Source: Candidatus Lustribacter sp. (GTDB lineage: Bacteria > Vulcanimicrobiota > Vulcanimicrobiia > Vulcanimicrobiales > Vulcanimicrobiaceae). Taken from it: a stretch of 64,000 nucleotides of DNA. The stretch lies in the NCBI GenBank assembly GCA_965277805.1, contig OZ255842.1, positions 2,816,001 to 2,880,000 of the forward strand. The letters are read 5' to 3'. This document shows positions 1-64,000 of the stretch, piece by piece (position 1 is the first letter of the stretch; each line of letters starts with the position of its first letter). Both the position numbers and the translations under genes were made by a program. Below the pieces are notes generated by a model that was given only the letters and a program-made list of their open reading frames with translations, did no database searches and was not told where the DNA came from.

Positions 1-118
1 GCGGATCGCCCAGCGCGGCGACGAACGCACGAATGCGGTCGAGACGGTTCGGCGAACGGCGGGAGGCGTGCTCGTTGATGAGACCGAGTAGATAGGATTG
101 CGCGCTGGCGAAATTCAC
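1..118 (-). CDS. folC: Folylpolyglutamate synthase/dihydrofolate synthase, N-terminal fragment (runs off window)
   Basis: Hand translation from GTG at 118: MNFASAQSYLLGLINEHASRRSPNRLDRIRAFVAALGDP, resembling FolC N-termini (L.R.R.....LG.P). Confidence 0.7.
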   Translation of the reverse strand, partial: MNFASAQSYLLGLINEHASRRSPNRLDRIRAFVAALGDP

Positions 119-159
119 GGCTACGTCATTTCTACGTGATTCACGTCGCCGCTCCCGTT

Positions 160-657
160 TTAACCGTCTTTGACTGTGCCGCCCAGCAGGTCGAGTGCGT
201 GGGGCAGGACCGGGAGAATCACCGCGAGGGTCTCGCGGACGGCCTTCGGGCTGCCGGGCAGGTTCACGATCAGCGTCCGGTCGCGTACGCCGGCCACGGC
301 GCGCGAAAGCATTGCCGTCTTGACGATCGCGAGCGAGGCAGCGCGCATCGCCTCCGCGATTCCCGGCACCTCGTAATCGAGCACGGCGCTCGTCGCCTGC
401 GGCGTGCGGTCGCGGGGACCAAGTCCGGTGCCGCCGCTGGTAAGGATCAGACCCACGCCGCGGTCGCACAATTCGATCAGCGCCGCTTGCAGCGCGGCCG
501 CATCGTCGGCGATCACCCGCTCGTCGGCGATCGTAAACGCCTCACCGAGGCCGTCGCGAATGACCGGGATACATGCATCGGGGCGCTCGCCGCTCGCCGC
601 GCGATCGGAGAGCACGATGACCGCCGCGGTGTACGGCTTACCCGGCGTGGAAGTCAC
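160..657 (-). CDS. mog: Molybdopterin adenylyltransferase (MogA/MoaB family)
   Basis: [24 protein letters not shown] and [11 protein letters not shown] motifs. Confidence 0.9.
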
Positions 658-1120
658 CGCTCTTGCCTCCGGTCTTCTCCAGCAGGTGCGTTTGCTCGAT
701 CACGATGCCCTTATCGACCGACTTGCACATATCGTAGATCGTCAATGCCGCGACGCTCGCCGCAACCATCGCTTCCATCTCGACGCCGGTTTTCGCGCTG
801 GTAATCGCCCGCGTCTCGATGCGCAGCACCGTATCCGAATCCCACGAGAAGCGCACTTCGACCGCATCCAACGGCAACGGGTGACACAGCGGGATCAGTT
901 CGCCGGTTCGTTTCGCCGCGAAGATGCCCGCAATCTGGGCGGCCACGAACGCATCACCCTTCGGCAGCGTCGCGGAACGCAGCGCTTCGGCTGCGGCCGG
1001 CGGCAGGCGCACGAGCGCAGCGGCGCGAGCGGTGCGGCGCGTAACGTCCTTCGCGCCCACGTCAACCATCGTGACGGAGCCGTCGGCCGCGATGTGCGAG
1101 GACCGCTCGCCGGAGCTCAA
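638..1120 (-). CDS. moaC: Cyclic pyranopterin monophosphate synthase MoaC
   Basis: [33 protein letters not shown] motifs; TTG start overlaps the upstream stop. Confidence 0.93.
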
Positions 1121-1323
1121 CGCGCGGGCGCTGCCGATTGAAAGCGCAGCCAGATCAACGCGAGCACCGCCAGCACGAGATAGAGGAACGGATGCTTCGC
1201 GTGCGCCTTGTCGCTCGAGAAACCGAGCGCGCGCGTCATCTCGTTGGGCTCCAGCGGATGCATGATCGAGAGCACGGCGCACAGCGCGAAGATCACGGCG
1301 AGCGCGATGGCGAGAGACTTCAT
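1117..1323 (-). CDS. Small two-helix membrane protein, hypothetical
   Basis: 68 aa, two hydrophobic segments, 4-nt overlaps with both neighbours. Confidence 0.7.
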
Positions 1324-2168
1324 AAAACTACTTTCGTACTAAAGAGGATCAGCGCCGCGGCTCCGGCGAGCAAGCAGTACCAGCCGAACGGGCGCAAGTC
1401 GTTGTGTTGGAAATACCGGGTCAGAAATACTACCGACGCGTACGCGGTGATCCCCGCCACCACGCAGCCGGCTATTGCTTCGACAGGGCCAATGGTGACG
1501 CCCGGTTTGAACAGCGTCGGGATCTCGAGCACCGAGGCCAGCAGAATCACCGGGGTCGCGAGCAGAAACGAATAGTTTGCCGCGTCTTCGTGATCGAGAT
1601 CGATCAGCAGACCGGCCACGATCGATGCCCCCGAACGCGAGATCCCGGGCAGCAGCGCCAGGCTCTGCGCGAAGCCGACGCCCACGCCCTCGAGCCACGT
1701 AACGCGCTCGATCGGTTTCGTGCTGCGCCCGCTCTGGCGGCGCCGCAACGCTTCGCCGCCGAACATCACGAGCGCGTTGATCATGAGAAAGATCGCCACC
1801 GGTATCGGCGAGGCGAACAATCCGCGCACGCTGTCTTGAAAGAGCACTCCGAGCAGTCCCACCGGAATCGTGCCGGCAACCAAGAGCCAGCCGAGGCGCT
1901 CGTCGCGCGAGCCGTCGAGCCGGCCGCGCACGATGCTCCCAATGACGGCGCGCACGATGCGTACCCACTCTTTGCGGTAGAACGTCAAGAGCGCGAGCGC
2001 CGTACCGAGGTGCAAGACCACGACGAACGCCAGAAACGACTCGTCGCGCTCGTCGACGTTCCAATGCAGCAACGGCGGGATCAGCACGGTATGTCCGAGG
2101 CTCGAGATCGGAAAGAGTTCGCTGACGCCCTGCAAGACCGCCAGGAACATCGCTTCCGCGAAGGTCAT
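1320..2168 (-). CDS. uppP: Undecaprenyl-diphosphate phosphatase
   Basis: [14 protein letters not shown] and LLPGISRSG motifs. Confidence 0.93.
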
Positions 2169-2178
2169 GACGCTGCGA

Positions 2179-2937
2179 CTATTGCGACTGGAATTCTACG
2201 ATGAAGCGGTACGAATCCGCGACCGGTTTGCAATTCACGACCCGGGTTTGAAACTTGCTGGCCTTGGCGGCATTGATCGCGGCGTTGTTCAGCAAGGCGC
2301 TGGGCGATTTCTGTACCGTCGCGGAGACGAGTTTGCTGTTCTCATCGAGCGACACGACGACGGTCACCTCGCCGCTAATGCCCTGTTGTTGCGCGATCGG
2401 CGGCGTTTCGGCTTGCACGGCATTGGTCGTCTTCGCATCGGAGTTCGGCACCGCACAGCTCGGCGTGGGCGGCGGCGTCGGCGGCACCGGCGTCGGGGCG
2501 AGCGTCGGCGGTGCGGTCGCAGCCGACGTTGCGGGACCGGTCGGCGAGCCGTTCGGAACGCCGGTGGTCGAGCCTTGGGTGTGCGTGTTCGCCTCTTCGG
2601 ACGGACCGCCGGCATGGGCGTTCGTCTTGAGCGTGTTGATCTTGATTTCTTTGGGCTTCGGCGGCTCCGGCGTTTGATGCGGCGGAGGCGTGGGCGGCGG
2701 CGTCGGCGGCGGAGTGGGCGGCGGCGTCGGCGTGGGCTTCGGCGTCGGCGGCGGCGTCGGCATCTTGTCGACCTTGATGGTCTCGACTTTTTCCGCGGTT
2801 TCCGGCGTGCGGTTGAACTTGATCAGCGGCCCGACGAGCAAATGCAGCAGAATCGAGAGCGCAAAACCGTAGAGCAGAAAATTCTGCGTCCGTTCTCGCA
2901 CGGTCGGCGGCGTTTTCGTCGGGGGCTTAGCACTCAT
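2179..2937 (-). CDS. tonB: TonB-family energy transducer
   Basis: N-terminal TM with S...H (LSILLHL), Pro/Thr-rich spacer, C-terminal TonB_C-like domain (QQGISGEVTVVVSLDENSK). Confidence 0.8.
   Translation of the reverse strand: MSAKPPTKTPPTVRERTQNFLLYGFALSILLHLLVGPLIKFNRTPETAEKVETIKVDKMPTPPPTPKPTPTPPPTPPPTPPPTPPPHQTPEPPKPKEIKINTLKTNAHAGGPSEEANTHTQGSTTGVPNGSPTGPATSAATAPPTLAPTPVPPTPPPTPSCAVPNSDAKTTNAVQAETPPIAQQQGISGEVTVVVSLDENSKLVSATVQKSPSALLNNAAINAAKASKFQTRVVNCKPVADSYRFIVEFQSQ
2681..2760 (-). repeat. Coding tandem repeat (TPPP)n in the TonB spacer
   Basis: Imperfect 12-nt ggcggcgtcggc units encoding PTPPPTPKPTPTPPPTPPPTPPPTPPP. Confidence 0.85.
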
Positions 2938-2938
2938 G

Positions 2939-3364
2939 CTATTGAGACTGGCCTTCCGGTTGGCCTTCGATGTGATTGGCCAGACCGAAGCCGGTAAGGC
3001 CCTCGTTTTTGGCGGAATCCATCACGCGCAAGATCGTGCCGAAGTCGGCGTGCGGATCGGCCTTGATGATCACGGTCTTCAGCCGTCCGCCGGTCTGCTG
3101 CACGAGGTCGTGAAAGACGCGGCCGGCATCGGTTTGATCGACGACCTGCGAGCCGACCTGGACCTTGTTGTCCTTGCTGACGAGCACGACGATTTCCGAC
3201 GGTTGAACTTTCAACACGTTCTTGGCATCGGGCAGCTTCGGTTCTTTGGTGACCGACGCCAGAATGATGAAGATGATCAAGAGCACCAGCAGCACGTCCG
3301 TAAAGGGCGTGATGTTGATGGTCGACATCACCTCATCTTCAGCCGGCCCGGTATTGACGGCCAT
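2939..3364 (-). CDS. exbD: ExbD/TolR family biopolymer transport protein
   Basis: INITPFTDVLLVLLIIF with the essential TM Asp; IIKAD motif. Confidence 0.9.
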   Translation of the reverse strand: MAVNTGPAEDEVMSTINITPFTDVLLVLLIIFIILASVTKEPKLPDAKNVLKVQPSEIVVLVSKDNKVQVGSQVVDQTDAGRVFHDLVQQTGGRLKTVIIKADPHADFGTILRVMDSAKNEGLTGFGLANHIEGQPEGQSQ

Positions 3365-3777
3365 TACGAGGTCACGAACCCGACGTCGTCGAGGCCGTTG
3401 AGGCGCGCGGCGTCTAATACGGTGATGACGGCCTGATATGGCGCCTTGACGTCGGCGGTCAGCGAAACGTGTTTGTTCCCGCGGTGGCGCTTGACCTCGG
3501 CCATGTCGGCGTAGATGTGATCGGTGTCGGTCTTCTTGTTATCGATGTAGATCACGCCTTTTTCGCTGACCAGGATTTGGATGTTGTCGTTCTTCTTCAG
3601 TTGCGTGATCGGCGAATTATCGGATTTGTCCGGCAGATTCTTTTGGAAGCCGGGCGGCGTTACGAGAGCTGCGAGGATCATGAAGATGATGAGCAAGACC
3701 AGCAGCACGTCGGTAAACGGCGTAATGTTGATCTCCGCCATCACTTCGTCGTCGCCGGCCGAAGAGAGCATCGACAT
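3364..3777 (-). CDS. exbD: ExbD/TolR family biopolymer transport protein (second copy)
   Basis: Same INITPFTDVLLVLLIIF motif; LTAD..APY..VI.VLD. Confidence 0.9.
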   Translation of the reverse strand: MSMLSSAGDDEVMAEINITPFTDVLLVLLIIFMILAALVTPPGFQKNLPDKSDNSPITQLKKNDNIQILVSEKGVIYIDNKKTDTDHIYADMAEVKRHRGNKHVSLTADVKAPYQAVITVLDAARLNGLDDVGFVTS

Positions 3778-3809
3778 CGGGGGTTATCCCTTGGAGCGGT
3801 TGCGGGCGA

Positions 3810-4484
3810 TCAGCGCGCGGGAGTCGGGGAGGGCTGATACAGCTCGGTCGGAATCGGCGCACCCGTGTTGTGGAAGTGCAGCATCTCGGCGAGCTGGTTG
3901 GCCGCAACGATCATCTCTTGGTTATACGACTTGATACGCGACTTGAAGTAGTTGAAGAAAATAACCGAGACGACGGCCACGAACAAACCGGCGGCCGTCG
4001 TGATCAACGCTTCCGATACGCCGGCGGCCACGACGGCGGGCGTCGAGTTGCCCTTCAGCGCGATGTCTTGGAAGGCGCGGATGATACCGAGCACCGTTCC
4101 GAACAAACCGACGAACGGCGAGATGACGGCGATCGTTCCGATGATGCCCAGATTTCGCTCGAGCGCGTTGAGATGTTCCATAAGCGCGATCGACAGAGCG
4201 TCGGTGATGTCGGCGCGGTTTTTCTCACCGCGCTTGAGACCGAACTCGAGGATTTTCGGCAGCATGCCCTTATTTTGCTGACACACTTTGATCGCGCCGG
4301 CTAAGTCGTTCGCGGCGATCTTTTGTCCCAGCGCGCGCAGCAGGCCCTTGGAATCAGAGTGCTGGCTCGAAAAGAACAGCAACCGCTCGATGACGATCGC
4401 GATAGCCACGACGGACAGCACGAGCAAGATCCACATGGCCGGGCCGCCGCTAATGATTGTTTGTAAAAATCCACCGATATCCAC
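3810..4484 (-). CDS. exbB: ExbB/TolQ/MotA proton channel protein
   Basis: SPFVGLFGTVLGII and GVSEALITTAAGL motifs. Confidence 0.92.
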   Translation of the reverse strand: MDIGGFLQTIISGGPAMWILLVLSVVAIAIVIERLLFFSSQHSDSKGLLRALGQKIAANDLAGAIKVCQQNKGMLPKILEFGLKRGEKNRADITDALSIALMEHLNALERNLGIIGTIAVISPFVGLFGTVLGIIRAFQDIALKGNSTPAVVAAGVSEALITTAAGLFVAVVSVIFFNYFKSRIKSYNQEMIVAANQLAEMLHFHNTGAPIPTELYQPSPTPAR

Positions 4485-4626
4485 GGTTGCTCCCAGGGCC
4501 TCCTACGTTTGGCGTCTGCGAATGCGGCAACAGGAAAACTCTCAGGGCAAGGTCCCGGCCGGCGAGGACGTGTGAGTTATCCCATAGGGTGCCGATTCCT
4601 CGTCACCCTAGGAGCGCCCGGCCGTT

Positions 4627-5955
4627 CTACATTGGCGCTTTGCCCGTACCGTTTAGCTTGGTTAACGCGTCGTTTATCTGTTTGGCCAAAGACGGGTCGG
4701 AGCCGTATGCAGGCGACGCCTTGGCCTTGTTCATGTAGTCGAGTGCCGTCTTCGGATCGTTTTTTTGCGATGCGACAACCCCGAGGACGAAATCGGCCTT
4801 GCCTGCATTCGGGTCGAGGTCGAGCGCTTTTTGGGCCTCGGCTTTGACTTTATCCCAATCGGGCTTCTTATCGATGGCCATGATGTACGCGGCCTCGGCT
4901 GTCAGGGCGGCCGCGTCGTTCGGAAATGCCGCCGCACCCGATTCCAAACGGCTGATCGCATTGGGGTTTTGGCCGGCATTTGCAAGAGTGATCGCCGCGT
5001 TCATCGCGGCCGTGTATGCGTACTTGTCGAGTTGGGCCGAGCGGCTGGTATCGTTACGGTAGAGATCTTTTGCCGTCTGCGCGGCTTCGCCGAACTGTCC
5101 GGCGTCGATCTGCGCGACCGCCAGCGTGAACGCCAGTGTCGACATCGTTTGCGCGTCGCTCTTGGCGGTAACCGCGATAGATATTGCTTTTTGCAAGTCG
5201 GCGATGGCGGCGGTATAATTTTCCGCGCCCATCTGGGCCTGGCCGCGCGTGTAGTATGCCTGCAGGCTTTGCGGGCTCAGCGCGATCGCGTGGTTGGCCG
5301 CATCGATCGCGTCGGAATACTTCTTGTTTTCGAGCGCGGCGTTGGCATATTTTTGGTACGACTGCAGGGCGAGCGTCTGGTACTGCTCCGGAACCGTGCC
5401 GGCCTTCGCGAAGGCAGCCGACGCTGCGGCCGGATCGCCGCCGAATGCATTCGCCACGCCCAGCAGCGTATAGGCTTGCGTGTCGTTGGGGTTCGTTTGC
5501 AGGTAGGTTGCCAAATCGGTTTTCGCTTGATCGTACTTGCCGGCCCGGATTTCCGCGAGGATCGACGCCAGCGGTCCCGATCCGATCGCGGCCGTATCGC
5601 CCGCAAACGAAACCTTGAAATCGTAGTATTCATCGACCGGCGCGCCGCCGTTCGTTGCCGGACGGTACTTCGAGGTCTGCGCGATTTCGAGCGCCGCAGT
5701 ATTGTCGCCGGGGTTCGAAGACTTTATGACTTTATTAACTTTGAACGTGCCGTCTTTTTTGACGAAGACCTGGATCATCACGTCGCCGGCGCCGGCCGGA
5801 GCGGTGGTGTTCGTTCCGCGCTTCAGCAGTTTCGGCGCGATGTGCGCCGGTTGGGTTTGTGCGCCGGCGACGAGCGGCGCGCCGAACGCGGCGATGCAGA
5901 CACAAGCGATCAGGCGAAACGGCTGGTTCAACTTCTTACCCCTTAGGTACGGCAT
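4627..5955 (-). CDS. Exported protein with N-terminal TonB_C-like domain and TPR repeats
   Basis: Signal peptide; GDVMIQVFVKKDG..KVIKSS..AALEIAQTSKYRPA..GAPV (TonB_C-like); several TPR helix pairs. Confidence 0.75.
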   Translation of the reverse strand: MPYLRGKKLNQPFRLIACVCIAAFGAPLVAGAQTQPAHIAPKLLKRGTNTTAPAGAGDVMIQVFVKKDGTFKVNKVIKSSNPGDNTAALEIAQTSKYRPATNGGAPVDEYYDFKVSFAGDTAAIGSGPLASILAEIRAGKYDQAKTDLATYLQTNPNDTQAYTLLGVANAFGGDPAAASAAFAKAGTVPEQYQTLALQSYQKYANAALENKKYSDAIDAANHAIALSPQSLQAYYTRGQAQMGAENYTAAIADLQKAISIAVTAKSDAQTMSTLAFTLAVAQIDAGQFGEAAQTAKDLYRNDTSRSAQLDKYAYTAAMNAAITLANAGQNPNAISRLESGAAAFPNDAAALTAEAAYIMAIDKKPDWDKVKAEAQKALDLDPNAGKADFVLGVVASQKNDPKTALDYMNKAKASPAYGSDPSLAKQINDALTKLNGTGKAPM

Positions 5956-6814
5956 ACGGTAGAGAACGGGCGGCGCCGGTGGAACGTTCCAGTGCGTCGA
6001 CCGCCCGGTGAGCTCCCTCGAATGCTGCGAGCAATGAGTCGATATTTCCGGCTTGCAGACCGGCCGCCGTCGCTTGCAGCGCCGACGCTACGTCTTCCAG
6101 CGCACTGGCGAGGGCGCTCGCATTGGCCTGCGCGATTCCCGCCCACAGTGCTGCGTCCGAATGCGCGAGCCGCAGCATCGATTGCATACCCGGACCGCAC
6201 AGATCGTACACCCGCCCGTCGGCATCGCCGGTCGCGGCGAGAACGGCGCCGAGCGCGACCGACAGCATTTGCGGGAGATGCGAGCTGACCGCAACGAGCC
6301 GATCGTGGTCGGCCGCGGTCACGATAAGCGGCCGGGCGCCCAGTGCCGTCACGAGCGCTTCGAGCCGCGTCTGCACGGCCGGGTCGAGTGCCGGAACGAT
6401 CGCCCACGTGCGGCCCTCGAAGAGCGTTGCGTCGGCCGCGCCGAAGCCGCCGACTTCGCGCCCGGCCAGCGGATGCGAGGCAACGAACCGCGGCAAACCG
6501 ACGGCCGCCGCCACGACCGGCAGCTTGACCGATGCGACATCGAACACCATCTCCGCGCGCGCGAGCGCCGCGGCGTTTGCCAAAACGTCGATCGTTGCAT
6601 CGACCGGCAACGCGATCGCGACGACCGCGCAGCGTTCCGCAAGTTCGTCCATCCCGCGCGCGGTTGCGTCGAGCGCGCCGGCAGCGGTTGCGGCGCGCAG
6701 CGCTTCCGGATCGTTATCGTAACCGATCACCGTTGCGCCCGCGGCATGCGCCCGCAACGCGAGCGAACCGCCGATCAGCCCGATACCGGCTATGCCGAGG
6801 ACGGTACCTTTCAC
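5936..6814 (-). CDS. tyrA: Prephenate dehydrogenase
   Basis: GIGLIGGS, DVASVK, HPLAGRE, HD..VA.SSHLP motifs; GTG start overlaps the aroH stop. Confidence 0.9.
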   Translation of the reverse strand: MKGTVLGIAGIGLIGGSLALRAHAAGATVIGYDNDPEALRAATAAGALDATARGMDELAERCAVVAIALPVDATIDVLANAAALARAEMVFDVASVKLPVVAAAVGLPRFVASHPLAGREVGGFGAADATLFEGRTWAIVPALDPAVQTRLEALVTALGARPLIVTAADHDRLVAVSSHLPQMLSVALGAVLAATGDADGRVYDLCGPGMQSMLRLAHSDAALWAGIAQANASALASALEDVASALQATAAGLQAGNIDSLLAAFEGAHRAVDALERSTGAARSLPYAVPKG

Positions 6815-7179
6815 GAGCGCTCGAGGTCCGGGCGCAACACGCGCGCGCCGTCGAGATAGACATGGACGATTTCGTCTTGCCGCTTCTCGGTGTTGATGTG
6901 CAGCAGCACGCGAATCACGCGCGGCAACCCGCCCGGCACCGCGATCTCGGTGAAGTTCAACAGCGGCACGCGCGTCCAGCCCATGCGCCGCGCGGCTGCC
7001 GCCGGGAATTGCGAGACGAGATCGGGCGTGAGCGTGAAGAGCGCTGAGGCCACGTCGTCGGAATCGATCCCGTTCTCGGTCACGATTTCGCGCAGCAGCC
7101 GTTCGGTCGCGCTCAGCAGCAACTCCGCATCGTCGCGTTCGACGGTGATTGCACCGCGCACGCCGCGCACCGCGCTCAT
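6811..7179 (-). CDS. aroH: Chorismate mutase, AroH type
   Basis: VRGVRGAITV, FT.TPDL..FPA..AR, HVYL.GA..LRPDL. Confidence 0.93.
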   Translation of the reverse strand: MSAVRGVRGAITVERDDAELLLSATERLLREIVTENGIDSDDVASALFTLTPDLVSQFPAAAARRMGWTRVPLLNFTEIAVPGGLPRVIRVLLHINTEKRQDEIVHVYLDGARVLRPDLERS

Positions 7180-7922
7180 GATTCTGCTCCCTCTTCGGCC
7201 TTCGCGACGTCGGCAATCACGCGCAGGGCGGAGACCTCACGTTTCGTCGCTTCACGGATCTCGCCCGGTGCGAGCGTGCCGAGGCCGATCGGGCCGAAAT
7301 GTAAACGCGTCAAACCGATCACGGGATGACCGAGTTCCTCGAACATGCGCCGCACTTGCCGGTTGCGCCCTTCGTGGATCGTGACGTCGACGCTCGACGC
7401 GTCGCGACGCGCGGCGACGACGCGCAAGCGCGCCGGTTGCGCCGGCCCGTCATCGAGCTTCATGCCGCGCTGCATCTCCGCAACTTGTTCCGTGCTCAAG
7501 CGCCCGCGCAATGTCGCGCGATAGGTTTTCTCGACGCCGAAGCGCGGGTGCGTGAGGACGTGCGCGAGCGTGCCGTCGTCGGTGAGCAGCAGCACGCCGG
7601 CGGTGTCGTAATCGAGCCGGCCGACGGGAACGACGCGCCGCTCCCAGCCGTTGCGCTTCAACACGTCGGCGATCGTACGCCGGCCTTCGGGATCGCGCAT
7701 CGTGGTGACGACGCCGAGTGGTTTGTTCATGACGATGTACGCCGGTTCGAGCGCGGGCGCGACGATCCGCCCGCCGAACTCGACGACGTCTTTGTCTTCG
7801 ACCGAGGTGCCGAGCTCCCGGACCACGCGTCCGTTCACCCGCACCAGACCCGCGACGATCAACTCTTCCGAGCGCCGCCGCGACGCGACCCCGCTCGCCG
7901 CGAGGTAACGCTGAAGTCTCAT
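7176..7922 (-). CDS. rluB: rRNA pseudouridine synthase (RluB/RsuA family, S4 domain)
   Basis: MRLQRYLA.SGVASRR, VGRLDYDT, IHEGRNRQVRRMF. Confidence 0.9.
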   Translation of the reverse strand: MRLQRYLAASGVASRRRSEELIVAGLVRVNGRVVRELGTSVEDKDVVEFGGRIVAPALEPAYIVMNKPLGVVTTMRDPEGRRTIADVLKRNGWERRVVPVGRLDYDTAGVLLLTDDGTLAHVLTHPRFGVEKTYRATLRGRLSTEQVAEMQRGMKLDDGPAQPARLRVVAARRDASSVDVTIHEGRNRQVRRMFEELGHPVIGLTRLHFGPIGLGTLAPGEIREATKREVSALRVIADVAKAEEGAES

Positions 7923-7924
7923 GG

Positions 7925-9262
7925 CTAGCCGGCGATGAGCGCGGCGACGTCCAGCGACGAGCGCGTCGCAAACGACGTTCGCTTCTCGCGTACTCCGTTG
8001 AGCTCGGATTCGGTCAGCAGCAATTCGTCGTCGCGCGTTCCGGAGAGACGCAGATCGATCGGCGGTTCGACGCGCGCACCGGCAAGTTCGCGCGAGAGCG
8101 CGATCTCGCAGTTCGCGATCGCCGTCGCTTCTTCGGCGATGACGGCGTCGAACGTCGACGGACCATCGACCGCGACCGTCGCAACGATCGTGAGCGAACC
8201 GCCCTCTTCGCACGCGCGCGCCGAACCGAAGAACCGCTTCGGCTTCGCCGCGACGGTGAAGTCGTTGATCGGGCGGCCTTGGGCCGGTCCCGTGCCGAAC
8301 GCGCGCGCCAGACGCGTGAGCGAATCGAGCAAGATCACGACGTCGGAGCCGAGTTCGACCAGCCGCTTCGCGCGTTCCATGACGAGTTCGGCAGTCGCGA
8401 CGTGATGGTCGGGATGTTCGTCGAAGGTGGTCGCGACGATCTCGCAGTCGATGCGCCGCTGCAGCGTCGCCGCATCTTCGGGCCGTCCGTCGATCGAGAG
8501 CACGATCAAGTGCGCGTCCGGCGCGTTGGCCAGAATTCCGAGCGCGAGCGTGACCAGCGTCGAGGTGGCGTCGACCCGCGGCGGCACGGTGACGAGCGCG
8601 CGCTGGCCTTTGCCGAGCGGCGCGTAGAGATCGAGTGCGCGCGTGGCCGGATCGCCCTTGACGGTGAGCTTCCAGCGCGACGCCGGCACCATCGCGTTGA
8701 GATCTTCAAACGAGCGGCGCGTGCGGATCGATTCGGGGTCGTAGCCGTTGACCGTCTCGACCTTGACGATGCCGTAGTACTTCTCGTTGTCTTTGGGGCG
8801 GCGGACTTGGCCCGCCACCAGGTCGCCGCGGCGCAATTCGAATCGCCGGATCTGCGACTGGCTGATGTATATGTCGTCGGCGCCGAGCAGGTAGCCCTCG
8901 CGCCGCAAGAACCCGTAGCCCTCGGGCAAGATGTCGAGTACGCCGTTCGCGTTCTCGACGCCGGAGCGCTGCGCTTGGCTCTCGAGGATCTCCGCGACCA
9001 GTTCGTCCTTCTTGATCTTGACCGGGGTCGCGATGTCGAACGTCTTGGCCAGCTCGTTGAGTTCGGCTTTGCTCATCTCGCCGAGCTGCTCGGCGGAGAG
9101 CTGCGGCGGCCCGACCGGCTGGGGGAATTCGGGTTGGGCGAAGACGTCGGCTTGCGACGGCGCGCCGTTTTCGTTGCGGTTGCGGTGGCGGCGCGAACGT
9201 CGGCGGCGCTGGCCACCACCTTCGGGGCGGCCATTTTGCGGGGGTCGATTATCGTATTGCAG
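7925..9262 (-). CDS. rho: Transcription termination factor Rho homolog with degenerate ATPase domain; probable CTG start
   Basis: Rho_N helix and RNA-binding domain (GVLDILPEGYGFLR..DDIYISQSQIRRF) well conserved; Walker A reads PPRVDAT; frame stays open to CTG at 9262 after a GAGAGAG purine tract. Confidence 0.85.
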   Translation of the reverse strand: MQYDNRPPQNGRPEGGGQRRRRSRRHRNRNENGAPSQADVFAQPEFPQPVGPPQLSAEQLGEMSKAELNELAKTFDIATPVKIKKDELVAEILESQAQRSGVENANGVLDILPEGYGFLRREGYLLGADDIYISQSQIRRFELRRGDLVAGQVRRPKDNEKYYGIVKVETVNGYDPESIRTRRSFEDLNAMVPASRWKLTVKGDPATRALDLYAPLGKGQRALVTVPPRVDATSTLVTLALGILANAPDAHLIVLSIDGRPEDAATLQRRIDCEIVATTFDEHPDHHVATAELVMERAKRLVELGSDVVILLDSLTRLARAFGTGPAQGRPINDFTVAAKPKRFFGSARACEEGGSLTIVATVAVDGPSTFDAVIAEEATAIANCEIALSRELAGARVEPPIDLRLSGTRDDELLLTESELNGVREKRTSFATRSSLDVAALIAG

Positions 9263-9398
9263 CGGAGTCGCTCTCTCGCGGAAGGGTGGGCCCGCATGCG
9301 TGGGGATCGACCGGTGAGGCTACCGGGATCCATCACGACGCGAAACGCCGTTAGGAACATGCCAACGTGGACGGGGTCTTACGCCCGGCAACGCAAGG

Positions 9399-9428
9399 AC
9401 TATAGCACACCGCAATTCACGGCGACAA
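9399..9428 (-). promoter_or_regulatory. Putative sigma70 promoter of the rho homolog
   Basis: TTGTCG-N18-TATAGT with extended -10 TG on the minus strand. Confidence 0.55.
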
Positions 9429-10070
9429 GGACCGCCGGCCGCTGACCGCCCGGCTTCCGCGCGCGTAAAAGCGGTGCGGACGCTCGGCCGCCTTCGTTAT
9501 ACCGATCCGTACGCTGGTCCCGATCGCCGGCGCGGCGCCGTCGTCGGCTATCACGACGCGGTCACCGGCATCGAGGTCGAGCCCGTCGAGCGCGGGCCCG
9601 ATGCCGAAGGCCCGGCAGACGTTGCCAGGCCCGCGCGCGAGTTCGTCATCGCGCAGCCCGTCGCGCCCGCGCTGACTGCGCATCCGGTCGAGACCGGTCA
9701 GCGGCTCGATCGCCCGGATCAACACCGCGGCACCGATCCCGGGCGCTTCGGTGCTGACGTTGACGCAATACGACGTACCATAGATAAGGTACACGTAGAG
9801 ATGCGCGTGCGGTTCGAACATCGCGCGGTTGCGCTTGGTCTCACCGCGATAGGCGTGCGAGGCGGGGTCGTCGATCCCGTACGCCTCGGTCTCGACGATG
9901 CGGCCGGACAATACCGTGCCGTCGTCGAGCCGGCGAATCAGCAGTTTGCCGATGAGGAAGCGCGCGAGTTCCAGCGTTTCCGCCGGAAGGTCGGCGCGCC
10001 GGAGACGTCTATGCGGCGGTGCGAAGCTGGAGCTCGGCGCGGGCGCGCCCTTCGAGATCGGCGATTTCAC
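9417..10070 (-). CDS. mpg: DNA-3-methyladenine glycosylase (MPG/AAG family)
   Basis: GRIVETEAY, D.ASHAY, YVYLIYG, AVLIRAIEP, GPGN.C, RIGI motifs; start uncertain. Confidence 0.92.
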   Translation of the reverse strand: MKSPISKGAPAPSSSFAPPHRRLRRADLPAETLELARFLIGKLLIRRLDDGTVLSGRIVETEAYGIDDPASHAYRGETKRNRAMFEPHAHLYVYLIYGTSYCVNVSTEAPGIGAAVLIRAIEPLTGLDRMRSQRGRDGLRDDELARGPGNVCRAFGIGPALDGLDLDAGDRVVIADDGAAPAIGTSVRIGITKAAERPHRFYARGSRAVSGRRSLSP

Positions 10071-10431
10071 GCGGGTCGGCGCGTTCGACGCGGGCGGCCG
10101 CGAAGCCGTTGAGCGCGCAGCGCGCCTTCACGTACGGCATGCCCAGGGCCGGCGGAACGTGGGCCGGCGAAGAGAGGTCCCGCACGACCCGCTCATCGCC
10201 TACCCGCACGCGGATGCGGGCGAACCCCCGTTTGCGCAGCTCGCCGGCCAGGGCCGCAACCGCGGCATAACCGTATTCGAGGCCCCCGTAGAGAGCGAGC
10301 GGCGTGGCACTGAACGGGATCCGCATCACGCCCCGGCCGCTGCCGTTGGCGACCGCGGCATATGCGATCCCCCGGCCGGTGCCGTCGTGGGCGAAGCCGA
10401 TGAGGACGTCGGCAGCTGAATTGCGATTCAC
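10009..10431 (-). CDS. Hypothetical protein with RNase H-like fold, catalytic acidic residues apparently missing
   Basis: YAAVAALAGELRKRGFARIRVRVGDERVVRDL..YVKARCALNGF...VER follows the RNase HI/RVT_3 pattern; AGGAG RBS before GTG at 10431. Confidence 0.6.
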   Translation of the reverse strand: MNRNSAADVLIGFAHDGTGRGIAYAAVANGSGRGVMRIPFSATPLALYGGLEYGYAAVAALAGELRKRGFARIRVRVGDERVVRDLSSPAHVPPALGMPYVKARCALNGFAAARVERADPREIADLEGRARAELQLRTAA

Positions 10432-10451
10432 GTTCGGTACTCCTGATTTAC

Positions 10452-10480
10452 ATTGTAGATCGAACATACGTTCGAGTCAA
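10452..10480 (-). promoter_or_regulatory. Sigma70 promoter with LexA (Cheo-type SOS) box in the spacer (10461-10474)
   Basis: TTGACT-N17-TACAAT; spacer contains CGAACGTATGTTCG (GAAC-N4-GTTC). Confidence 0.85.
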
Positions 10481-11661
10481 CGGTAGGTCTTGCTTCCAGG
10501 AGCATATTCTCGCACCGGAGTGCCAAATGTACGGCACAGTGAAACCGACTGGTAGACATTCGTGACGGATTCGGCCTGACGGGCCCGGCCGAAGCGCGCC
10601 CGGGCGGATTCCACCCCGGCCGGGTCGCGCGCGGCGCCGGCGGCGGCCGTCAGGGCATCGGCGTAGGCCTGCGGGTCGGGCGGCACGAGCCGGCCGAATC
10701 CGCCCAGCACTTCCCGGTTGACCGCCCCGTCGGCGGCGACCACCGGCAGCCCGGCGGCCAACGCTTCGGCCAGCACCAGGCCCTGCGTTTCGGTCGGACT
10801 CGGAAACACGAACGCATCGCTCGACGCATAGATGTCCGGCAGCGCCGACGGATCAAGTGCGCCGGTGAAGCGCACGCGATCGCGCACGCCGAGCGCGCTC
10901 GCGCGCCGTTCTAAACGCGCCCGATCGGGACCGTCACCCACGATTGCCAAATGCAGATCGCGCGTGCGTCCGAGCGCATCGAGCGCGAGTTCGAGATGTT
11001 TTTCTTTTGCAATGCGCGACACCGTCAACACGATGCGCGCGTCGTCATTGCCGCCGAGCAGCGCGCGCACTTCACGCGTGCGGCGTCCGGCGGCGAAGCG
11101 CTCGACATCGATCGAACTCGGCACGATCGCGATCGGAACGTGAACGCCGAAATCGCGCAAACGCTGATGCATTGCAGCGGTCGGCACGATCACCGCATCC
11201 GCACGATTGGCGAACGTGCGCGTCAGCGCCGTCAGCGCCGCGCGCGCGACGTGCGGTTCGAACGGCGCGTAGTGCGCGTACTCATCGATGCGCGTATGAT
11301 ACGTGAAGACGAGCGGAACGCGAGACCGGCGCGCAAAATTCGCACCGAGCCAGCCCGTAACAAACGGTGAGTGCACGTGCACGAGCGCTGCGCTGCCGAT
11401 GCGCTCGCGTACCGTGCGCGAGAGATACGGAACGCACAAACGATAACCGGTCGATGTCGGTAACGGCAGCGATTGCAAACGCACGATCGCATCGTTTGCA
11501 TCGCGTTCGTGTGGAAAATGCGGCGCGACGATCGTCACGCCGACGTTCACGCTTGCGAGCGCATCGCGCAGCCCATCGATGCTGGCAACCACTCCATTGA
11601 TGACCGGACGATAGCATTCCGTGAAGAATGCGACTGCGGTTGAATGTAGGGGTGCGCGCAT
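10477..11661 (-). CDS. Glycosyltransferase family 4 (1,2-diacylglycerol glucosyltransferase-like)
   Basis: FTECYRP.INGV, HVHSPF, FTYHT, ETQGLVLAEALAAGLPVV. Confidence 0.88.
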   Translation of the reverse strand: MRAPLHSTAVAFFTECYRPVINGVVASIDGLRDALASVNVGVTIVAPHFPHERDANDAIVRLQSLPLPTSTGYRLCVPYLSRTVRERIGSAALVHVHSPFVTGWLGANFARRSRVPLVFTYHTRIDEYAHYAPFEPHVARAALTALTRTFANRADAVIVPTAAMHQRLRDFGVHVPIAIVPSSIDVERFAAGRRTREVRALLGGNDDARIVLTVSRIAKEKHLELALDALGRTRDLHLAIVGDGPDRARLERRASALGVRDRVRFTGALDPSALPDIYASSDAFVFPSPTETQGLVLAEALAAGLPVVAADGAVNREVLGGFGRLVPPDPQAYADALTAAAGAARDPAGVESARARFGRARQAESVTNVYQSVSLCRTFGTPVREYAPGSKTYR

Positions 11662-11717
11662 CAACAGCTCATATATTACAAAGGTCGCATGAAGCATGAT
11701 CTGGAGCACTTGTCAAA

Positions 11718-11746
11718 TCGACACCCTTGACGACGTGTGTTATTAT
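11718..11746 (+). promoter_or_regulatory. Putative sigma70 promoter of the 3D-domain/rsmA operon
   Basis: TCGACA-N17-TATTAT with extended -10 TG. Confidence 0.5.
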
Positions 11747-11750
11747 CCCC

Positions 11751-11894
11751 AGGTCGCGCGGCCTTGGGCTGCCGGCAAACCGACCGAGCAATCAGCTTGC
11801 TCGCTCGTCGAGTTCCCTCTAAAGGGCAGAACGGCCTCATTTATCCGGCACGCATGCATGGATAGATTATCGTTTGCCTCCACCAGGAAAGGAG
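11751..11894 (+). ncRNA. Candidate structured 5' leader RNA
   Basis: Closing stem GGCAAAC/GTTTGCC around three hairpins, ending at the AGGAAAGGAG RBS. Confidence 0.35.
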
Positions 11895-11900
11895 ACGGGT

Positions 11901-12950
11901 ATCGGACGCGACTCCGCGTCGCCGATCGCAGCTATCGGCGTCCTCTCGCTCGGGCTACTGTTGCCCTTAGGCGCTGGACCTCTCACCGACCGGGCCGTCG
12001 GCATGCTTACGAGCAGCGTCGAAGGCCAGACCAAAACCATCACGCTCGTTCGCAACGGGCAGGCCGAGCCGGTTCGCACGCGAGCCATGACGGTCAAAGA
12101 TCTTCTCAGCGAACAGAACATCGAGCGCGCGCCGGACGACGCCCTTGATGTCGACCCCTCGTCCCCGCTCTCTGACGGCGAGACCATCGCGTATCGCGCG
12201 GCCGTACCGGTCACGCTGGTGGTCGACGGGAAGACCCAAACCGTCCAGACATCCGCCGAGACCGTCGGCGAGGTTCTGGCCCAGCAAGCGGTCGCCTTCG
12301 ACGCGCATGACAGCGTCATGCCCACAGTGCCCACCGCCGTTACGGCCGACGGCACGATCCGGGTCGACCACGTCAGTTCGTGGGTCGAACGGGTGAGCAA
12401 GCCCGTCGCCCCGCCGACCGAGCACCTGATCTCGTTCAAGCTGGCCGTCGGTCACATCAAAGTCCTGAAGAACGGGACGCCGGGCATCCGCGAGATCTCA
12501 TACCGGGTCACGCGCAGCGACGACCGGTCCGAGAAGCCCCGCCACGTTCAGCTCGCCTCGCGGATCGTCCGCAAGCCCCAGCCGCGCATCATTGCGGCCG
12601 GCATCGGCGACTACAGCTCCCTCGCCGCCTTCGCGCAGCGCGGGATCGACGGGACGATCAAACTGGCCAAGGACGCCATCTCGATGGTGGCCACCGCCTA
12701 CACCGCGAATTGCTACGGCTGTTCCGGCCTGACCGCCTCCGGGCAGCACGCCGGCCACGGGATCGTGGCGGTCGACCCACGGGTTATCCCGCTCGGCTCC
12801 CACCTCTATATCCCCGGCTACGGCCAAGCCATCGCCGGTGACACCGGCGGCGCCATCCACGGCAACCGGGTCGACCTCGGCTTCAACAGCAACTCCGACG
12901 CCATGCAATTCGGACGCCGGTCTGTTACCGTCTACGTATTACACCCGTAG
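11901..12950 (+). CDS. YabE/RpfB-like cell-wall protein (DUF348 ubiquitin-like repeats, G5, 3D domain)
   Basis: TVKDLL/TVGEVL repeats, G5 (GTPGIREISY), 3D (ATAYT..TASG..VAVDPRVIPLGS..AGDTGGAIHGNRVDL); yabE-ksgA synteny; start ATC 11901 or TTG 11874. Confidence 0.88.
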   Translation: MGRDSASPIAAIGVLSLGLLLPLGAGPLTDRAVGMLTSSVEGQTKTITLVRNGQAEPVRTRAMTVKDLLSEQNIERAPDDALDVDPSSPLSDGETIAYRAAVPVTLVVDGKTQTVQTSAETVGEVLAQQAVAFDAHDSVMPTVPTAVTADGTIRVDHVSSWVERVSKPVAPPTEHLISFKLAVGHIKVLKNGTPGIREISYRVTRSDDRSEKPRHVQLASRIVRKPQPRIIAAGIGDYSSLAAFAQRGIDGTIKLAKDAISMVATAYTANCYGCSGLTASGQHAGHGIVAVDPRVIPLGSHLYIPGYGQAIAGDTGGAIHGNRVDLGFNSNSDAMQFGRRSVTVYVLHP

Positions 12951-12960
12951 ATAGAAGCTC

Positions 12961-13779
12961 ATGAACCCGCGGGCACTCCTGGGTGCTCGCGGGCTGCGCC
13001 CCAAGAAGTCGCTCGGACAGAACTTCCTCATGGACGCCGGCACGTCGGCCCGCATCGCGCGGCTGACGGTCGACGCACCCGGTGACCGGGTGCTCGAAGT
13101 CGGTGCCGGAACCGGCTCGCTCACCGCCGCGCTGCTCGCGGCCGGGGCCGATCTCACCGCCTTCGATCTCGACGACAGCCTGGTCGACATCTTGCGTTCG
13201 CGCGACGATCTCACGAACGTTCGCATCGAGCACGGCGACGCGCTGGATTTCGATTATGCGGAGTACGGCGGCGAACAGCCGTGGCGCGTCGCCGGCAACC
13301 TTCCCTATAACATCGCGACGCCGCTGCTGATCAAACTCGCCCAAATGGAGCGCCCGCCGGAGCGCATCGTGGCGATGATTCAGAAAGACGTCGCCGATCG
13401 GTTGCTCGCGCAGCCGGGGACCGCCGCGTACGGCAGCCTCACCGTGGCGCTGTCGGTCACGATGCGCGTCGAACGCGCGTTCAACGTTTCGCCCGGACAG
13501 TTTTTTCCGCGGCCGAAAGTCGTCTCGTCGGTCGTCGTCTTGCACCGCCTGGAGGCGCCGCTGGTCGACGTGCGCGATCGGCAACGCTTCGAACAGGTCG
13601 TGCGCGGCGCGTTCGCGTACCGCCGCAAGACGCTCGCCAACTCGCTTTCGCTCGCACTCGCACTCCCGCGTGAGCAGATCGCAGCGGCGCTGCTCGCCCT
13701 CGAATTGGACGCCGACATCCGTGGAGAAGCCCTCGATCTCCGAACCTTCGCCGCTCTCGCCGACGCGCTGGCCGGCTGA
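12961..13779 (+). CDS. rsmA: 16S rRNA m6,2A1518/1519 dimethyltransferase
   Basis: KKSLGQNFL, VLEVGAGTGSLT, GNLPYNI, F.PRPKV.S, RRKTL.NSL. Confidence 0.95.
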   Translation: MNPRALLGARGLRPKKSLGQNFLMDAGTSARIARLTVDAPGDRVLEVGAGTGSLTAALLAAGADLTAFDLDDSLVDILRSRDDLTNVRIEHGDALDFDYAEYGGEQPWRVAGNLPYNIATPLLIKLAQMERPPERIVAMIQKDVADRLLAQPGTAAYGSLTVALSVTMRVERAFNVSPGQFFPRPKVVSSVVVLHRLEAPLVDVRDRQRFEQVVRGAFAYRRKTLANSLSLALALPREQIAAALLALELDADIRGEALDLRTFAALADALAG

Positions 13780-14476
13780 CGCCTTCGCCTGGCAGCGCTC
13801 GCTGGCCGTGCTCGTGGCGCTGGGGCTCGCGTTCTATCTCGGGCTTCGGCTCGACGCCACGATCGCCGTGTACTTGGGGTCGACGCGCCACGATTTCAGC
13901 GCGTCGAACCTCACCTGGGGCATCGCGATCGGCCAGTATGTCAGCTACGTGCCGCTGCTCGTGGTGCTGCTGATTGCGATGCCGTGGCTGAGCCGCCGGT
14001 CACTGCGCGAACTCGGACTGCGCGGCTTCGGCCGCACGACCGTGATCGCGGGCGTGCTCGGCGCGCTCGCGATGTACGTGGTGACGATCGGCATCGCGAA
14101 CGTGCAGTTTCTGATCACGCATCAGAAGCCCGAAGAAGCCGCGATCTCGCTCTTCACCTCAACCCACGACACCGCGCTGATCGTGACGTTCACGTTCTTG
14201 GCGGCCGTCGTTGCGCCGTTCATGGAAGAGTTCGTCTTCCGCGGCTTCCTCTTCAACGCGCTGCTGCGCTACATGCCGATCTGGGCCGCGGCCGTGATCA
14301 GCGGCATCATCTTCGGCGCGTCACACGGCTCGCCGAGCGCCTTTCTCCCGCTTGCCGCGAGCGGCGTCGTCCTCGCCTACGTCTACGAACGCAGCGGTTC
14401 GCTGACCGCCGCGATGCTGACCCACGCGCTCTTCAACCTCATCAACGTCGCCCTGATCTCGGTGGCGAAAACCTAA
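13721..14476 (+). CDS. CPBP (CAAX protease-like/Abi) intramembrane metalloprotease
   Basis: EEFVFRG, FGASH, HALFN motifs; start uncertain, overlaps the rsmA end. Confidence 0.85.
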   Translation: MEKPSISEPSPLSPTRWPADAFAWQRSLAVLVALGLAFYLGLRLDATIAVYLGSTRHDFSASNLTWGIAIGQYVSYVPLLVVLLIAMPWLSRRSLRELGLRGFGRTTVIAGVLGALAMYVVTIGIANVQFLITHQKPEEAAISLFTSTHDTALIVTFTFLAAVVAPFMEEFVFRGFLFNALLRYMPIWAAAVISGIIFGASHGSPSAFLPLAASGVVLAYVYERSGSLTAAMLTHALFNLINVALISVAKT

Positions 14477-16080
14477 CCTCCCTGGTGGGGATAGCGCCAG
14501 TCGCGGATGGGAACGAGTTGCTCCTTGATGGTGCGCGGCGACGTCCAGCGAAGCAGGTTGAGCATCGATCCGGCCTTGTCATTTGTGCCTGAAGCACGCG
14601 AGCCGCCGAACGGCTGTTGACCGACGACGGCTCCGGTGGGCTTGTCGTTGATGTAGAAATTGCCGGCGGCACCGCGCAACTGCTTCGTCGCGGCGGCCGG
14701 CACCGCAGGCTCGGTCGCAAATACTGCACCGGTCAGCGCATATGGGGTCGTGCTTACAGCCAATTCGACCGTGCGTTCCCAATCGGCGTCTTCGTAGACG
14801 AACACCGTAAGGATCGGGCCGAACAACTCGCGCGTCATGCCCTCGGAATGCGGATCGTCCGTGCGCAACACCGTCGGTTCGATGAACCAGCCTGCGTTGT
14901 CGTTGGCGGCGCCACCGCAGACGAGCTCGTCGCGGCGGTTTCGTGCGGCGGCCAGCGCGCCCGCGAGGCGCTCGAAGGCCGCGCGGTTGATGACGGCGCC
15001 GAGAAACGTGCGCGGATCGGCCACGTCGCCCATCCGCATTTCGCCGGCAATATCCGCGAGCTCGTCGCGAACGCGCGGCCAAAGGCTGCGTGGAATATAG
15101 GCTCGGGAGGCGGCGGAACATTTCTGGCCTTGATACTCGAAGGCGCCGCGCGCGAGGCCGACCACCAAGGCTTCTACGTCGGCCGAGGGATGCGCGAGCA
15201 CGAAATTCTTGCCGCCCGTTTCGCCAACCAGGCGCGGGTACGTGCTTTGCGCGTTGAGGTTATTTCCAATCAGCCGCCACAGCGAGCTGAAGACGGCGCT
15301 CGAACCGGTAAAGTGCAGACCGGCAAACTTCGGATCGGCGATCGCGATTTCAGCCGCCAGCGCGCCGTCGCCGTGCACGAGATTTATCACGCCGTCGGGC
15401 AAGCCGGCCTCGCGCAGCAGCAGCATCGTGTAGTGCGCGGACAACGCCTGACCGACGGACGGCTTCCACACGACGGTGTTGCCCATCAACGCCGGAGCGC
15501 TCGGCAAGTTGCCGCCGATCGCGGTGAAGTTGAACGGCGAAATGGCCAGCACGAACCCATCGAGCGGACGATAATCGAGCGTGTTCGTGACTTCGGGCGG
15601 CGAGAACGGCTGCTCGGCTTCGATGCGCTCGGCGAAGTAGGCGTTGAAGCGCCAGAAGTCGGCGAGTTCGCACGCGGCGTCGATTTCCGCTTGATGCACC
15701 GATTTCGATTGACCCAACATCGTCGCGGCATTGAGACGCGCGCGCCATGGGCCGGAAAGCAGATCGGCCGCGCGCCGGAAGATCGCCGATCGTTCCGAGA
15801 GTGGCAGCCCTGCCCAATCCGATGCGGCTGCAATGGCCGCGGCAGTCGCGTTTCGAATATCCCATTCGTTCGCTTGATGAACGTGCGCGACGACCAGCTT
15901 GTGATTGTGCGGCGCCGTGAGCTTCAGCACGTCCTTCGAGGCGACGTCGTGATCGCCGATCCGCATCAGCGCCTCGGCCGGCTGCTGCGAAAGCGCGGCC
16001 AGCTCGAGTCGTAACGTCTCGATTGCCGGGCTTCCGGGCGCGTAGGTCGCCACAGGTTCGTTCGCCGGCCGTTCCGTCAT
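14473..16080 (-). CDS. pruA: L-glutamate gamma-semialdehyde (P5C) dehydrogenase
   Basis: SPFNFTAI, FTGS, GETGGKNF, FEYQGQKCSA, NFYINDKPTGAVVGQQPFGG. Confidence 0.95.
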   Translation of the reverse strand: MTERPANEPVATYAPGSPAIETLRLELAALSQQPAEALMRIGDHDVASKDVLKLTAPHNHKLVVAHVHQANEWDIRNATAAAIAAASDWAGLPLSERSAIFRRAADLLSGPWRARLNAATMLGQSKSVHQAEIDAACELADFWRFNAYFAERIEAEQPFSPPEVTNTLDYRPLDGFVLAISPFNFTAIGGNLPSAPALMGNTVVWKPSVGQALSAHYTMLLLREAGLPDGVINLVHGDGALAAEIAIADPKFAGLHFTGSSAVFSSLWRLIGNNLNAQSTYPRLVGETGGKNFVLAHPSADVEALVVGLARGAFEYQGQKCSAASRAYIPRSLWPRVRDELADIAGEMRMGDVADPRTFLGAVINRAAFERLAGALAAARNRRDELVCGGAANDNAGWFIEPTVLRTDDPHSEGMTRELFGPILTVFVYEDADWERTVELAVSTTPYALTGAVFATEPAVPAAATKQLRGAAGNFYINDKPTGAVVGQQPFGGSRASGTNDKAGSMLNLLRWTSPRTIKEQLVPIRDWRYPHQGG

Positions 16081-16083
16081 CGC

Positions 16084-16953
16084 TTATTTACTCCCCATGC
16101 CCAACGCAGCCCGCAGAGCAAAGACCGTGTTCTCCCTGCGTTCGAGCATCCGGCGGCGAAAGTATCTCGCCCAATGTGATCCGAACGGCACGTATATTCG
16201 CACCGAATACCCGTCTTTCGCGAGCGAGCGCTGCAGATCGGGGCGAACGCCGTAGAGCATTTGGAATTCAAACGCGGTCTTGGGAATGTCGCGTTCATCG
16301 GCGAACCGGCGCAAGCGGTCGATGAGATAGGTGTCGTGCGTTGCAAATGCCGGCAAGTGTCCGCCGCCGAACAGCGCGATCGCGCATTTCAGAAAGTTCG
16401 CGCGGATCTCCGCCACATCGCGCATCGCAACGTGGGCCGGTTCGCGATAGGCGCCTTTGCAAAGACGAACGCGCATGCCCAACCTCGTTACCGTTTCGAC
16501 ATCATCGTACGTCCGATAGAGCGCCGCCTGGAGAACCGGTCCGGTATTCGAATGCTCTGCGAACGCCGACGTCACCGTTTCCAGCGTGCTGTTGACCAGC
16601 GCGGACCCTTCCATATCGACCCGGACGAACGGGTCGGCCAAGACCTCGGCGCCGTTCAGAATCGCCTCGTAGCGCCCCATCGTGCCGGCATCGCCCAGTG
16701 TCAAGCCGAGTGCGCTGAGCTTCAGCGAAAGGTTCGTCGTTTTCAAACCTTCGTTCCGGATCGACTCGATGAGCGCGAGGTAGGCGTCGCGCGTGCCGTC
16801 GGCATCAGCAGCGCTTTTGACATCCTCGCCGAGGACGTCGATGGTTGCCTTCAGGCCGTCGCCGTTCAACCGCCGAACGGCTCGAATCGCATCGTCGCTC
16901 GAGTCTCCCGCGACGAAACGCGCCGCTAATGGAAACAACAGCTGTTGCAGCAC
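16084..16953 (-). CDS. putB: Monofunctional proline dehydrogenase
   Basis: RFVAG, VRVDME, RLCKGAY, FATHD, EFQMLYG, YVPFG..W..YF.RR. Confidence 0.92.
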   Translation of the reverse strand: MLQQLLFPLAARFVAGDSSDDAIRAVRRLNGDGLKATIDVLGEDVKSAADADGTRDAYLALIESIRNEGLKTTNLSLKLSALGLTLGDAGTMGRYEAILNGAEVLADPFVRVDMEGSALVNSTLETVTSAFAEHSNTGPVLQAALYRTYDDVETVTRLGMRVRLCKGAYREPAHVAMRDVAEIRANFLKCAIALFGGGHLPAFATHDTYLIDRLRRFADERDIPKTAFEFQMLYGVRPDLQRSLAKDGYSVRIYVPFGSHWARYFRRRMLERRENTVFALRAALGMGSK

Positions 16954-16962
16954 GACGGCTCG

Positions 16963-18066
16963 CTAGGCCGGACGAAGCTCTTGCCCGCCCCCGGCCGCAG
17001 AGCGAACGTCGTCGACGATCGCACGCAAGCGTGCGATGAAGCGCGGCGGAGCGAATGTTTCGGCGTGCGCGCGCAGGGTTTGTGCGTTGAAGCGGGTGCG
17101 GTCGAAGGCGGTGATGGCGGCGGCGAGCGATGCGTCGTTGGGGTCGTCGAAGAACGTGCCGGTTTGGCCCTCGACGATCGTTTCGAGCGCGCCGCCGGCG
17201 CGCAGGGCGATCGTGGGTGTGCCCGCGGCGGCGGCCTCGAGCGGGACGAGGCCGAAGTCTTCTTCGCCCGGCAGAATCACGGCGCGCGCGTCGCCCGCCA
17301 GCGCGTTGACCGCCGCATCGTCGATATAGCCGTGGAATGTCGTCTGCGTGCCGGCGGCGAGCGCGCGCAGTGCGGCCTCGTGCGGTCCGCTGCCGACGAC
17401 GTGCAACGCTACGCCGGCCTGCGCGCACGCGCGGATCGCCCGGTCGACCGCCTTGTACGAGAGCAAGCGCGAGATCACGACGAAGTAGTCGCCGCGGCCG
17501 GCGCCCGGCGTGAAGCGATCGACGTCGACCGCGCACGGGAGCACGTCGGCGTCGCGTCCGTAGTAGCGGCGAATGCGATCGGCGACGTTGCGCGAGTTGG
17601 CGACGAAGCGGGTCGGGCGCTGCGCGGCGCGCACGTCCCACTTCGCCAGCGCGGCGACGACCGGACGCGCCAGCGGGTTGCCGGTGAGGCCGCCGACGTA
17701 GCGTCCTTCATCGAAAACGAAACGGCTCACGGTGTTGATGTAGCACACGTGCACGGCGCCGGGCGGCACGATCACGCCCTTCGCCCACGATGTCGTGGAA
17801 CTGACGATCGTGTCGTAACCGCGCAGGTCGAACGACTCGAACGCCGCCGGATAGAACGGCGCATAAGCGCGAAAAAGCCTTTGTTTTAAAGGAAAATTCT
17901 GCAGGAACGACGTGTGCACGAGCGCTTGCGGAACGATGTCGGCGAGGTCGGGCGAGTAGATCGAGGTGTACACCGGAGCACCGGGGTACGCCGTGAGAAA
18001 ATGTGCGAAGACCCGCTCCGCGCCGCCGCGCTGGTTGAGGTAATCGTGAACGAGTGCGACGCGCAG
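16963..18066 (-). CDS. Glycosyltransferase family 4 (WbaZ-like); probable CTG start
   Basis: Conserved N-terminus RVALVHDYLNQRGGAERV lies upstream of the ORF-track start; EEDFGLVPLEAAAAGTP. Confidence 0.88.
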   Translation of the reverse strand: MRVALVHDYLNQRGGAERVFAHFLTAYPGAPVYTSIYSPDLADIVPQALVHTSFLQNFPLKQRLFRAYAPFYPAAFESFDLRGYDTIVSSTTSWAKGVIVPPGAVHVCYINTVSRFVFDEGRYVGGLTGNPLARPVVAALAKWDVRAAQRPTRFVANSRNVADRIRRYYGRDADVLPCAVDVDRFTPGAGRGDYFVVISRLLSYKAVDRAIRACAQAGVALHVVGSGPHEAALRALAAGTQTTFHGYIDDAAVNALAGDARAVILPGEEDFGLVPLEAAAAGTPTIALRAGGALETIVEGQTGTFFDDPNDASLAAAITAFDRTRFNAQTLRAHAETFAPPRFIARLRAIVDDVRSAAGGGQELRPA

Positions 18067-18076
18067 GGGTCTAGGA

Positions 18077-19327
18077 TTAGGACTTGCGCGGGAGGACGAG
18101 CGCTACCGTGTAGTGCTGCAGATAAACTTTGGCCATGCGCTGGAGGTCTGCTGGGGTGACGCGATCGATCTGCGCGCCGATCGTTTGCGCGAGCGCCGGA
18201 TCCGCGCCTTCGTTGACGGCGGCGCCGATTTGCCACGCGCGATCGTTCAGGGTCACTGCTTCGAGCGCCCAATCGCCGCGCGCGCTTTCCTTGTAGCGCT
18301 TGATCACGTCCGCCCCAAGCGGCTTGGTCACCGCGCTCTTGAGGATCGCTTGCAGCACGGTCAGGCCGGCGCTCGGATCGACCTGGCTGCCGTTGATCGC
18401 GACGATGAACGACGACGGTTTGACGTCGTAGGTGTAGACGACGTTGATCCCGCGCTCGAAGGCCTCGGGCGTCGTCGTGCTCTGGCGCGAGGCAACGTCG
18501 TTGAGCATCGAACGCAGCACCAGCATCGCGCCGAAGTCGGGATCGTTCATGGCGGGCGCGGCAAAACCGACGAACGCGAACGGAACGCCGATCTCACGCG
18601 AGGTCACGAGGTGCTTGGGTTGGGGACCGAAGGCTTGAGCGGCGAGTACCGGCGGCGCCTCACTGCCGGCGGGCAGCGCGCCGATCACGGCGTTGATCGC
18701 GGTATTCGATGCGTCGTCGACCGCCCCGGTCGCGGTCGCGAAGGCATCGCCGCGCAGGTAGTGGGCGGCGAAGAACGCGGCGACGTCCGCCGGCCCGAGT
18801 TGCGCCAACGACGCGCTCGTGCCGAATGACGGCGCGCCGGCGGTGCCGCGATAATAGGAGTTGCGCAGCATCTCAACGCCGACGGTTACCGGATTCTGCT
18901 CGTCGTCGCCGATGCGATCGGTGAGCCGCGCGCGGGCGGCATTCACCGTCTCGGGCGACGTGTCGAGCGATGCCAACGCGCGCGCGATATCCGCACTCAC
19001 GGCGGGCAGCGCGCTCGGCAGCACTTCAAACGAAAACCGCACGACGCCCGGATCGACCGCGTAGTCGACCGATCCGCCGGCGGCCGCGATGCGGTCGGTC
19101 AGGCGCGTGCCGTCGATCTTGGTGAAGAGCAGCGTCTGCGCGGTCAACGCCGCGAGGCCGTTTTGGGCTGCGATCTGACGCGCGGTGCCGGCACTTACCA
19201 CGAGATCGATGCCGACGAGTTGCGCGCCGGCGTCGCTTTGCGCGTAGAACTTCGTTGCGCCGAGATCGACGGCGTGCGGCGGACCGGAAAGGGCGACGGC
19301 TGCGGCCAGCAGCAGCGGCAGCATCAT
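18077..19327 (-). CDS. Exported M16 (insulinase) family homolog lacking HXXEH
   Basis: Signal peptide; AGTA..QNGLAALTAQTL replaces GLAH..EH; G...SL..L...DV.AFF..HY; ID.VTPADLQRMAK.YL. Confidence 0.8.
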   Translation of the reverse strand: MMLPLLLAAAVALSGPPHAVDLGATKFYAQSDAGAQLVGIDLVVSAGTARQIAAQNGLAALTAQTLLFTKIDGTRLTDRIAAAGGSVDYAVDPGVVRFSFEVLPSALPAVSADIARALASLDTSPETVNAARARLTDRIGDDEQNPVTVGVEMLRNSYYRGTAGAPSFGTSASLAQLGPADVAAFFAAHYLRGDAFATATGAVDDASNTAINAVIGALPAGSEAPPVLAAQAFGPQPKHLVTSREIGVPFAFVGFAAPAMNDPDFGAMLVLRSMLNDVASRQSTTTPEAFERGINVVYTYDVKPSSFIVAINGSQVDPSAGLTVLQAILKSAVTKPLGADVIKRYKESARGDWALEAVTLNDRAWQIGAAVNEGADPALAQTIGAQIDRVTPADLQRMAKVYLQHYTVALVLPRKS

Positions 19328-20640
19328 TGGGGGATCGCCGGTTGCGGCGCGACGCTGATCGAGACGCCGGGCCGATCGAGGTATTTGGCGGCCGTCGCCG
19401 CGACGAACTCAGGCGTGAGCCCGTTCGCCGCGCTCAGGTAAGCGCCGGAAATTCCGCCTTCGCCGGGCGCGTAGCTCGCATTGCCTTCCACAGCGTACCA
19501 GCCGTAGGTGTCGGCCAGTTCGGCCGGGGTCTCGCCGTCGCTGAGGATGTGGTAGATGAATTGATGGCGCGCCGCTTCGAACGCCGCGCTGCTCAGCGGC
19601 CGGCGGATCGCCTGCAGCGCCGCATCGACCGCGGTGCGCGCAGCGGCTTGGTCGCCGCCGCTGGCCGTCATCAAAAACACGCCGGGATCGTGATAGGTCA
19701 CGAACGTTCCGACGACGCTCGAACCCGAGCTGCGAACGGCCTTTTGCACGACACCGGTCTCCGGATAAAACAGGTAGTCGGCGATGAAATCGAACGCCGT
19801 CGCCTCGCGTTCGTTGCTGATCGGCGGCCCGGCCCAGCCGAGTCCAAAACCCGGCTCGACCCCGCGGGCCGAAACCGGACCGCTGATGGGGGCCAGTGTT
19901 TCCGGAGCGGGCTTCTCGGCTCCGGCCGCCGCGTCTTCACGTCCCGGCAACGCTGAAGCGAGCACCGACGTGTCGACCGCACCGGTGACGACGAGGACCG
20001 CGTTCGCGGGCCGGAACGCGCGCTCGGCATAGGAACGCACCGCATCGATCGTGAGCGTAGAAAACGAACCGCTCGAACCATAGGGCGGAATCTTCGCCGG
20101 ACCGGCCGCGAAGAGTGCCGCGTAGATGGCATCGGTGATGGCCGCGCCGCGATCGTAGGCGCGCACCGTGCCGTCTTGGATCACGCTGCGGCGCGCCGCG
20201 ACGAGGCCGGGCTCGCTCATGACGGGTGAAAAATACGAGCGCGTCATTGCGCGCACCGCGTCGGCCGCGCGATCGGCCGGCACCACCACCGAAATCGCGA
20301 TGCTCTCCGGGTACGTGCTGATCCTGAGCCGTCCGCCGGCTTGGTGCACGAAGGCCGAGAGCGACGTGCCGGTGACCGGCTGCGAGGCGGCGACCGCCGA
20401 GGCCGCGAGACGGCCGAGACCCGGCACCGCATCGCCCGCAAAGCCGGCGGCCGGTGCACGGTACCAGAGCGCGACGGCCGCGACCGAGGCGCCGCCTTCG
20501 GGCCGCACCAGATACGTGCCGCCGCCGGCCAGCGAGCCCGTGAGCGCCGCCGGTGCCGCTGGATCCGGGCCCGCGCCGGCCGTAGAAACAACGAGGGCCG
20601 CGCCAACCAGCGCGGCCCTCACGACGGCGCCGATGCGCAC
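19324..20640 (-). CDS. Exported M16 (insulinase) family homolog lacking HXXEH
   Basis: Signal peptide; VA.ALWYRA..PGLGRLAASAV; LTIDAVRSY...FRPANAVLVVTG; LTPE.V.ATAAKYL. Confidence 0.8.
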   Translation of the reverse strand: MRIGAVVRAALVGAALVVSTAGAGPDPAAPAALTGSLAGGGTYLVRPEGGASVAAVALWYRAPAAGFAGDAVPGLGRLAASAVAASQPVTGTSLSAFVHQAGGRLRISTYPESIAISVVVPADRAADAVRAMTRSYFSPVMSEPGLVAARRSVIQDGTVRAYDRGAAITDAIYAALFAAGPAKIPPYGSSGSFSTLTIDAVRSYAERAFRPANAVLVVTGAVDTSVLASALPGREDAAAGAEKPAPETLAPISGPVSARGVEPGFGLGWAGPPISNEREATAFDFIADYLFYPETGVVQKAVRSSGSSVVGTFVTYHDPGVFLMTASGGDQAAARTAVDAALQAIRRPLSSAAFEAARHQFIYHILSDGETPAELADTYGWYAVEGNASYAPGEGGISGAYLSAANGLTPEFVAATAAKYLDRPGVSISVAPQPAIPQ

Positions 20641-20642
20641 CG

Positions 20643-22559
<1,917 letters not shown>

Positions 22560-22650
22560 GGTTGGTGAGACTTTCGTACCGTTCTTTCTGACCGAACGTT
22601 TCTCGCTTCAACCCATGTCGGCGGCATACCGTGGCAAGATCTCAGAGCTC

Positions 22651-23241
22651 CTATTCGGGATCTGAGAAGATGTCCGGGCGGAGTTTCGCGATGTAGGGCA
22701 GAGTCCGGTACCGTTCTTGATAGTCCAAACCGTACCCTACGATAAACTCGTCAGGACATGTCAATCCCACGTAATCGGCCTTAACGTTGGCGATCCGGCG
22801 GTAGGGCTTGTCGAGCAAGACCGCCGAGCGCAAGGACAGCGGCTTCCGGGCCGAGAGCAGCGCGTTGAGGTACGAAAGGGTGAGACCATTGTCGATGATG
22901 TCCTCGACGATGACCACGCGGCGCCCCTCAATAGCGTGGGTGGTATCCTGGATGAGGCGCACCTCACCGGAGGAGCGGCTGGCGTTGCCGTAGCTCGAGA
23001 CCGCGATCACGTCGAGGTAGACCCGGGCCGGGCCCGGTTGGAGCCCGTCGAGCTCCCGGGCGAGGTCGGAGAGCACGTGGACTGCGCCCTTGAGGACCCC
23101 GAGCAGCAGCACGTCCTCGCCGACGTGGTCGCGGGCGATTTGCTCGGCGAGCGAGCGGATCGCGGCGGCGATCTCGGCCTCGCTGAACAGCACGCATTCC
23201 AGATCGGGGTGGAGCGCTCGCGCCGAAGGCTGTGACGTCAT
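22651..23241 (-). CDS. hpt: Hypoxanthine phosphoribosyltransferase
   Basis: GVLKGA, SSYG, VIVEDIIDNGLTL, LLDKP, FIVGYGLDY. Confidence 0.95.
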   Translation of the reverse strand: MTSQPSARALHPDLECVLFSEAEIAAAIRSLAEQIARDHVGEDVLLLGVLKGAVHVLSDLARELDGLQPGPARVYLDVIAVSSYGNASRSSGEVRLIQDTTHAIEGRRVVIVEDIIDNGLTLSYLNALLSARKPLSLRSAVLLDKPYRRIANVKADYVGLTCPDEFIVGYGLDYQERYRTLPYIAKLRPDIFSDPE

Positions 23242-23259
23242 CCCCGGGCCTTCGCGAAA

Positions 23260-24459
23260 CTAGCCGAGCGTTGCCTTCGCCGTCGCGGCCGCGGGCGTAA
23301 CGACACGCAGCACGACGACGGCGATCGCCAGCGCCGCGGTCAGCACCAGCGCGACCGCGATCACGGTGCCGGTCCATCCGCTCGCACCGTATACGATGCC
23401 GCCGAGCGAACCGAGCACGCTCGACCCCAAATAGTAGGCGAAGAGATAGAGTGCGGTCGCGTGCGCCCGGCCCTGCATTGCGCGGCGCCCGACCCAGCTG
23501 CTTGCAACCGAATGTGCGCCGAAGAACCCGATCGTCAGCACCGTGATGCCGCCGATGATGGTGATCAGATTGCCGGCGAGCGTGATCAGCACGCCGGCGA
23601 GAAAGATCAGCTCGCTGATCCAAAGCACGTTGCGCCGGCCGAAGCGATCGGCGAGCCGCCCCGCGACTGCCGATGCGGCACTGCCGAGCAGATACACGAC
23701 GAAGATCGCGCCGATCGCGGATTGGCTGAGCGCGAACGGCGGCAAGGCCAAGCGAAAGCCGACATAATTGTAGATCGTCACGAACGCGCCCATGATGAGG
23801 AAGCTCGTCACGTAGAGCCACGGCAAACCGGCGTCGGCGATGTGCGCGCGGTATGCGGCGACGTGTTCGCGCGGCGACTGCGGACGCGGCGTGAAGTTGC
23901 TCGACGCGGGCAGCAACAGCGCGACCGCGATCGCGCAGGCGATGCCGACCGCACCGATCGCCACGAGCGCCATCCGCCAGCCCGCCGCATCGGCAACGAA
24001 GCCGACGATGAAGCGCCCCGACATGCCGCCGAGCGCGGTGCCCGCAACGTAGAGGCCCATCGAGAATCCGAGCGCCGCGGGCGCCACCTCTTCGCTGATG
24101 TAGGCCATCGCGATCGCGGGCACGCCGCTGATCGCAACGCCTTCGAGCAGCCGCAGCCCGAGCAGCGTGGGGAAGTTCGGTGCGGCCGCGCACAAGAACG
24201 TGATCGCGCTCGAGATCGCGAGCGACGCAACGATCGGGAGCTTGCGGCCGAGCGTCTCCGAGAGCGAGCCCGCGACGAATAGCGCGACGGCGAGCGCCAG
24301 CGTGGTGGCCGAGAGCACCAGGCTCGCAGTCGCCGGCGCAACCGCGAACTCGCGCGCGAGCGCGGGCAGCAGCGGCTGCACGTCGTAGAGCGCCGCAAAC
24401 GTTGCAAAACCAGCCAGCAGCAACGCAAAGCTGGCTAGCCAATACCGCCGCGTGTTCAC
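23260..24459 (-). CDS. MFS transporter (YnfM/YybF-like)
   Basis: About 12 TMs; FAALYDVQPLLP, AMAYISEEV, MGLYVAG..LGGMSGR. Confidence 0.88.
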   Translation of the reverse strand: MNTRRYWLASFALLLAGFATFAALYDVQPLLPALAREFAVAPATASLVLSATTLALAVALFVAGSLSETLGRKLPIVASLAISSAITFLCAAAPNFPTLLGLRLLEGVAISGVPAIAMAYISEEVAPAALGFSMGLYVAGTALGGMSGRFIVGFVADAAGWRMALVAIGAVGIACAIAVALLLPASSNFTPRPQSPREHVAAYRAHIADAGLPWLYVTSFLIMGAFVTIYNYVGFRLALPPFALSQSAIGAIFVVYLLGSAASAVAGRLADRFGRRNVLWISELIFLAGVLITLAGNLITIIGGITVLTIGFFGAHSVASSWVGRRAMQGRAHATALYLFAYYLGSSVLGSLGGIVYGASGWTGTVIAVALVLTAALAIAVVVLRVVTPAAATAKATLG

Positions 24460-25319
24460 GCGCCGGGTTCGATCTCGCCGTTGACCGCTTCGACGCCGGG
24501 CTTCAGAAACACGCGCGCGCCGGGCGCCGCGTCGAGCGCGGCTTCGATGCGCTCGAACGGAATGTCGCGCAAGAGGTCGCGCTCGCGCAGGCGCTCGCGC
24601 AGATCCTTGCGCGCGCGCGCACGCTCGTCGCCCGAACGTTCGGCGCGCACGATCTCGGCGCAGCGCGCGACCGATACATCGAGTTGCGGAAAGTCGGCCC
24701 GCAAATCGTCGAGCCGCGCGCGCAGCGCGTTGCGCCGGTAGCGCACGTGCGCGTTCGTCGGATCGAGCGCGTACGGCAATCCGATCCGCCGCAGTTCGGC
24801 GTGCAGTTCGGCGTGCGTGACGCGCAGGAACGGACGCACGAGATCGATGCCCTCGGCAAGCGGGCGGCGCGGCGGCATGCCCGCGAGGCCGTCGAGTCCG
24901 CTGCCGCGGAAGAGCGCGAGCAGCACCGTCTCGGTTTGATCTTCCGCGCAGTGCGCGGTCGCGATCGCGGTTGCGCCGCAGTCGCGCGCGATCGCCTCCA
25001 GCGCCGCATAGCGCGCCGTGCGCAGCGCGGCTTCATCATCGTCCGCGCTCACGGCCGCAACGCGCACCGGACGGTCGAGGCGCGCGCCGAGCGAGAGCAC
25101 GACGCATTCATCTTGCCACGCCGACGCGCGCAATCCGTGATTGACGTGCGCGAGCACGACCGAGAAATCATCGGCCCGCCCGATGCGGTCGAGCACGGCC
25201 GCCAGCACGACCGAGTCCGGGCCGCCCGACGTCGCGACGACGACGGTCGCGCCCGCGGGCACGCGCAGCGTGCGCCGCACGCGGTTATCGAGAAACGCGC
25301 CCGGCCGCGCGCCGCGCAT
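24456..25319 (-). CDS. tilS: tRNA(Ile)-lysidine synthetase, short form
   Basis: SGGPDS, HVNHGLR, R.ARY, TAH..EDQTET, RPFL, DPTN....YRRN. Confidence 0.9.
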   Translation of the reverse strand: MRGARPGAFLDNRVRRTLRVPAGATVVVATSGGPDSVVLAAVLDRIGRADDFSVVLAHVNHGLRASAWQDECVVLSLGARLDRPVRVAAVSADDDEAALRTARYAALEAIARDCGATAIATAHCAEDQTETVLLALFRGSGLDGLAGMPPRRPLAEGIDLVRPFLRVTHAELHAELRRIGLPYALDPTNAHVRYRRNALRARLDDLRADFPQLDVSVARCAEIVRAERSGDERARARKDLRERLRERDLLRDIPFERIEAALDAAPGARVFLKPGVEAVNGEIEPGA

Positions 25320-25813
25320 TAGCTGGTCGCGCGCTCCAGGTCGCGCTTCGCGTCGCGCTCGGCGATCGTGCGGCGCTTGTCCCAGATCTTCTTGCCGCGC
25401 ATCAGTCCCAGTTCGAGCTTCACCCGCCCGCGCTTGAAGTACAGCCGCAGCGGGATCAGCGTGAGGCCCTTTTCGGCCGCGCGTCCGGTCAGCCGTTCGA
25501 GCTGCTCCTTGTGCAAGAGCAGCTTGCGCGGGCGGCCGGGCTCGTGGTTGAAGATGCTGCCTTCCTTATACGGGGGAATGGTGAAGTTGACGAGCCACAG
25601 CTCGCCGTCGCGCACGCGGGCAAAGCCCTCGTTGAGGCTGAGGTTGCCGTTGCGAATCGACTTGATCTCGGTGCCGCTGAGCGCAACGCCGACCTCGAGC
25701 GACTCGAGTTTCTCGTATTCGAAGCGCGCCCGGCGATTGTCGAACGTCGGCTCCTTTGCTGCGCTCTTCTGCTCGCCCGCGGCCGCCGCTTTGCGCGCGA
25801 CTTTGGATTTCAT
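25319..25813 (-). CDS. smpB: SsrA-binding protein
   Basis: NRRARFEY, G.ALSGTEIKSIR, RKLLLHK, GKK.WDKR. Confidence 0.96.
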   Translation of the reverse strand: MKSKVARKAAAAGEQKSAAKEPTFDNRRARFEYEKLESLEVGVALSGTEIKSIRNGNLSLNEGFARVRDGELWLVNFTIPPYKEGSIFNHEPGRPRKLLLHKEQLERLTGRAAEKGLTLIPLRLYFKRGRVKLELGLMRGKKIWDKRRTIAERDAKRDLERATS

Positions 25814-26217
25814 AGCGGACCAAGAGACACGAAGGTGCCCTCGGCGGTTGCGAGGACCGTGCCGTCTTCGAGCGTCAGGCTTGCTTCGAGGAAGAGGACG
25901 TTGCGGCGGCGCTCCTTGTAGCGGCCGCGCATCACGAGCGTTTCGCCGAGCGGCACGGGCTTGCGAAAGCGGATCTCGCACGACGCGGTCGTCGCCCGCT
26001 CGCCGATGAAACGGCACGCGTGCGCCATCGCTTCGTCGAGCAGCATCATCACGATCCCGCCGTGGGTCACGCCGCGATAGCCCTGCAGGCGCGGGCCCAG
26101 CATCACTTGGCTGCGCGCGCCGTCGCTGCCGTCCGGCTCGAACTCCAAATGCAGGCCGTCGGGGTTATGCGGCCCGCACGCAAAGCAGCGCCGGTCGTCA
26201 ACAAATTCTTCGATCAT
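25810..26217 (-). CDS. PaaI-family hotdog thioesterase
   Basis: CFACG..NP.GL and QGY.G.THGG....LLDE motifs. Confidence 0.88.
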   Translation of the reverse strand: MIEEFVDDRRCFACGPHNPDGLHLEFEPDGSDGARSQVMLGPRLQGYRGVTHGGIVMMLLDEAMAHACRFIGERATTASCEIRFRKPVPLGETLVMRGRYKERRRNVLFLEASLTLEDGTVLATAEGTFVSLGPL

Positions 26218-27083
26218 TTGGGCAGCTTCGCCAGCAGCGTCCGCGCGTATTCTACGTCGACCCCGGCCGCGATCGATGCATTCAAGACGCGGCGCGCGTC
26301 GGCCGGGCGCTTCTCGTCCAAGTAAATGCGGGCCAGGAGTGTATAGCCGTGCCGGCCGGCCTCACCGACGTGACCGACGTCGATCTCGAGACCGCGCGTC
26401 GCATAGTCGGCGGCGGCGGGATACTGCCGCAGATCGTCCAGCAGCGAGGCGATGTGGAAGTCGATGTCGGCGTACTGCGGCACGACGTTGGGCACGTCGA
26501 TCGCGTAGCTCAGGCCGCGCTGCGGATCCTTGAGATCGACTTGATAGAGCGTGGCGAGGTATTCGCGCGCCAGCACGTCGTTCGGATCGTGCGCGAGCGC
26601 GGCGAGGAACTCCACCTTGGCCCGGTTCGCGCTGCGCTCGTTCATGCGCAGGATGCCGAGGCCGACGTGCGCGCCGGCCGCGTCCGGAGCGGCGGCCAAC
26701 GCGGCCGTGAAGGCTTCGCGCGCATCGGCGTCGCGATCGCGTCCGGCCGCAGTCGCGAACAAGTACGAGAAACCCAATCGCAGCTGCGTCGTGTAGCCGT
26801 GCGGATCGGCGACGAGCCGGTCTTCTTCCGTCGCGATCAACGCGTCCAAATTGCCCGGGGATTGCGCTGCCGCGGCATTGAGAAATGCGATCGCGAGCGT
26901 GTTGTCGGGTGCGGCGGCGAGGGCTGCTTCGAACTTCGTGCTCGCCGCGGTGAAATCGCGCTGATAGAACGCGCGCAGACCGCTATCGAGCGGCGCGTTG
27001 AAGGCCGCGTCGGCATACGCGCCGCCGGTCACAACCGCGAATGCCAGGGTCGCGTGTGCGAAGAGCGTTCCCACGGCGGTCAT
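26214..27083 (-). CDS. Exported TPR-repeat protein
   Basis: Signal peptide and TPR-like helices; ATGA overlap with the upstream gene. Confidence 0.75.
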   Translation of the reverse strand: MTAVGTLFAHATLAFAVVTGGAYADAAFNAPLDSGLRAFYQRDFTAASTKFEAALAAAPDNTLAIAFLNAAAAQSPGNLDALIATEEDRLVADPHGYTTQLRLGFSYLFATAAGRDRDADAREAFTAALAAAPDAAGAHVGLGILRMNERSANRAKVEFLAALAHDPNDVLAREYLATLYQVDLKDPQRGLSYAIDVPNVVPQYADIDFHIASLLDDLRQYPAAADYATRGLEIDVGHVGEAGRHGYTLLARIYLDEKRPADARRVLNASIAAGVDVEYARTLLAKLPK

Positions 27084-27808
27084 CGGCCGACGAGCAAACG
27101 GCGCGCCAGCGCTTCGGGCAGGTGCGCGGAGACGATCTTCTCCTGCACTTGCGCGATCGGATAATCGAAGCGCACGATGTCGACCGTTCGCGCATCGGAG
27201 TCGTAGAGGGCGAACGACGAACGCGGGTTGAGATCGCGCGGCTGCCCGACGCTGCCGACGTTGACGATGTAGCGCGTACCCGGCTCCAGCACCACCTGGC
27301 CGCCCTGCTGGAGATGCTTGTGCGAAATCGTGCCGTCGGGCTCGAGCCCGTAGTATTCGGCGATGTGCGTGTGGCCGATGAAGATGATCGGCGCATCCGT
27401 CGCCGCGAACGCCCGCCCGGCGCCGGCCTTGTCGAGGATGTACTCGAAGTAGTTCTTCGGCGCGCCGTGCACGAGCAAGAACTCGGGCATGCGGAATTCG
27501 TAACCCAGCGAATTCAGCCACGCTTTGCTCTCGGCGCTGATGACGCGCTGCGTCCAGCGCATCGCTTCGCGCGCCGCGGGGTTGAAGTAATTCAAGCCGA
27601 AATTGTCGATCGCCGCGACATCGTGATTGCCGAGCACGACCGCGGTCGCGAGGTGGCGGATCTTGGCGACGCACTCGTTCGGATTGGGACCGTAGCCGAC
27701 GATATCTCCCAGACACAGGAGCTTGTCGTCCGGCCGCGTTAGCGCGAGCGCAGCGTCGAGAGCCTCGATGTTCGAGTGAACGTCCGAGAGGACCGCGTAA
27801 CGCGGCAC
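27080..27808 (-). CDS. Metallophosphoesterase family protein
   Basis: SDVHSN, LGDIVGYG, GNHD, GHTH, NVGSVGQPRD. Confidence 0.9.
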   Translation of the reverse strand: MPRYAVLSDVHSNIEALDAALALTRPDDKLLCLGDIVGYGPNPNECVAKIRHLATAVVLGNHDVAAIDNFGLNYFNPAAREAMRWTQRVISAESKAWLNSLGYEFRMPEFLLVHGAPKNYFEYILDKAGAGRAFAATDAPIIFIGHTHIAEYYGLEPDGTISHKHLQQGGQVVLEPGTRYIVNVGSVGQPRDLNPRSSFALYDSDARTVDIVRFDYPIAQVQEKIVSAHLPEALARRLLVGR

Positions 27809-27809
27809 G

Positions 27810-28925
27810 TCAGCTCACGCGTTCGCGCAAAGCGTCGAGCGCGGCGGAAAACTCTTCGTAGAACAGCTCCCGCTCTTCGGCGGTACCGACGGTCACGCGG
27901 ATGTAGCCGTTGATCGGCGGTTCGCCCGGCTTACGCACGAACACGCCGCGTTCGAGCAGCGCGTGCATCATCGCTTCGGCCGCTTGGCGCGAGCCGATCT
28001 CGAAGCACACGAAGTTGGTTTGCGACGGCAGCGTGCGCACGCCGGTCCGCGCCGCGAACGCCTGGTACTCATCGCGCCCGCGCACCACCTCGGCCACGAC
28101 GTGTTTCGCGAACGCGCGATCGTCGAGCGCGGCGAGCGCGCCGATCTGGGCCGTGCGGTTCACTCCGAAGTGGTTGCGAATCTTCTGGAAGGTAGCGATG
28201 GCCTCGCGCGAGGCGAGTGCGTAGCCGACGCGCGCTCCGGCCATGCCGTACATCTTGGAGAACGTATAGAGGCGGATCGTGCGCTCGTCGATGCCCTCGG
28301 GCAAACGCGTTCCGCTGGTGACGAAATCCGCGTATGCCTCGTCGAGCACGAACAGCGTCTGCGGCGGCAAGCCGTCGCGCAGGCGCACGACATCAGCGGC
28401 GTCGATGAAGGTGCCGCTCGGGTTGTCGGGATTCGCCAGATAGACGATCTTCGGCTGGAGTTCATGGGCCCGCGCGAGCATCGCATCGACGTCGACCCGG
28501 CCATCGGAAAACGGCGGCACCGTGTGCAGTTCGAGTCCGTGCCCGCGTACCTGAAAGGCGAAGGTGGCATAGCTGCCGTGCGACATCAGCACCGGATCGC
28601 CGAGCGCACCGTAGGTGCGGCAGATCAGGCCGAGCAGTTCATCGACGCCCGAGCCGACGACGATGTTCTCGATCTTGCAGCCGTGGCGTGCCGCCAGCGC
28701 CGTGCGCAAATCGACAGATTCCGGGTCGCCGTAATGGGAGATCAGCGGCAGCGCGGCTTGCATCGCGGCGAGCGCTTTGGGCGAGGGCCCGAACGCGCTC
28801 TCGTTCGCCCCGAGCCGAACCAGCGTCGCGCGGCCGACGCGGCGCGCGAGTTCTTCCGGCGCGACGAACGGCGTCGTCGCCGGCACGGCGCGGATCGCCG
28901 GCGCGGGCTGCGGGTGAACGGACAT
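27810..28925 (-). CDS. Class I/II PLP aminotransferase (HisC-like)
   Basis: LGANES, ANPDNPSG, LDEAY, TFSKMYGMAGARVGY. Confidence 0.88.
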   Translation of the reverse strand: MSVHPQPAPAIRAVPATTPFVAPEELARRVGRATLVRLGANESAFGPSPKALAAMQAALPLISHYGDPESVDLRTALAARHGCKIENIVVGSGVDELLGLICRTYGALGDPVLMSHGSYATFAFQVRGHGLELHTVPPFSDGRVDVDAMLARAHELQPKIVYLANPDNPSGTFIDAADVVRLRDGLPPQTLFVLDEAYADFVTSGTRLPEGIDERTIRLYTFSKMYGMAGARVGYALASREAIATFQKIRNHFGVNRTAQIGALAALDDRAFAKHVVAEVVRGRDEYQAFAARTGVRTLPSQTNFVCFEIGSRQAAEAMMHALLERGVFVRKPGEPPINGYIRVTVGTAEERELFYEEFSAALDALRERVS

Positions 28926-30193
28926 CAGCGGCCGCCGCTGCTGTAGCGCCGCACGCTGACGGTTTCGCCGGCGTCGATCCTCGCATTGCCGGGCCCGACC
29001 ACGACGTAGCCGTGCGTGCGCGCCAACAGGCTCGTGTTCGCCGAGTGCAACGCCAAGGGCGACGTGTACACGTGGCCGCCGGCGTAGCGAATTTCAGCCG
29101 GAATGAACCACGTCCAGCCGTCGCGCCCGGCGAACGGCCGCTCGACGACGGCAGCGATCGAGTTGTCCGGGGTCGCCGACTCGCCGGCGAGGCGCGAGAA
29201 GACCGGGGCCGCCACGGCTTCCAGGATCATCAACGAGGAAGCGGGGTTGCCGGGCAAACCGATGACCGGCTTGCCGTCGAGCATCGCGAACACCGTCGGC
29301 TTGCCGGGCTTCACCCGCAGGCCGTGGACGATGACGCCGGGCTTTCCCAATTGGTCGATGACGCGCGGGGTCAGATCGCGCACGCCGACCGACGATCCGC
29401 CCGTCAGCACGACCGCATCGGCAACGGCGAGGGCCGAGCGCAGTGCATCGGCCAGGGCTTCGGGCGTATCGATGGCCACCGGACGCTGTACGGGCAGGCA
29501 GCCGAGAGCGATCAGCGAGCCGGCGATGGCCCAGCGGTTCGAATCGCGCACCTGGCCGCGGCCCGGTTTGCTGGCGGCGTCGACCAGCTCGTCGCCGGTG
29601 GAAACGATGGCCACCCGGGGTTGCCGGTACACCGGTACGCTGGCGATCCCGAGCGTGGCCAGCACGGCCAACTCCGGCCCGCCGATCCGGCGGCCGGCTT
29701 CGAGCACGCAGTCGCCCGGACGCATGTCCGACCCGGCGGGCGTGATGTTCTCGCCGGGCTCGAGGGTTTCGATCGGAACGATCATTGGGGCGTCACCGGC
29801 CTGCGTTTCGACCGTGTCTTCTACCGGAACGACCGCGTCGGCCCCGGCCGGGACGACGCCGCCGGTCGGAATGCGCATCGCCTCGCCCGGGCGGATGCCC
29901 GCCGGCGGCGCATGGCCCATCCGTACTTCCCCCGTAACCCGGCGCCCGCTGCGGCCATCGGCCGCGACCACGGCAAAGCCGTCCATCGTCGAACGCGCAT
30001 CGGCGGGATAATCGGAATCGGCCACGGCTGCGACGGCGAGGATGCGGCCGGCCGCATCCGCGAGCCCAACGTACTCAACTGCCGGCGGCGCGATCGTGAC
30101 GGCTGCGAAGTACGCGGCGCGGGCTTCCTCCGGCGTGAGGAGCTGCTCGACGTCGAACCCCTCGCCCGGTTTGAGAACTTGCGGTGCGGCCAT
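28925..30193 (-). CDS. moeA: Molybdopterin molybdotransferase
   Basis: STMDGFAV, STGDELV, TGGSSVG.RD, VKPGKP, GLPGNPAS. Confidence 0.93.
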   Translation of the reverse strand: MAAPQVLKPGEGFDVEQLLTPEEARAAYFAAVTIAPPAVEYVGLADAAGRILAVAAVADSDYPADARSTMDGFAVVAADGRSGRRVTGEVRMGHAPPAGIRPGEAMRIPTGGVVPAGADAVVPVEDTVETQAGDAPMIVPIETLEPGENITPAGSDMRPGDCVLEAGRRIGGPELAVLATLGIASVPVYRQPRVAIVSTGDELVDAASKPGRGQVRDSNRWAIAGSLIALGCLPVQRPVAIDTPEALADALRSALAVADAVVLTGGSSVGVRDLTPRVIDQLGKPGVIVHGLRVKPGKPTVFAMLDGKPVIGLPGNPASSLMILEAVAAPVFSRLAGESATPDNSIAAVVERPFAGRDGWTWFIPAEIRYAGGHVYTSPLALHSANTSLLARTHGYVVVGPGNARIDAGETVSVRRYSSGGR

Positions 30194-30253
30194 GAAACCA
30201 AAATTCTGCGTTGCACGCAAATACCCGTGCTCCGGCGAAAGCGGGTGCCCTTA

Positions 30254-31567
30254 ATGCTGGACCTCAACCTTTTGCGCAGCGATCCCGAGCGCGTCCGTAT
30301 CTCGGCGCGCCGGCGCGGCCAAAGCGACGCTTTCGTCGATCGCATCCTCGAACTCGACGCCGAGCGCCGCGCCGCGCTCACCAGCGCCGAAGGCCTCAAA
30401 GCTGAGAAGAATGCGCTGACGGCCTCGATCTCCAAAGCTGCCGATCGCGCCGCCGAGGCCGCGCGGCTCAAGCCGGAAATCGCGGCGCTCGACGCGCGCA
30501 TCGCGGCAGCGGCCGAAAAGCTGCCGGACTTCGACGAACGGATGAACGCCTTGCTGAGCGAGGTTCCCAACGTGCTCGACCCGACCGTGCCCGACGGCAC
30601 GGGCGAAGAGCAAAACGCGCTCGTGCGCAAGTGGGGCACCCCGCAAACGTTTGCGTTCGAACCCAAGCCGCATTGGGAGATCGCCGAAGCGCTGGGGATT
30701 CTCGACACCGAACGCGCGGCGAAGATCTCCGGCAGCCGGTTTGCGATCCTGCGCGGCCCGGGGGCGCGGCTCTCGCGCGCGATCGCGGCCTTCTTCCTCG
30801 ATCGCGCCGCCCGCGCCGGCTATCTCGAAATCGAGCCGCCGGTGCTCGTGACGAAGTCGACGATGTGGTCGACCGGCCAATTGACGAAGTTCGCCGATGC
30901 GATGTTCAGCGATCCGACGGTGGATCTGTTCCTGATTCCGACGGCCGAAGTGCCGCTGACCGCAATGCATCGCGACGAGATCCTCAGCGCCGACGCGCTG
31001 CCGCTGCAGTACGCCGCGCACACGCCGTGTTTTCGCAAAGAAGCCGGCGCCGCCGGCAAAGACACGCGCGGCTTGATCCGCCAGCACCAGTTCGAGAAAG
31101 TCGAACTCGTGTGGTTGACGCAGCCGGAGCGTTCGTTCGACGACCTCGAAGGGCTCACGGCGCACGCATCGTCGCTGCTCGCCGAGCTCGGCCTCGCCCA
31201 TCGCGTGATGCTGCTGTGCGCGGGCGACACGGGCTTCAATTCTGCGAAGACGTACGATCTGGAAGTCTGGCTGCCCAGCGGCGGCGGTGTGTTTCGCGAG
31301 ATCAGCTCGTGTTCGAACTGCACCGATTTTCAAGCGCGGCGCTCGGCGATTCGTTTCCGGCGCGACGCGAAGGCGAAGCCCGAGTTCGTGCACACGCTCA
31401 ACGGCTCAGGTTTGGCGATTGGGCGCACGCTCGTCGCGATCATCGAGAACTACCAGCGCGCCGACGGCGGTATCGACATCCCGCCCGCATTGCAGCCGTT
31501 TGCCGGCTTCACGTCGATCGAGCCCGGCGGCGGCACGCGCGGAGAACCCCCGTCGACGCCGCGGTAA
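30254..31567 (+). CDS. serS: Seryl-tRNA synthetase
   Basis: LIPTAEVPLT, CFRKEAGAAGKDTRGLIRQHQFEKVE, EISSCSNC.DFQARR, HTLNGSGLA. Confidence 0.97.
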   Translation: MLDLNLLRSDPERVRISARRRGQSDAFVDRILELDAERRAALTSAEGLKAEKNALTASISKAADRAAEAARLKPEIAALDARIAAAAEKLPDFDERMNALLSEVPNVLDPTVPDGTGEEQNALVRKWGTPQTFAFEPKPHWEIAEALGILDTERAAKISGSRFAILRGPGARLSRAIAAFFLDRAARAGYLEIEPPVLVTKSTMWSTGQLTKFADAMFSDPTVDLFLIPTAEVPLTAMHRDEILSADALPLQYAAHTPCFRKEAGAAGKDTRGLIRQHQFEKVELVWLTQPERSFDDLEGLTAHASSLLAELGLAHRVMLLCAGDTGFNSAKTYDLEVWLPSGGGVFREISSCSNCTDFQARRSAIRFRRDAKAKPEFVHTLNGSGLAIGRTLVAIIENYQRADGGIDIPPALQPFAGFTSIEPGGGTRGEPPSTPR

Positions 31568-32550
31568 TCGTCTACGCCGCGCGGCTCTTGCAGGCCGGCG
31601 GCGTGGTCGCACTTCCCACGGAGACGGTCTACGGTCTCGCGGCCGACGTGACGAACGCGGCCGCCGTGCGCCGCATCTACGCGATCAAAGGCCGGCCGCT
31701 CGATCACCCGTTGATCGTGCACTTGCCGGGCGCGGAGCTGCTCGAACGGTACGCCGTCGACGTACCGGACGCGGCGCACAAACTCGCCGCGGCGTTCTGG
31801 CCGGGGCCGCTGACGATCGTGCTGCGTAAGGCGGAGGAAGTTCCGTTCTATGTCACGGGCGGACAATCGACGGTCGCGCTGCGCACGATCGATCATCCGC
31901 TCACGCGCGCCATTCTCGCGCGCTTCGGCAGCGCAGTTGCGGCGCCGTCGGCGAATCGCTTCGGACGCGTCAGCCCGACCACCGCCGAACACGTGCACGC
32001 CGATCTCGGTGACGACGTCGATCTGATCGTCGACGGCGGCCCGGCCCGCATCGGCGTCGAGTCGACGATCGTCGATCTCACCGGCAGCGTGCCCACGATT
32101 TTACGTCACGGGGCGATCGGCGCAACCGAACTCGCCGTCGCGCTCGGCACGCCGGTTGCAGATCAGCCCGGGAGTGCCTCGACGGTGCGCGCGCCGGGCA
32201 TGCTCGCCGCGCACTACGCGCCGCGAGCGGCGCTCGTGCTCGCGGAAGACGGCGCCGCCGCCGCGACCGCCGCGCAACTGCGCGCGAGCGGCGGCCACGT
32301 CGCCGAGCTCACGCTCCCGGAAGATCCAAGTGCCGCCGCGCGTTCGCTCTACGCGTCGCTGCGCGCGCTCGATGCCGAGGGCTACGACACGATCGTAGTC
32401 ACGGTGCCCTCCGATATCGAAGCGAACGCCGCCGTGCGCGACCGTCTGCGCCGCGCCGCAACGCCGGCGCTCACGATCGCGGAAGTGCGGCAGTCTTGGC
32501 CGCAAGCCTCCGCACCGAGTCGTCGATTGCGTACGCCTCGAGATCAGTAA
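31567..32550 (+). CDS. sua5: Threonylcarbamoyl-AMP synthase (Sua5 type); probable ATC start coupled to the serS stop
   Basis: LPTETVYGL, KGRP..PLIVH, FWPGPLT, APSAN, APGM..HYAP. Confidence 0.92.
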   Translation: MVYAARLLQAGGVVALPTETVYGLAADVTNAAAVRRIYAIKGRPLDHPLIVHLPGAELLERYAVDVPDAAHKLAAAFWPGPLTIVLRKAEEVPFYVTGGQSTVALRTIDHPLTRAILARFGSAVAAPSANRFGRVSPTTAEHVHADLGDDVDLIVDGGPARIGVESTIVDLTGSVPTILRHGAIGATELAVALGTPVADQPGSASTVRAPGMLAAHYAPRAALVLAEDGAAAATAAQLRASGGHVAELTLPEDPSAAARSLYASLRALDAEGYDTIVVTVPSDIEANAAVRDRLRRAATPALTIAEVRQSWPQASAPSRRLRTPRDQ

Positions 32551-33028
32551 GCGCGATCCAGCGCACGTCGTGCGATTCTTCGTTGCGTACCAGCGGTTCG
32601 CGCGGATCCGCTTCGAGCGCGAAACGCAGATCGTAGTGATCGTGCGCGGGTTCGCCGCCCCGGGCCGGGATGGCGTGAACGTCGATGTCGTAGATGTCGT
32701 CGGTGATCGCCCGCAACGTGCGCAAGCCCGATTCCTCGCGCGCTTCGCGCAAGGCCGAACGGCGCACGTCGGGATCGCCGTCGACGTGCCCGCCGAGCTG
32801 CAGCCAGCGTTCGAGTTTGCGATGGTGCAGCAACACCGCGTGCGCGCGTTGCGGATCGACGATCCAGGCCGACGCCGTAACGTGACCCGGTACCAGCGCC
32901 CGATCGAACGCACGGGCGCCGTGCATTTCAAGAAACGCGACGAGCCGGTCGCGCATCGCTCGCTCGCGATCGTCGATCGGACGGTATCCGCGCACATCGT
33001 CCAGGAGTTCGCTCGCGGGGTTAAACAT
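32471..33028 (-). CDS. NUDIX hydrolase
   Basis: HVTASAW, HRKL..WLQLGGH.DG, ALREAREESG. Confidence 0.9.
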   Translation of the reverse strand: MFNPASELLDDVRGYRPIDDRERAMRDRLVAFLEMHGARAFDRALVPGHVTASAWIVDPQRAHAVLLHHRKLERWLQLGGHVDGDPDVRRSALREAREESGLRTLRAITDDIYDIDVHAIPARGGEPAHDHYDLRFALEADPREPLVRNEESHDVRWIALTDLEAYAIDDSVRRLAAKTAALPRS

Positions 33029-33038
33029 TAGGACCGGA

Positions 33039-34028
33039 ATGTTTCATCCATTGCCGGCCTCGATCCCGCGCGCTCGCGTGGCCGATATCGCCGTGTTTGC
33101 GCCGGCCGGCCGTCTCACCAACGCGGATCTCGCGAAGATGGTCGAGACGAGCGATGAATGGATCGTGCAACGCACCGGAATTCACGAACGCAGTATCGCC
33201 GACGGCAATCAATACGCCAGCGACTTGTGTCTGGAAGCCGTCCGCCGTCTCCGCGATCGCGTCGGCTCGCTCGACCGCGTGGACACCGTGATCGCGGCGA
33301 CCTCGACGGCCGACTACGTCTTCCCGAGCCTCGCCGCGCAAGTGCAGTTCGGCGCGAACTTGCCGCACGCCGGCGCATTCGACGTCGGCGCCGCGTGCGC
33401 GGGCTTTCCTTACGCAATCAACATCGCGAGCGCGCTCGTGGCCTCGGGACAGGCGCGCGAAGTGCTGGTCGTCGGCGGCGAAGTGATGACCAAAGCACTC
33501 GACTACACCGATCGCTCGACGTGCATTCTCTTCGGCGACGGCGCGGGCGCGGCGCTGGTGGTTCCGGCCGACGAGCAATCTTACATCGAGCGCTGCACCT
33601 ACGCGTGCGACGGCGAAGGCGGCAAGTATCTCTACCGCACCAACATCCGTCACGAGATCGCCGGAAAGGAAGACGACACCGGACTCTTACGGCAGTCCGG
33701 CTCCGATGTGTATAAGTGGGCGGTCCGGCGAATCTCAGAGGCGATCCGCGACATGCTCGCCGCGGAGAACCTGACGCCCGGCGACATCGATTGGTTCGTT
33801 CCGCATAGCGCGAACTTGCGGATCGTCGAGGCGCTCTGCGCCCGAACAGGAATCGCTCGCGAGCGTACGCTCACGAGCATCGAACACTACGGCAACACGT
33901 CGACCGCTTCGATTCCGCTGGCACTGATGCCGGCGATCGAAGACGGCCGCATCAAACGCGGAGACCGCCTCCTCCTCTATGGGTTCGGAGGCGGTCTCGT
34001 CCACGCCGGCACGCTATTGCGCTGGTAG
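33039..34028 (+). CDS. fabH: 3-oxoacyl-ACP synthase III
   Basis: AACAGF, LFGDGAGA, PHSANLRI, GNTSTASIP. Confidence 0.93.
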   Translation: MFHPLPASIPRARVADIAVFAPAGRLTNADLAKMVETSDEWIVQRTGIHERSIADGNQYASDLCLEAVRRLRDRVGSLDRVDTVIAATSTADYVFPSLAAQVQFGANLPHAGAFDVGAACAGFPYAINIASALVASGQAREVLVVGGEVMTKALDYTDRSTCILFGDGAGAALVVPADEQSYIERCTYACDGEGGKYLYRTNIRHEIAGKEDDTGLLRQSGSDVYKWAVRRISEAIRDMLAAENLTPGDIDWFVPHSANLRIVEALCARTGIARERTLTSIEHYGNTSTASIPLALMPAIEDGRIKRGDRLLLYGFGGGLVHAGTLLRW

Positions 34029-34029
34029 A

Positions 34030-34374
34030 TTACTCGACTTTTTTGACGCTGTTGTTCTGACGAAGCAGCAGGATGCGGTCGGCATGGCGCTGGCCGAGGA
34101 ACTTCTGGTCGTAGTAGACCTTGACGTACTGACCGGCTTTGATGGCGCGCATCTGGTACGTGGTCTTGCCATCGCCCGAGAAGACTTGGTCGAACTTCGG
34201 CAAGATCATGAAGCTGAGCTGTTTGCCCGTTCCGTCGGTGATCTTGATGTTATTGTCCGACACGTGGTTTACGATGCCGGAAACGTTCGCCGAACCGACC
34301 TTTGCGGCGCTGGCCGGAGCGGCCAGGAAGCTTCCCAGGAAGAGGCTGAGCATCAATAATGACAGTTTTTTCAT
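34030..34374 (-). CDS. Small exported protein, possible OB-fold (DUF5666-like)
   Basis: Signal peptide; G.V..VS...I.I..., IKAGQYVKVYY, A.RI pattern. Confidence 0.65.
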   Translation of the reverse strand: MKKLSLLMLSLFLGSFLAAPASAAKVGSANVSGIVNHVSDNNIKITDGTGKQLSFMILPKFDQVFSGDGKTTYQMRAIKAGQYVKVYYDQKFLGQRHADRILLLRQNNSVKKVE

Positions 34375-34582
34375 ACAGACGACTTTCCGCGCAATTGCGC
34401 CCCGATGAGTAGACAAGCATCCTCGTACCCACCTCGCCTGAAAATCAACCGCCCCGGTCCCCTGCCCCCGGCCGGGCACTCCGCGGGGGCGGCGGCGGGT
34501 GCGAATTGCTTAGCAAAAAACTTAGTTTTTTCTTCGTGATTTTCTAGCGAAACAAAGCGAATTGCGCGTGCGTAAACCGTGC

Positions 34583-34945
34583 ATGCTAGAACGCAAACAA
34601 TTTCTCGCCCTCGCTGCCGGTGCCGCGCTCACACTCGCAACCGTTGCGCCGGCCTTCGCAGCCGGCGGTCAAACCGGCGCCATTCGCGGAACGATCGTCG
34701 ATGGGAGCAACGTCGCGCTCGCGGGCGCCGATGTCCAGCTCCAAGGGCCGAACGGGCGTTACACGGCTCACACCGACTCGCGCGGGAAGTTCTCGCTCAT
34801 CGGCGTGCTGGCCGATACGTACACGCTGACGGTGCGGAAAGACGGCACCGTGCGCATCAGTCAGCCCGGCGTCGGCGTCTCCGGTGACGGCACGGTCGAC
34901 CTCGGAACGATCATTGCACCCAACCCTTCAAGTGCTGGATCGTAA
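34583..34945 (+). CDS. Exported single-domain carboxypeptidase-regulatory-like (Cna-B-type) protein
   Basis: G.IRGTIVD....LAGA.V.L...TDSRGKFSL.G...DTYTLTV; Tat-like RKQFL leader. Confidence 0.8.
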   Translation: MLERKQFLALAAGAALTLATVAPAFAAGGQTGAIRGTIVDGSNVALAGADVQLQGPNGRYTAHTDSRGKFSLIGVLADTYTLTVRKDGTVRISQPGVGVSGDGTVDLGTIIAPNPSSAGS

Positions 34946-35471
34946 ACACCAGCGCTAATAGGACCAGCACGGTTCCGGCACCGCGTTCGGCGAGTTGTTC
35001 GTAGCGCTCGCCGAGCAACGTGCCGAACTTCAGCCCGGCCGACGTGAAGATCACCGTGCTGACCGCAACCGTCGCCAGCAGCGGAACGAGCGGGAGCGGG
35101 ACGCCGGGCAGCGACACGCCGATGCCGAGCGAATCCAAGCTGATCGACAGACATGTGGCAATCAGCCCGAGCGGCTTGTCGGTGTTCATGACCGATTCGG
35201 CGTCCTGGAAACTCTCGCGGATGATGAAGATGCCGACGGCGGCGAGAACCGCGAAGCCGGCGTAGTCGGCAATCGCGCCGATGAGGTGTCCGACGCCGCT
35301 GCCGATCGCGTAGCCGGCCAGCTGCATCAGCACTTCGGAGGACGAGAAGGCGATCGCCAACTTCAACCGGTTGCGCCACGGCGTCCGCATGATGCCGATC
35401 GCGATGGAAAGCGCGAGAACGTCGAGACCCACCGCGAACGCGATGCCCAGAATCTTGAGTTCGGCGGCCAT
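34911..35471 (-). CDS. mntP: Manganese efflux pump MntP family
   Basis: AVGLDVLALSIA and SISLDSLGIG repeats, about 6 TMs. Confidence 0.85.
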   Translation of the reverse strand: MAAELKILGIAFAVGLDVLALSIAIGIMRTPWRNRLKLAIAFSSSEVLMQLAGYAIGSGVGHLIGAIADYAGFAVLAAVGIFIIRESFQDAESVMNTDKPLGLIATCLSISLDSLGIGVSLPGVPLPLVPLLATVAVSTVIFTSAGLKFGTLLGERYEQLAERGAGTVLVLLALVFTIQHLKGWVQ

Positions 35472-35530
35472 CGTCACGGAACGGGAGTACCGAACAGGGT
35501 GTGCTTCGTCCTTGCCGTAGTTTTGAAGCC

Positions 35531-36772
35531 TTGCGAAAACTCAAAATGGGTGTCGTCGGCCTCGGACAAGGCGCCGCTCAAGTTCTGCCGACACTCTACA
35601 CGCTGCCCGAAACCCAACTCGTCGCCGGCGCGGATCCGAACGAGCGCATGCGTGCGGGCCTGCTCGAGCGGTTTCCGGGAACGCGCGCTTACGATTCGCT
35701 CGAGGCGCTGTGCAAGGATCCGGAAGTCGAAGCCGTCTGGGTCGCCACGCCGAACCGCTTCCACTGCGAGCATGCGCTGACGGCGATGCGCAGCGGCAAG
35801 CACGTGATCGTCGAGAAGCCGATGGCCGTCACGATCGAGGAAACCGATCGGATGGTGGAGGCCGCGGCAGAGTGCGGCGTGCATCTCGTCGCCGCGCATA
35901 CCTCGAGCTATAGCCTGCCGGTGCGCGCGATGCGCAAGATTGCCGCGGCCGAACTCGGCACCGTACGTTCGGTGCTGATGTGGTCGTACATGGACTGGAT
36001 GCTCCGCGCGCGCACGCCGGAAGAGCTTTCGGCCGAAGCCGGCAGCGGCATCGTGCACCGGCAGGGCCCGCACCAGATCGACGTGCTGCGTTTGCTCGGC
36101 GGCGGCAAACTGCGCAGCGTGCGCGGCACGATGGGCGCGTGGATGCCCGAGCGCACGATCCCCGGCTTCTACTCCGCGTTCTTCGAATTCGAGAACGGCA
36201 CGTCGGCAACGATCACGCTCAACGGCTACGGCTACTTCATGGCGGGCGAAGTGATGCCGGGTCAGCTCGATCACTGGCGCTATAACGATGACGATCGCGT
36301 CGCCCTGCGCAAAGCGATGCGCTCGGGCAGCCGCGATGAGGAAAAGGAAAAGGAAGAATTCCGCATCGGCGGCCGCCGCGATCCGACGGTCAAGGGCGCG
36401 GAGGCGGGGCCGACGCCGTGGGGACCGGTCGACCTCGGCATGCTGATCGTCACGTGCGACCGCGGCGACATGCGCCACTCCGCGCACGGCGTGTACGTCT
36501 ACGGCGATGACGGCAAGAAAGAAGTGAGCCTCGATCACCTGCAACGCGAGGGCTACGCCAACGAAGGCGGCGCAACGCTCGGCGCGGTGATGGAACTCTA
36601 TAACGCCGTCACCACGGGCGAGCCGATCTATCACAGCGGCGCCTGGGGCCGCGCGACGCTCGAGGCCACGCTCGGCATCGTGACGTCTGCGCGCGAACAC
36701 CGCGAAGTGATCCTCGAACGCCAAGTCGCAATGCCGGAAAGCTACGACGCCGGCATGCTGCTGCACGCATAG
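35531..36772 (+). CDS. Gfo/Idh/MocA oxidoreductase resembling phthalate 4,5-cis-dihydrodiol dehydrogenases
   Basis: GVVGLG, ATPN.FH, VEKPM, R.PEEL...GSG....Q..HQID.LRLLGGG. Confidence 0.85.
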   Translation: MRKLKMGVVGLGQGAAQVLPTLYTLPETQLVAGADPNERMRAGLLERFPGTRAYDSLEALCKDPEVEAVWVATPNRFHCEHALTAMRSGKHVIVEKPMAVTIEETDRMVEAAAECGVHLVAAHTSSYSLPVRAMRKIAAAELGTVRSVLMWSYMDWMLRARTPEELSAEAGSGIVHRQGPHQIDVLRLLGGGKLRSVRGTMGAWMPERTIPGFYSAFFEFENGTSATITLNGYGYFMAGEVMPGQLDHWRYNDDDRVALRKAMRSGSRDEEKEKEEFRIGGRRDPTVKGAEAGPTPWGPVDLGMLIVTCDRGDMRHSAHGVYVYGDDGKKEVSLDHLQREGYANEGGATLGAVMELYNAVTTGEPIYHSGAWGRATLEATLGIVTSAREHREVILERQVAMPESYDAGMLLHA

Positions 36773-36792
36773 CAGGAGCAGCTCCGTATTCG

Positions 36793-37080
36793 TTACGCTT
36801 CCCTTGCCGTTTCGATCGCGGCTAACAATCTCTCTCGATTGATCGGTTTCGTAAGATAGGCTCGGACCCCAAGCGCCGCGCTGCCGGCGACGAACGATCT
36901 GTCGGAGGTCGCCGAACAGACGACGATTTTGACTTCGCGGTCCAAACGCTGAAGCGCCTGAATGGCGACGATTCCATTGTGGCCGTCCATCAATATGTCC
37001 ATCGTGACGACGTCGGGCCAATGCTCGGTATATTTCCGGATCTCTTCGGTCGAACCAGCTTCAACCACGTCAGTCGAGTC
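36793..37080 (-). pseudogene. 5'-truncated CheY-like receiver domain
   Basis: PDVVTMDILM, IVVCSA, YLTKP present; beta1 acidic pair and a plausible start missing. Confidence 0.65.
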
Positions 37081-37118
37081 CTTCCATCCATGCGGCCATA
37101 TCTGCCGTCCGGCACCGC

Positions 37119-37350
37119 GTCGTCGAGCGTTTGGCTCAGGACGACCTGGACCGAGGCGAGATCGCCGATGCGTTTGCTTTAGCCGAAGAGCTGCGCGAGG
37201 CCGATAGCGCGAGCGAGGCCGCATACGAGCTGCTCATTCGCGCGTACGTGCGCTCCGGAAACACTGCTGGTGCGCTTCGCGAGTATAGGGCGTACAGCGA
37301 CACCTGATGCAAGACCTCGACGTTGCTCCATCGTTCTCGATAGAGCAAGC
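37119..37350 (+). pseudogene. BTAD (SARP-type activator domain) fragment with frameshift
   Basis: Hand translation VVERLAQDDLDRGEIADAFALAEELREADSASEAAYELLIRAYVRSGNTAGALREYRAYSDT*, continuing LMQDLDVAPS in another frame. Confidence 0.7.
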
Positions 37351-37379
37351 GCCATCAGCGCGCGCCGGAGCGGAGGGGC

Positions 37380-37496
37380 CTAAGCCGCAACGACGGGATC
37401 TACCGGGCGATCCTTCCAGTAGCGCAGCCATCCAAAGACTCCGGCCGCCATGATGATGCCGAAGCCGACGATGGTGGCCGCAAGGGTAGCCGTCAT
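37380..37496 (-). CDS. 38-aa single-TM microprotein (below ORF-track cutoff)
   Basis: MTATLAATIVGFGIIMAAGVFGWLRYWKDRPVDPVVAA; ATGA overlap with an upstream ORF. Confidence 0.45.
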   Translation of the reverse strand: MTATLAATIVGFGIIMAAGVFGWLRYWKDRPVDPVVAA

Positions 37497-37694
37497 TGCT
37501 GCCGCTCGGGCGTGCAAAGCTCGCTGAAGAACGAGAGCAGCGTTCCGCCGACGCACCCGGCCGTGAAGCAGTCATGCCGTTCGCAGTACGCCGCCGTGTG
37601 CCGTGGTGCGCTCGCGCCGGTTGGCTTCGCGGCGGTTCCGCTATGCCGAGCAGTCAGCGCAAGGCGACAGAATATCGGCGGTGATTCCGCGCCG

Positions 37695-37994
37695 TCACTC
37701 GGTTTGAAAATACTCAAGCAATGTCATGGCATAGTGCACCGCACTTTCGCGGTCATGCCGCTCGACGGGCTCATCGAGACACGTCTCTACCGGCTCGCCA
37801 TTCCTACGAAACGTAAACTGCCAGGGCTCGCGTGCAGCCGAGAGCGTGACAGTGAGATCGGCGTAGCGCCATTCAAAGCAATCGTCGCTTACCCAGGCCA
37901 CACCGACCTTTGGCAGCAGGCGCTGCGTCCACTCGGTGACGATCGTGCCGAAGTCCAACGGTGACAGCGCCGGACCCGATTGGCGTTCATCCAT
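37695..37994 (-). CDS. Hypothetical protein
   Basis: 99-aa ORF with globular-looking composition. Confidence 0.45.
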   Translation of the reverse strand: MDERQSGPALSPLDFGTIVTEWTQRLLPKVGVAWVSDDCFEWRYADLTVTLSAAREPWQFTFRRNGEPVETCLDEPVERHDRESAVHYAMTLLEYFQTE

Positions 37995-38158
37995 CGGACC
38001 CGCTGCGCGCCATCTTCCATCCGGCCAGCAGGACGCCGATTGTCGTCGCGATCCCCGCAATCCAGGCATACGGATCGGTGGGGTAGCGCCTGACTTCGAG
38101 CCACCCGAACACGGTGCCGATAGCAAACACGCCGACGAGCCACGGCCACGCCCGGCTG

Positions 38159-38383
38159 TTAGCTGTGATCCGGTTTGCCCTGCCGCGTGACCGGGCTTTC
38201 GACGATCAGCACGCCCTTGGCATCCGCGCTAATCACATGCCCGTCTTGGCGAAGCTCGCCGAGGATAATGGCGGGCCCGTTGGTGTGGTCAATCGCCTCG
38301 ATCTGTACCGGCTCCGTTATCCCGTTATAGCCGCGCTCGTTGTCAGCAAAGCTGTCTTCGTTCGCATCGTGGTCGGGGTCCAT
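38159..38383 (-). CDS. Small acidic hypothetical protein
   Basis: 74 aa from ATG; GGGAGA upstream. Confidence 0.4.
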   Translation of the reverse strand: MDPDHDANEDSFADNERGYNGITEPVQIEAIDHTNGPAIILGELRQDGHVISADAKGVLIVESPVTRQGKPDHS

Positions 38384-38682
38384 AAGCGTTGCCTGCGATC
38401 TCCCGCTGGGGGGTAAAGCCAAAATCAATTCTTGCTTTATTCCCCGCGTCACTTCGCGCAAACCACTGCCCTTAAGTGGGAGCGGTCGAAAGATGGGGAC
38501 ATTTAGGCCGCCATCGCGTACTACGCTGCCACAAGCAAGAAACAATCCGGCCATTACTCAAGCATCCCGTGGTCCCGACCCGTGAACCCGTATGGTCCCA
38601 GCGCACGCTAACTGTCAGACGAGAGGCATCCGCTTCCGATGTACTGCATAAAACGCATTCATCGCGCGCCACGAGGGTTGCT

Positions 38683-38898
38683 ATGCTTCGAGACCTTCAC
38701 GCTTTGCGTTTGGCGCTGCCCGGCACGCCGCGCTTTGGCATAACCCAGAGTTCGAGTGACGGGAAGTCCTTCGCGTATAATTGGCCGTGCGGCTGTTCTG
38801 CTCACGGGCCGGACGATCATGCGATGAACGTCGTTTGCTGCGGTTCGCATGCCGATTTGCTCGCAGCTACATCGGCGGCGAAAACGCGCGACACGTGA
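38683..38898 (+). CDS. Small Cys/His-rich hypothetical protein
   Basis: GAGGG RBS; WPCGC...CC..H cluster. Confidence 0.5.
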   Translation: MLRDLHALRLALPGTPRFGITQSSSDGKSFAYNWPCGCSAHGPDDHAMNVVCCGSHADLLAATSAAKTRDT

Positions 38899-39018
38899 TG
38901 CCGGATCGCGCCGCGCCCCATCACTTCGCCGCTCGCGCTCCCTCGGGACCTCGCTAAGATCGCGTTACAAATGGCCCTCCGTCACACTTGTACGGCGGGC
39001 ACCGCGCTAGACTGGGCC

Positions 39019-39243
39019 ATGACCAAAGGGCCCGCGCGCTGGGTCCGGGGGGCTTCCGGCCGCGCCCATCTCGACCTCGGTGAACGATCAACAGAATCGC
39101 TCCGCGTGCAGGCCGACCGCGTCATCGTCACCGCCTGCCGCGCGCATCTCGCTGAAGCCGCGGCCGAAGTCGTCGCCGACACCTTCGCGCCCAAGTGCTC
39201 GAACTGCGTACGCTTCGCCCGCACACTCACGCCGCAATTGTGA
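39019..39243 (+). CDS. Small putative zinc-finger protein
   Basis: RAH...TAC...CSNC (H/C/CxxC) ligand pattern. Confidence 0.5.
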   Translation: MTKGPARWVRGASGRAHLDLGERSTESLRVQADRVIVTACRAHLAEAAAEVVADTFAPKCSNCVRFARTLTPQL

Positions 39244-39467
39244 GAGCCCACCGCTTCGCCCCCTCAGCAGAACCCGACCAAGACACAACGATCCCAAAGC
39301 GAGATAACCCAAAAGGGTGATGCCCTGAGCCGCAGCACGCCAACGAGCGAAACAATCGAAAAAGAGAACAACTGGCGAAGGCCGCAATTGAATCGCCAGC
39401 GCCGACTCAATCCAACGGCGCGAGGCAAATGCTTCACCACTGAAGCGCCAAGCTCGCGCGCTGCCGA

Positions 39468-39671
39468 GTCAAATGCTTCACTCTGTACGCCGCACGCGCG
39501 CAGACTTCAGAACAGCAAAAGGCGCCGTCACCACCTGCGCTTATCGAGATGCTGCTCGCCGATGGTGTTGATGCCGTGCTCGTTCCTGCATGGGGTCGCC
39601 TTGCACGCAATGTCATGCTCGATGGACCGAATGGCAACCGCGGGCGAATAAAGGCCGATTTTCCCTCGTAA
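39468..39671 (+). pseudogene. Serine recombinase (resolvase catalytic domain) remnant
   Basis: Hand translation LYAARAQTSEQ...PALIEMLLADGVDAVLVPAWGRLARNV echoes YARVST.EQ and RPAL..ML...DAVLV..LDRLARN. Confidence 0.5.
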
Positions 39672-39677
39672 ATCCCG

Positions 39678-39764
39678 AGGAGAGAGTGGGATTCGAACCC
39701 ACGGAGCCCGTGAAGGCTCTGCAGTTTTCAAGACTGCTGCATTAAACCGCTCTGCCATCTCTCC
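39678..39764 (-). tRNA. tRNA-Ser(UGA), CCA not encoded
   Basis: GGAGAGA/TCTCTCC acceptor stem, GCAGT-CTTGAAA-ACTGC anticodon arm, long variable arm, GTTCGAATCC T-loop. Confidence 0.97.
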
Positions 39765-40740
39765 CGATGGAGCCCGACCCGATCTCGCCATTTCTCACTC
39801 CGGCGCCGCCGCGCCTGGCTGCGACTGCGGACGCCATGCGGCGCAAGCGGCGCAAGCCGTGGCGGAAAACGCCGAGGGGCAGGTAGGGAAACAAGATGTC
39901 GCGGCGATCGTTGCAAAAGTTCAGCGACGAGACCAGCGCCGGGTCGTCCGATGGGAGGTTCCATCGATCGCGGAAATGTTCGAAGCTCGAGCGATTGTTC
40001 TCGCGACTCCAGCGCCACGAAAAGAACGGCAAGCTCTGCAGATCAGCCGGGAACGGCGACGGAAGTAGTTGGGTTACGGCCGATGATGGCTCGAACATCA
40101 GCGTTGCGCCCGCGGTGCGCGCGGTAAAGCAGAAGTCGACGTGGTCGTTACCGTTCAGGTACGCTTCATCGAAACGGCCGATACGATCGAAGAGCGATCT
40201 GCGCACGAGCAGGCAATGCATCTCGAACATCTCCACCGGTTCACGCTCCAGCCCGGCGGCGACGGCGGCGACGGGGCGGGCCACGTAGCGCATGGATTCG
40301 CGCAAGCGGCGGCCGGAGGGCGTGTTCTCGATCCGCGCCTCCCCGCCGGCGAGATGGACTTTCGTAAACGCCGGCTCACCGTGACACACGAGCGGCCCCA
40401 CGACATCGGCTCCGCTTTCGTCCGCGCACGCCACGAGCCGCTCGAGCCAGCCGGCGGCGAAGAGCAGATCGTTGTCGACGAATACGACGTACTCGCTCGA
40501 GCTCGCGTTCAAACCGAGGTTGCGCGCTGCATTGCAGGCGAGAAAACGTTCATGCCGGAGCACCCGGAACCCGCGCCGGCGTCCCTGGTCCTCAATGAGT
40601 TCGCGAATCGCGCGCGGTGAGCCGGCGTCGACGTAGACGAGGTCGAACGGCAGGCCGGCGTTCGCGTACAAGCTATCTAGCGAACGCCCGGTGTAGCCAA
40701 AAACCTCGCGTTGGATAACAACGACGGTCACTCGACCCAT
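39742..40740 (-). CDS. Glycosyltransferase family 2
   Basis: VYVDAGS, ARNLGL, VFVDND, FDE....DHVDFC. Confidence 0.88.
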   Translation of the reverse strand: MGRVTVVVIQREVFGYTGRSLDSLYANAGLPFDLVYVDAGSPRAIRELIEDQGRRRGFRVLRHERFLACNAARNLGLNASSSEYVVFVDNDLLFAAGWLERLVACADESGADVVGPLVCHGEPAFTKVHLAGGEARIENTPSGRRLRESMRYVARPVAAVAAGLEREPVEMFEMHCLLVRRSLFDRIGRFDEAYLNGNDHVDFCFTARTAGATLMFEPSSAVTQLLPSPFPADLQSLPFFSWRWSRENNRSSFEHFRDRWNLPSDDPALVSSLNFCNDRRDILFPYLPLGVFRHGLRRLRRMASAVAARRGGAGVRNGEIGSGSIGRDGRAV

Positions 40741-40925
40741 AGGGCATACCTTCGGGACGAGCGGGCGCTTGCGCCTGTCGCTCGTGTTGGGGGGCTGAGC
40801 GAAGGCTTCCGTGCGCGCCTGGCGAGCGAATTCTCATCGCGGCTTCAGTGATTCAAGTTCGTGCATGGAGTACGCTTCGTGGGTACTTGTCGTTCCGTCC
40901 AGTCCTATCGAAAGGGAACGAATCC

Positions 40926-41273
40926 ATGAACCTCCGCTCATTATTCACGCTCGGCGTCCTGACCGCGGCCCTCGGCGTCAACGCCGTTCCGGCATCGGCG
41001 CAAGCGAACGGCCCGGGCTACCGTCAATGGCAACCCGGTTGGGATCAAGGTCAGTTCGACCGCAATCACGTGATCGTCGGCACCGTCACGAATTTCCAGC
41101 CCTTCCGTCTGCAGATCGCGCGCCCCAACGGCACCGTTCAGACGATCGATCTCAAAAACGGCACGCGCATCTTCCCGCGCGGTCAAACGCCCTCGACGAA
41201 TCAGCGCGTCGCAGTCACCGGTTACTACAGCAACGGAACGTTCATCGCCGACCGCGTCATACTGCGCGACTGA
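40926..41273 (+). CDS. Small exported protein, possible OB-fold (DUF5666-like)
   Basis: Signal peptide; GTVTNF...LQI...IDLKNGT.I.P.G.....RVAVTGY...F.AD.V. Confidence 0.75.
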   Translation: MNLRSLFTLGVLTAALGVNAVPASAQANGPGYRQWQPGWDQGQFDRNHVIVGTVTNFQPFRLQIARPNGTVQTIDLKNGTRIFPRGQTPSTNQRVAVTGYYSNGTFIADRVILRD

Positions 41274-41319
41274 GTAAACCATAAATGTGAGCGGGCCACT
41301 CTCAGAATGGCCTCAGCAT

Positions 41320-41354
41320 GGTGCCCTCGTTATAAGCGGGGGTACCGTTCTGTT
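41320..41354 (+). terminator. Possible intrinsic terminator hairpin
   Basis: GGTGCCCTCG/CGGGGGTACC stem with a weak T tail. Confidence 0.35.
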
Positions 41355-41462
41355 CCCGGAACGATTAGGCGACCACGTTACGTTATTCTTGCGGCTACCC
41401 GATTATAAAGAATGACCACCATCGGCATTATCCACGGGTACCGGACGCGAAAGGTATGAGTC

Positions 41463-41894
41463 ATGAGGATCCTTCGAATTTTTGCCGCCGCGCTCGGCAT
41501 TGCGGCATTCTCCGCACCGCTCGCAGCATTCGCGCAGGGAGCGCCCGCTGCGCCTCCGGCCGGGCCGCCGCCCTCGTACGCGCGCGAGCCCGCTAACGGT
41601 GAAGAGACGATCCATGGCCGGATCGACTCGTTCGATGGGAAGTACCACCTCAACGTGCACGACGATCGCGGCTTCGTCGACAGCGTCGACATGCATCAGG
41701 GCACGGTCATCAATCCGACCGGCCTCTCGCTGCAACCCGGCATGGCCGTGACGATCATGGGCTACAACCGCGGCCGCTCGTTTGCGGCAAACGAAATCGA
41801 CACGCCGTACGCATCGTACGGGTTCGTTCCCGCGTATCCGTATCCGGTCTCGGTCGGAATCGGCTTCGGACCGGTGATCTATCATCGCTGGTAA
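41463..41894 (+). CDS. Small exported protein, paralog-like to 40926-41273
   Basis: Signal peptide; GRIDSF...L.V...VDMHQGT.I.P.G..LQPGM.VTIMGY...F.ANEI. Confidence 0.78.
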   Translation: MRILRIFAAALGIAAFSAPLAAFAQGAPAAPPAGPPPSYAREPANGEETIHGRIDSFDGKYHLNVHDDRGFVDSVDMHQGTVINPTGLSLQPGMAVTIMGYNRGRSFAANEIDTPYASYGFVPAYPYPVSVGIGFGPVIYHRW

Positions 41895-43683
41895 GTTCGC
41901 GCCCGCCGCGGCAGCGCTCGTCGTAACGTCGTTACTCCTGGCCGCTTGCGGCGGCGGCGGTGGCGGCGGATCCACTCCTGGCGTAATCCCGACGGCGACG
42001 CCCACCGTGACGCCTTCACCGCGCGCGAGCGCCACGCTGAACCCGCAATCATTTATTTGCCCGGCAACCGGTGCGCTGAACTCGGTCGCACGGCTCGGAT
42101 CTGAGTCCGTTTCGACGGACGCGGTGCGCCGTCACGTCAGCAAGCCGTCGTTTCACACCACGGCGTCCGGCACGACGTTCCTGGCGGTGAACTACAGTCG
42201 TTCGACGCTGGCATCCAACGCGCGGCAAGTTGCCGGACGCGAGCAGGCCGCCGGTGCGAACCTCGTCCAGACGTTCGACTATCCGTCGAGCAACGTAACG
42301 CAACACATCATCGCAGTTCCGACCGCCAACGTGGCGCAAGTGAAGGCGAGTCTCCAAACGCAGGCCGGCGTCCAAAGCGTGGGCGTTACCGGCGGACGCC
42401 GTTTTCATATGACGACGACCCCGGTCTACACCGCCGACCCATATTTCACCGGGTTCCAGCCGAACAATTTCGAGACGCTCCCCTTTGCGGAGAGCGCAAC
42501 GGTTCCCGGGCAGTGGGATATGCACGTGATCGGGCTCGAGCACGCGTACGGGTACAGTCAAGCCGGCCCGAACTACACACTCAGTCCTGCAGCCTTGGGT
42601 TCGTCATCCGTAAAAATCGCAATAATCGATACCGGCGAAGACGCGAATCACCCCGAGCTTGCCAATAAGATCAAGAACCAAGAGTGCTTCATCACGAACG
42701 ACGCGGGCACGTCGCAGTCGACCGGCAATTTTGCGACCGACGCGGACGGTCACGGGACCGACGTTGCCGGCATCGCGGCAGCGGATTCGGGCAATGCGCT
42801 CGGCTTCACGGGTGCCGGCGGCAGAGCGGTAATCTACGCCTACCGTGTCTTTCCGACCCCGGACGATACCTGCCTTTCGGATACCGGTGGCGACGATACG
42901 TGCTCGGCGGGGACGACCGACATCGCTGACGCGATCAACGACGCCGTGAGCCGTGGCGTCAACGTCATATCGATGAGCATAGGAGGCGGTTCGTGTAACA
43001 ACGGGGTCGACGACGACTCCGTCGAGGGCCAAGCCGTCAACAATGCGATTACGCACAACATCATTGTCGTCGCCGCAGCCGGCAATGATAACAACGGAAG
43101 TCCCGGTCTCAGCGCACCGGGTTGCGACAACGGCGTGATTGCCGTCGGCGCAACCGCCATCGCCGATGGTCAGGCCGTTGGTTCGACCGGCGACTTCACG
43201 AGTACGACCGCCGTTAACGCGACCGCAGCGAACCCCGTCGAATACGTTGCATCATACTCGCAGTTCGGCAGTCCCGGCGCGAGCGTCCATAACGCAAGTG
43301 CCTGGGGCATCGTTGCACCCGGCGGCGATCCGACGGGTTCTGGCTTGACCAGCAACGACAGCGACAACTTACACTGGATCGAGAACATCTGGACGACGAC
43401 GCCGCTCGATGCCAACTTTCAGGGCACCTGCACGTCGGACTTGAACACTAGTTCGGTCGCAGATTGCCGCACCTTGATAGCTGGTACGTCAATGTCCACC
43501 CCGCATGTGGCCGGAGCAGCCGCGCTGATTCTTGCCGTCAAGCCGTCGTACCAAAGCCCGGCTATGATGAAACAGTTGCTCTGCTCCACCGCGGACGACA
43601 TCTTCGATACGCACGAGGGCTGTGGGCGGCTCAACGTTTACCGTGCGATGGCGGTCGCGGTGGGCGATACCAACCCACCGTAG
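41881..43683 (+). CDS. Subtilisin-like S8 serine protease, lipoprotein; probable ATC start
   Basis: IAIIDTG, HGTDVAG, AAAGND, AGTSMSTPHVAG; lipobox LLLAAC-GGGG lies upstream of the first canonical start (42007). Confidence 0.9.
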   Translation: MIAGKFAPAAAALVVTSLLLAACGGGGGGGSTPGVIPTATPTVTPSPRASATLNPQSFICPATGALNSVARLGSESVSTDAVRRHVSKPSFHTTASGTTFLAVNYSRSTLASNARQVAGREQAAGANLVQTFDYPSSNVTQHIIAVPTANVAQVKASLQTQAGVQSVGVTGGRRFHMTTTPVYTADPYFTGFQPNNFETLPFAESATVPGQWDMHVIGLEHAYGYSQAGPNYTLSPAALGSSSVKIAIIDTGEDANHPELANKIKNQECFITNDAGTSQSTGNFATDADGHGTDVAGIAAADSGNALGFTGAGGRAVIYAYRVFPTPDDTCLSDTGGDDTCSAGTTDIADAINDAVSRGVNVISMSIGGGSCNNGVDDDSVEGQAVNNAITHNIIVVAAAGNDNNGSPGLSAPGCDNGVIAVGATAIADGQAVGSTGDFTSTTAVNATAANPVEYVASYSQFGSPGASVHNASAWGIVAPGGDPTGSGLTSNDSDNLHWIENIWTTTPLDANFQGTCTSDLNTSSVADCRTLIAGTSMSTPHVAGAAALILAVKPSYQSPAMMKQLLCSTADDIFDTHEGCGRLNVYRAMAVAVGDTNPP

Positions 43684-43750
43684 CCACCTCTTTGCGGGCA
43701 TTCGAACGGGGTCAAGAGGCGGAATCAGCCGGGAGAGCAATTCTATCGAG

Positions 43751-43924
43751 ATGACGAAAAAAGCCACCGGCGCCGCCTCGCCGGCCCGCATCGCCGAAGC
43801 CTTGGTCAAAGCCAAGGCGCGCGCGAAAGCCGAACGTGATGCCGAAGCCGAGTCCAGCCGGGTGCGGGATATGTTCGAAAAAGACCGCGCGGCGTTTGCT
43901 CGCCGTTACGGTGCCCTCCGCTAG
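43751..43924 (+). CDS. Small basic helical hypothetical protein
   Basis: 57 aa from ATG, with codon usage like that of neighbouring genes. Confidence 0.5.
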   Translation: MTKKATGAASPARIAEALVKAKARAKAERDAEAESSRVRDMFEKDRAAFARRYGALR

Positions 43925-44109
43925 ATCGGCCGTCGTAGCGCCTGTCGTGGTATAGAAGGAACCGTCGATGACCTTCCTCGACCCACTCGCCAGCGTACTG
44001 TTCGCCCTCCGGTTCAGCCTCGATCAATACACGGACTGGTACAACTCGCCGAACGCGGCACTGTTGTTCTGGTCCGTTTTTACTGCCGTCGTTCTCCTGA
44101 TTATCGCCG

Positions 44110-45210
44110 TTACGATGTGGGCGTTCCGGCGAATGCGTCCGCACTAACAGAGCCAAGCCGCCCCAGGGCCGGGATCACTTCGCGGCCGAAGAGTTCGAGC
44201 GAGCGTAGGGCTTCGGCTTGCGGGAGCAGATGAAAGTTCACTTGCAGTGACGCGTGCTCGAAGCCGCCGATGCGCTCATTCAGCGCGATGAGCGATTCAC
44301 GTGCCTCGGCCGGCGTTCCGATCAGCGCGCTGCCGCTGGCGATCAGCGACTCCATCGTCTGCTGGCTCAGGCGCTCGTACTTCTTGTCGTAGTCCTTGTA
44401 GTCGGCCGACGACGTACCGGTCGTCCAGTCGTTGGCAGCTTCCAATAACGAACGGAAGTAGGCATCGATCTGCGGCCGCGCGATGCGCCGCGCGCGCTCG
44501 CCGTCTTCATCGACGAACATGTGCAGCGCCAGCATCACCTCGCCATTACCGGGATGGCCGGCCGCGCGGTACGCGTCGCGATAGGCAAAGAGCGTTTCGC
44601 GCAATTTCTCCGCCGCCATCGGAATCGCCATGATCGAGTAACCCATGCGGCCGGCATACTCGAACGACTCGCGCGTGAACGTTGCCGCGACGTAGAATTT
44701 GGGGCGCGGCTTTTGCGTCGGGCGCGGCAGCGACGTCACGTTGTCGAAGGAATGGAATGTGCCGTGATGCGTCACGTTTTCTTCGCGCAACAGCAGATCG
44801 ATCTGCTCGATGCCTTCGCGATAGCGCGCGACCGATTCGTCGGGCGAGACGCCGAACGTGCGAAACTCGTGCGGTAGGAACGCGCGCGCGAAGCCGATGT
44901 CGACGCGGCCGTTGCTGATGCCGTCGAGCTCCGCAATTTCGGCCGCCAACTTGAGCGGGTTGTTGAACGCCGGAATGCACGCCCCGGTCACGAGCCGCGC
45001 GGTCTTCGTCCGCTCCGCGGCCGCGGCGAGAAACAGCAACGGGTTCGGGCTATAGCCGCCGTAATAATGAAAGTAGTGCTCGACCGTGCGGATGTGCGTG
45101 TAGCCGAGCGGCTCCGCGCGTTCGACGATCTCGAGGCAGTTGCGGTAGTACTCCGCCGGCGACTTGTCCTCGGGCCGCACGTCGGGGAAGAATTGGACGC
45201 CGAATTCCAT
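44110..45210 (-). CDS. LLM-class (luciferase-like) flavin-dependent oxidoreductase
   Basis: VEHYF..YGGYSPNP, PLKLAAEIA.LD.ISNGR, PRP.QKP.P. Confidence 0.9.
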   Translation of the reverse strand: MEFGVQFFPDVRPEDKSPAEYYRNCLEIVERAEPLGYTHIRTVEHYFHYYGGYSPNPLLFLAAAAERTKTARLVTGACIPAFNNPLKLAAEIAELDGISNGRVDIGFARAFLPHEFRTFGVSPDESVARYREGIEQIDLLLREENVTHHGTFHSFDNVTSLPRPTQKPRPKFYVAATFTRESFEYAGRMGYSIMAIPMAAEKLRETLFAYRDAYRAAGHPGNGEVMLALHMFVDEDGERARRIARPQIDAYFRSLLEAANDWTTGTSSADYKDYDKKYERLSQQTMESLIASGSALIGTPAEARESLIALNERIGGFEHASLQVNFHLLPQAEALRSLELFGREVIPALGRLGSVSADAFAGTPTS

Positions 45211-45301
45211 CGGGTCTCGTTTTCTTCTAACAACTCGTTATAACCCTGAGCTTGACGAAGGGGACGAATGGGGGCCCCGCGCGGGCGCCGAATCTCAGGC
45301 C

Positions 45302-46312
45302 ATGATCGAGACGTCCGTAAAACTGACCGATGACGAGCGCCGGGCTGCTTGGGACGCAGCGGCAGTCTCCCCGTTATGGGAGAACCGCATGGCGCACGGC
45401 GGCGCCCCGCCGCCCGACCGCCCGCAACTGTGGGCGTGGCAGGCGATGAAGCCCCTCATCGAAGACGCGGCCGCCTTGAACTCGACGGCCGTTGTCGAGC
45501 GGCGCGTGCTCTCGCTCATGCACGCCAACCCCCATGCGCTCGGCTTCCCCTTCACGATCACGAACCTGAACGCCGGCTATCAGATCCTCTTGCCCGGCGA
45601 GTCGGCGCGGCCGCACAGGCACTCGATGAACGCCCTGCGGTTCGTGCTCGACGGCAACGGCGCTAACACCGTCGTCGACGGGAAGGCGTGCCCGATGTTC
45701 GAGGGCGACCTGATCCTCACGCCGGGCTGGACCTGGCACGAGCACGTTCACCCCGGCCAAGACAAGATCGTCTGGCTCGACGTCCTCGATGCCTCGCTCC
45801 ACCGCTATCTCGGCACGGATGCCTTCGAGCCCGGTCCGGTGCACGATCTGCCGCCGACCACCCCCGATGCCTCCTTCGCCTTTGCCAACCTGCTGCCGGA
45901 GATCCCCGAGACGGCCGCCTACAGCCCGGTTTTCCGCTACCCCTGGGCCGCGGCCGCGGCCGCAGTCGCTGCCGCCCCGCGCGGGGCCGACGGCGCCCGC
46001 CGCCTGCGGTACGTCAACCCGGTGACCGGCGGCGCCACCATGACGCTGCTTGACTGCACGCTGATGGAGATCGAGGCCGGCGGCGAGACGGCGCCCTTCT
46101 ACACCTCGAGCCATTCGGTGGTAACCGTGGTCGAAGGCTCCGGCAGCACGACGTCCGACGGCGCCACGATCGACTGGGAAGCGAAGGACGTCTTCTCGCT
46201 ACCGAGCCGGCAGTGGGTGACCCACCGTGCCAACGAGCGGACGCGCCTCTTCTTCACGACCGACCGCGAAGTGCTGCGCCGCCTCGATTTGCTCGAAGAG
46301 AAGTTCCGCTAA
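45302..46312 (+). CDS. Bicupin ring-cleavage dioxygenase (gentisate 1,2-dioxygenase family)
   Basis: ERRVL, QILLPGE.A.PHRHS..ALRF, GDLILTP.WTWHEH, WLDVLD. Confidence 0.88.
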   Translation: MIETSVKLTDDERRAAWDAAAVSPLWENRMAHGGAPPPDRPQLWAWQAMKPLIEDAAALNSTAVVERRVLSLMHANPHALGFPFTITNLNAGYQILLPGESARPHRHSMNALRFVLDGNGANTVVDGKACPMFEGDLILTPGWTWHEHVHPGQDKIVWLDVLDASLHRYLGTDAFEPGPVHDLPPTTPDASFAFANLLPEIPETAAYSPVFRYPWAAAAAAVAAAPRGADGARRLRYVNPVTGGATMTLLDCTLMEIEAGGETAPFYTSSHSVVTVVEGSGSTTSDGATIDWEAKDVFSLPSRQWVTHRANERTRLFFTTDREVLRRLDLLEEKFR

Positions 46313-47157
46313 GCGGTAACGGGCGCGTCGGCGACGACAGGGATCGACATCTCGCCGACTTTCTCGATCGCGATGCGCACCGTGTCGCCGGGAACGATCG
46401 GGCCCACGCCCGACATCGTGCCGCTCGCGATGATGTCGCCGGGCTGCAGCGTCGTCACCGACGAGCAGAGCACGACGGCTTCGGAGATGCCGACGACCAT
46501 ATCGTTCACCGGCGCTTCTTGTTTGAGCTTGCCGTTGACCCACAGCCGTAACACGATGTCGTCGGTCGCGCCGACTTCATCGGCGGTGGTGATCCATGGT
46601 CCGACGGGACAGAACGTATCGAACGACTTGCGCATCACGCGCTCTTCTTTGCCGCGCATCGTGACGTCGATCAGACACGCGTAACCGAAGATATACTCGC
46701 GCGCGTTTTCGAGCGCGATCTTGTGGCCCGACTTGCCGATGATGATCGCGAGTTCGCATTCGTGATGAAAGTTGCGACCGGGACGATCGGGGATCGCGAT
46801 CGGTTCGGCGGGCCCGCTCAACGCGCCGTTGGACTTCATGAAGAAGCCTTCGCTGCCGGGGACGCTCGGATCGCCGCCCATTTCGGCCGTATGCGCGCGG
46901 AAGTTATTCGGCAGCGCCAGCAGCTTATGCGGCCACGGAATCGGCGTTTCCAGCGTCACGCCGGACAGCGGCAAACCGACTGAGAGTGCGAGGACGCGCT
47001 CGATACCGGGCACTAATTCGTCGAATGCCGCGATCGTTGTGATCATGCCCATCGGCGGCCATTCGGCCGGATCGACACCGCAAGCATCGCTGACGTCGTG
47101 GATCCGATCGCCGATCACGACACCGATGCGGCCACCGTCAAAGCGCGCGATTTTCAT
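46309..47157 (-). CDS. Fumarylacetoacetate hydrolase family protein
   Basis: FFMK, HHECELAIIIGK, DVT.R, KSFDTFCPVGP, LQPGDIIASGT. Confidence 0.9.
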   Translation of the reverse strand: MKIARFDGGRIGVVIGDRIHDVSDACGVDPAEWPPMGMITTIAAFDELVPGIERVLALSVGLPLSGVTLETPIPWPHKLLALPNNFRAHTAEMGGDPSVPGSEGFFMKSNGALSGPAEPIAIPDRPGRNFHHECELAIIIGKSGHKIALENAREYIFGYACLIDVTMRGKEERVMRKSFDTFCPVGPWITTADEVGATDDIVLRLWVNGKLKQEAPVNDMVVGISEAVVLCSSVTTLQPGDIIASGTMSGVGPIVPGDTVRIAIEKVGEMSIPVVADAPVTA

Positions 47158-47235
47158 TCATCGCGCCTACGACGGCGGCGTCACGCATCCTCGCATAACG
47201 GGGGATGCTGAAAGAACAACAATAATATTCCATCC

Positions 47236-48015
47236 GTGCAGACTTCCGGCCGAAACGATCTCCGGCGCCTCGTCGGCAAGACGGCGCTCATCACCGGTAC
47301 CGCAGGCGGGCAAGGCCGCGCGGCCGCCATACTGTTTTCCGCACATGGCGCAACGGTCGTCGGCTGCGATCTCAACGTCGAAGGCGCACTCGAGACCGAG
47401 CGCATGGTGCGCGATGCCGGCGGCACGATGTATTCACAGCAACCGGTCGATATGAGCGACCGGACGCAAGTCGAGGCGTGGATCGCATGGGCCGCGCAAA
47501 CCTGCGACGGTTTCGACATCCTTTACAACAACGCGTCGGCTCCGAAGATGAATCCGTTTGCGAAGCTCACTCCGGATGAGTGGAACTTCACGCTGCGCAA
47601 CGAGCTCGACATCGTCTACCACGCCTGTCAGGTCGCGTGGCCCTATCTGCTCGCGCGCCGCGGCAACATCATCAACACGGCCTCGGCGATGGCGCTCGTG
47701 ACGCGCGGCGAAGGTTATAGCGCGCACGTCGCCGCGAAGGCCGGCGTCATCGCTCTTACTCGGCAGCTCGCCTATGAGGGCGGCCCGCACGGCGTTCGAG
47801 TGAACGCTCTCTCGCCAGGGCTGGTCGAAACGCCGATCACTATGCGTTGGCTCCACGACCCCGTCAAACGGCGAGAGCGCGAGAAGTGGTATCCGATCGG
47901 ACGCCTCGGCAAGCCCGAAGATGTTGCTTATGCGGCGCTCTACCTCGCTTCCGACGAAGCCTCGTGGGTCACCGGCTCAAACATCGTCATCGACGGCGGC
48001 ACCAGCACTATTTAG
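47236..48015 (+). CDS. SDR family oxidoreductase
   Basis: TGTAGGQG, NNAS, H...K in place of YxxxK, VRVNALSPG. Confidence 0.9.
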   Translation: MQTSGRNDLRRLVGKTALITGTAGGQGRAAAILFSAHGATVVGCDLNVEGALETERMVRDAGGTMYSQQPVDMSDRTQVEAWIAWAAQTCDGFDILYNNASAPKMNPFAKLTPDEWNFTLRNELDIVYHACQVAWPYLLARRGNIINTASAMALVTRGEGYSAHVAAKAGVIALTRQLAYEGGPHGVRVNALSPGLVETPITMRWLHDPVKRREREKWYPIGRLGKPEDVAYAALYLASDEASWVTGSNIVIDGGTSTI

Positions 48016-48035
48016 GAACCGTTCTCCGAAGCGGT

Positions 48036-48159
48036 ATGGGTCGCCGCCTCCTAGGCGTTATCAACATAGAGGGCTAGCCGCTCGTTTCCTTAGGCGGTTG
48101 TCGAATGCGCTAAGTCTCCTCGCCCTGTAACTTTAATGGCGACCCATTCGAGGGAGGGA
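48036..48159 (+). ncRNA. Candidate structured 5' leader of amt
   Basis: 10-bp perfect closing stem ATGGGTCGCC/GGCGACCCAT with nested stems, directly before the RBS. Confidence 0.45.
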
Positions 48160-48166
48160 TAGTTTT

Positions 48167-49600
48167 TTGTTGACGTTATTGGGCGACGTAACGCAGATCG
48201 CTGCTGCGACACCGCCGCCGACCCCCGCACCGACATTGATCCCGGATCCACCGTGGCTCAATGCGGGCGACACTTCATGGCAACTCACGGCCGGCACGTT
48301 CGTCGGCCTTCAGAGCATTCCGGGCCTGGCAATTCTCTACGCCGGTCTGGTCAAGAAAAAGTGGGCGCTCAACTCGGCCGTGATGTGCTTCTATGCCTTC
48401 TCGATCGTGTTGATCACCTGGTCGCTTTGGGGCTACAACAGCTCCTTCGGCACACAGTGGTTGACGCTGGCCGGTAACGGCTTTTTAGGCTTCCCGTCGC
48501 CCGCCGTCGGCGCGGCGCAAGAGATCGGTCAAGCGGTAATTCCCGCGGCCGCAGCCGCGTTGCCGCCGCTGCGTTTTGCCGGCTCCGCGATGATCTACTT
48601 CCAGTTCGTGTTCGCCGCGATCACGCCGCTGCTGATCGCGGGTGCGGTGCTCGGCCGCATGAACTTCAAAGCGTGGATGATCTTCGTTCCGATTTGGAGC
48701 ACGATCGTCTACTCGGTCGGCGCGTTTAGCCTCTGGGGCGGCGGCTGGCTCTCGCAACTTGGTGCCGCTGACTACTCAGGTGGTTACGTCATCCATTTGG
48801 CGGCTGGTATTTCCGGTTTCGTTACGGCCGCAATGGTCGGTCCCCGACTGCTCGCCGACCGCAAGGACTTCGAGCCGAACAACTTGATCATCGCTCTCGC
48901 CGGTGCCGGTATTCTCTGGCTCGGTTGGAACGGGTTCAACGGCGGTGACCCGTACTTCGCCAACCACGACGCGGCCGCAGCCGTACTGAACACCAACATC
49001 ACGACGGCGGTATCGCTGCTCGTGTGGCTGATCCTCGATATGTTCGCGACCGGTAAGGTCAACGCGGTATCGATGATCAACGGTATGATCGTCGGCCTCG
49101 TCGCAATCACGCCGGCCGCCGGTTTTGTGAACGGTTTCGGCGCGATGGGCATCGGCCTCGTCGCCGGTATCATCGTCTGGTTCTCGCTCAACAAACTCAA
49201 CAACACCGCACTGCTGCAGCGAGTCGACGATACGTTCGGCGTACTGCATACGCACGGTGTCGCCGGTCTCATCGGCGGTTTGATGGTCGGCGTGGTTGCC
49301 GATCCGAACATGATCGAGTACTACAGCGCTCCCGGTACTCCGAATCCGAAGTGGGATCCCACGTCCGCTCCGGCCTTCTCGATCGAAGGCCTGCTGGCTC
49401 ACGGAAACCCGCACCAGTTGATCTTGCAAGCCGAAGCTGCGGCGTTCATCATCATCTGGAACATCATCGCGACGTTTGTCATCCTCAAGATCATTTCGTT
49501 CTTCATCCCGCTTCGTGCGAGCGACGGCGATGTCGAAGGCGGCGATCTTGCGATCCACGGTATGGATCCGATCCCGGGATACACGCAAACGCCCGCCTAA
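48167..49600 (+). CDS. amt: Ammonium transporter
   Basis: GDTSWQL, FQFVFAAIT, DYSGGYVIH, LWLGWNGFNGG, DD..GV.HTHG (twin His). Confidence 0.95.
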   Translation: MLTLLGDVTQIAAATPPPTPAPTLIPDPPWLNAGDTSWQLTAGTFVGLQSIPGLAILYAGLVKKKWALNSAVMCFYAFSIVLITWSLWGYNSSFGTQWLTLAGNGFLGFPSPAVGAAQEIGQAVIPAAAAALPPLRFAGSAMIYFQFVFAAITPLLIAGAVLGRMNFKAWMIFVPIWSTIVYSVGAFSLWGGGWLSQLGAADYSGGYVIHLAAGISGFVTAAMVGPRLLADRKDFEPNNLIIALAGAGILWLGWNGFNGGDPYFANHDAAAAVLNTNITTAVSLLVWLILDMFATGKVNAVSMINGMIVGLVAITPAAGFVNGFGAMGIGLVAGIIVWFSLNKLNNTALLQRVDDTFGVLHTHGVAGLIGGLMVGVVADPNMIEYYSAPGTPNPKWDPTSAPAFSIEGLLAHGNPHQLILQAEAAAFIIIWNIIATFVILKIISFFIPLRASDGDVEGGDLAIHGMDPIPGYTQTPA

Positions 49601-49620
49601 CAAGAGCTGCCTCCAACAGC

Positions 49621-49661
49621 AGAGCCGCCGGATCTTCCGGCGGCTCTTTTTTTTCTTTTTT
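49621..49661 (+). terminator. Intrinsic terminator after amt
   Basis: 12-bp stem AGAGCCGCCGGA/TCCGGCGGCTCT followed by a long T run. Confidence 0.9.
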
Positions 49662-50804
49662 TTAAACGGAGACGCTGAAGAAGCGGTTGAGGTAGCCGTT
49701 CGTGACGTTGGCGTTGTTGATCGTTGCGATCGAAATCTGCTGCTGGATGCGCAGCGAGTTCAGCTCACTCGAGACCGACGGCTCGTTGGTGTCGCCGATG
49801 TCGGAAGCCGAATTCGTCAGGTTGTTCGACGCGATGTTGTTGTTGGCAAACGCGTTCTGCAGCGAGTTCGTCTGCGCGCCGAGCTGTGCCTGACCGGCGC
49901 CGAGCTTCGAGATCGCGTTCTGAATCTGGCCGAGCGAGTTCGTCGCGTTCTGCGGCGTCGAGAAATCGATGTTCGTGATGCCGAGGCCCGTCGTCGTGGC
50001 GTTCGGAATCGAGACTTGCGTCTGCTGGCCCTGGGTCGCGCCGCTCTGGACGCCGATCGTCGGATTGATCGAACCGGCCGCGGCAGCTTGCGTCTGCACC
50101 GTGGCGCCCGTGCCGGTGTCGGCGGTCGTGAAGTTGCCGAACGTCACTTGCGTACCGTTGACCGTGGTGGTCGAGCCGGCCGCGAACGATCCGACGTTCG
50201 TGACTTGCTGCGTCGTCGAATCGGTGAACGTCACGTTGGCGACGGCACCCGAACCCGTGTTCGCGATGGTCACGCCGATCGTACCGCTCGTCGTGGCGGC
50301 CGACGCGGTTGCCGTGGTGACGACGTTGCCGCCGCCGGCGAGAATATCGTCGTTGGTCGTGGTCGCCGATGCGGAGGTCGACGGCGTCGAGCCGGAGTTC
50401 TGCCCGGTGAGCAGCGCGGTGCCGTTGAAGTTCACCGTGCTCGCGTCGCCGTTGATCTGCTGCAGCAGCGCATTCGCCTGGTCCTGAAGGGCCGCGTTGT
50501 CGCTGGGCGAGTTGAACCCGTTGCCGGCCTCGATGGCCAGGTTCTGCAATTGGCCCAGGGCGTTCTGAATGCCGCTGGTCGCGCCTTGCGCGACGTTGAT
50601 CGCGTCGCTGGCCTGACTGATGTTTTGGTTGGCGGTATCGTCGCCTTGCGCTTGGGACTCGAGGGCGTTGTAGATCGCCAAGCCGGACGGGTCGACGGCC
50701 GCGCTCGTTAGCCGGTTTCCGCTCGAAGCTTGATTGGATGCCAACGTCAACTGTTGCTGGTAGTAGGCCAGGGAGTTGAGCGCCGGCCCAGTGCTGATCG
50801 ACAT
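49662..50804 (-). CDS. Flagellin-family protein (divergent, orphan)
   Basis: SSGNRLTSAAVDPSGLAI, NVAQGA, FNG..LL, VQSGA, QLGA..N.L, SDI.DT; GGAGG RBS. Confidence 0.85.
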   Translation of the reverse strand: MSISTGPALNSLAYYQQQLTLASNQASSGNRLTSAAVDPSGLAIYNALESQAQGDDTANQNISQASDAINVAQGATSGIQNALGQLQNLAIEAGNGFNSPSDNAALQDQANALLQQINGDASTVNFNGTALLTGQNSGSTPSTSASATTTNDDILAGGGNVVTTATASAATTSGTIGVTIANTGSGAVANVTFTDSTTQQVTNVGSFAAGSTTTVNGTQVTFGNFTTADTGTGATVQTQAAAAGSINPTIGVQSGATQGQQTQVSIPNATTTGLGITNIDFSTPQNATNSLGQIQNAISKLGAGQAQLGAQTNSLQNAFANNNIASNNLTNSASDIGDTNEPSVSSELNSLRIQQQISIATINNANVTNGYLNRFFSVSV

Positions 50805-50867
50805 GGGGCCCCTCCGTTACTCTCCTACTGTAGCGTATCGAGCGCTCGAGCGGCTACCCCCGGACGC

Positions 50868-51650
50868 TCAACCTTGCGTAATAGTGAGCCCCGGCAAATC
50901 AAGGCTGGCACACAATTCGGCATGGAGGAGCCCGTTGGATCCGGCGATCGACCCCGCGGCCAGGTCGAGGGGCGACCCGTCGATCGCACTAACCCGGCCG
51001 CCCGCCTCTTCGATCAGGAGCGCGCCGGCCGCCACATCCCACGGCTTGAGGTCCCATTCCCAGAAGGCATCGAAGCGGCCGGCGGCCACCATGGCCAGGT
51101 CGAGCGCCGCCGAACCATCCCGGCGTACACCCTGCACCAGGCGCGACATCGCCGCAAAATACCGCCCGTTGCGGTCGTACTGGGCCGGGTTGAAGCCCGT
51201 GCAGATCAGCGCCGACCGCAGCGATGGGGTCGCCGAAACCCGGATCGGCTTCCCGTTGAGGGTCGCCCCGCCACCCCGCCGGGCGGCAAACCGCATCCCC
51301 AAGAGGGGCGCTTCGATCGCCGCCGCTTCGAGCACCCCGCCTCGCTCGTAGGCGATCGAGACGCAGAACATCGGGTAGCGGTGCGCATAATTTGTGGTGC
51401 CGTCGAGGGGGTCGACGATGAACCGCTCGTCACTCGTCCCGGCGTAAACGCCGCCCTCTTCACCGAGAATGGCGGCGTCCGGAAAGGCGGTCCGGACCGC
51501 CGCCACGATCGCAGCTTCACTGGCCCGATCCGCTTCGGTCACGATATCGCGGGGGTTCTTCTCCACCACCTCGTGGACATCGTCGAAGCGCTCGCGCAAC
51601 AGCTCAGCTGCGTGATGGGCGAGGCCGGTGACGAAATCGAGCGGGTCCAC
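50868..51650 (-). CDS. suhB: Inositol monophosphatase family (SuhB)
   Basis: VTEAD, ILGEE, DPLDGTTNY, GSAALDL, LKPWDVAAG. Confidence 0.92.
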   Translation of the reverse strand: MDPLDFVTGLAHHAAELLRERFDDVHEVVEKNPRDIVTEADRASEAAIVAAVRTAFPDAAILGEEGGVYAGTSDERFIVDPLDGTTNYAHRYPMFCVSIAYERGGVLEAAAIEAPLLGMRFAARRGGGATLNGKPIRVSATPSLRSALICTGFNPAQYDRNGRYFAAMSRLVQGVRRDGSAALDLAMVAAGRFDAFWEWDLKPWDVAAGALLIEEAGGRVSAIDGSPLDLAAGSIAGSNGLLHAELCASLDLPGLTITQG

Positions 51651-51678
51651 ACTTCTCCTATTCGGAACACGTCGGCTG

Positions 51679-52149
51679 ATGTTTCGAAGAGCGTATCGGA
51701 CCCGGCTCGATCGCATCCTCGCCGCGGTCGAGATTCCCGCGATCGGCCTGTGGGTCGGAGCACTCTGCGGCTTCGCGTTCATTTCCGCACCGGCCGCGTT
51801 CCGGATCGTCAGCGACATCACGCAGTTCGCAGACCTCACCGCGACCAACCTGCGCGTCCTCGGGTACGTGGGCGCGATCTGCGGCGGGATCGCGATCGTC
51901 GTCGCGCTCGTGCGCTCGTTCGACGCGTCCGATCGCACCAACGACATCGTTCGGGCCGCGCTGATTTTGGTCGCGCTGCTGCTGGTGGCGTACGAAAGCT
52001 TCGCGGTCGTGCCGGCGCTCGCCGCGATGACCGACGTGCACTCGGCCGATTTTGCCGAACTGCACCAGCGCTCGACGCAGGTCTACGGCGGCGTCGTCGT
52101 GTTGGCGCTGGCGGCGCTCGTCCTGGCGGCCGTCCGGGGAGACGCGTAG
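51679..52149 (+). CDS. DUF4149/TMEM205-like membrane protein
   Basis: GLWVG.....FI.APAAF and F..LH..S pattern, 4 TMs. Confidence 0.75.
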   Translation: MFRRAYRTRLDRILAAVEIPAIGLWVGALCGFAFISAPAAFRIVSDITQFADLTATNLRVLGYVGAICGGIAIVVALVRSFDASDRTNDIVRAALILVALLLVAYESFAVVPALAAMTDVHSADFAELHQRSTQVYGGVVVLALAALVLAAVRGDA

Positions 52150-52158
52150 CGATCCGCC

Positions 52159-53454
52159 ATGGCGTTCCACGATGGGTTTCTCTCCGAGATGATCGGACGC
52201 ACGGCCGTGGTCGACACCGCCGGCCGGCGCCTTGCCGTCGGCCGCATCATGGATTTTGTGGTCGAACACCCCGACGATACGTTCCCCAAGATCGATGCGC
52301 TGGTCATCAAGAGCAGCAGCGGCAAGCATCTCGCGCCGATCGGCAGCATCCTCGACTTCGAATCCGACGGCAAGCTGATCTTGAGCGAGGTTCCCTCGCG
52401 CGTCGCGCCGCCCGACGATGAGGCGCTCTATCTCGTTGAGGATCTCTTCGACAAACAGATCGTCGACGTCGACGGCCGCAAGGTCGTGCGCATCAACGAT
52501 ATCGAGGTCGCGCGCACCGGCGGCGCGCTGCGCGTCGTCGCGGCCGACATCGGTTTCGGCGGCATCGTGCGGCGTCTGGGCGGCGGAAGTTTCGGCCGCA
52601 ATCTCGGCGACCGCCTACCGCGCACGCTGATCGCCTGGGATAACGTCGCGCCCCTGCACGACCTCAACCCTACGCAGATCCAGCTCTCGGTTTCCGATTC
52701 GCGCCTCGCGCGCTTGCACCCGAGCGACCTGGCGGAGATCATCGGCGATCTCTCGGCCCGCGATGCCGCGCGCGTCGTCGCCTCACTCGATGACGAAACG
52801 GCTGCCGACGCGCTCGAGCATCTCGATGCCGAGACCCAGCGCTCGATCATCGACGATCTCGGTCACGTCCGCGCCGCCGACATCATCGAGGAGATGGATT
52901 CGGACGACGCCGCCGATTTGCTCGGCGATCTTCCGCCCGAACAGCAAGAGCAGCTGCTGCGCGAGATGGACGCCGAAACGGCCGAAGATCTGCGCGAGCT
53001 CGTCGCCTACGACGAAGGCACCGCGGGCGGTTTGATGACGACCGACTACATGTGGATTTACCCGCACCGCACCGTCGCCGCCACGATTGCCAAGATTCGC
53101 GAACTCGCGCCCGAGACCGAATTCATCTATTATCTCTACGTGACCGACGAAACGGAGAAGCTGCTCGGCGTGCTTTCGCTGCGCACGCTCCTGCTGTCCG
53201 CGCCCGACGATCTGATCCACACCGTCATGACCGGCGACGTGGTCGGCGTCCATCCCGACGTCAAGGCGACCGAAGTCGCGTCGACGATCGCTCGCTACGA
53301 TCTGCTCGCGTGTCCCGTGCTCGACGAAGAGGGCAAGATGCTCGGCATCGTGACCGTCGACGACGCGATCGACGCGATCATTCCCGAGCGGCTCAAGAAA
53401 CAGCTTCCGCGCTTCACCAAGCGCCATCGGCACGAGCGCATCGAGCACGTCTAG
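52159..53454 (+). CDS. Soluble MgtE-cytoplasmic-domain protein (PRC-like barrels, MgtE_N, CBS pair)
   Basis: DKQIVD.DGRKVVRIND, LHPSDLAEII, MDSDDAADLL, TAGGLMTT, GIVTVDD; no TM domain. Confidence 0.88.
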   Translation: MAFHDGFLSEMIGRTAVVDTAGRRLAVGRIMDFVVEHPDDTFPKIDALVIKSSSGKHLAPIGSILDFESDGKLILSEVPSRVAPPDDEALYLVEDLFDKQIVDVDGRKVVRINDIEVARTGGALRVVAADIGFGGIVRRLGGGSFGRNLGDRLPRTLIAWDNVAPLHDLNPTQIQLSVSDSRLARLHPSDLAEIIGDLSARDAARVVASLDDETAADALEHLDAETQRSIIDDLGHVRAADIIEEMDSDDAADLLGDLPPEQQEQLLREMDAETAEDLRELVAYDEGTAGGLMTTDYMWIYPHRTVAATIAKIRELAPETEFIYYLYVTDETEKLLGVLSLRTLLLSAPDDLIHTVMTGDVVGVHPDVKATEVASTIARYDLLACPVLDEEGKMLGIVTVDDAIDAIIPERLKKQLPRFTKRHRHERIEHV

Positions 53455-53457
53455 CGC

Positions 53458-54729
53458 ATGAACATACGCCGCTGGTGGCGCCGGGCGCTGATCATTTTTG
53501 CTGTGCTCGGGCCCGGCTTCGTCACGGCCTCCGCCGGCAACGACGTCGGCGGCATCGCCACCTACTCCGCCGCGGGCGCAAAGTTCGGCTACATCGTGCT
53601 GTGGACGCTGGTGCCGCTCACGGTCTCGCTGATCGTCGTCCAAGAGATGGCCGGCCGGATGGGCGCGGTGACGGGTCAGGGCTTAGCCGGATTGATTCGC
53701 GAGAACTTCGGCATCCGGCTGACGTTCATCGCGATGGCCGCGCTCTTCTTCATCAACACCGGGATCACGGCGACAGAATTTGCCGGTATCGCTGCGTGGG
53801 CGCAGATCCTGCACCTCTCGCGCTACATCGTCGTCCCGTTGGCCACGGTCGTCGTTTTTTTGCTCGTGCTGCGCTTGAGCAACAAGATCGTCGAGCGCGT
53901 CTTCGTCGTGTTCTCGCTGATCTACCTGAGTTACGTCGTTTCCGGCATCGACGCGAAGCCGGATTGGGGCGCCGTCATCCACGGCACGCTCGTCCCGACG
54001 TTCTCGCCGGAAACGGGTTTTCTCGTAACCGTCGTGGGTTTGATCGGCACGACGATCTCGCCGTACATGCAGTTCTTCTTGCAATCGGCCGTCGTCGACA
54101 AAGGCTCCGGGCCGCGCGACCTCTTCAACGTCCGCGCCGACATCTTCGTCGGCTCGATCCTCGGCATCGCGATCGCCGGGTTCATGATCATCGCGAACGC
54201 CGCGACCATCCATCACGCCTCGCTGATCAACCACAAGCCGCCGCTCGATATCGACACCGCACAAGCGGTCGATTTCGCCCGCGCGCTGGAGCCGCTGGCC
54301 GGCAAATTCGCCGCCGACCTATTCGCCTTCGGCATCCTCAACGCAGGCCTGTTCACGGCCACGGTGCTGCCGCTCGCGACGGCGTTCATCATCTGCGAAG
54401 CGTTCGGGCTCGAAGCCGCAGTCGACCGGCGCTGGCACGAAGCGCCGTTCTTCTACGGCCTCTTCGCGAGCGGCATCGTCCTCGGCGCGGGGCTCGTGCT
54501 GCTGCTGCCGGCCGACAAGCTCTTTCAGTTCACGTTCTACGCGCAGGTGATGCAAGGCGCGGTGCTGCCGCTGGAGCTCGTCCTGATGCTGATCATCATC
54601 AACCGCAAGCGGGTCATGGGCAAATACGTGAACACGCGGACCGTGAACGTCATCGCCTGGGCCACCGCGATCGTCATCGGCGGCCTCGCGATCGTCTACG
54701 TGGCCCAGTCGGTCTTCGGCCTAGGCTAG
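53458..54729 (+). CDS. Nramp-related divalent cation transporter (probable Mg2+-type NRMT)
   Basis: TM1 GNDVGGIATYS (vs DPGN) and TM6 GTTISPY (vs GATIMPH). Confidence 0.85.
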   Translation: MNIRRWWRRALIIFAVLGPGFVTASAGNDVGGIATYSAAGAKFGYIVLWTLVPLTVSLIVVQEMAGRMGAVTGQGLAGLIRENFGIRLTFIAMAALFFINTGITATEFAGIAAWAQILHLSRYIVVPLATVVVFLLVLRLSNKIVERVFVVFSLIYLSYVVSGIDAKPDWGAVIHGTLVPTFSPETGFLVTVVGLIGTTISPYMQFFLQSAVVDKGSGPRDLFNVRADIFVGSILGIAIAGFMIIANAATIHHASLINHKPPLDIDTAQAVDFARALEPLAGKFAADLFAFGILNAGLFTATVLPLATAFIICEAFGLEAAVDRRWHEAPFFYGLFASGIVLGAGLVLLLPADKLFQFTFYAQVMQGAVLPLELVLMLIIINRKRVMGKYVNTRTVNVIAWATAIVIGGLAIVYVAQSVFGLG

Positions 54730-55058
54730 GCGCCGAGCCGCATGCCCACGGCTCCGATATAAGCGGCCAGCAAGATCATCGCGCTCGAGAGGATCGTCAG
54801 GACGAGGACGTTCTGACGCGAGTCGGGCTGGCGGCTCATGACGTTGGCCCCCATGTATCCGGCCCATCCCACGACAGCCAGCACGTAGTGCGGCGTGGGC
54901 GCGCGGTGGCCCAAAACGAGCAGTACGAGCCCGAGCAAGATCTGGAGCGAGAGAATGTAGAGCGTGATCCGCCGGCCCAATCTGAACCACACAAACAGGG
55001 CTGCGCACGCGGCAACGAGGATACCTAGCCACAAGTGCACGACGAGAACGCTGTCCAT
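54726..55058 (-). CDS. Small four-TM membrane protein
   Basis: 110 aa, hydrophobic, His in helices 1 and 3. Confidence 0.7.
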   Translation of the reverse strand: MDSVLVVHLWLGILVAACAALFVWFRLGRRITLYILSLQILLGLVLLVLGHRAPTPHYVLAVVGWAGYMGANVMSRQPDSRQNVLVLTILSSAMILLAAYIGAVGMRLGA

Positions 55059-55091
55059 ACCCGGCGGGTTCGCCGCGATGGGGTTGATGCT

Positions 55092-56273
55092 TTGCTGAGC
55101 TACGCGGAAGCGCTGGCTCGCATCGCGGCGACCGGTGGCGGCGCGCAAGCGCTGGCCTCCCAACTGTCAACGGCCATCGACGCCGGGGTCCTAGTCGAAG
55201 ACGCCGAGTGGAAGCACCTGGGGCTGGCCGCCGGCAAGGATCAGGCCGTTCCGCCTTCGGTACGCAACCTGCTGCCCGATACGTTCGAGGGTGAATCCGA
55301 AGACGGCGTGGCGCTCCAGCCGCCGGCCGACGCGCGCAGCCGGGCCTTTCCGATTCGCGCCGGCGGTGCGCGCTTGGGCTGGCTCTCGATCTTCCCGCGC
55401 TCCGGAACCGTGGCCGAGCGGCGGCCGCTGGTGCGGCTGACGACGGCCCAAATCGCAATCGAGCTTTCGCGCGACGCCGGCGGCGGGCGCGGACGGCGGC
55501 GTTCGTTCTGGGACCGCCTGCTCTCGCGCGCCTACGACGATCCGCTCGAGGCCCGCGAGGACGCGCATGCCCGCGGCATCACGCTGGCGCCCGGCTACGT
55601 TGCGGTGGCGGTCGAGGGCGAAGGCCTCGACGAAAACGTCGCCGCGCAAAAGAACGCCGAACTGCGGCGCGTCTGTCTCGACGTCCTCGGCACGCGCAAC
55701 GGCGAAGTCGTCGTCATCGAACGCGGCGGCGGCTTCTTCTTCCTCGTTCCGGCCGCGCTCGACATCGATGCATCGAACGCGCGCACGGCCGCGACGCTGA
55801 TCCCGCGCGGCATCTCGCGTGCCGGCATCGACGTGAACGTCGTGGGCGGGATCGGCCGGCATGCCGAGATGCTGCACGTTGCCCGTTCGGTCGACGAGGC
55901 CCGCGAAGCCACGACGATCGCGCGCCGCATGTTCGGCGGCGGCAAGGTCATGCCGTATGAAGACCTCGGCATCTATCCGCTGCTGCACCGCGGCGGCGCG
56001 CAACGCGAGGAATGGAAGGCGTTCGCCGAACGCGTCCTCGAGCCGTTACGCGCGTATGACGAGAAACATCAAACCGAATTGGTGCGGACGCTTCGCCTCT
56101 TCTTCGACGTGGGACAAAATATCAAGGTGGCTGCAGCCCAACTGAACGTGCACCGGCACACCGTTTTCTATCGCCTGCGTCAGATCGGTGAGATCGGACG
56201 CCTGGACCTCGACAGCCCACACGATCAACTCACGTTGCGTGCGGCCATCGCCATCGATGCTCTCGGCAGTTAA
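55092..56273 (+). CDS. PucR/CdaR-family transcriptional regulator
   Basis: GGIG..S..EA, YEDLGIYPLL, L.PL..YD..H.TEL..TL, AA.QL.VHRHTV.YRL. Confidence 0.9.
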   Translation: MLSYAEALARIAATGGGAQALASQLSTAIDAGVLVEDAEWKHLGLAAGKDQAVPPSVRNLLPDTFEGESEDGVALQPPADARSRAFPIRAGGARLGWLSIFPRSGTVAERRPLVRLTTAQIAIELSRDAGGGRGRRRSFWDRLLSRAYDDPLEAREDAHARGITLAPGYVAVAVEGEGLDENVAAQKNAELRRVCLDVLGTRNGEVVVIERGGGFFFLVPAALDIDASNARTAATLIPRGISRAGIDVNVVGGIGRHAEMLHVARSVDEAREATTIARRMFGGGKVMPYEDLGIYPLLHRGGAQREEWKAFAERVLEPLRAYDEKHQTELVRTLRLFFDVGQNIKVAAAQLNVHRHTVFYRLRQIGEIGRLDLDSPHDQLTLRAAIAIDALGS

Positions 56274-57570
56274 GGACGCGGGCAACGTGCGCCGCGACAT
56301 CATAAAAACCGCGCGCGACCGCGGGGTGAAGTGGATTCGCCTCGCGTTCGTCGATATCGCGGGCATCGAGAAGAACATCACGATCCCGGTCAGCGAACTC
56401 GAACGTGCGATGAACGGCCGCGTGACGTTCGACGGCGGCTCGATCGACGGGTTCATCCGCGAGGAAGAACTCGACATGTTGCTGCGGCCGGATCCGGCCA
56501 CGTTTGCGATCTTGCCTTGGACGCTCGATACCGGCGCACCCGAAGCGCGCATGCTGTGCGACATCCTGATGCCCGACGGCACGCCGTTCGAGGGCTGCCC
56601 GCGCAGCACGCTCAAGCGCGTGATCGACGACGCCGAAGACGTGATGCGCGACGTCAAGACGGCGCTCGAAGTCGAGTTCTACCTCTTCGAGCGCGACGCC
56701 AACGGCATCCCGACGACGCGCACGGTCGACGCCGGTTCGTACTTCGACTACTCGCCGTCCGATCGCGGCGACGACGCGCGCACCGCGATGGCGGCCGCGC
56801 TCGAAACGATGGGCATCGGGGTGTTGAGCGCGCACCACGAACACGGCGCCGGACAGCACGAACTCGACCTCTCCGCGGGCGGCGTGCTCGGCACGGCCGA
56901 TCGTCTCGTCACCGTGCGCAGCGTGGTCAAACAGATCGCAGCCCGGCACAACATTCACGCGACGTTCATGCCCAAACCGATCGAGTCGTCGGCCGGCAGC
57001 GGCTTGCACGTCTACGTGGGCCTGGGCGAAATCGACGAGGTCGTGCGCTTGCACGCGATCGCGGGCTTGCTCGACCATGCCGCGGGCTTCACCGCGGTCT
57101 GCAACCCGACGGTGAATTCGTACAAGCGTTTGATGCCGGCCTGGGACGCGCCGGTGTACACGGTGTGGTCGCAACGCAGCGCCAACGCGCTCGTGCGCGT
57201 GCCGCCGCCGATCGACGGCCCGCCGCTGCTCGAGATTCGTAGCCCCGACTCCGCGTGCAATCCTTATCTGGCGCTGGCGGTGCTCATCGAAGCGGCCGCC
57301 GACGGCATCCGCTCGCGCACGCTGCCCGGCGATCCGTTCACCGGCTCGACCTACGAACTGCGCGAAAAGTATCGCAAGGATCACGGCATTCGCACGCTGC
57401 CGCATTCGCTTGGCGAAGCGATCGACGCGCTCGACAAGGATCTCGTGATGCGCGGCGCGCTCGGCGATCATATCTATCATGCTTTCCGCGACGCGAAGCT
57501 CGCCGAGTTCGAACGCTATCGCCTTGCGGTTCACCCGTGGGAGCACCAGGAGTATCTTCGTAAATTCTAA
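56257..57570 (+). CDS. Glutamine synthetase (GSI-alpha) homolog with altered active site
   Basis: Colinear with Bacillus-type GlnA (EVEFYLF, HHE..GQHE, TFMPKP, NSYKRL, NPYLA) but several catalytic residues substituted. Confidence 0.88.
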   Translation: MLSAVKDAGNVRRDIIKTARDRGVKWIRLAFVDIAGIEKNITIPVSELERAMNGRVTFDGGSIDGFIREEELDMLLRPDPATFAILPWTLDTGAPEARMLCDILMPDGTPFEGCPRSTLKRVIDDAEDVMRDVKTALEVEFYLFERDANGIPTTRTVDAGSYFDYSPSDRGDDARTAMAAALETMGIGVLSAHHEHGAGQHELDLSAGGVLGTADRLVTVRSVVKQIAARHNIHATFMPKPIESSAGSGLHVYVGLGEIDEVVRLHAIAGLLDHAAGFTAVCNPTVNSYKRLMPAWDAPVYTVWSQRSANALVRVPPPIDGPPLLEIRSPDSACNPYLALAVLIEAAADGIRSRTLPGDPFTGSTYELREKYRKDHGIRTLPHSLGEAIDALDKDLVMRGALGDHIYHAFRDAKLAEFERYRLAVHPWEHQEYLRKF

Positions 57571-57589
57571 CGCCGGCGCCGCGGCGCTA

Positions 57590-58369
57590 TTGCGCGAGCG
57601 GGCCGGCGGTGACATCGCCTGCGCGATCGTGCTCGGCAGCGGTTTGGCGCGCGCCCTGCGCGGCGTCCGCACGCTCAGCCCGATCGGTTACGATGCGCTC
57701 GGCGGGCTGCCGGCGCCCAGCGCGCTCGGACACGTCGGCGAAGCGCTGACCGGGACGCTCGGTGGAAAGCGCGTCGTCACATTTTGCGGCCGCTACCATC
57801 TCTACGAAGGCCGCACGACCGATGAGGTCGTGAGCTTGGTGGCACTGGCCATTGCCGCCGGCGCGCGCACCGTGATCCTCACCAACGCCGCCGGCGGACT
57901 CAACCGGACTTTCGAAGCGGGCGACGTGATGCTGTTGCGCGATCACCTCAACCTCACCGGCATGAACCCGCTCGCGGCCAAGACATTACCGCCCGGCGTC
58001 ACCGAGCGTTTCGTCAACATGAGCGACGCCTATGCGGAAGACTTACGCGTCGTCGCGAAGGTCGCGTGCGAGCGAGCGGGCCTGCGCGCGCACGAAGGCG
58101 TGTACGGCGGATTGCTCGGGCCGTCGTATGAAACGCCGGCCGAAGTCGCGATGCTGCGGCTGCTCGGCGCCGATGCCGTCGGCATGTCGACGGTGCTCGA
58201 AACGATCTACGCCCGTTCGTACGGCGTGCGCGTGCTCGGCATCAGCCTGATCACCAACGTTCACGACGGCGCGCCGACGACGTCGGAAGAGGTCATGTTC
58301 GAAGCCGATCGCGCGTCGGCCAAGTTTGCGACGATGCTCGCGACGGTCGTGTCCGAACTCGCGGCGTAA
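57590..58369 (+). CDS. punA: Purine-nucleoside phosphorylase (start uncertain)
   Basis: IVLGSG, GR.H.YEG, LTNAAGG, GPSYETPAE, VGMST, SLITN. Confidence 0.9.
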   Translation: MRERAGGDIACAIVLGSGLARALRGVRTLSPIGYDALGGLPAPSALGHVGEALTGTLGGKRVVTFCGRYHLYEGRTTDEVVSLVALAIAAGARTVILTNAAGGLNRTFEAGDVMLLRDHLNLTGMNPLAAKTLPPGVTERFVNMSDAYAEDLRVVAKVACERAGLRAHEGVYGGLLGPSYETPAEVAMLRLLGADAVGMSTVLETIYARSYGVRVLGISLITNVHDGAPTTSEEVMFEADRASAKFATMLATVVSELAA

Positions 58370-58375
58370 CGAGAC

Positions 58376-59218
58376 ATGCTGCGATCGGTTTTTCTGGCCA
58401 GCGCGGCCAGTGCGCTGGCCACGCGGCCGGCGAGTTTGGACGGCCTCGAACGCCGCGCCGGCGGCCGGCTCGGGGTCTTCGCGATCGACACCGGCAGCGG
58501 ACGCACGTTCGAACACCGCGCGCACGAACGCTTTCCGATGTGCAGCACGTTCAAACTGCTCGCCGTCGGCGCGGTGCTGGCGCGCGTCGATCAGCACAAC
58601 GAAGATCTGGGCCGGCGGGTCGGGTTCACGCAGAGCGATATGCTCGACAACTCACCCGTGACGCAGACCAACCTGAACCTCGCCTCGATGACGATCGGCC
58701 AGTTGTGTGAAGCGGCGATCGTGCAGAGCGACAATACCGCGGCCAACCTGCTGCTGCATTCGCTGCTCGGGCCGGCCGGCGTGACGAAATTTGCGCGCAA
58801 GCTCGGCGATCAGGTAACGCGCCTCGACCGCGACGAACCCGACGTCAACAGTGCGATACCGGGCGACCCGCGCGACACCACCTCGCCCGCGGCCATGGCC
58901 GGCGATGCCCGCGCGCTCGTGCTCGGCACGGTGCTGTCGCCGCGCTTGCGCGCGCGGCTCGTCGCATGGATGCGCGCGTGCGAAACCGGCCGCGACGCGC
59001 TGCGCGCCGGCCTGCCGGCGACCTGGATCACCGGCGATAAGACCGGTTCGGGCGCGCACGGAACGACCAACGACGTGGCCGTGATCTGGCCGCCGCAGCG
59101 CGCACCGATCGTGGTCGCCGCGTACTCCACCGGTTTGCGCGGTTCGAGTGCCGAGCACTATGCGGTGCTAGCCTCGGTCGGCCGTATCGTGTTCCAGGAA
59201 TATCGCCTGGCCCACTGA
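58376..59218 (+). CDS. bla: Class A beta-lactamase
   Basis: STFK (SxxK), SDN, DRDEPDVN (E166/N170), DKTG. Confidence 0.93.
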   Translation: MLRSVFLASAASALATRPASLDGLERRAGGRLGVFAIDTGSGRTFEHRAHERFPMCSTFKLLAVGAVLARVDQHNEDLGRRVGFTQSDMLDNSPVTQTNLNLASMTIGQLCEAAIVQSDNTAANLLLHSLLGPAGVTKFARKLGDQVTRLDRDEPDVNSAIPGDPRDTTSPAAMAGDARALVLGTVLSPRLRARLVAWMRACETGRDALRAGLPATWITGDKTGSGAHGTTNDVAVIWPPQRAPIVVAAYSTGLRGSSAEHYAVLASVGRIVFQEYRLAH

Positions 59219-59250
59219 AGCCCCGGCCGAGCCGACCTGGAAGGGACTAG

Positions 59251-60270
59251 ATGAAATTCATAGCCGTCCTTCTCGCCCTATTGCTGCTACCGGTCTCGGG
59301 CGTCGCGCAAACGCCGGCACCGCCGGACAACGTGAAGCTGCTGATCAATCCGGCGCTGATCTTCGATCTGCCGCTGATGGTGGCGATCGATAAAGGCCTC
59401 TTCGCGCAGCAGCACATCAACGTTCAAGTCGTCGTGCACAGCGGCTCGAGCCAGACGATCATTCCCGAACTCGTGCGCGGCGACGTCGACATCGCGGGCA
59501 TCTCCGCAAACCCCGGCTTCTTCAACCAATTCGCGCAAGGCTTCGATGCGAAGATCATCGCGTCGTCGAGCTCGAGCAAGAAGGGCTGGAATCCGATCGT
59601 GTGGCTTGTCGTGCGCCAAGCCGATTGGGACGCGAAGACGATCCGGCGTCCGGACGATTTGCGGGGCAAGCATTTCGACGGCGCGACGCCCGGCGGCGAA
59701 GGCTGGTATCTATCGCGCCACGTGCTGACCGAGGCCGCGCTCACGCCCGCCGATCTTACGTTCAGCGAACGCTTCACCACCGCCGGCGATTGGCTCTCGT
59801 CGCTGCGCAACATCAACAACGTGCAAGCGGTTTACGAACCGACGGTCACGCAGTTCGAACAGCAGAAAATCGCCCATCGCTGGCTCTCGATCATGGACGT
59901 CGATCCGAGCTATCAAGAGGCCTATTTGGGCGCGTCGGCGCGCACGCTGAAGGCGCGGCCCGACGTGATCCGGCGCTTTCTGATCGCTTACGTCAAGGCG
60001 TCGAAGATCATCGCCGACGGCAACGGCAAGTGGACGCCCGACGTGCTGGCGATCTTCGCGAAGTACTCGGGACTCGCGCCCGATATCATCGCGGCGATTC
60101 CGACGCCGCCGTACACCGGCGAATACGGTACCATCCACACCGAGTCGATCCAGATCGTCCAGCGCTTCTGGCACACGTTCGGTTTAGTGCAGGCCGAAAA
60201 TTCGATCGACACGCTCGCCGATCCGAGCTTCATCACGGCCGCCCAAAAAGCTGCCGGCGTCCGGCATTAG
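59251..60270 (+). CDS. ABC transporter substrate-binding protein (NMT1/SsuA-like), orphan
   Basis: Signal peptide; P..VA.DKG.F, G.VD, DL.GK, PD...RFL.AY. Confidence 0.8.
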   Translation: MKFIAVLLALLLLPVSGVAQTPAPPDNVKLLINPALIFDLPLMVAIDKGLFAQQHINVQVVVHSGSSQTIIPELVRGDVDIAGISANPGFFNQFAQGFDAKIIASSSSSKKGWNPIVWLVVRQADWDAKTIRRPDDLRGKHFDGATPGGEGWYLSRHVLTEAALTPADLTFSERFTTAGDWLSSLRNINNVQAVYEPTVTQFEQQKIAHRWLSIMDVDPSYQEAYLGASARTLKARPDVIRRFLIAYVKASKIIADGNGKWTPDVLAIFAKYSGLAPDIIAAIPTPPYTGEYGTIHTESIQIVQRFWHTFGLVQAENSIDTLADPSFITAAQKAAGVRH

Positions 60271-61307
60271 ACCTGGGCTTCTCTGCGTAACATCTCGGCG
60301 ATGATGCGGCGGCCGAGCAAGCCGCCGCGGTCGATGCCGATGCTCACTTCCGGAACGTTGTCGGGATCGGCCACGAGCGCGCGTTCGAGGCGCTCCAGCG
60401 CTTCTTTATCTTCTTGCACCGTGATGCGCTGACCGCTGAACGGCCGCTTGTGCGGATCGCGCGGCAGATCGCGGCAAATGCCGTAGAAGTTGTGCGTCGT
60501 GTGCTTGGTCTCGGGGGTGATGCCGTAGACCACCTTGGTCCGATGACCGGGTCCGGTATCACCCGCTGCGGCGACGCGCACGTGCAACACGTAGAAGCCC
60601 GGCGCGAAGAATTGGATCTCTTGCGAACGATCGATCGGGCTCGAGAGGCCGCTGCTCTTGGCGTAGTTGGGCGGGCACTCGACGCCGTACATCTTGCGCC
60701 GCACCCACAGCACGTCACCGTCGCGTTCCACCTCGATCGGCGTTTCGGCAACTTCGGGCGAGCCGATGCCGGGATGAAGAAACGTTTCGTGTGAGAGATC
60801 GAGCAGGTTGTCGATCAACAGGCTCGCGCGGGCGTTCAACGGCCCGAGTCCGGTCGTGCTCCACCACTCGCTCGTCCACGGCACGTGCGGAATCTTCGCG
60901 GCGTCGGCCAGTGCCGGATCGCCCGGAAACACCCAGATCTGTCCGAACTGCTCGACCAGCGGAAAGCTGCGCACGTTGGCGGAGAGCGGCACCTTCAGTT
61001 GGCCCGGCACGCTCAAGCACGTGCCGTCCGTATCGAAACGGAAGCCGTGGTAGCCGCACTGCACGACGTCGCCGGTGAGTTTGCCGGCCGAGAGCGGGTA
61101 CTTGCGGTGCGGGCAGCGATCGAGCAGCGCGACGGCCGTGCTGTCGCTGCTGCGATAGAACACCATCGGCTCTTCCGCGATCCGTCGCGGCAACAACTCT
61201 TGCGAGACCTCATCGCTCCACGCGGCGAGATACCAGGCGTTCTTGACGATTCCGTCGCTGGGCGCGGTCTTGGCGATGATATCGGCGGGGCGTTCGATGC
61301 TTTGCAT
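60267..61307 (-). CDS. Rieske non-heme iron oxygenase alpha subunit (VanA-like)
   Basis: CPHR...CGYHG Rieske motif; DNLLDLSHETFLH; QED. Confidence 0.92.
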   Translation of the reverse strand: MQSIERPADIIAKTAPSDGIVKNAWYLAAWSDEVSQELLPRRIAEEPMVFYRSSDSTAVALLDRCPHRKYPLSAGKLTGDVVQCGYHGFRFDTDGTCLSVPGQLKVPLSANVRSFPLVEQFGQIWVFPGDPALADAAKIPHVPWTSEWWSTTGLGPLNARASLLIDNLLDLSHETFLHPGIGSPEVAETPIEVERDGDVLWVRRKMYGVECPPNYAKSSGLSSPIDRSQEIQFFAPGFYVLHVRVAAAGDTGPGHRTKVVYGITPETKHTTHNFYGICRDLPRDPHKRPFSGQRITVQEDKEALERLERALVADPDNVPEVSIGIDRGGLLGRRIIAEMLRREAQV

Positions 61308-61333
61308 GGCGTGAATCCGTCTTTCGTGCAATT

Positions 61334-61347
61334 TTGAGCATGCTCAA
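61334..61347. promoter_or_regulatory. Palindromic operator upstream of the Rieske oxygenase
   Basis: Perfect 14-bp palindrome TTGAGCATGCTCAA within a longer imperfect dyad. Confidence 0.6.
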
Positions 61348-61395
61348 TTTGCGCCGCCGACCGCCCAACCCCCTGCCACGCCACTGTCATCCGCC

Positions 61396-62364
61396 CTAAA
61401 TCGTCAGAAACACCCGGCCCGTGCTGCGACGGGACTCGACCAGTTCGTGTGCCTTGGCCGCCTCGCTGAGCGGGAACCGGCCGCCCTCGAGGATCTTGAC
61501 CTTGCCGTCGGCGACGAGCTTGAACGAGGCCTCGACCGCCGGCCGGATGGCGAGCGGCCGATTGCGGCGGTAGTGTCCGCTGGAATAACCCAGCACGGCC
61601 TGGTTCTGCCGGTGCAGTTTGTCGGTCGAGAGCGAACCGTGGTGACCGCCGGACTGTCCGTAGGTCACCATGCGACCGAAGTGCGCGAGTGCGGTGAGGC
61701 CTTTGGCGAAGACATCGCCGCCGATCGCATCGGCGATCACGTCGACGCCCTTCTTCTCCGTTGCGTCGAGCACGATTTGCGCGAAGTCGTCCTTGGTGTA
61801 ATCGATCGCCACGTCGGCGCCGAAACCGCGTGCGATCTCGAGCTTCGCCGGACTTCCCGCCGTTGCGAAAATGCGCTCGGCGCCGGCGGCCTTCGCCATC
61901 TGCACGAGCACCGAACCCACTCCGCCGGCCGCAGCGTGAATCAGCACGGTTTCGCCGGGCTGAATGCGCGCGGCAAGATGCAAGATGTTCCAGCCCGTGA
62001 CGAGCACCGTCATCGATGCGGCGGCTTCATCGGACATCGATGCATCGACCGGATACACCAGATCTTCCCGCGCGAGCACGACCTCCGCGTACGAACCGCC
62101 GTCGGGGCTCACGGCAACGCGATCGCCCGGCTTCACGCGCGTTACGCCCTCGCCGATGGCGACGACCGTGCCCATGCCGTCGAGCCCGGGCGTAAACGGT
62201 ACCGGCGTCACGCCGGTACCGCGCCGCGCCGCGATGTCGGCAAAGTTCACGCTGGTCAACTTCAGGCGCACCGTTACCTGACCGGGACCGGGAACGGGCT
62301 CCGGACGTTCGCGCCAGAGCAGGTTCTCCGGTCCGCCGATCTCTTCGACGACGACGGCGTGCAT
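61396..62364 (-). CDS. NADPH:quinone oxidoreductase (zeta-crystallin/MDR family)
   Basis: VNFAD, PFTPG, GGSYAE, HAAAGGVG, H..VESRRSTG. Confidence 0.9.
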   Translation of the reverse strand: MHAVVVEEIGGPENLLWRERPEPVPGPGQVTVRLKLTSVNFADIAARRGTGVTPVPFTPGLDGMGTVVAIGEGVTRVKPGDRVAVSPDGGSYAEVVLAREDLVYPVDASMSDEAAASMTVLVTGWNILHLAARIQPGETVLIHAAAGGVGSVLVQMAKAAGAERIFATAGSPAKLEIARGFGADVAIDYTKDDFAQIVLDATEKKGVDVIADAIGGDVFAKGLTALAHFGRMVTYGQSGGHHGSLSTDKLHRQNQAVLGYSSGHYRRNRPLAIRPAVEASFKLVADGKVKILEGGRFPLSEAAKAHELVESRRSTGRVFLTI

Positions 62365-63533
62365 CAGGCGGCTGCGCTCCACAAGCGTTTGGTTGCGATG
62401 CGCGCGCCCTCGGCGATCGAACGCAACTTCGCCCACGCGATCTTCGCATGCGCGACGCGCGGACCGATGCCGCAATCCGTGCCGGCGATGACGTTCTCGC
62501 GCCCGACGACCTTCGCGTAACGCTCGATCCGCTCGGCGACGAGCTCGGGATGCTCGATGAAGTCGGTGCAGTGGCCGACCACGCCCGGCACGAGCACGGC
62601 GTTCGGCGGCAGCTTCACCGTTTCGAACAGATGCCACTCGTGTTCGTGCATCGGGTTCGACGCCTCGATCGAGAAGCGCTCGGCGTTGACTCCGAACACG
62701 ATGTCGATGATATCGGCGAGCGGAATGTCGTTCTGGTGCGGGCCGTGGAAACTGCCCCAGCATACGTGCAGCTGAACCATCTCTTTCGGAATGCCGCGCA
62801 GCGCGTGATTGAGCGCGTCGACGCGGAGCTGCGCGTACGCGCGATAATCGGCCGTCGACATCTCGGGGAACATCTGCCAGCCGTCGGGCAGATCCGGATC
62901 GTCGATCTGCAGCATGAAGCCGGCCTCGACGATCGCCAAATATTCGACGCGCATCGCCTCGGCGATGGCGAACAAGAAATCCTTGGTATTTTTGTAGTAT
63001 TCGTCGTGCAGCCAGTGCTCGATCGTGCCCGGCGTGTTTGCGTTCATAAAGGTGCCCGCAACGTCGAGACCCTTGACGGCCGCTTTGAGATTGTCGATGT
63101 CGGCCTTGAGCGCATCGTGACCGGTGAACTGCAGCGGCGCAACGCAGAACGCTTGCGTGCGTCCGGCTTGCCCGATTGTGTTGCCGCGGCCGGAAGCAAA
63201 GTATTCGGGGAACAGTTTCTCATCGCGGCCCGAGATGTCGAGCGGCGGCGGCCCCTCGCCCGGTCCGAAGTGGCGCGTTTCAAAACCCGTCAAGCGTTCG
63301 CGGCAGTAATTGGTGAAGTTGGTTTTGCTGATCTCACCATCGTTCACGAAGTCCATGCCGCACTCGACCTGACGTTTCACGACGTCGGCCACGCTCTCGC
63401 GCAAACGGCGCGCCAGCACGTTCGGATCGTACGTCTCCCCGCGGGCTTTCGCGAAGACCATGTCTTTGAGATCGTCGGGCCGCGGCAAGGCGCCGGCGTG
63501 CGTGGCGAGGATTCGATCGGTGCTGCGTTTCAT
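62364..63533 (-). CDS. Cobalamin-independent methionine synthase II (MetE C-terminal-like) family
   Basis: THAGALPRP, NDGE, LQIDDP, LHVCWG, GTDCG zinc ligands. Confidence 0.88.
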   Translation of the reverse strand: MKRSTDRILATHAGALPRPDDLKDMVFAKARGETYDPNVLARRLRESVADVVKRQVECGMDFVNDGEISKTNFTNYCRERLTGFETRHFGPGEGPPPLDISGRDEKLFPEYFASGRGNTIGQAGRTQAFCVAPLQFTGHDALKADIDNLKAAVKGLDVAGTFMNANTPGTIEHWLHDEYYKNTKDFLFAIAEAMRVEYLAIVEAGFMLQIDDPDLPDGWQMFPEMSTADYRAYAQLRVDALNHALRGIPKEMVQLHVCWGSFHGPHQNDIPLADIIDIVFGVNAERFSIEASNPMHEHEWHLFETVKLPPNAVLVPGVVGHCTDFIEHPELVAERIERYAKVVGRENVIAGTDCGIGPRVAHAKIAWAKLRSIAEGARIATKRLWSAAA

Positions 63534-63547
63534 CGAGGGCAGCGCTT

Positions 63548-64000
63548 CTACCGAAGGGAAGGGCGCCCTCTTTGATAGACTTTGAGCTGCGTATAGGCGG
63601 CGGAAAGGAGGGGTGTTGCAACCCCGAAACCGCGCGCGCGCTCGACCAGATCGCCGAGAATCTGGTCGGCTTCGACGTCGTTGCCGCTTTGCAAATCGCG
63701 ATACATCGAGGATGCTTGCATCGAGCTCGAACTCGAACTTGCGCGCGCGCGTTCAACGAAAGCCGCCGGCATCGGATAGCCGGCGGCAGCCGATACCGCC
63801 ATGACCTCATCGAGCATCGCCGACGTGAATTCCGTTCCGCCCGGAACGGAGACGATCTCGCCGACCGTGCCGCGCATCAGACACGTAACCGCACCGAGCG
63901 TCGCGAGCATCACCCACTTCTGCCACATCTCGGCGATGATGTTGGTTGAAGCGCGAGCGTTGAAACCGGCATTCTGCAGCGTCGCGTCGACTGCGCGCAC
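63548..64000 (-). CDS. panE: Ketopantoate reductase family, C-terminal part (runs off window)
   Basis: MWQKW, SSMYRDL..G...EAD.I.G. Confidence 0.85.
   Translation of the reverse strand: MRAVDATLQNAGFNARASTNIIAEMWQKWVMLATLGAVTCLMRGTVGEIVSVPGGTEFTSAMLDEVMAVSAAAGYPMPAAFVERARASSSSSSMQASSMYRDLQSGNDVEADQILGDLVERARGFGVATPLLSAAYTQLKVYQRGRPSLR

What the first reader, a model, noticed from the sequence alone, without database searches (positions are those of the whole stretch)
7925..9262. Rho homolog with intact RNA-binding domain and apparently dead ATPase motor
Seen: the Rho_N and RNA-binding domains are well conserved. Walker A (canonical APPKAGKT) reads VPPRVDAT, DERPEE reads DGRPED (catalytic Glu to Gly), the Q-loop (SGKVLTGG) is replaced and shortened, and the R-loop FKGTGN reads ATAIAN. 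LDSLTRLARA, PKRFFG.AR, GGSLT and SGTR survive, the frame is unbroken, and there is a plausible promoter plus an Arg/Asn/Gln-rich N-terminal extension. Established: these motifs are needed for ATP binding, hydrolysis and RNA translocation in E. coli Rho. Inference: this is a maintained pseudo-ATPase. It could be an ATP-independent (allosteric) terminator, an RNA-binding scaffold, or a dominant-negative subunit of a canonical Rho.
Basis: partly seen in the sequence, partly recalled or inferred. Interest (0 to 1): 0.85.

Follow-up and report, generated by a model that had tools for sequence, protein, structure and literature searches.

The report
Motor-dead Rho kept by selection
The only copy of the transcription terminator Rho in this soil-type bacterium has lost the residues that bind and burn ATP and that pull RNA, yet selection keeps the gene intact across a whole group of species, so it must do a job that needs no motor.

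Summary
Confirmed. Window 9262..7925 (- strand) encodes a 445-aa Rho orthologue. Its N-terminal and RNA-binding domains are intact. The P-loop lysine, catalytic glutamate, Q-loop and R-loop are gone.

- **Only copy.** It is the only rho-like gene in a one-contig 5.53-Mb genome.
- **Orthologue.** It sits in the conserved mpg-rho-rluB locus, with the same promoter, leader hairpin and CTG start as canonical relatives.
- **Conserved degenerate state.** All 8 genomes of the genus carry it. Replacement residues are themselves fixed: acidic at the G183 position in 67 of 67 rows, E211G in 66 of 67.
- **Selection.** dN/dS is 0.145 overall, 0.04 in the RNA-binding part and 0.18 in the ex-ATPase part. 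Canonical relatives show the opposite pattern, 0.015-0.05 in the ATPase domain.
- **Relatives.** The sister genus, whose proteins include one that NCBI names as Vulcanimicrobium alpinum, carries a different dead set. A third lineage died independently. Several genera deleted rho cleanly.

Best reading: a maintained pseudo-ATPase that acts as an ATP-independent RNA-binding oligomer; the function is inferred. I found no report in print. Earlier unchecked notes of this scan describe ATPase-dead Rho in uncultured Clostridia on other DNA.

The parts
7925..9262 (-). Pseudo-ATPase rho coding sequence, 445 codons, CTG start at 9262-9260, TAG stop at 7927-7925
9399..9428 (-). Sigma-70-type promoter TTGTCG-18-TATAGT with extended TG. 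It overlaps the 3' end of the upstream mpg gene. Both hexamers are identical in the 8 genomes of the genus.
9263..9392 (-). 5' leader of about 130 nt. The transcription start is inferred from the promoter. It has conserved blocks, and a spacer whose length varies by numbers that are not multiples of 3, so it is non-coding.
9311..9326 (-). Conserved leader hairpin CCGGUAGCCUCACCGG. The loop core GCCUC is identical in 25 of 26 loci from canonical and dead lineages; 3 of 5 predicted pairs show compensatory changes.
9271..9277 (-). Shine-Dalgarno-like GAGAGAG, 8 nt upstream of the CTG start. It reads GAGGGAG in the sister genus.
9101..9262 (-). Arg/Pro/Gln/Gly/Asn-rich N-terminal extension, residues 1-54. 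Residues 1-45 are predicted disordered. dN/dS 0.058.
8960..9088 (-). Rho_N domain, residues 59-101
8732..8947 (-). Rho RNA-binding (OB) domain, residues 106-177. Its primary-binding-site motifs lie at 8900-8923, 8822-8878 and 8759-8803. Key residues are invariant in 175 of 175 rows.
8042..8644 (-). RecA-type former ATPase domain, residues 207-407. Predicted with high confidence. dN/dS 0.18.
8561..8587 (-). Degenerate Walker A, VPPRVDATS. The lysine and the GK[ST] signature are missing, and an acidic residue sits at the G183 position.
8474..8497 (-). SIDGRPED box. Catalytic Glu is replaced by Gly; the Arg valve is kept.
8300..8335 (-). Walker B region ILLDSLTRLARA. Asp and Arg are kept.
8246..8296 (-). 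Rewritten Q-loop, shortened by 3 residues
8111..8134 (-). Rewritten R-loop EEATAIAN. The Lys is lost.
8027..8047 (-). LSGTRDD box. The Arg finger is retained.
9420..10070 (-). Upstream neighbour, methylpurine-DNA glycosylase (mpg), conserved 5' flank of rho
7179..7922 (-). Downstream neighbour, S4-domain pseudouridine synthase (rluB-like). Its ATG lies 2 nt after the rho stop.

Best explanation
This gene is the positional orthologue of rho. Its RecA-type motor has been switched off for good: it has no P-loop lysine, no catalytic glutamate and no Q- or R-loop RNA-pulling residues. Selection nevertheless keeps the gene.

What remains under the tightest constraint is the crown that binds C-rich single-stranded RNA (the OB-fold primary binding site) together with an Arg-rich disordered N-terminal tail. 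The former ATPase domain survives as a folded scaffold.

Inferred, not shown: the protein most likely works as an ATP-independent RNA-binding oligomer. It would recognise naked, untranslated RNA as Rho does, but act by binding rather than by translocating. Binding could mean occupancy, RNA chaperoning, condensation, or contact with RNA polymerase.

Also inferred: the invariant acidic residue now in the P-loop may stand in for the phosphate and pair with the retained arginines (the equivalents of R212 and R366). That would fix the subunit interface without any nucleotide.
For: **Motor residues lost.** Alignment to solved Rho structures shows the substitutions. The gene fails the TIGR00767 equivalog cut-off, 411.5 against 509.45 bits. 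PMC4499133 (passages seen) and PMC11347177 (introduction passage and section 32 read) name Walker A/B, catalytic Glu, Arg valve, Arg finger and the Q/R-loops as the motor and secondary RNA site.

**Sole copy.** The own genome is one contig of 5,533,281 bases. One rho-like locus scores 411.6 bits; the other four matches score 63.6 bits or less.

**Orthology.**
- mpg-rho-rluB order is kept in most of the loci examined across three families, whether canonical or dead; where a flank is missing the locus is cut short or the match fell below threshold.
- The promoter, leader hairpin, SD box and CTG start are shared.
- A tree of the two flanking genes agrees with the Rho tree.

**Maintained.**
- 8 of 8 genomes of the genus carry the same degenerate state.
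- Among 67 type-A rows: D or E at the G183 position in 67, Gly at E211 in 66, Val at A182 in 66, Arg valve in 67, Walker B Asp in 67, Arg finger in 65. Rows are not all independent: 175 rows collapse to 164 distinct sequences.
- Pairwise dN/dS over 6 genomes and 15 pairs: whole gene 0.145, N-terminal tail 0.058, Rho_N plus RNA-binding 0.039, ex-ATPase 0.176.
- Bootstrap upper 95% bounds for the ex-ATPase domain are at most 0.354 in 4 pairs.

**Constraint is inverted relative to canonical relatives.** Their ATPase domain runs at 0.015, 0.030 and 0.049, and their RNA-binding part at 0.053, 0.178 and 0.075.

**RNA-binding crown intact.** The primary-binding-site motif residues are invariant in 175 of 175 rows.

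**Fold kept.** The AlphaFold2 model has mean pLDDT 83.6 and pTM 0.78, with residues 1-45 disordered. The best PDB matches are all Rho, with query-normalised TM 0.65-0.76 and target-normalised TM 0.78-0.89.
Against: - There is no biochemical or expression measurement.
- dN/dS of the ex-ATPase domain is 4-12 times that of canonical relatives, which also fits slow decay.
- Related genera have deleted rho altogether. A dead form (genus g49) is sister to two rho-less genera. So the retained function may be marginal, or a way-station to loss.
- One genome of the genus (G002) has a frameshift near codon 384-397. This may be an assembly error.
- The equivalents of R181, R212, D265 and R366 are retained, so some residual nucleotide contact cannot be excluded from sequence alone.
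- The proposed phosphate-mimic role of the P-loop Asp is pure inference.
- NG86 pairwise dN/dS is a crude estimator, and the N-terminal tail aligns poorly in the canonical sets.
Confidence: 0.72

Rival explanations
1. It is still a working ATP-dependent translocase that uses an unconventional nucleotide site, for example the Arg at the K181 position plus the retained arginines.
For: Arg at the K181 position in 54 of 67 rows. Arg valve, Walker B Asp and Arg finger are retained. The RecA fold is predicted with high confidence.
Against: The gene has no GK[ST]. An acidic side chain sits where the P-loop glycine must leave room for phosphate. Catalytic Glu is Gly in 66 of 67 rows, and both RNA-translocation loops are rewritten. 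Constraint on this domain is relaxed 4-12-fold. The sister clade additionally lost the Walker B Asp (68 of 68) and the Arg finger (68 of 68).
Confidence: 0.05
2. It is a gene in slow decay on the way to loss, with no function of its own.
For: rho was deleted in several related genera. The ATPase-domain dN/dS is elevated and the C-terminal tail runs at 0.40. One genome has a frameshift.
Against: Open frames are intact in 67 type-A and 68 type-B rows over deep divergence, with dS 0.3-0.9 within the genus alone. dN/dS is 0.04-0.06 in the N-terminal half. Replacement residues are themselves fixed. The promoter and leader are conserved.
Confidence: 0.06
3. It still terminates transcription, but without ATP. 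It would bind nascent RNA and RNA polymerase (with NusG or NusA) and inactivate the elongation complex allosterically.
For: The RNA-recognition crown is intact. NusG is present in the genome at 215.5 bits. The gene keeps rho's regulatory context. Only a weak excess of canonical intrinsic terminators appears in 60 kb: 64 found against about 50 expected. Some other way of ending transcripts may therefore be needed.
Against: For M. tuberculosis Rho, the one published claim of motor-uncoupled termination was not upheld. A catalytically competent site was required (PMC4499133, abstract and passages seen). The secondary RNA site that closes the ring is destroyed here. Nothing tested here bears on RNA polymerase contacts.
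Confidence: 0.15
4. It is a dominant-negative or regulatory subunit that mixes into hexamers of a canonical Rho.
For: None beyond the idea itself.
Against: There is no second rho in the one-contig genome. No genome of the genus (8 of 8) or of the sister genus (42 rows) has a match over the family cut-off.
Confidence: 0.01

Closest known systems
Canonical transcription termination factor Rho (NCBIfam TIGR00767; E. coli structures 1PV4, 3ICE, 5JJI; T. maritima 3L0O)
   Same: Same three-domain architecture, the same fold (query-normalised TM 0.65-0.76, target-normalised 0.78-0.89), about 42% identity, the same primary RNA-binding motifs and the same chromosomal locus as canonical orthologues in related genera.
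   Different: It lacks the P-loop Lys, catalytic Glu, Q-loop, R-loop Lys and the C-terminal TKTN..F motif, and scores below the equivalog cut-off. Selective constraint has moved from the motor to the RNA-binding half.
Sister 'type B' Rho of the neighbouring genus (includes the protein NCBI names as Rho of Vulcanimicrobium alpinum, P0092, and Candidatus Elarobacter proteins)
   Same: Sister clade in both the Rho tree (support 1.0) and the flank-gene tree (0.997). It shares the K181R change, loss of GKT, rewritten Q/R-loops, and the same locus, leader and CTG start.
   Different: A different dead set. Catalytic Glu is kept (67 of 68). Walker B Asp becomes Ser or Glu (68 of 68). The Arg finger becomes Trp, Phe or another residue (68 of 68). 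The T365 position becomes Asn (68 of 68). An acidic residue sits at the K184 position (61 of 68). The C-terminal motif is kept.
Mycobacterium tuberculosis Rho (PDB 7OQH)
   Same: An atypical Rho with an Arg-rich N-terminal addition, for which motor-independent termination was once proposed (PMC4499133, passages seen).
   Different: MtbRho keeps all catalytic motifs and was shown to need a competent ATP site (PMC4499133 abstract). The protein here lacks them.
ATPase-dead Rho descendants in uncultured Clostridia
   Same: Described as full-length Rho descendants without ATPase residues that selection keeps. These are AI notes that I did not check.
   Different: A different phylum and no sequence likeness found. 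Some of those are described as paralogues or as sitting in other gene contexts. Here the gene is the sole positional orthologue.
Short-form Rho paralogue (NCBIfam NF041509)
   Same: An atypical Rho relative. The window protein matches it at 317.6 bits.
   Different: That score is far below its 628-bit cut-off. According to PMC11347177 (passage from its section on species with two rho genes, seen), the short second copies keep the catalytic residues and occur beside a full Rho.

Membership tests
Rho family (by descent) | Rho_N, Rho RNA-binding OB domain and RecA-type C-terminal domain, in that order | tested here: met
   Pfam PF07498 31 bits (cut-off 24.9), PF07497 111.7 bits (27), PF00006 57 bits (29.5). 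The fold search returns only Rho among the 50 best matches listed.
Rho family (by descent) | Positional orthology with canonical rho | tested here: met
   mpg-rho-rluB order, promoter, leader hairpin and CTG start are shared with canonical relatives. The Rho and flank trees agree.
Rho equivalog (TIGR00767: functional Rho) | Score over the curated equivalog cut-off | tested here: not met
   411.5 bits against 509.45. The looser NF006886 model is passed, 407.5 against 315.
Rho as ATP-dependent RNA translocase | Walker A GxxxxGK[ST] | tested here: not met
   PPRVDAT replaces PPKAGKT. There is no Lys at the K184 position in 67 of 67 type-A rows.
Rho as ATP-dependent RNA translocase | Catalytic glutamate (E211 in E. 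coli; numbering recalled) | tested here: not met
   Gly in the window. Gly in 66 and Cys in 1 of 67 rows.
Rho as ATP-dependent RNA translocase | Walker B Asp, Arg valve and Arg finger | tested here: met
   Asp 67 of 67, Arg valve 67 of 67, Arg finger 65 of 67.
Rho as ATP-dependent RNA translocase | Secondary RNA-binding site (Q-loop and R-loop) | tested here: not met
   The Q-loop is rewritten with a 3-residue deletion. The R-loop Lys is replaced by Thr, Ala or other residues in all 67 rows.
Rho as ATP-dependent RNA translocase | Primary RNA-binding site for C-rich RNA | tested here: met
   Motif residues are invariant in 175 of 175 rows. dN/dS is 0.039. Binding itself was not measured.
Rho as ATP-dependent RNA translocase | Hexameric ring; RNA-stimulated ATPase; termination activity | not testable with these tools
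   Needs purified protein.

The most novel reading that the evidence does not exclude
A whole bacterial lineage has turned its only Rho into a nucleotide-free, ring-shaped RNA-binding factor that still ends or silences transcription of untranslated RNA without translocating. The lineage covers at least two genera and dozens of species, and includes a protein that NCBI names as Rho of the cultured Vulcanimicrobium alpinum. If so, it is a natural proof that Rho can act on RNA polymerase without its motor. An acidic P-loop residue would mimic bound nucleotide to lock the ring.
Probability: 0.15. Interest if true: 0.9.

Novelty: new variant of a known kind. Interest (0 to 1): 0.72.

Why it matters

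**One family shows a third state.** Here the sole Rho orthologue is motor-dead yet conserved. In the same family (named Baltobacteraceae in the corrigendum abstract listed), canonical, dead (at least two independent origins) and cleanly deleted states lie side by side on one conserved locus. This has three consequences:
- It gives a natural series for asking what Rho's RNA-binding half does by itself.
- It allows a test of whether termination can be uncoupled from translocation, a question that was raised and rejected for M. tuberculosis Rho.
- It lets one ask how high-GC bacteria with few canonical intrinsic terminators end transcripts.

**It is testable.** One carrier of the sister form is named by NCBI as Vulcanimicrobium alpinum, and the corrigendum listed calls that organism the first cultivated representative of its phylum.

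**It affects annotation.** These proteins are labelled 'transcription termination factor Rho' in public records. Gene callers also miss the CTG start.

Tried and rejected
- **Homodimer prediction.** Complex prediction on residues 55-445 gave no answer (score 0.00, controls not run). It says nothing either way.
- **Known RNA families.** The Rfam scan of 7800-9600 found nothing near any gathering score.
- **'Replaces Hfq' idea.** Dropped, because Hfq is present at 84.5 bits.
- **NusG.** It is present, which does not discriminate between readings.
- **Public runs.**
  - The runs with a high share of the sampled words probably come from the source sample.
  - One soil metatranscriptome contig covers 9154-9314 with 3 differences. 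DNA carry-over cannot be excluded and contigs cannot show a transcript, so I do not count this as expression evidence.
I draw no habitat claim from them.
- **Intrinsic-terminator scan of 60 kb.** Counts were 20, 19 and 25 found against 17.1, 17.2 and 15.5 expected. That is a weak excess, too crude to say how transcripts end.
- **Out-of-frame ORF.** An ATG at about 9233 opens a 53-codon ORF ending in a TGA that overlaps ATG 9076. I considered it as an upstream ORF or the true start. I rejected it because variation among the 8 genomes falls on the third positions of the Rho frame, which are second positions of that ORF.
- **ATG 9076 as the start.** Rejected. The Rho_N match begins upstream of it, and the upstream 62 codons evolve under purifying selection.
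- **Literature.**
  - D'Heygere et al. 2013 (Microbiology 159:1423) is not held. I could not check whether it lists degenerate Rho sequences.
  - The supplements of PMC11347177, which detail the species 'lacking functional Rho', were closed.
  - 'Rho' + 'pseudo-ATPase' + 'transcription termination' returned 0 papers.
  - 'Eremiobacterota' + 'termination factor' returned 0 papers.
  - The 2025 review PMC12360218 has no occurrence of 'ATP-independent', 'ATPase-deficient', 'degenerate', 'atypical', 'lack Rho' or 'Walker'.
Full report
**What is there.** On the - strand, one frame is open from the stop at 9322-9320 to TAG 7927-7925. Read from 9262, it gives 445 residues.
- Pfam finds Rho_N (residues 59-101, 31 bits), the Rho RNA-binding domain (106-177, 111.7 bits) and the ATP-synthase-alpha/beta-type nucleotide-binding domain (207-407, 57 bits).
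- NCBIfam's Rho equivalog TIGR00767 matches at 411.5 bits, under its 509.45 cut-off. The looser NF006886 passes at 407.5 against 315.
E. coli numbering is recalled.
  - PPKAGKT is PPRVDAT.
  - DERPEE is DGRPED.
  - The Q-loop is rewritten and 3 residues shorter.
  - EEFKGTGN is EEATAIAN.
  - LLDSLTRLARA, KPKRFFG.AR, GGSLT and SGTR remain.
- The match stops at model position 391 of 415. The C-terminal TKTN..F motif of canonical relatives is absent.
- An AlphaFold2 model is confident (mean pLDDT 83.6, pTM 0.78) except for residues 1-45. All of its best PDB matches are Rho.

**Start, promoter, leader.** No ATG, GTG or TTG lies in frame between the upstream stop and ATG 9076. Even so, the Rho_N match begins upstream of that ATG.
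- The 62 upstream codons are conserved as protein in all relatives.
- Among the 8 genomes of the genus, differences there fall on third positions of the Rho frame. dN/dS is 0.058.
- The codon at 9262-9260 is CTG in 40 of 41 loci where the anchor motif lies within 120 codons of the upstream stop. It is ATC in the other.
- 17 of the 41 have no canonical start between the upstream stop and that codon. 11 of those 17 have none in the next 60 codons either.
- A purine box sits 7-8 nt upstream: GAGAGAG here, GAGGGAG in the sister genus.
- Upstream of the box, spacer lengths differ by numbers that are not multiples of three.
- The promoter scan finds TTGTCG-18-TATAGT with TG at 9428..9399, 1 site against 0.3 expected. 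It is conserved in the genus.
- The leader holds a hairpin whose loop core GCCUC is the same in 25 of 26 loci. 3 of its 5 pairs show compensatory change.

**Only copy, and an orthologue.** The window's genome is one contig of 5.53 Mb, rated 95% complete and 5.9% contaminated. TIGR00767 finds this locus at 411.6 bits. Four other matches score 63.6 bits or less and align only to the C-terminal ATPase part of the model, so I read them as other ATPases of this superfamily.
- The order mpg-rho-rluB holds in most of the loci compared across three families, whatever the state of rho. Where a flank is missing the locus is cut short or the match fell below threshold.
- Names attached by sources to relatives place the organism in Eremiobacterota: Candidatus Velthaea, Candidatus Elarobacter, Vulcanimicrobium alpinum.
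- The family name Baltobacteraceae for V. alpinum comes from the corrigendum abstract listed.

**The state is conserved, not accidental.**
- In the first sample of 41 genomes, all 8 of the genus score 363-414 bits, below the cut-off. 25 genomes from other genera score over it.
- Across the whole family (348 genomes), 291 have a match, 220 are over the cut-off and 57 have none. Among the 186 high-quality genomes, 163 have a match.
- I pooled 120 database proteins with the open frames of 58 loci and sorted them by four catalytic positions. The result was 66+3 'type A' rows (the window's kind), 67+1 'type B' rows, 40 canonical rows and 1 other.
- In type A (67 rows after dropping one truncated protein and one frameshifted locus) the replacement residues are themselves fixed:
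  - Val at A182 in 66 rows.
  - Asp (65) or Glu (2) at G183.
  - Gly at E211 in 66.
  - Ile at T328 in 61 and Ala at G329 in 66.
  - The Arg valve (67), Walker B Asp (67) and Arg finger (65) stay.
- Type B includes the protein NCBI names as V. alpinum Rho. Its set is different:
  - K181R in 68 of 68.
  - Asp or Glu at K184 in 61.
  - Catalytic Glu kept in 67.
  - Walker B Asp becomes Ser or Glu in 68.
  - T365 becomes Asn in 68, and the Arg finger is lost in 68.
- Rows are not all independent genes: 175 rows collapse to 164 distinct sequences over the aligned core.

**Selection.** These are NG86 pairwise estimates.

| Set | Whole gene | N-terminal tail | Rho_N + RNA-binding | Ex-ATPase / ATPase domain |
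|---|---|---|---|---|
| Type A genus (6 genomes, 15 pairs) | 0.145 | 0.058 | 0.039 | 0.176 |
| Type B (13 of the 23 type-B loci, 78 pairs) | 0.236 | 0.238 | 0.116 | 0.291 |
| Canonical, g19 | 0.036 | 0.136 | 0.053 | 0.015 |
| Canonical, f1 genera | 0.101 | 0.307 | 0.178 | 0.030 |
| Canonical, f3 | 0.095 | 0.291 | 0.075 | 0.049 |

- The type-A C-terminal tail runs at 0.40.
- Bootstraps over codons in 4 type-A pairs give ATPase-domain omegas of 0.126-0.242, with upper 95% bounds of at most 0.354.
- The gene is therefore under purifying selection throughout.
- The strongest constraint has moved from the motor to the RNA-binding half. Primary-binding-site residues there are invariant in 175 of 175 rows.

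**History.**
- In the Rho tree (164 sequences, 393 columns, rooted on the other family of the class), types A and B are sisters with support 1.0. They are nested within canonical grades.
- A tree of the two flanking genes (55 loci, 436 columns) agrees. The two genera are sisters (0.997). Next comes a pair made of a canonical genus and a partly degenerate one (g47: GKT kept, Q/R-loops and SGTR altered). Then comes a rho-less genus.
- A separate clade holds a third dead form, g49. It has no P-loop Lys, E211A and the Q-loop deleted. It is 42-43% identical to the window protein, while its flanks are 52-64% identical. It is sister to two rho-less genera.
- In 4 of 5 rho-less genomes examined, mpg is followed directly by rluB, with gaps of 0, 0, 98 and 17 nt. 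The fifth has about 670 nt with no recognisable remnant.
- The family therefore shows at least two independent motor deaths and at least three deletions on one locus. For the window's genus and its sister, one inactivation in their common ancestor is the simplest reading, because both share K181R and the loss of GKT.

**How it most likely works.**
- Shown:
  - The residues that define Rho's ATP site and secondary RNA site are gone.
  - The RNA-recognition crown, the Arg-rich tail and the fold are kept under selection.
  - There is no canonical partner in the genome.
- Inferred:
  - The protein binds C-rich single-stranded RNA as Rho does, but cannot translocate.
  - It would therefore act by binding, as an oligomeric scaffold.
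  - The invariant acidic P-loop residue may replace the phosphate as partner of the retained arginines.
- Whether it still ends transcription is open. I give that bolder reading about 0.15. For M. tuberculosis, the published case for motor-free termination was not upheld (PMC4499133, abstract and passages).
- The dominant-negative idea is excluded.

**Novelty.**
- PMC11347177 surveys 2730 genomes and states that the ATPase domain is highly conserved among functional Rho factors. I read sections 10, 24 and 32 plus passages found by search. The word 'Eremiobacter' does not occur in it.
- Searches for Rho with pseudo-ATPase, and for Eremiobacterota with termination factor, returned nothing. A 2025 review lacks the relevant terms.
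- D'Heygere 2013 is not held.
- Earlier AI notes of this scan describe ATPase-dead Rho descendants in uncultured Clostridia on other DNA. I did not check them, and no sequence likeness links them to this window.
- I class this as a new variant of a known kind.

**Unpublished genomes.**
- The tallies include G015, G036, G194, G227, G247, G251, G258, G260, G276, G337, G352, G366, G424 and G428.
- L024 (from G036) and L067 (from G337) served only as canonical comparators, in the outgroup, the canonical dN/dS sets, the start-codon and leader comparisons, and the trees.
- No statement about the type-A genus rests on them.
- G366 is one of the 32 sister-genus genomes counted.

Noticed in passing
window 9260-9262 and loci L006-L068: rho begins with CTG (ATC in one locus) throughout this family and the neighbouring one, in canonical and dead forms alike, with a conserved purine box 7-8 nt upstream. 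Gene callers give truncated or variably extended N-termini, with database protein lengths of 383-497 aa.
   Followed up: yes
window 9304-9331 (inner hairpin 9311-9326): A conserved leader hairpin has an almost invariant C-rich loop (AGCCUC) in 26 loci. It could be an autoregulatory element, for example a binding site for Rho's C-specific RNA site or a partner of the SD box. No Rfam family matches it.
   Followed up: partly
window 9073-9233: An out-of-frame ATG opens a 53-codon ORF whose TGA overlaps ATG 9076 (ATGA). The substitution pattern argues that it is not coding.
   Followed up: yes
L078, L079, L080, L082 (genomes G020, G186, G011, G229): Relatives without rho have mpg directly abutting rluB. 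These are clean deletions of rho from the conserved locus.
   Followed up: yes
L072, L073 (G162, G231): A third, independently degenerate Rho. It has no P-loop Lys, E211A, the Q-loop deleted and no N-terminal extension. It is evolving faster than its flanking genes.
   Followed up: partly
L071 (G156): A partly degenerate Rho. GKT and catalytic Glu are kept, while the Q/R-loops and the SGTR box are altered. Its N-terminal extension appears in another frame, so there may be a frameshift or a different start.
   Followed up: no
L031 (G022) and L038 (G002): A canonical rho is split into two frames just before Walker A in a one-contig genome. A type-A rho has a frameshift near codon 384-397. Either could be a pseudogene or an assembly indel.
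   Followed up: partly
window 7925-8032 (C-terminal tail): Type A lacks the C-terminal TKTN..F motif that canonical and type-B proteins keep. Its tail evolves at dN/dS 0.40.
   Followed up: partly
window 49621-49657 (+) and 20591-20622 (-): Two convincing intrinsic-terminator-like hairpins (12- and 14-bp stems, the first followed by a T-run) stand out. Otherwise the excess of such sites over shuffles in 60 kb is weak.
   Followed up: no
window 7920-7927: The rho stop TAG and the ATG of the pseudouridine synthase gene are 2 nt apart. rho, rluB, chorismate mutase and prephenate dehydrogenase lie head to tail on the - strand and are probably one operon.
   Followed up: partly

What the first reader, a model, noticed from the sequence alone, without database searches (positions are those of the whole stretch)
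55092..58369. Degenerate glutamine synthetase coupled to a PucR-type regulator: possible pseudo-enzyme nitrogen sensor
Seen, against B. subtilis-type GlnA: VNGSGMH becomes SAGSGLH, the Glu flap GYEAP becomes AWDAP, NRS becomes SAN (catalytic Arg lost), RVEVR becomes LLEIR, the adenine-contacting NLS becomes YVG and the following loop is deleted. The metal ligands (ExE, HHE..GQHE, H, E.R) and C-terminal helix are kept. It overlaps the regulator by 17 nt and is followed by purine nucleoside phosphorylase. Established: feedback-inhibited GSI-alpha binds and controls TnrA and GlnR in Bacillus; PucR-family proteins regulate nitrogenous-compound catabolism. Inference: a non-catalytic GS acting as ligand-binding partner of the regulator, or as a regulatory subunit of a true GS.
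Basis: partly seen in the sequence, partly recalled or inferred. Interest (0 to 1): 0.72.

Follow-up and report, generated by a model that had tools for sequence, protein, structure and literature searches.

The report
Degenerate glutamine synthetase wedded to regulator
A whole class of soil bacteria (Eremiobacterota) keeps a glutamine-synthetase copy with a damaged ATP site fused in one operon to a DNA-binding regulator, and the pair probably forms a nitrogen-sensing switch in bacteria that mostly lack the usual P-II nitrogen sensor.

Summary
Window 56257-57570 encodes a 437-aa GSI-alpha-type protein ("EreGS"). It keeps all metal, glutamate and ammonium-site residues and the glutamine-latch Arg. 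It has Asp for the flap Glu and Ala for the catalytic Arg (B. subtilis R316), and the adenine-contact positions are unconstrained.

It overlaps a PucR-family regulator by 17 nt. The pair is conserved: 29 of 29 relatives' loci and 79 of 80 further Eremiobacterota loci. Start and stop overlap in 19 of 21 loci. The nearest sister clade has no such regulator in 0 of 80 loci.

A co-fold passes (0.61 against 0.00 in controls). It puts the regulator's GGDEF-like domain on the GS Tyr-loop.

A second GS with a fully canonical active site lies elsewhere in the genome. P-II was not found in this genome, nor in 33 of the 41 genomes searched, this one included.

Best reading (about 0.5): a GS-derived glutamine sensor and co-regulator, analogous to Bacillus GS-GlnR/TnrA. 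Loss of catalysis is inferred, not shown.

This scan earlier noted degenerate GS plus ANTAR pairs, and a PucR-glnA pair, on other DNA.

The parts
55092..56273 (+). PucR-family transcription regulator: GAF-like N-domain, GGDEF-like domain, C-terminal HTH_30. The start is probably TTG 55092; the longest ORF starts at GTG 55035.
   Evidence: Pfam HTH_30 1.1e-17 and GGDEF_2 1.1e-08. AF2 model mean pLDDT 88.5. Best PDB folds are the Rv2242 C-fragment 9f80 and BAD_0249 3onq; the CodY GAF domain matches the N-part. Orthologues start with MTxxEL at the equivalent of 55092.
56257..57570 (+). EreGS, a 437-aa GSI-alpha-type glutamine synthetase paralogue. The metal, glutamate and ammonium sites are intact. 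The nucleotide pocket is degenerate and the catalytic Arg is missing.
   Evidence: Gln-synt_N and Gln-synt_C. TIGR00653 385.3 bits, below the 429.15 cut-off. Alignments. Clade conservation.
56257..56273 (+). 17-nt overlap of the regulator's 3' end with the GS start. The ATG sits inside the conserved I-D-A codons and has no Shine-Dalgarno motif.
   Evidence: Overlap is -17/-20/-26 nt or -4 nt in 19 of 21 loci. No SD-like motif in 15 of 21.
57145..57147 (+). Codon of D297, replacing the catalytic flap Glu (BsGS E304).
   Evidence: Invariant in 21 of 21 and 72 of 72.
57181..57183 (+). Codon of A309, at the position of the catalytic Arg (BsGS R316, MsGS R314).
   Evidence: Ala in families f1 and f2, Lys in f3. 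Ala in 72 of 72.
57010..57060 (+). Residues 252-268: lost adenine contacts (Y253, G255) and the shortened hairpin. Part of the predicted regulator contact (260, 262, 265).
57319..57387 (+). Residues 355-377: start of the Tyr-loop (conserved L-P-G-D-P) and the following helix. Predicted contact with the regulator.
   Evidence: interface 355-359, 374-377. G358 invariant, P357 and P360 at least 90%. Tyr-loop mapping from PMC10799026 (MsGS 363-371).
55758..55808 (+). Regulator residues 223-239 (numbered from 55092): the conserved helix D-A-x-N-A-R-T-A-A of the GGDEF-like domain. Predicted contact with GS.
52159..53454 (+). Soluble MgtE_N + CBS protein. A conserved upstream neighbour, not shown to belong to the switch.
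   Evidence: Pfam. Its cluster has members in all 20 other loci compared; adjacency is seen in the 16 loci mapped.
53458..54729 (+). Nramp-family divalent-cation transporter. A conserved upstream neighbour, not shown to belong to the switch.
   Evidence: Pfam 4.1e-83. Cluster members in 16 of 20 other loci; order shown.
57479..58369 (+). Purine nucleoside phosphorylase (true start uncertain; TTG 57524 or 57590 are possible). A genus-specific neighbour, not part of the conserved pair.
   Evidence: NF006054 267.8 bits. Matched downstream in only 4 of 29 relatives' loci.

Best explanation
EreGS is a clade-specific paralogue of GSI-alpha glutamine synthetase. It has been kept as a ligand-binding partner of the PucR-family regulator encoded just upstream.

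Shown:
- The two genes form a translationally coupled bicistron throughout the class Eremiobacteria.
- EreGS keeps the two-metal site, the glutamate/glutamine site (R291, G247, E140), the ammonium pocket (D59, S62, Y162, E195) and the Arg that latches bound glutamine in B. subtilis GS (R68 = BsGS R62).
- It lacks the catalytic Arg.
- It has Asp for the flap Glu.
- Its adenine contacts are unconstrained.
- A canonical GS is present elsewhere in the genome.

Inferred: glutamine (or the glutamate/glutamine balance) bound in the amino-acid site fixes the Asp flap, the D50' loop and the neighbouring Tyr-loop. The regulator's GGDEF-like domain docks on the Tyr-loop, as the co-fold predicts. This changes the activity of the regulator's HTH domain on nitrogen-metabolism promoters. 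The logic is that of feedback-inhibited GS acting on GlnR/TnrA in Bacillus, but with an unrelated regulator family and a GS copy dedicated to sensing. Bulk glutamine synthesis is left to the second GS. Residual catalysis, especially in family f3 (Lys at 309), is not excluded.
For: 1. Pairing. The regulator lies upstream in 29 of 29 relatives' loci. GS lies downstream in 79 of 80 genome-contig loci; the one miss ends at the contig edge. Start and stop overlap in 19 of 21 loci. No SD precedes the EreGS start in 15 of 21 loci, whereas AAGGAG precedes the ATG of the other GS in most of the 23 loci printed.

2. Specificity. 0 of 80 sister-clade loci hold a PucR relative within about 3 kb. The EreGS clade is monophyletic with support 1.0.

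3. Co-fold. ipSAE is 0.61 (three runs: 0.59, 0.61, 0.63) against a best of three controls of 0.00. That mark was reached by 58 of 80 solved complexes and by 2 of 110 mismatched pairs. The runs share at least 92% of contacts and the partner's pLDDT is at least 79. My own alignments were used, so the calibration holds only roughly. I know of no solved GS-PucR complex (recall).

4. Pattern of constraint. Invariant in 21 of 21: D59, R68, E138, E140, Y162, E195, E202, G247, H251, R291, D297, R314, E326, R328. Variable: 207, 253, 255, 324. In Paenibacillus GS the matching residues Tyr199, Ser247 and Arg329 stack on or hydrogen-bond the adenine, and Arg314/BsR316 is 'a key catalytic residue' (PMC9249791, passages read).

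5. A second GS with the full catalytic set is present. It is 74-80% identical across families, against 53-64% for EreGS.

6. P-II was not found in this one-contig genome. Any hit was found in only 8 of 41 genomes, and strong hits in 3.
Against: - No experiment. Catalytic death is inferred from residues alone.
- All metal and phosphate-binding residues (R314, R328) and the ammonium pocket are kept, as in a working enzyme.
- Family f3 members keep Lys309, an aromatic residue at 207 and mostly Arg324.
- Four of 38 EreGS-bearing genomes show no other GS gene: G010 (93% complete), G015 (75%), G017 (96%) and G018 (72%). About 3 such misses are expected from incompleteness, so this neither supports nor refutes.
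- No operator and no target genes were found.
- The co-fold used a GS monomer. I could not check that the interface is exposed on a dodecamer.
- The shortened hairpin that forms part of the interface is long in families f2 and f3.
Confidence: 0.5

Rival explanations
1. EreGS is simply a working, specialised GS isoenzyme (for example high-affinity or stress-specific). The PucR-type protein is its dedicated transcriptional regulator, or a protein inhibitor of the enzyme. The unusual residues are a tolerated variant of the active site.
For: All six metal ligands, R291, R314, R328, D59 and Y162 are invariant. Asp still offers a carboxylate in the flap. An Enterocloster bolteae protein named type I glutamate-ammonia ligase also has Asp there (P0130). 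Family f3 has Lys at 309. TIGR00653 scores 385 bits, the best of this genome's three GS genes. Four genomes show EreGS as their only GS gene.
Against: The catalytic Arg is absent in families f1 and f2. The Arg two residues upstream is not invariant: of 72 loci, R 63, H 4, A 3, S 1, K 1. The three adenine contacts drift freely. There is no SD, and translation is coupled to a regulator gene, which is odd for a bulk enzyme. EreGS evolves faster than the co-resident canonical GS.
Confidence: 0.3
2. EreGS is a gamma-glutamyl-amine ligase (PuuA, GmaS or GlnA3/4-like) that starts catabolism of a nitrogen compound under PucR-type control.
For: PucR-family regulators commonly control nitrogen-compound catabolism (family knowledge). 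A PLP-decarboxylase gene lies convergent to the pair in 8 of the 16 loci mapped, and a class-III aminotransferase lies upstream in 3 family-f3 loci.
Against: [quoted passage not shown] NCBIfam scores are far below cut-off: GGputSyn 249.6 against 650, gln_synth_III 274.5 against 469.6. No co-directional hydrolase, dehydrogenase or permease follows the gene; GS ends the unit. Such ligases still need ATP, yet the adenine pocket is degenerate.
Confidence: 0.07
3. The pair senses divalent metal (Mn2+/Mg2+) through the GS two-metal site. It controls the adjacent Nramp transporter and the MgtE_N/CBS gene.
For: The order MgtE_N/CBS > Nramp > PucR > GS is conserved across three families. All metal ligands are invariant.
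Against: Synteny alone. The glutamate, ammonium and glutamine-latch residues are equally invariant, which a pure metal sensor would not need. In this genus a minus-strand ORF separates Nramp from the regulator.
Confidence: 0.05

Closest known systems
B. subtilis glnRA / GS-GlnR and GS-TnrA circuit (PMC9249791, PMC4335299; passages and abstract seen)
   Same: The regulator gene lies directly upstream of a GSI-alpha gene in one operon. GS is proposed as the glutamine-sensing protein that controls a transcription factor by direct contact. The glutamine-latch Arg (BsGS R62) is kept.
   Different: The regulator here is PucR-family (GAF-like + GGDEF-like + HTH_30), not a MerR-type protein with a C-terminal tail. 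The predicted contact is the Tyr-loop, not the active-site side pore. The GS copy lacks the catalytic Arg and the adenine contacts, and sits beside a separate canonical GS. In Bacillus one enzyme does both jobs.
PucR/CdaR-family regulators (B. subtilis PucR, PutR, AdeR; C. glutamicum GabR, PMC7652997 abstract seen; M. tuberculosis Rv2242, PDB 9f80)
   Same: Domain architecture and fold. Association with nitrogen metabolism.
   Different: As far as I know (recall, plus searches), none has a protein partner derived from an enzyme. Those regulators are thought to bind small molecules.
Canonical GSI-alpha enzymes (BsGS 4lni/4s0r, MsGS 8oow)
   Same: About 45% identical over the full length (E about 1e-116). 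Same two domains, metal site and C-terminal helices.
   Different: Flap Glu is Asp. The catalytic Arg is Ala. The adenine-contact Ser, Tyr and Arg are lost or variable. The hairpin is shortened. The score is below the NCBIfam equivalog cut-off.
Degenerate GS paralogues next to ANTAR (NitR-type) regulators in Clostridia and Treponema
   Same: The same idea: a GS-derived protein paired with a regulator.
   Different: The partner there is an RNA-binding antiterminator, and the proposed signal is 2-oxoglutarate. Here the 2-oxoglutarate motif of archaeal GS is not kept: E96 is invariant at the blocking position and there is no equivalent of Arg88'.

Membership tests
Type I glutamate-ammonia ligase (GlnA, TIGR00653) | Gln-synt_N plus Gln-synt_C domains | tested here: met
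   PF03951 1.7e-23 and PF00120 1.3e-91.
Type I glutamate-ammonia ligase (GlnA, TIGR00653) | Score over the curated equivalog cut-off | tested here: not met
   385.3 bits against a cut-off of 429.15.
Type I glutamate-ammonia ligase (GlnA, TIGR00653) | Six metal ligands, the glutamate-binding Arg and Asp50' | tested here: met
   E138, E140, E195, E202, H251, E326, R291 and D59 are invariant in 21 of 21.
Type I glutamate-ammonia ligase (GlnA, TIGR00653) | Catalytic flap Glu (BsGS E304) | tested here: not met
   Asp297 in 21 of 21 and 72 of 72. Glu in 95 of 122 representatives.
Type I glutamate-ammonia ligase (GlnA, TIGR00653) | Catalytic Arg (BsGS R316) | tested here: not met
   Ala309 here. Ala in 14 and Lys in 7 of 21 orthologues. 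Arg in 93 of 122 representatives.
Type I glutamate-ammonia ligase (GlnA, TIGR00653) | Adenine contacts (Ser, stacking Tyr, stacking Arg; PMC9249791, PMC6076278) | tested here: not met
   G255, A207 and L324 here. All three positions vary within the clade.
Type I glutamate-ammonia ligase (GlnA, TIGR00653) | ATP-dependent glutamine synthesis | not testable with these tools
   Needs an enzyme assay.
PucR/CdaR family of transcription regulators | C-terminal PucR-type HTH (PF13556) preceded by a GGDEF-like domain (PF17853) | tested here: met
   64 bits and 35.7 bits, both over cut-off. Fold matches 9f80 and 3onq.
PucR/CdaR family of transcription regulators | DNA binding to a defined operator | tested here: inconclusive
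   No conserved palindrome was found upstream of the operon in 79 de-replicated loci or in the window.
GS-GlnR/TnrA type circuit | MerR-type regulator whose C-tail inserts into the feedback-inhibited GS active site | tested here: not met
   The regulator is PucR-family. The predicted interface is the Tyr-loop.
GS-GlnR/TnrA type circuit | Physical GS-regulator complex | tested here: inconclusive
   Co-fold 0.61 against 0.00 in controls. This is a prediction, not a measurement.
Gamma-glutamyl-amine ligases (GmaS, PuuA) | Equivalog score, and loss of the ammonium-site Asp50' | tested here: not met
   TIGR03105 274.5 against 469.6; NF045547 249.6 against 650. D59 is kept.
2-oxoglutarate-activated archaeal GSI-alpha (MtGS type, PMC10799026) | 2OG motif: Arg20', Arg88', Arg174/175 and Ser191, with no acidic residue at MtGS Val94 | tested here: not met
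   Mapped through the printed MsGS alignment. R28 and R175 are kept, but L90 stands at Arg88' and the invariant E96 stands at the position where MsGS E89 blocks 2OG.

The most novel reading that the evidence does not exclude
In Eremiobacterota, most of which lack P-II proteins, a glutamine synthetase paralogue has given up catalysis. It has become the glutamine-sensing subunit of a PucR-family master nitrogen regulator. This would be an independently evolved, enzyme-derived nitrogen signalling system that stands in for P-II and controls the canonical GS, ammonium uptake and related genes.
Probability: 0.22. Interest if true: 0.85.

Novelty: new variant of a known kind. Interest (0 to 1): 0.7.

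Why it matters
GS acting as a transcriptional co-regulator is known in Firmicutes, with small MerR-type partners. Here an unrelated regulator family appears to have recruited a dedicated, partly disabled GS copy, and has kept it across a whole bacterial class that is abundant in peat and polar soils.

If confirmed, three things follow. It would be a second, independent invention of enzyme-based nitrogen sensing. It would be a rare bacterial case of a metabolic pseudo-enzyme serving as a receptor. It would also offer a handle on how a phylum that mostly lacks P-II reads its nitrogen status.

The idea is directly testable, because one member of the phylum (Vulcanimicrobium alpinum) is in culture and carries the pair's GS at 74% identity.

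Tried and rejected
- Operator search. Inverted repeats in window 54700-55250, reading 21 upstream regions by eye, and counts of inverted half-sites and 8-mers over 79 de-replicated upstream regions gave no conserved palindrome. The commonest 8-mers were G+C-rich words or came from the conserved N-terminal F-A-E codons.
- Sigma-70-like promoter scan of 54600-59400: 0 sites.
- Rfam on window 47000-59500 and on three loci upstream of the other GS: nothing credible.
- A conserved element before the 476-aa GS gene (TTTTACC-N8-AAAGGC) was tested as a possible regulon box in 5 genomes. Exact copies are essentially unique to that promoter. One-mismatch counts equal the reversed-pattern control. There is no link to the regulator.
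- 2-oxoglutarate sensing (a lead from earlier scan notes): the motif is not kept.
- Arg307 as a shifted catalytic Arg: rejected, because it is not invariant.
- 'EreGS is the only GS in some genomes': 4 of 38, which fits MAG incompleteness. Inconclusive.
- Expression: no RNA holder listed.
- Literature: searches for glutamine synthetase + PucR + Eremiobacterota (29 papers holding at least 2 of the 3 terms, none on this pairing) and for 'glutamine synthetase-like' + pseudoenzyme (0 papers). The library holds open-access papers only. Supplements are closed and were not seen.
- The search of earlier findings by sequence and by place: nothing.
Full report
**What is there.** The window lies in a one-contig, 5.53-Mb Eremiobacterota genome (G000:C1:2816001-2880000). 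The closest named proteins are from Candidatus Lustribacter. Three co-directional genes fill the finding:
- A PucR-family regulator. The ORF runs 55035-56273; the likely start is TTG 55092, because orthologues begin with MTxxEL at that point.
- A 437-aa glutamine-synthetase-family protein at 56257-57570, here called EreGS.
- A purine nucleoside phosphorylase ending at 58369.

The GS start codon lies 17 nt inside the regulator gene.

| P0001 residue | Canonical equivalent | Role of the canonical residue |
|---|---|---|
| A246 | S. typhimurium N264 | flap latch |
| Y253, G255 | BsGS N and S of H-C-N-L-S | adenine contact |
| D297 | BsGS E304 | flap Glu |
| A309 | BsGS R316 / MsGS R314 | catalytic Arg |
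| L324 | first Arg of R-V-E-V-R | adenine stacking, alpha-phosphate |

A hairpin is about 13 residues shorter. Passages read in three papers give the roles:
- In Paenibacillus GS, Tyr199 and Arg329 stack on the adenine, Ser247 binds N1, and Arg314 contacts the phosphate. BsGS Arg316 is 'a key catalytic residue' (PMC9249791).
- In H. pylori GS the equivalents of S273, F225 and R355 hold the adenine, R339 holds the beta-phosphate and the phosphorylated intermediate, and the flap Glu bonds to N264 and D50' (PMC6076278).
- MtGS Arg321 is called the catalytic Arg and is homologous to BsGS Arg316 (PMC10799026).

Still present are all six metal ligands, R291, R314, R328, D59 (Asp50'), S62, Y162 and R68 (BsGS R62, the Arg that locks bound glutamine against the flap).

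**Conservation.** Among 40 relatives plus the genome itself, 38 of 41 carry an orthologue. It was not found in G009, G019 and G036. In G002 and G003 it is split over two or three frames. Both are few-contig assemblies of low completeness, so I cannot tell assembly error from decay.
- Identity to P0001 is 85-97% within the genus, 59-64% in other genera of the family, 56-59% in a second family and 53-57% in a third.
- In a 21-sequence alignment, the metal, glutamate, ammonium and latch residues and D297 are invariant.
- Position 309 is Ala in families f1 and f2 and Lys in f3. Positions 207, 253, 255 and 324 take many residues.
- In 80 further species-level loci, all 72 that cover the sites have A246, D297 and A309. 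The Arg two residues before 309 is R 63, H 4, A 3, S 1, K 1, so it is not a relocated catalytic Arg.
- Asn-to-Ala at 246 is common in otherwise canonical GS and carries no weight.

So the amino-acid and metal half of the active site is under strict constraint, while the nucleotide half has been released.

**Other GS genes.** The genome has three PF00120 genes.
- One is a GmaS-type ligase (TIGR03105, 660.6 bits). It sits beside an FMN glutamate-synthase-like gene and an ORF that I read, unscanned, as sarcosine-oxidase-like.
- One is a 482-aa ORF, probably 476 aa from the conserved ATG. It has every canonical catalytic residue: VNGSGMH, FEAP, DRGS, RVEVR, the hairpin, and an aromatic residue at the stacking position. 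This GS is 74-80% identical across families and 81% identical to a Paludibaculum (Acidobacteriota) protein. True orthologues occur in 26 of 41 genomes.
- A third type, GSI-beta-like, occurs in 16 of the 41 genomes: 10 of the 11 family-f3 genomes, G022, G009 and four f2 genomes. In f3 it lies 6-25 kb from EreGS.

Only G010, G015, G017 and G018 show EreGS alone. That is 4 of 38, against roughly 3 expected from incompleteness, so this test is inconclusive. G015 and G036 are unpublished genomes. The G015 row in these counts, and the statements that G036 lacks EreGS and is the one f3 genome with the 476-aa GS, rest on them.

**The pairing.**
- The regulator is found directly upstream in 29 of 29 relatives' loci.
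- GS is found directly downstream of the regulator in 79 of 80 genome-contig loci. The miss stops at a contig end.
- The GS start overlaps the regulator's stop by 17-26 nt or by 4 nt (ATGA) in 19 of 21 loci. Two loci have a gap of about 20 nt.
- In families f1 and f2 the ATG lies inside the conserved I-D-A codons with no SD-like motif (15 of 21). The other GS has AAGGAG upstream of its ATG in most of 23 loci.
- EreGS forms a clade with support 1.0. Its sister group includes a cluster with a member named Gemmatimonadales, and 3 of the 4 representatives there also lack Arg at 309.
- In 80 metagenome loci of that sister clade, none has a PucR relative within the flanks.
- The phosphorylase follows GS in only 4 of 29 relatives' loci.
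- Conserved neighbours are an inositol-monophosphatase-family gene, a soluble MgtE_N/CBS protein and an Nramp transporter upstream. Convergent genes lie downstream (PLP decarboxylase, aldo-keto reductase, GAF-histidine kinase, RidA). No co-directional catabolic genes follow GS.

**The regulator.**
- Pfam finds HTH_30 and a GGDEF-like domain.
- An AF2 model from 21 orthologues has mean pLDDT 88.5.
- Its best PDB matches are the C-terminal fragment of M. tuberculosis Rv2242 and Bifidobacterium BAD_0249.
- The N-terminal part resembles the CodY GAF domain.

**Do they bind?** One co-fold was run with my own 21-row alignments. The score was 0.61 (runs 0.59, 0.61, 0.63). The best of three controls scored 0.00. 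The runs agree in at least 92% of contacts and the partner's pLDDT is at least 79. That mark was reached by 58 of 80 solved complexes and by 2 of 110 mismatched pairs, and the calibration holds only roughly with own alignments.

The model supports binding but does not show it. The interface joins GS residues 260, 262, 265 (the shortened hairpin), 355-359 (L-P-G-D-P, the start of the Tyr-loop; G358 invariant) and 374-377 to the regulator's helix 223-239 (D-A-x-N-A-R-T-A-A, its best-conserved stretch outside the HTH).

The Tyr-loop is the loop that carries the adenylylated Tyr in GSI-beta (my recall). It lies beside the catalytic-Arg loop (PMC10799026). I could not test whether the site is free on a dodecamer.

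**Wider setting.**
- No P-II gene was found in this genome. The same search found one in 13 of 14 control genomes.
- Of the 41 genomes searched (40 relatives plus this one), 8 have any hit and only G011, G021 and G024 have strong ones.
- GOGAT is present.
- The single Amt gene lies in the window at 48167-49600, without a glnK.

**Reading.** The most economical account is a GS-derived sensor. Glutamine or glutamate in the preserved amino-acid site sets the conformation of the flap, the D50' loop and the Tyr-loop, and the docked PucR-type regulator reads this out. That is the logic of feedback-inhibited GS with GlnR/TnrA, rebuilt with different parts and with a dedicated GS copy. I put this at about 0.5.

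A working isoenzyme under PucR control is at about 0.3, and the two are not exclusive. A gamma-glutamyl-amine ligase (about 0.07) is disfavoured by the retained Asp50' (GmaS has Ala there, PMC7948447), the low family scores and the lack of pathway genes. A metal sensor tied to Nramp (about 0.05) rests on synteny only. 2-oxoglutarate sensing is disfavoured because E96 is invariant at the position where MsGS E89 blocks 2OG, and Arg88' has no equivalent.

**Prior notes and literature.** Earlier AI notes of this scan describe a PucR-glnA arrangement in an Anaerolineae genome, and degenerate GS plus ANTAR pairs in Clostridia and Treponema. They gave the 2OG lead, which failed here. They are not independent evidence. 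Two literature searches found nothing on this pairing. Supplements were closed.

Noticed in passing
whole genome G000 and relatives G001-G040: No P-II (GlnB/GlnK, PF00543) gene in this one-contig genome. Of the 41 Eremiobacteria genomes searched (40 relatives plus this one), only 8 have any hit, and only 3 of those are strong. The same search found P-II in 13 of 14 control genomes.
   Followed up: partly
window 52159-54729: A soluble MgtE_N + CBS protein with no MgtE membrane domain sits directly before an Nramp-family transporter. The pair is conserved across three families. It may be a Mg2+/nucleotide-sensing subunit for an Nramp-type transporter.
   Followed up: partly
L059 and L060-L082, about 60-110 nt upstream of the 476-aa GS gene: A conserved upstream element. 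It reads TTTTACC-N8-AAAGGC followed by TTGTGCAA-like words in five genera, and CGCCAAATGGCCCGAGGGTTCGGG...CTGGCAATTG in the window's genus. There is no Rfam match. Exact copies are nearly unique in 5 genomes.
   Followed up: partly
L003/L059 (G000:C1:1652309-1653754, minus strand): The 476/482-aa GS with a canonical active site scores only 247 bits on TIGR00653. Yet it is 81% identical to a Paludibaculum fermentans (Acidobacteriota) protein. This is an unusually conserved, cross-phylum GS type that NCBI names only 'glutamine synthetase family protein'.
   Followed up: partly
L001 (G000:C1:202825-206823): A GmaS-type ligase (TIGR03105, 660.6 bits) lies between an FMN glutamate-synthase-like gene and an ORF that I read, unscanned, as sarcosine-oxidase-like. 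This is a likely N-methylglutamate pathway for methylamine use.
   Followed up: no
window 48167-49600: The genome's only ammonium transporter gene lies about 5.5 kb upstream of the pair, with no glnK beside it. A flagellin gene (49662-50804, minus strand) follows.
   Followed up: no
window 54726-55058 (minus strand): A small hydrophobic ORF of about 110 aa with no Pfam match lies between Nramp and the regulator. It is conserved in the genus. Its start lies 33 nt from the regulator's likely start, leaving almost no divergent promoter space.
   Followed up: partly
G002:C4:588597-589908 and G003:C12:277944-279256: The EreGS orthologue is split over two or three reading frames in two same-genus assemblies. 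Both have few contigs but low completeness. Assembly indels or real decay cannot be told apart.
   Followed up: no
proteins P0128, P0136, P0148 (sister clade; one cluster member named Gemmatimonadales): The nearest non-Eremiobacterota GS relatives also lack Arg at the catalytic-Arg position (Val, Lys, Thr). They keep the flap Glu and have no PucR neighbour.
   Followed up: partly
window 58376-59218: A class A beta-lactamase-family gene (PF13354, 2e-44) directly follows the phosphorylase gene.
   Followed up: no
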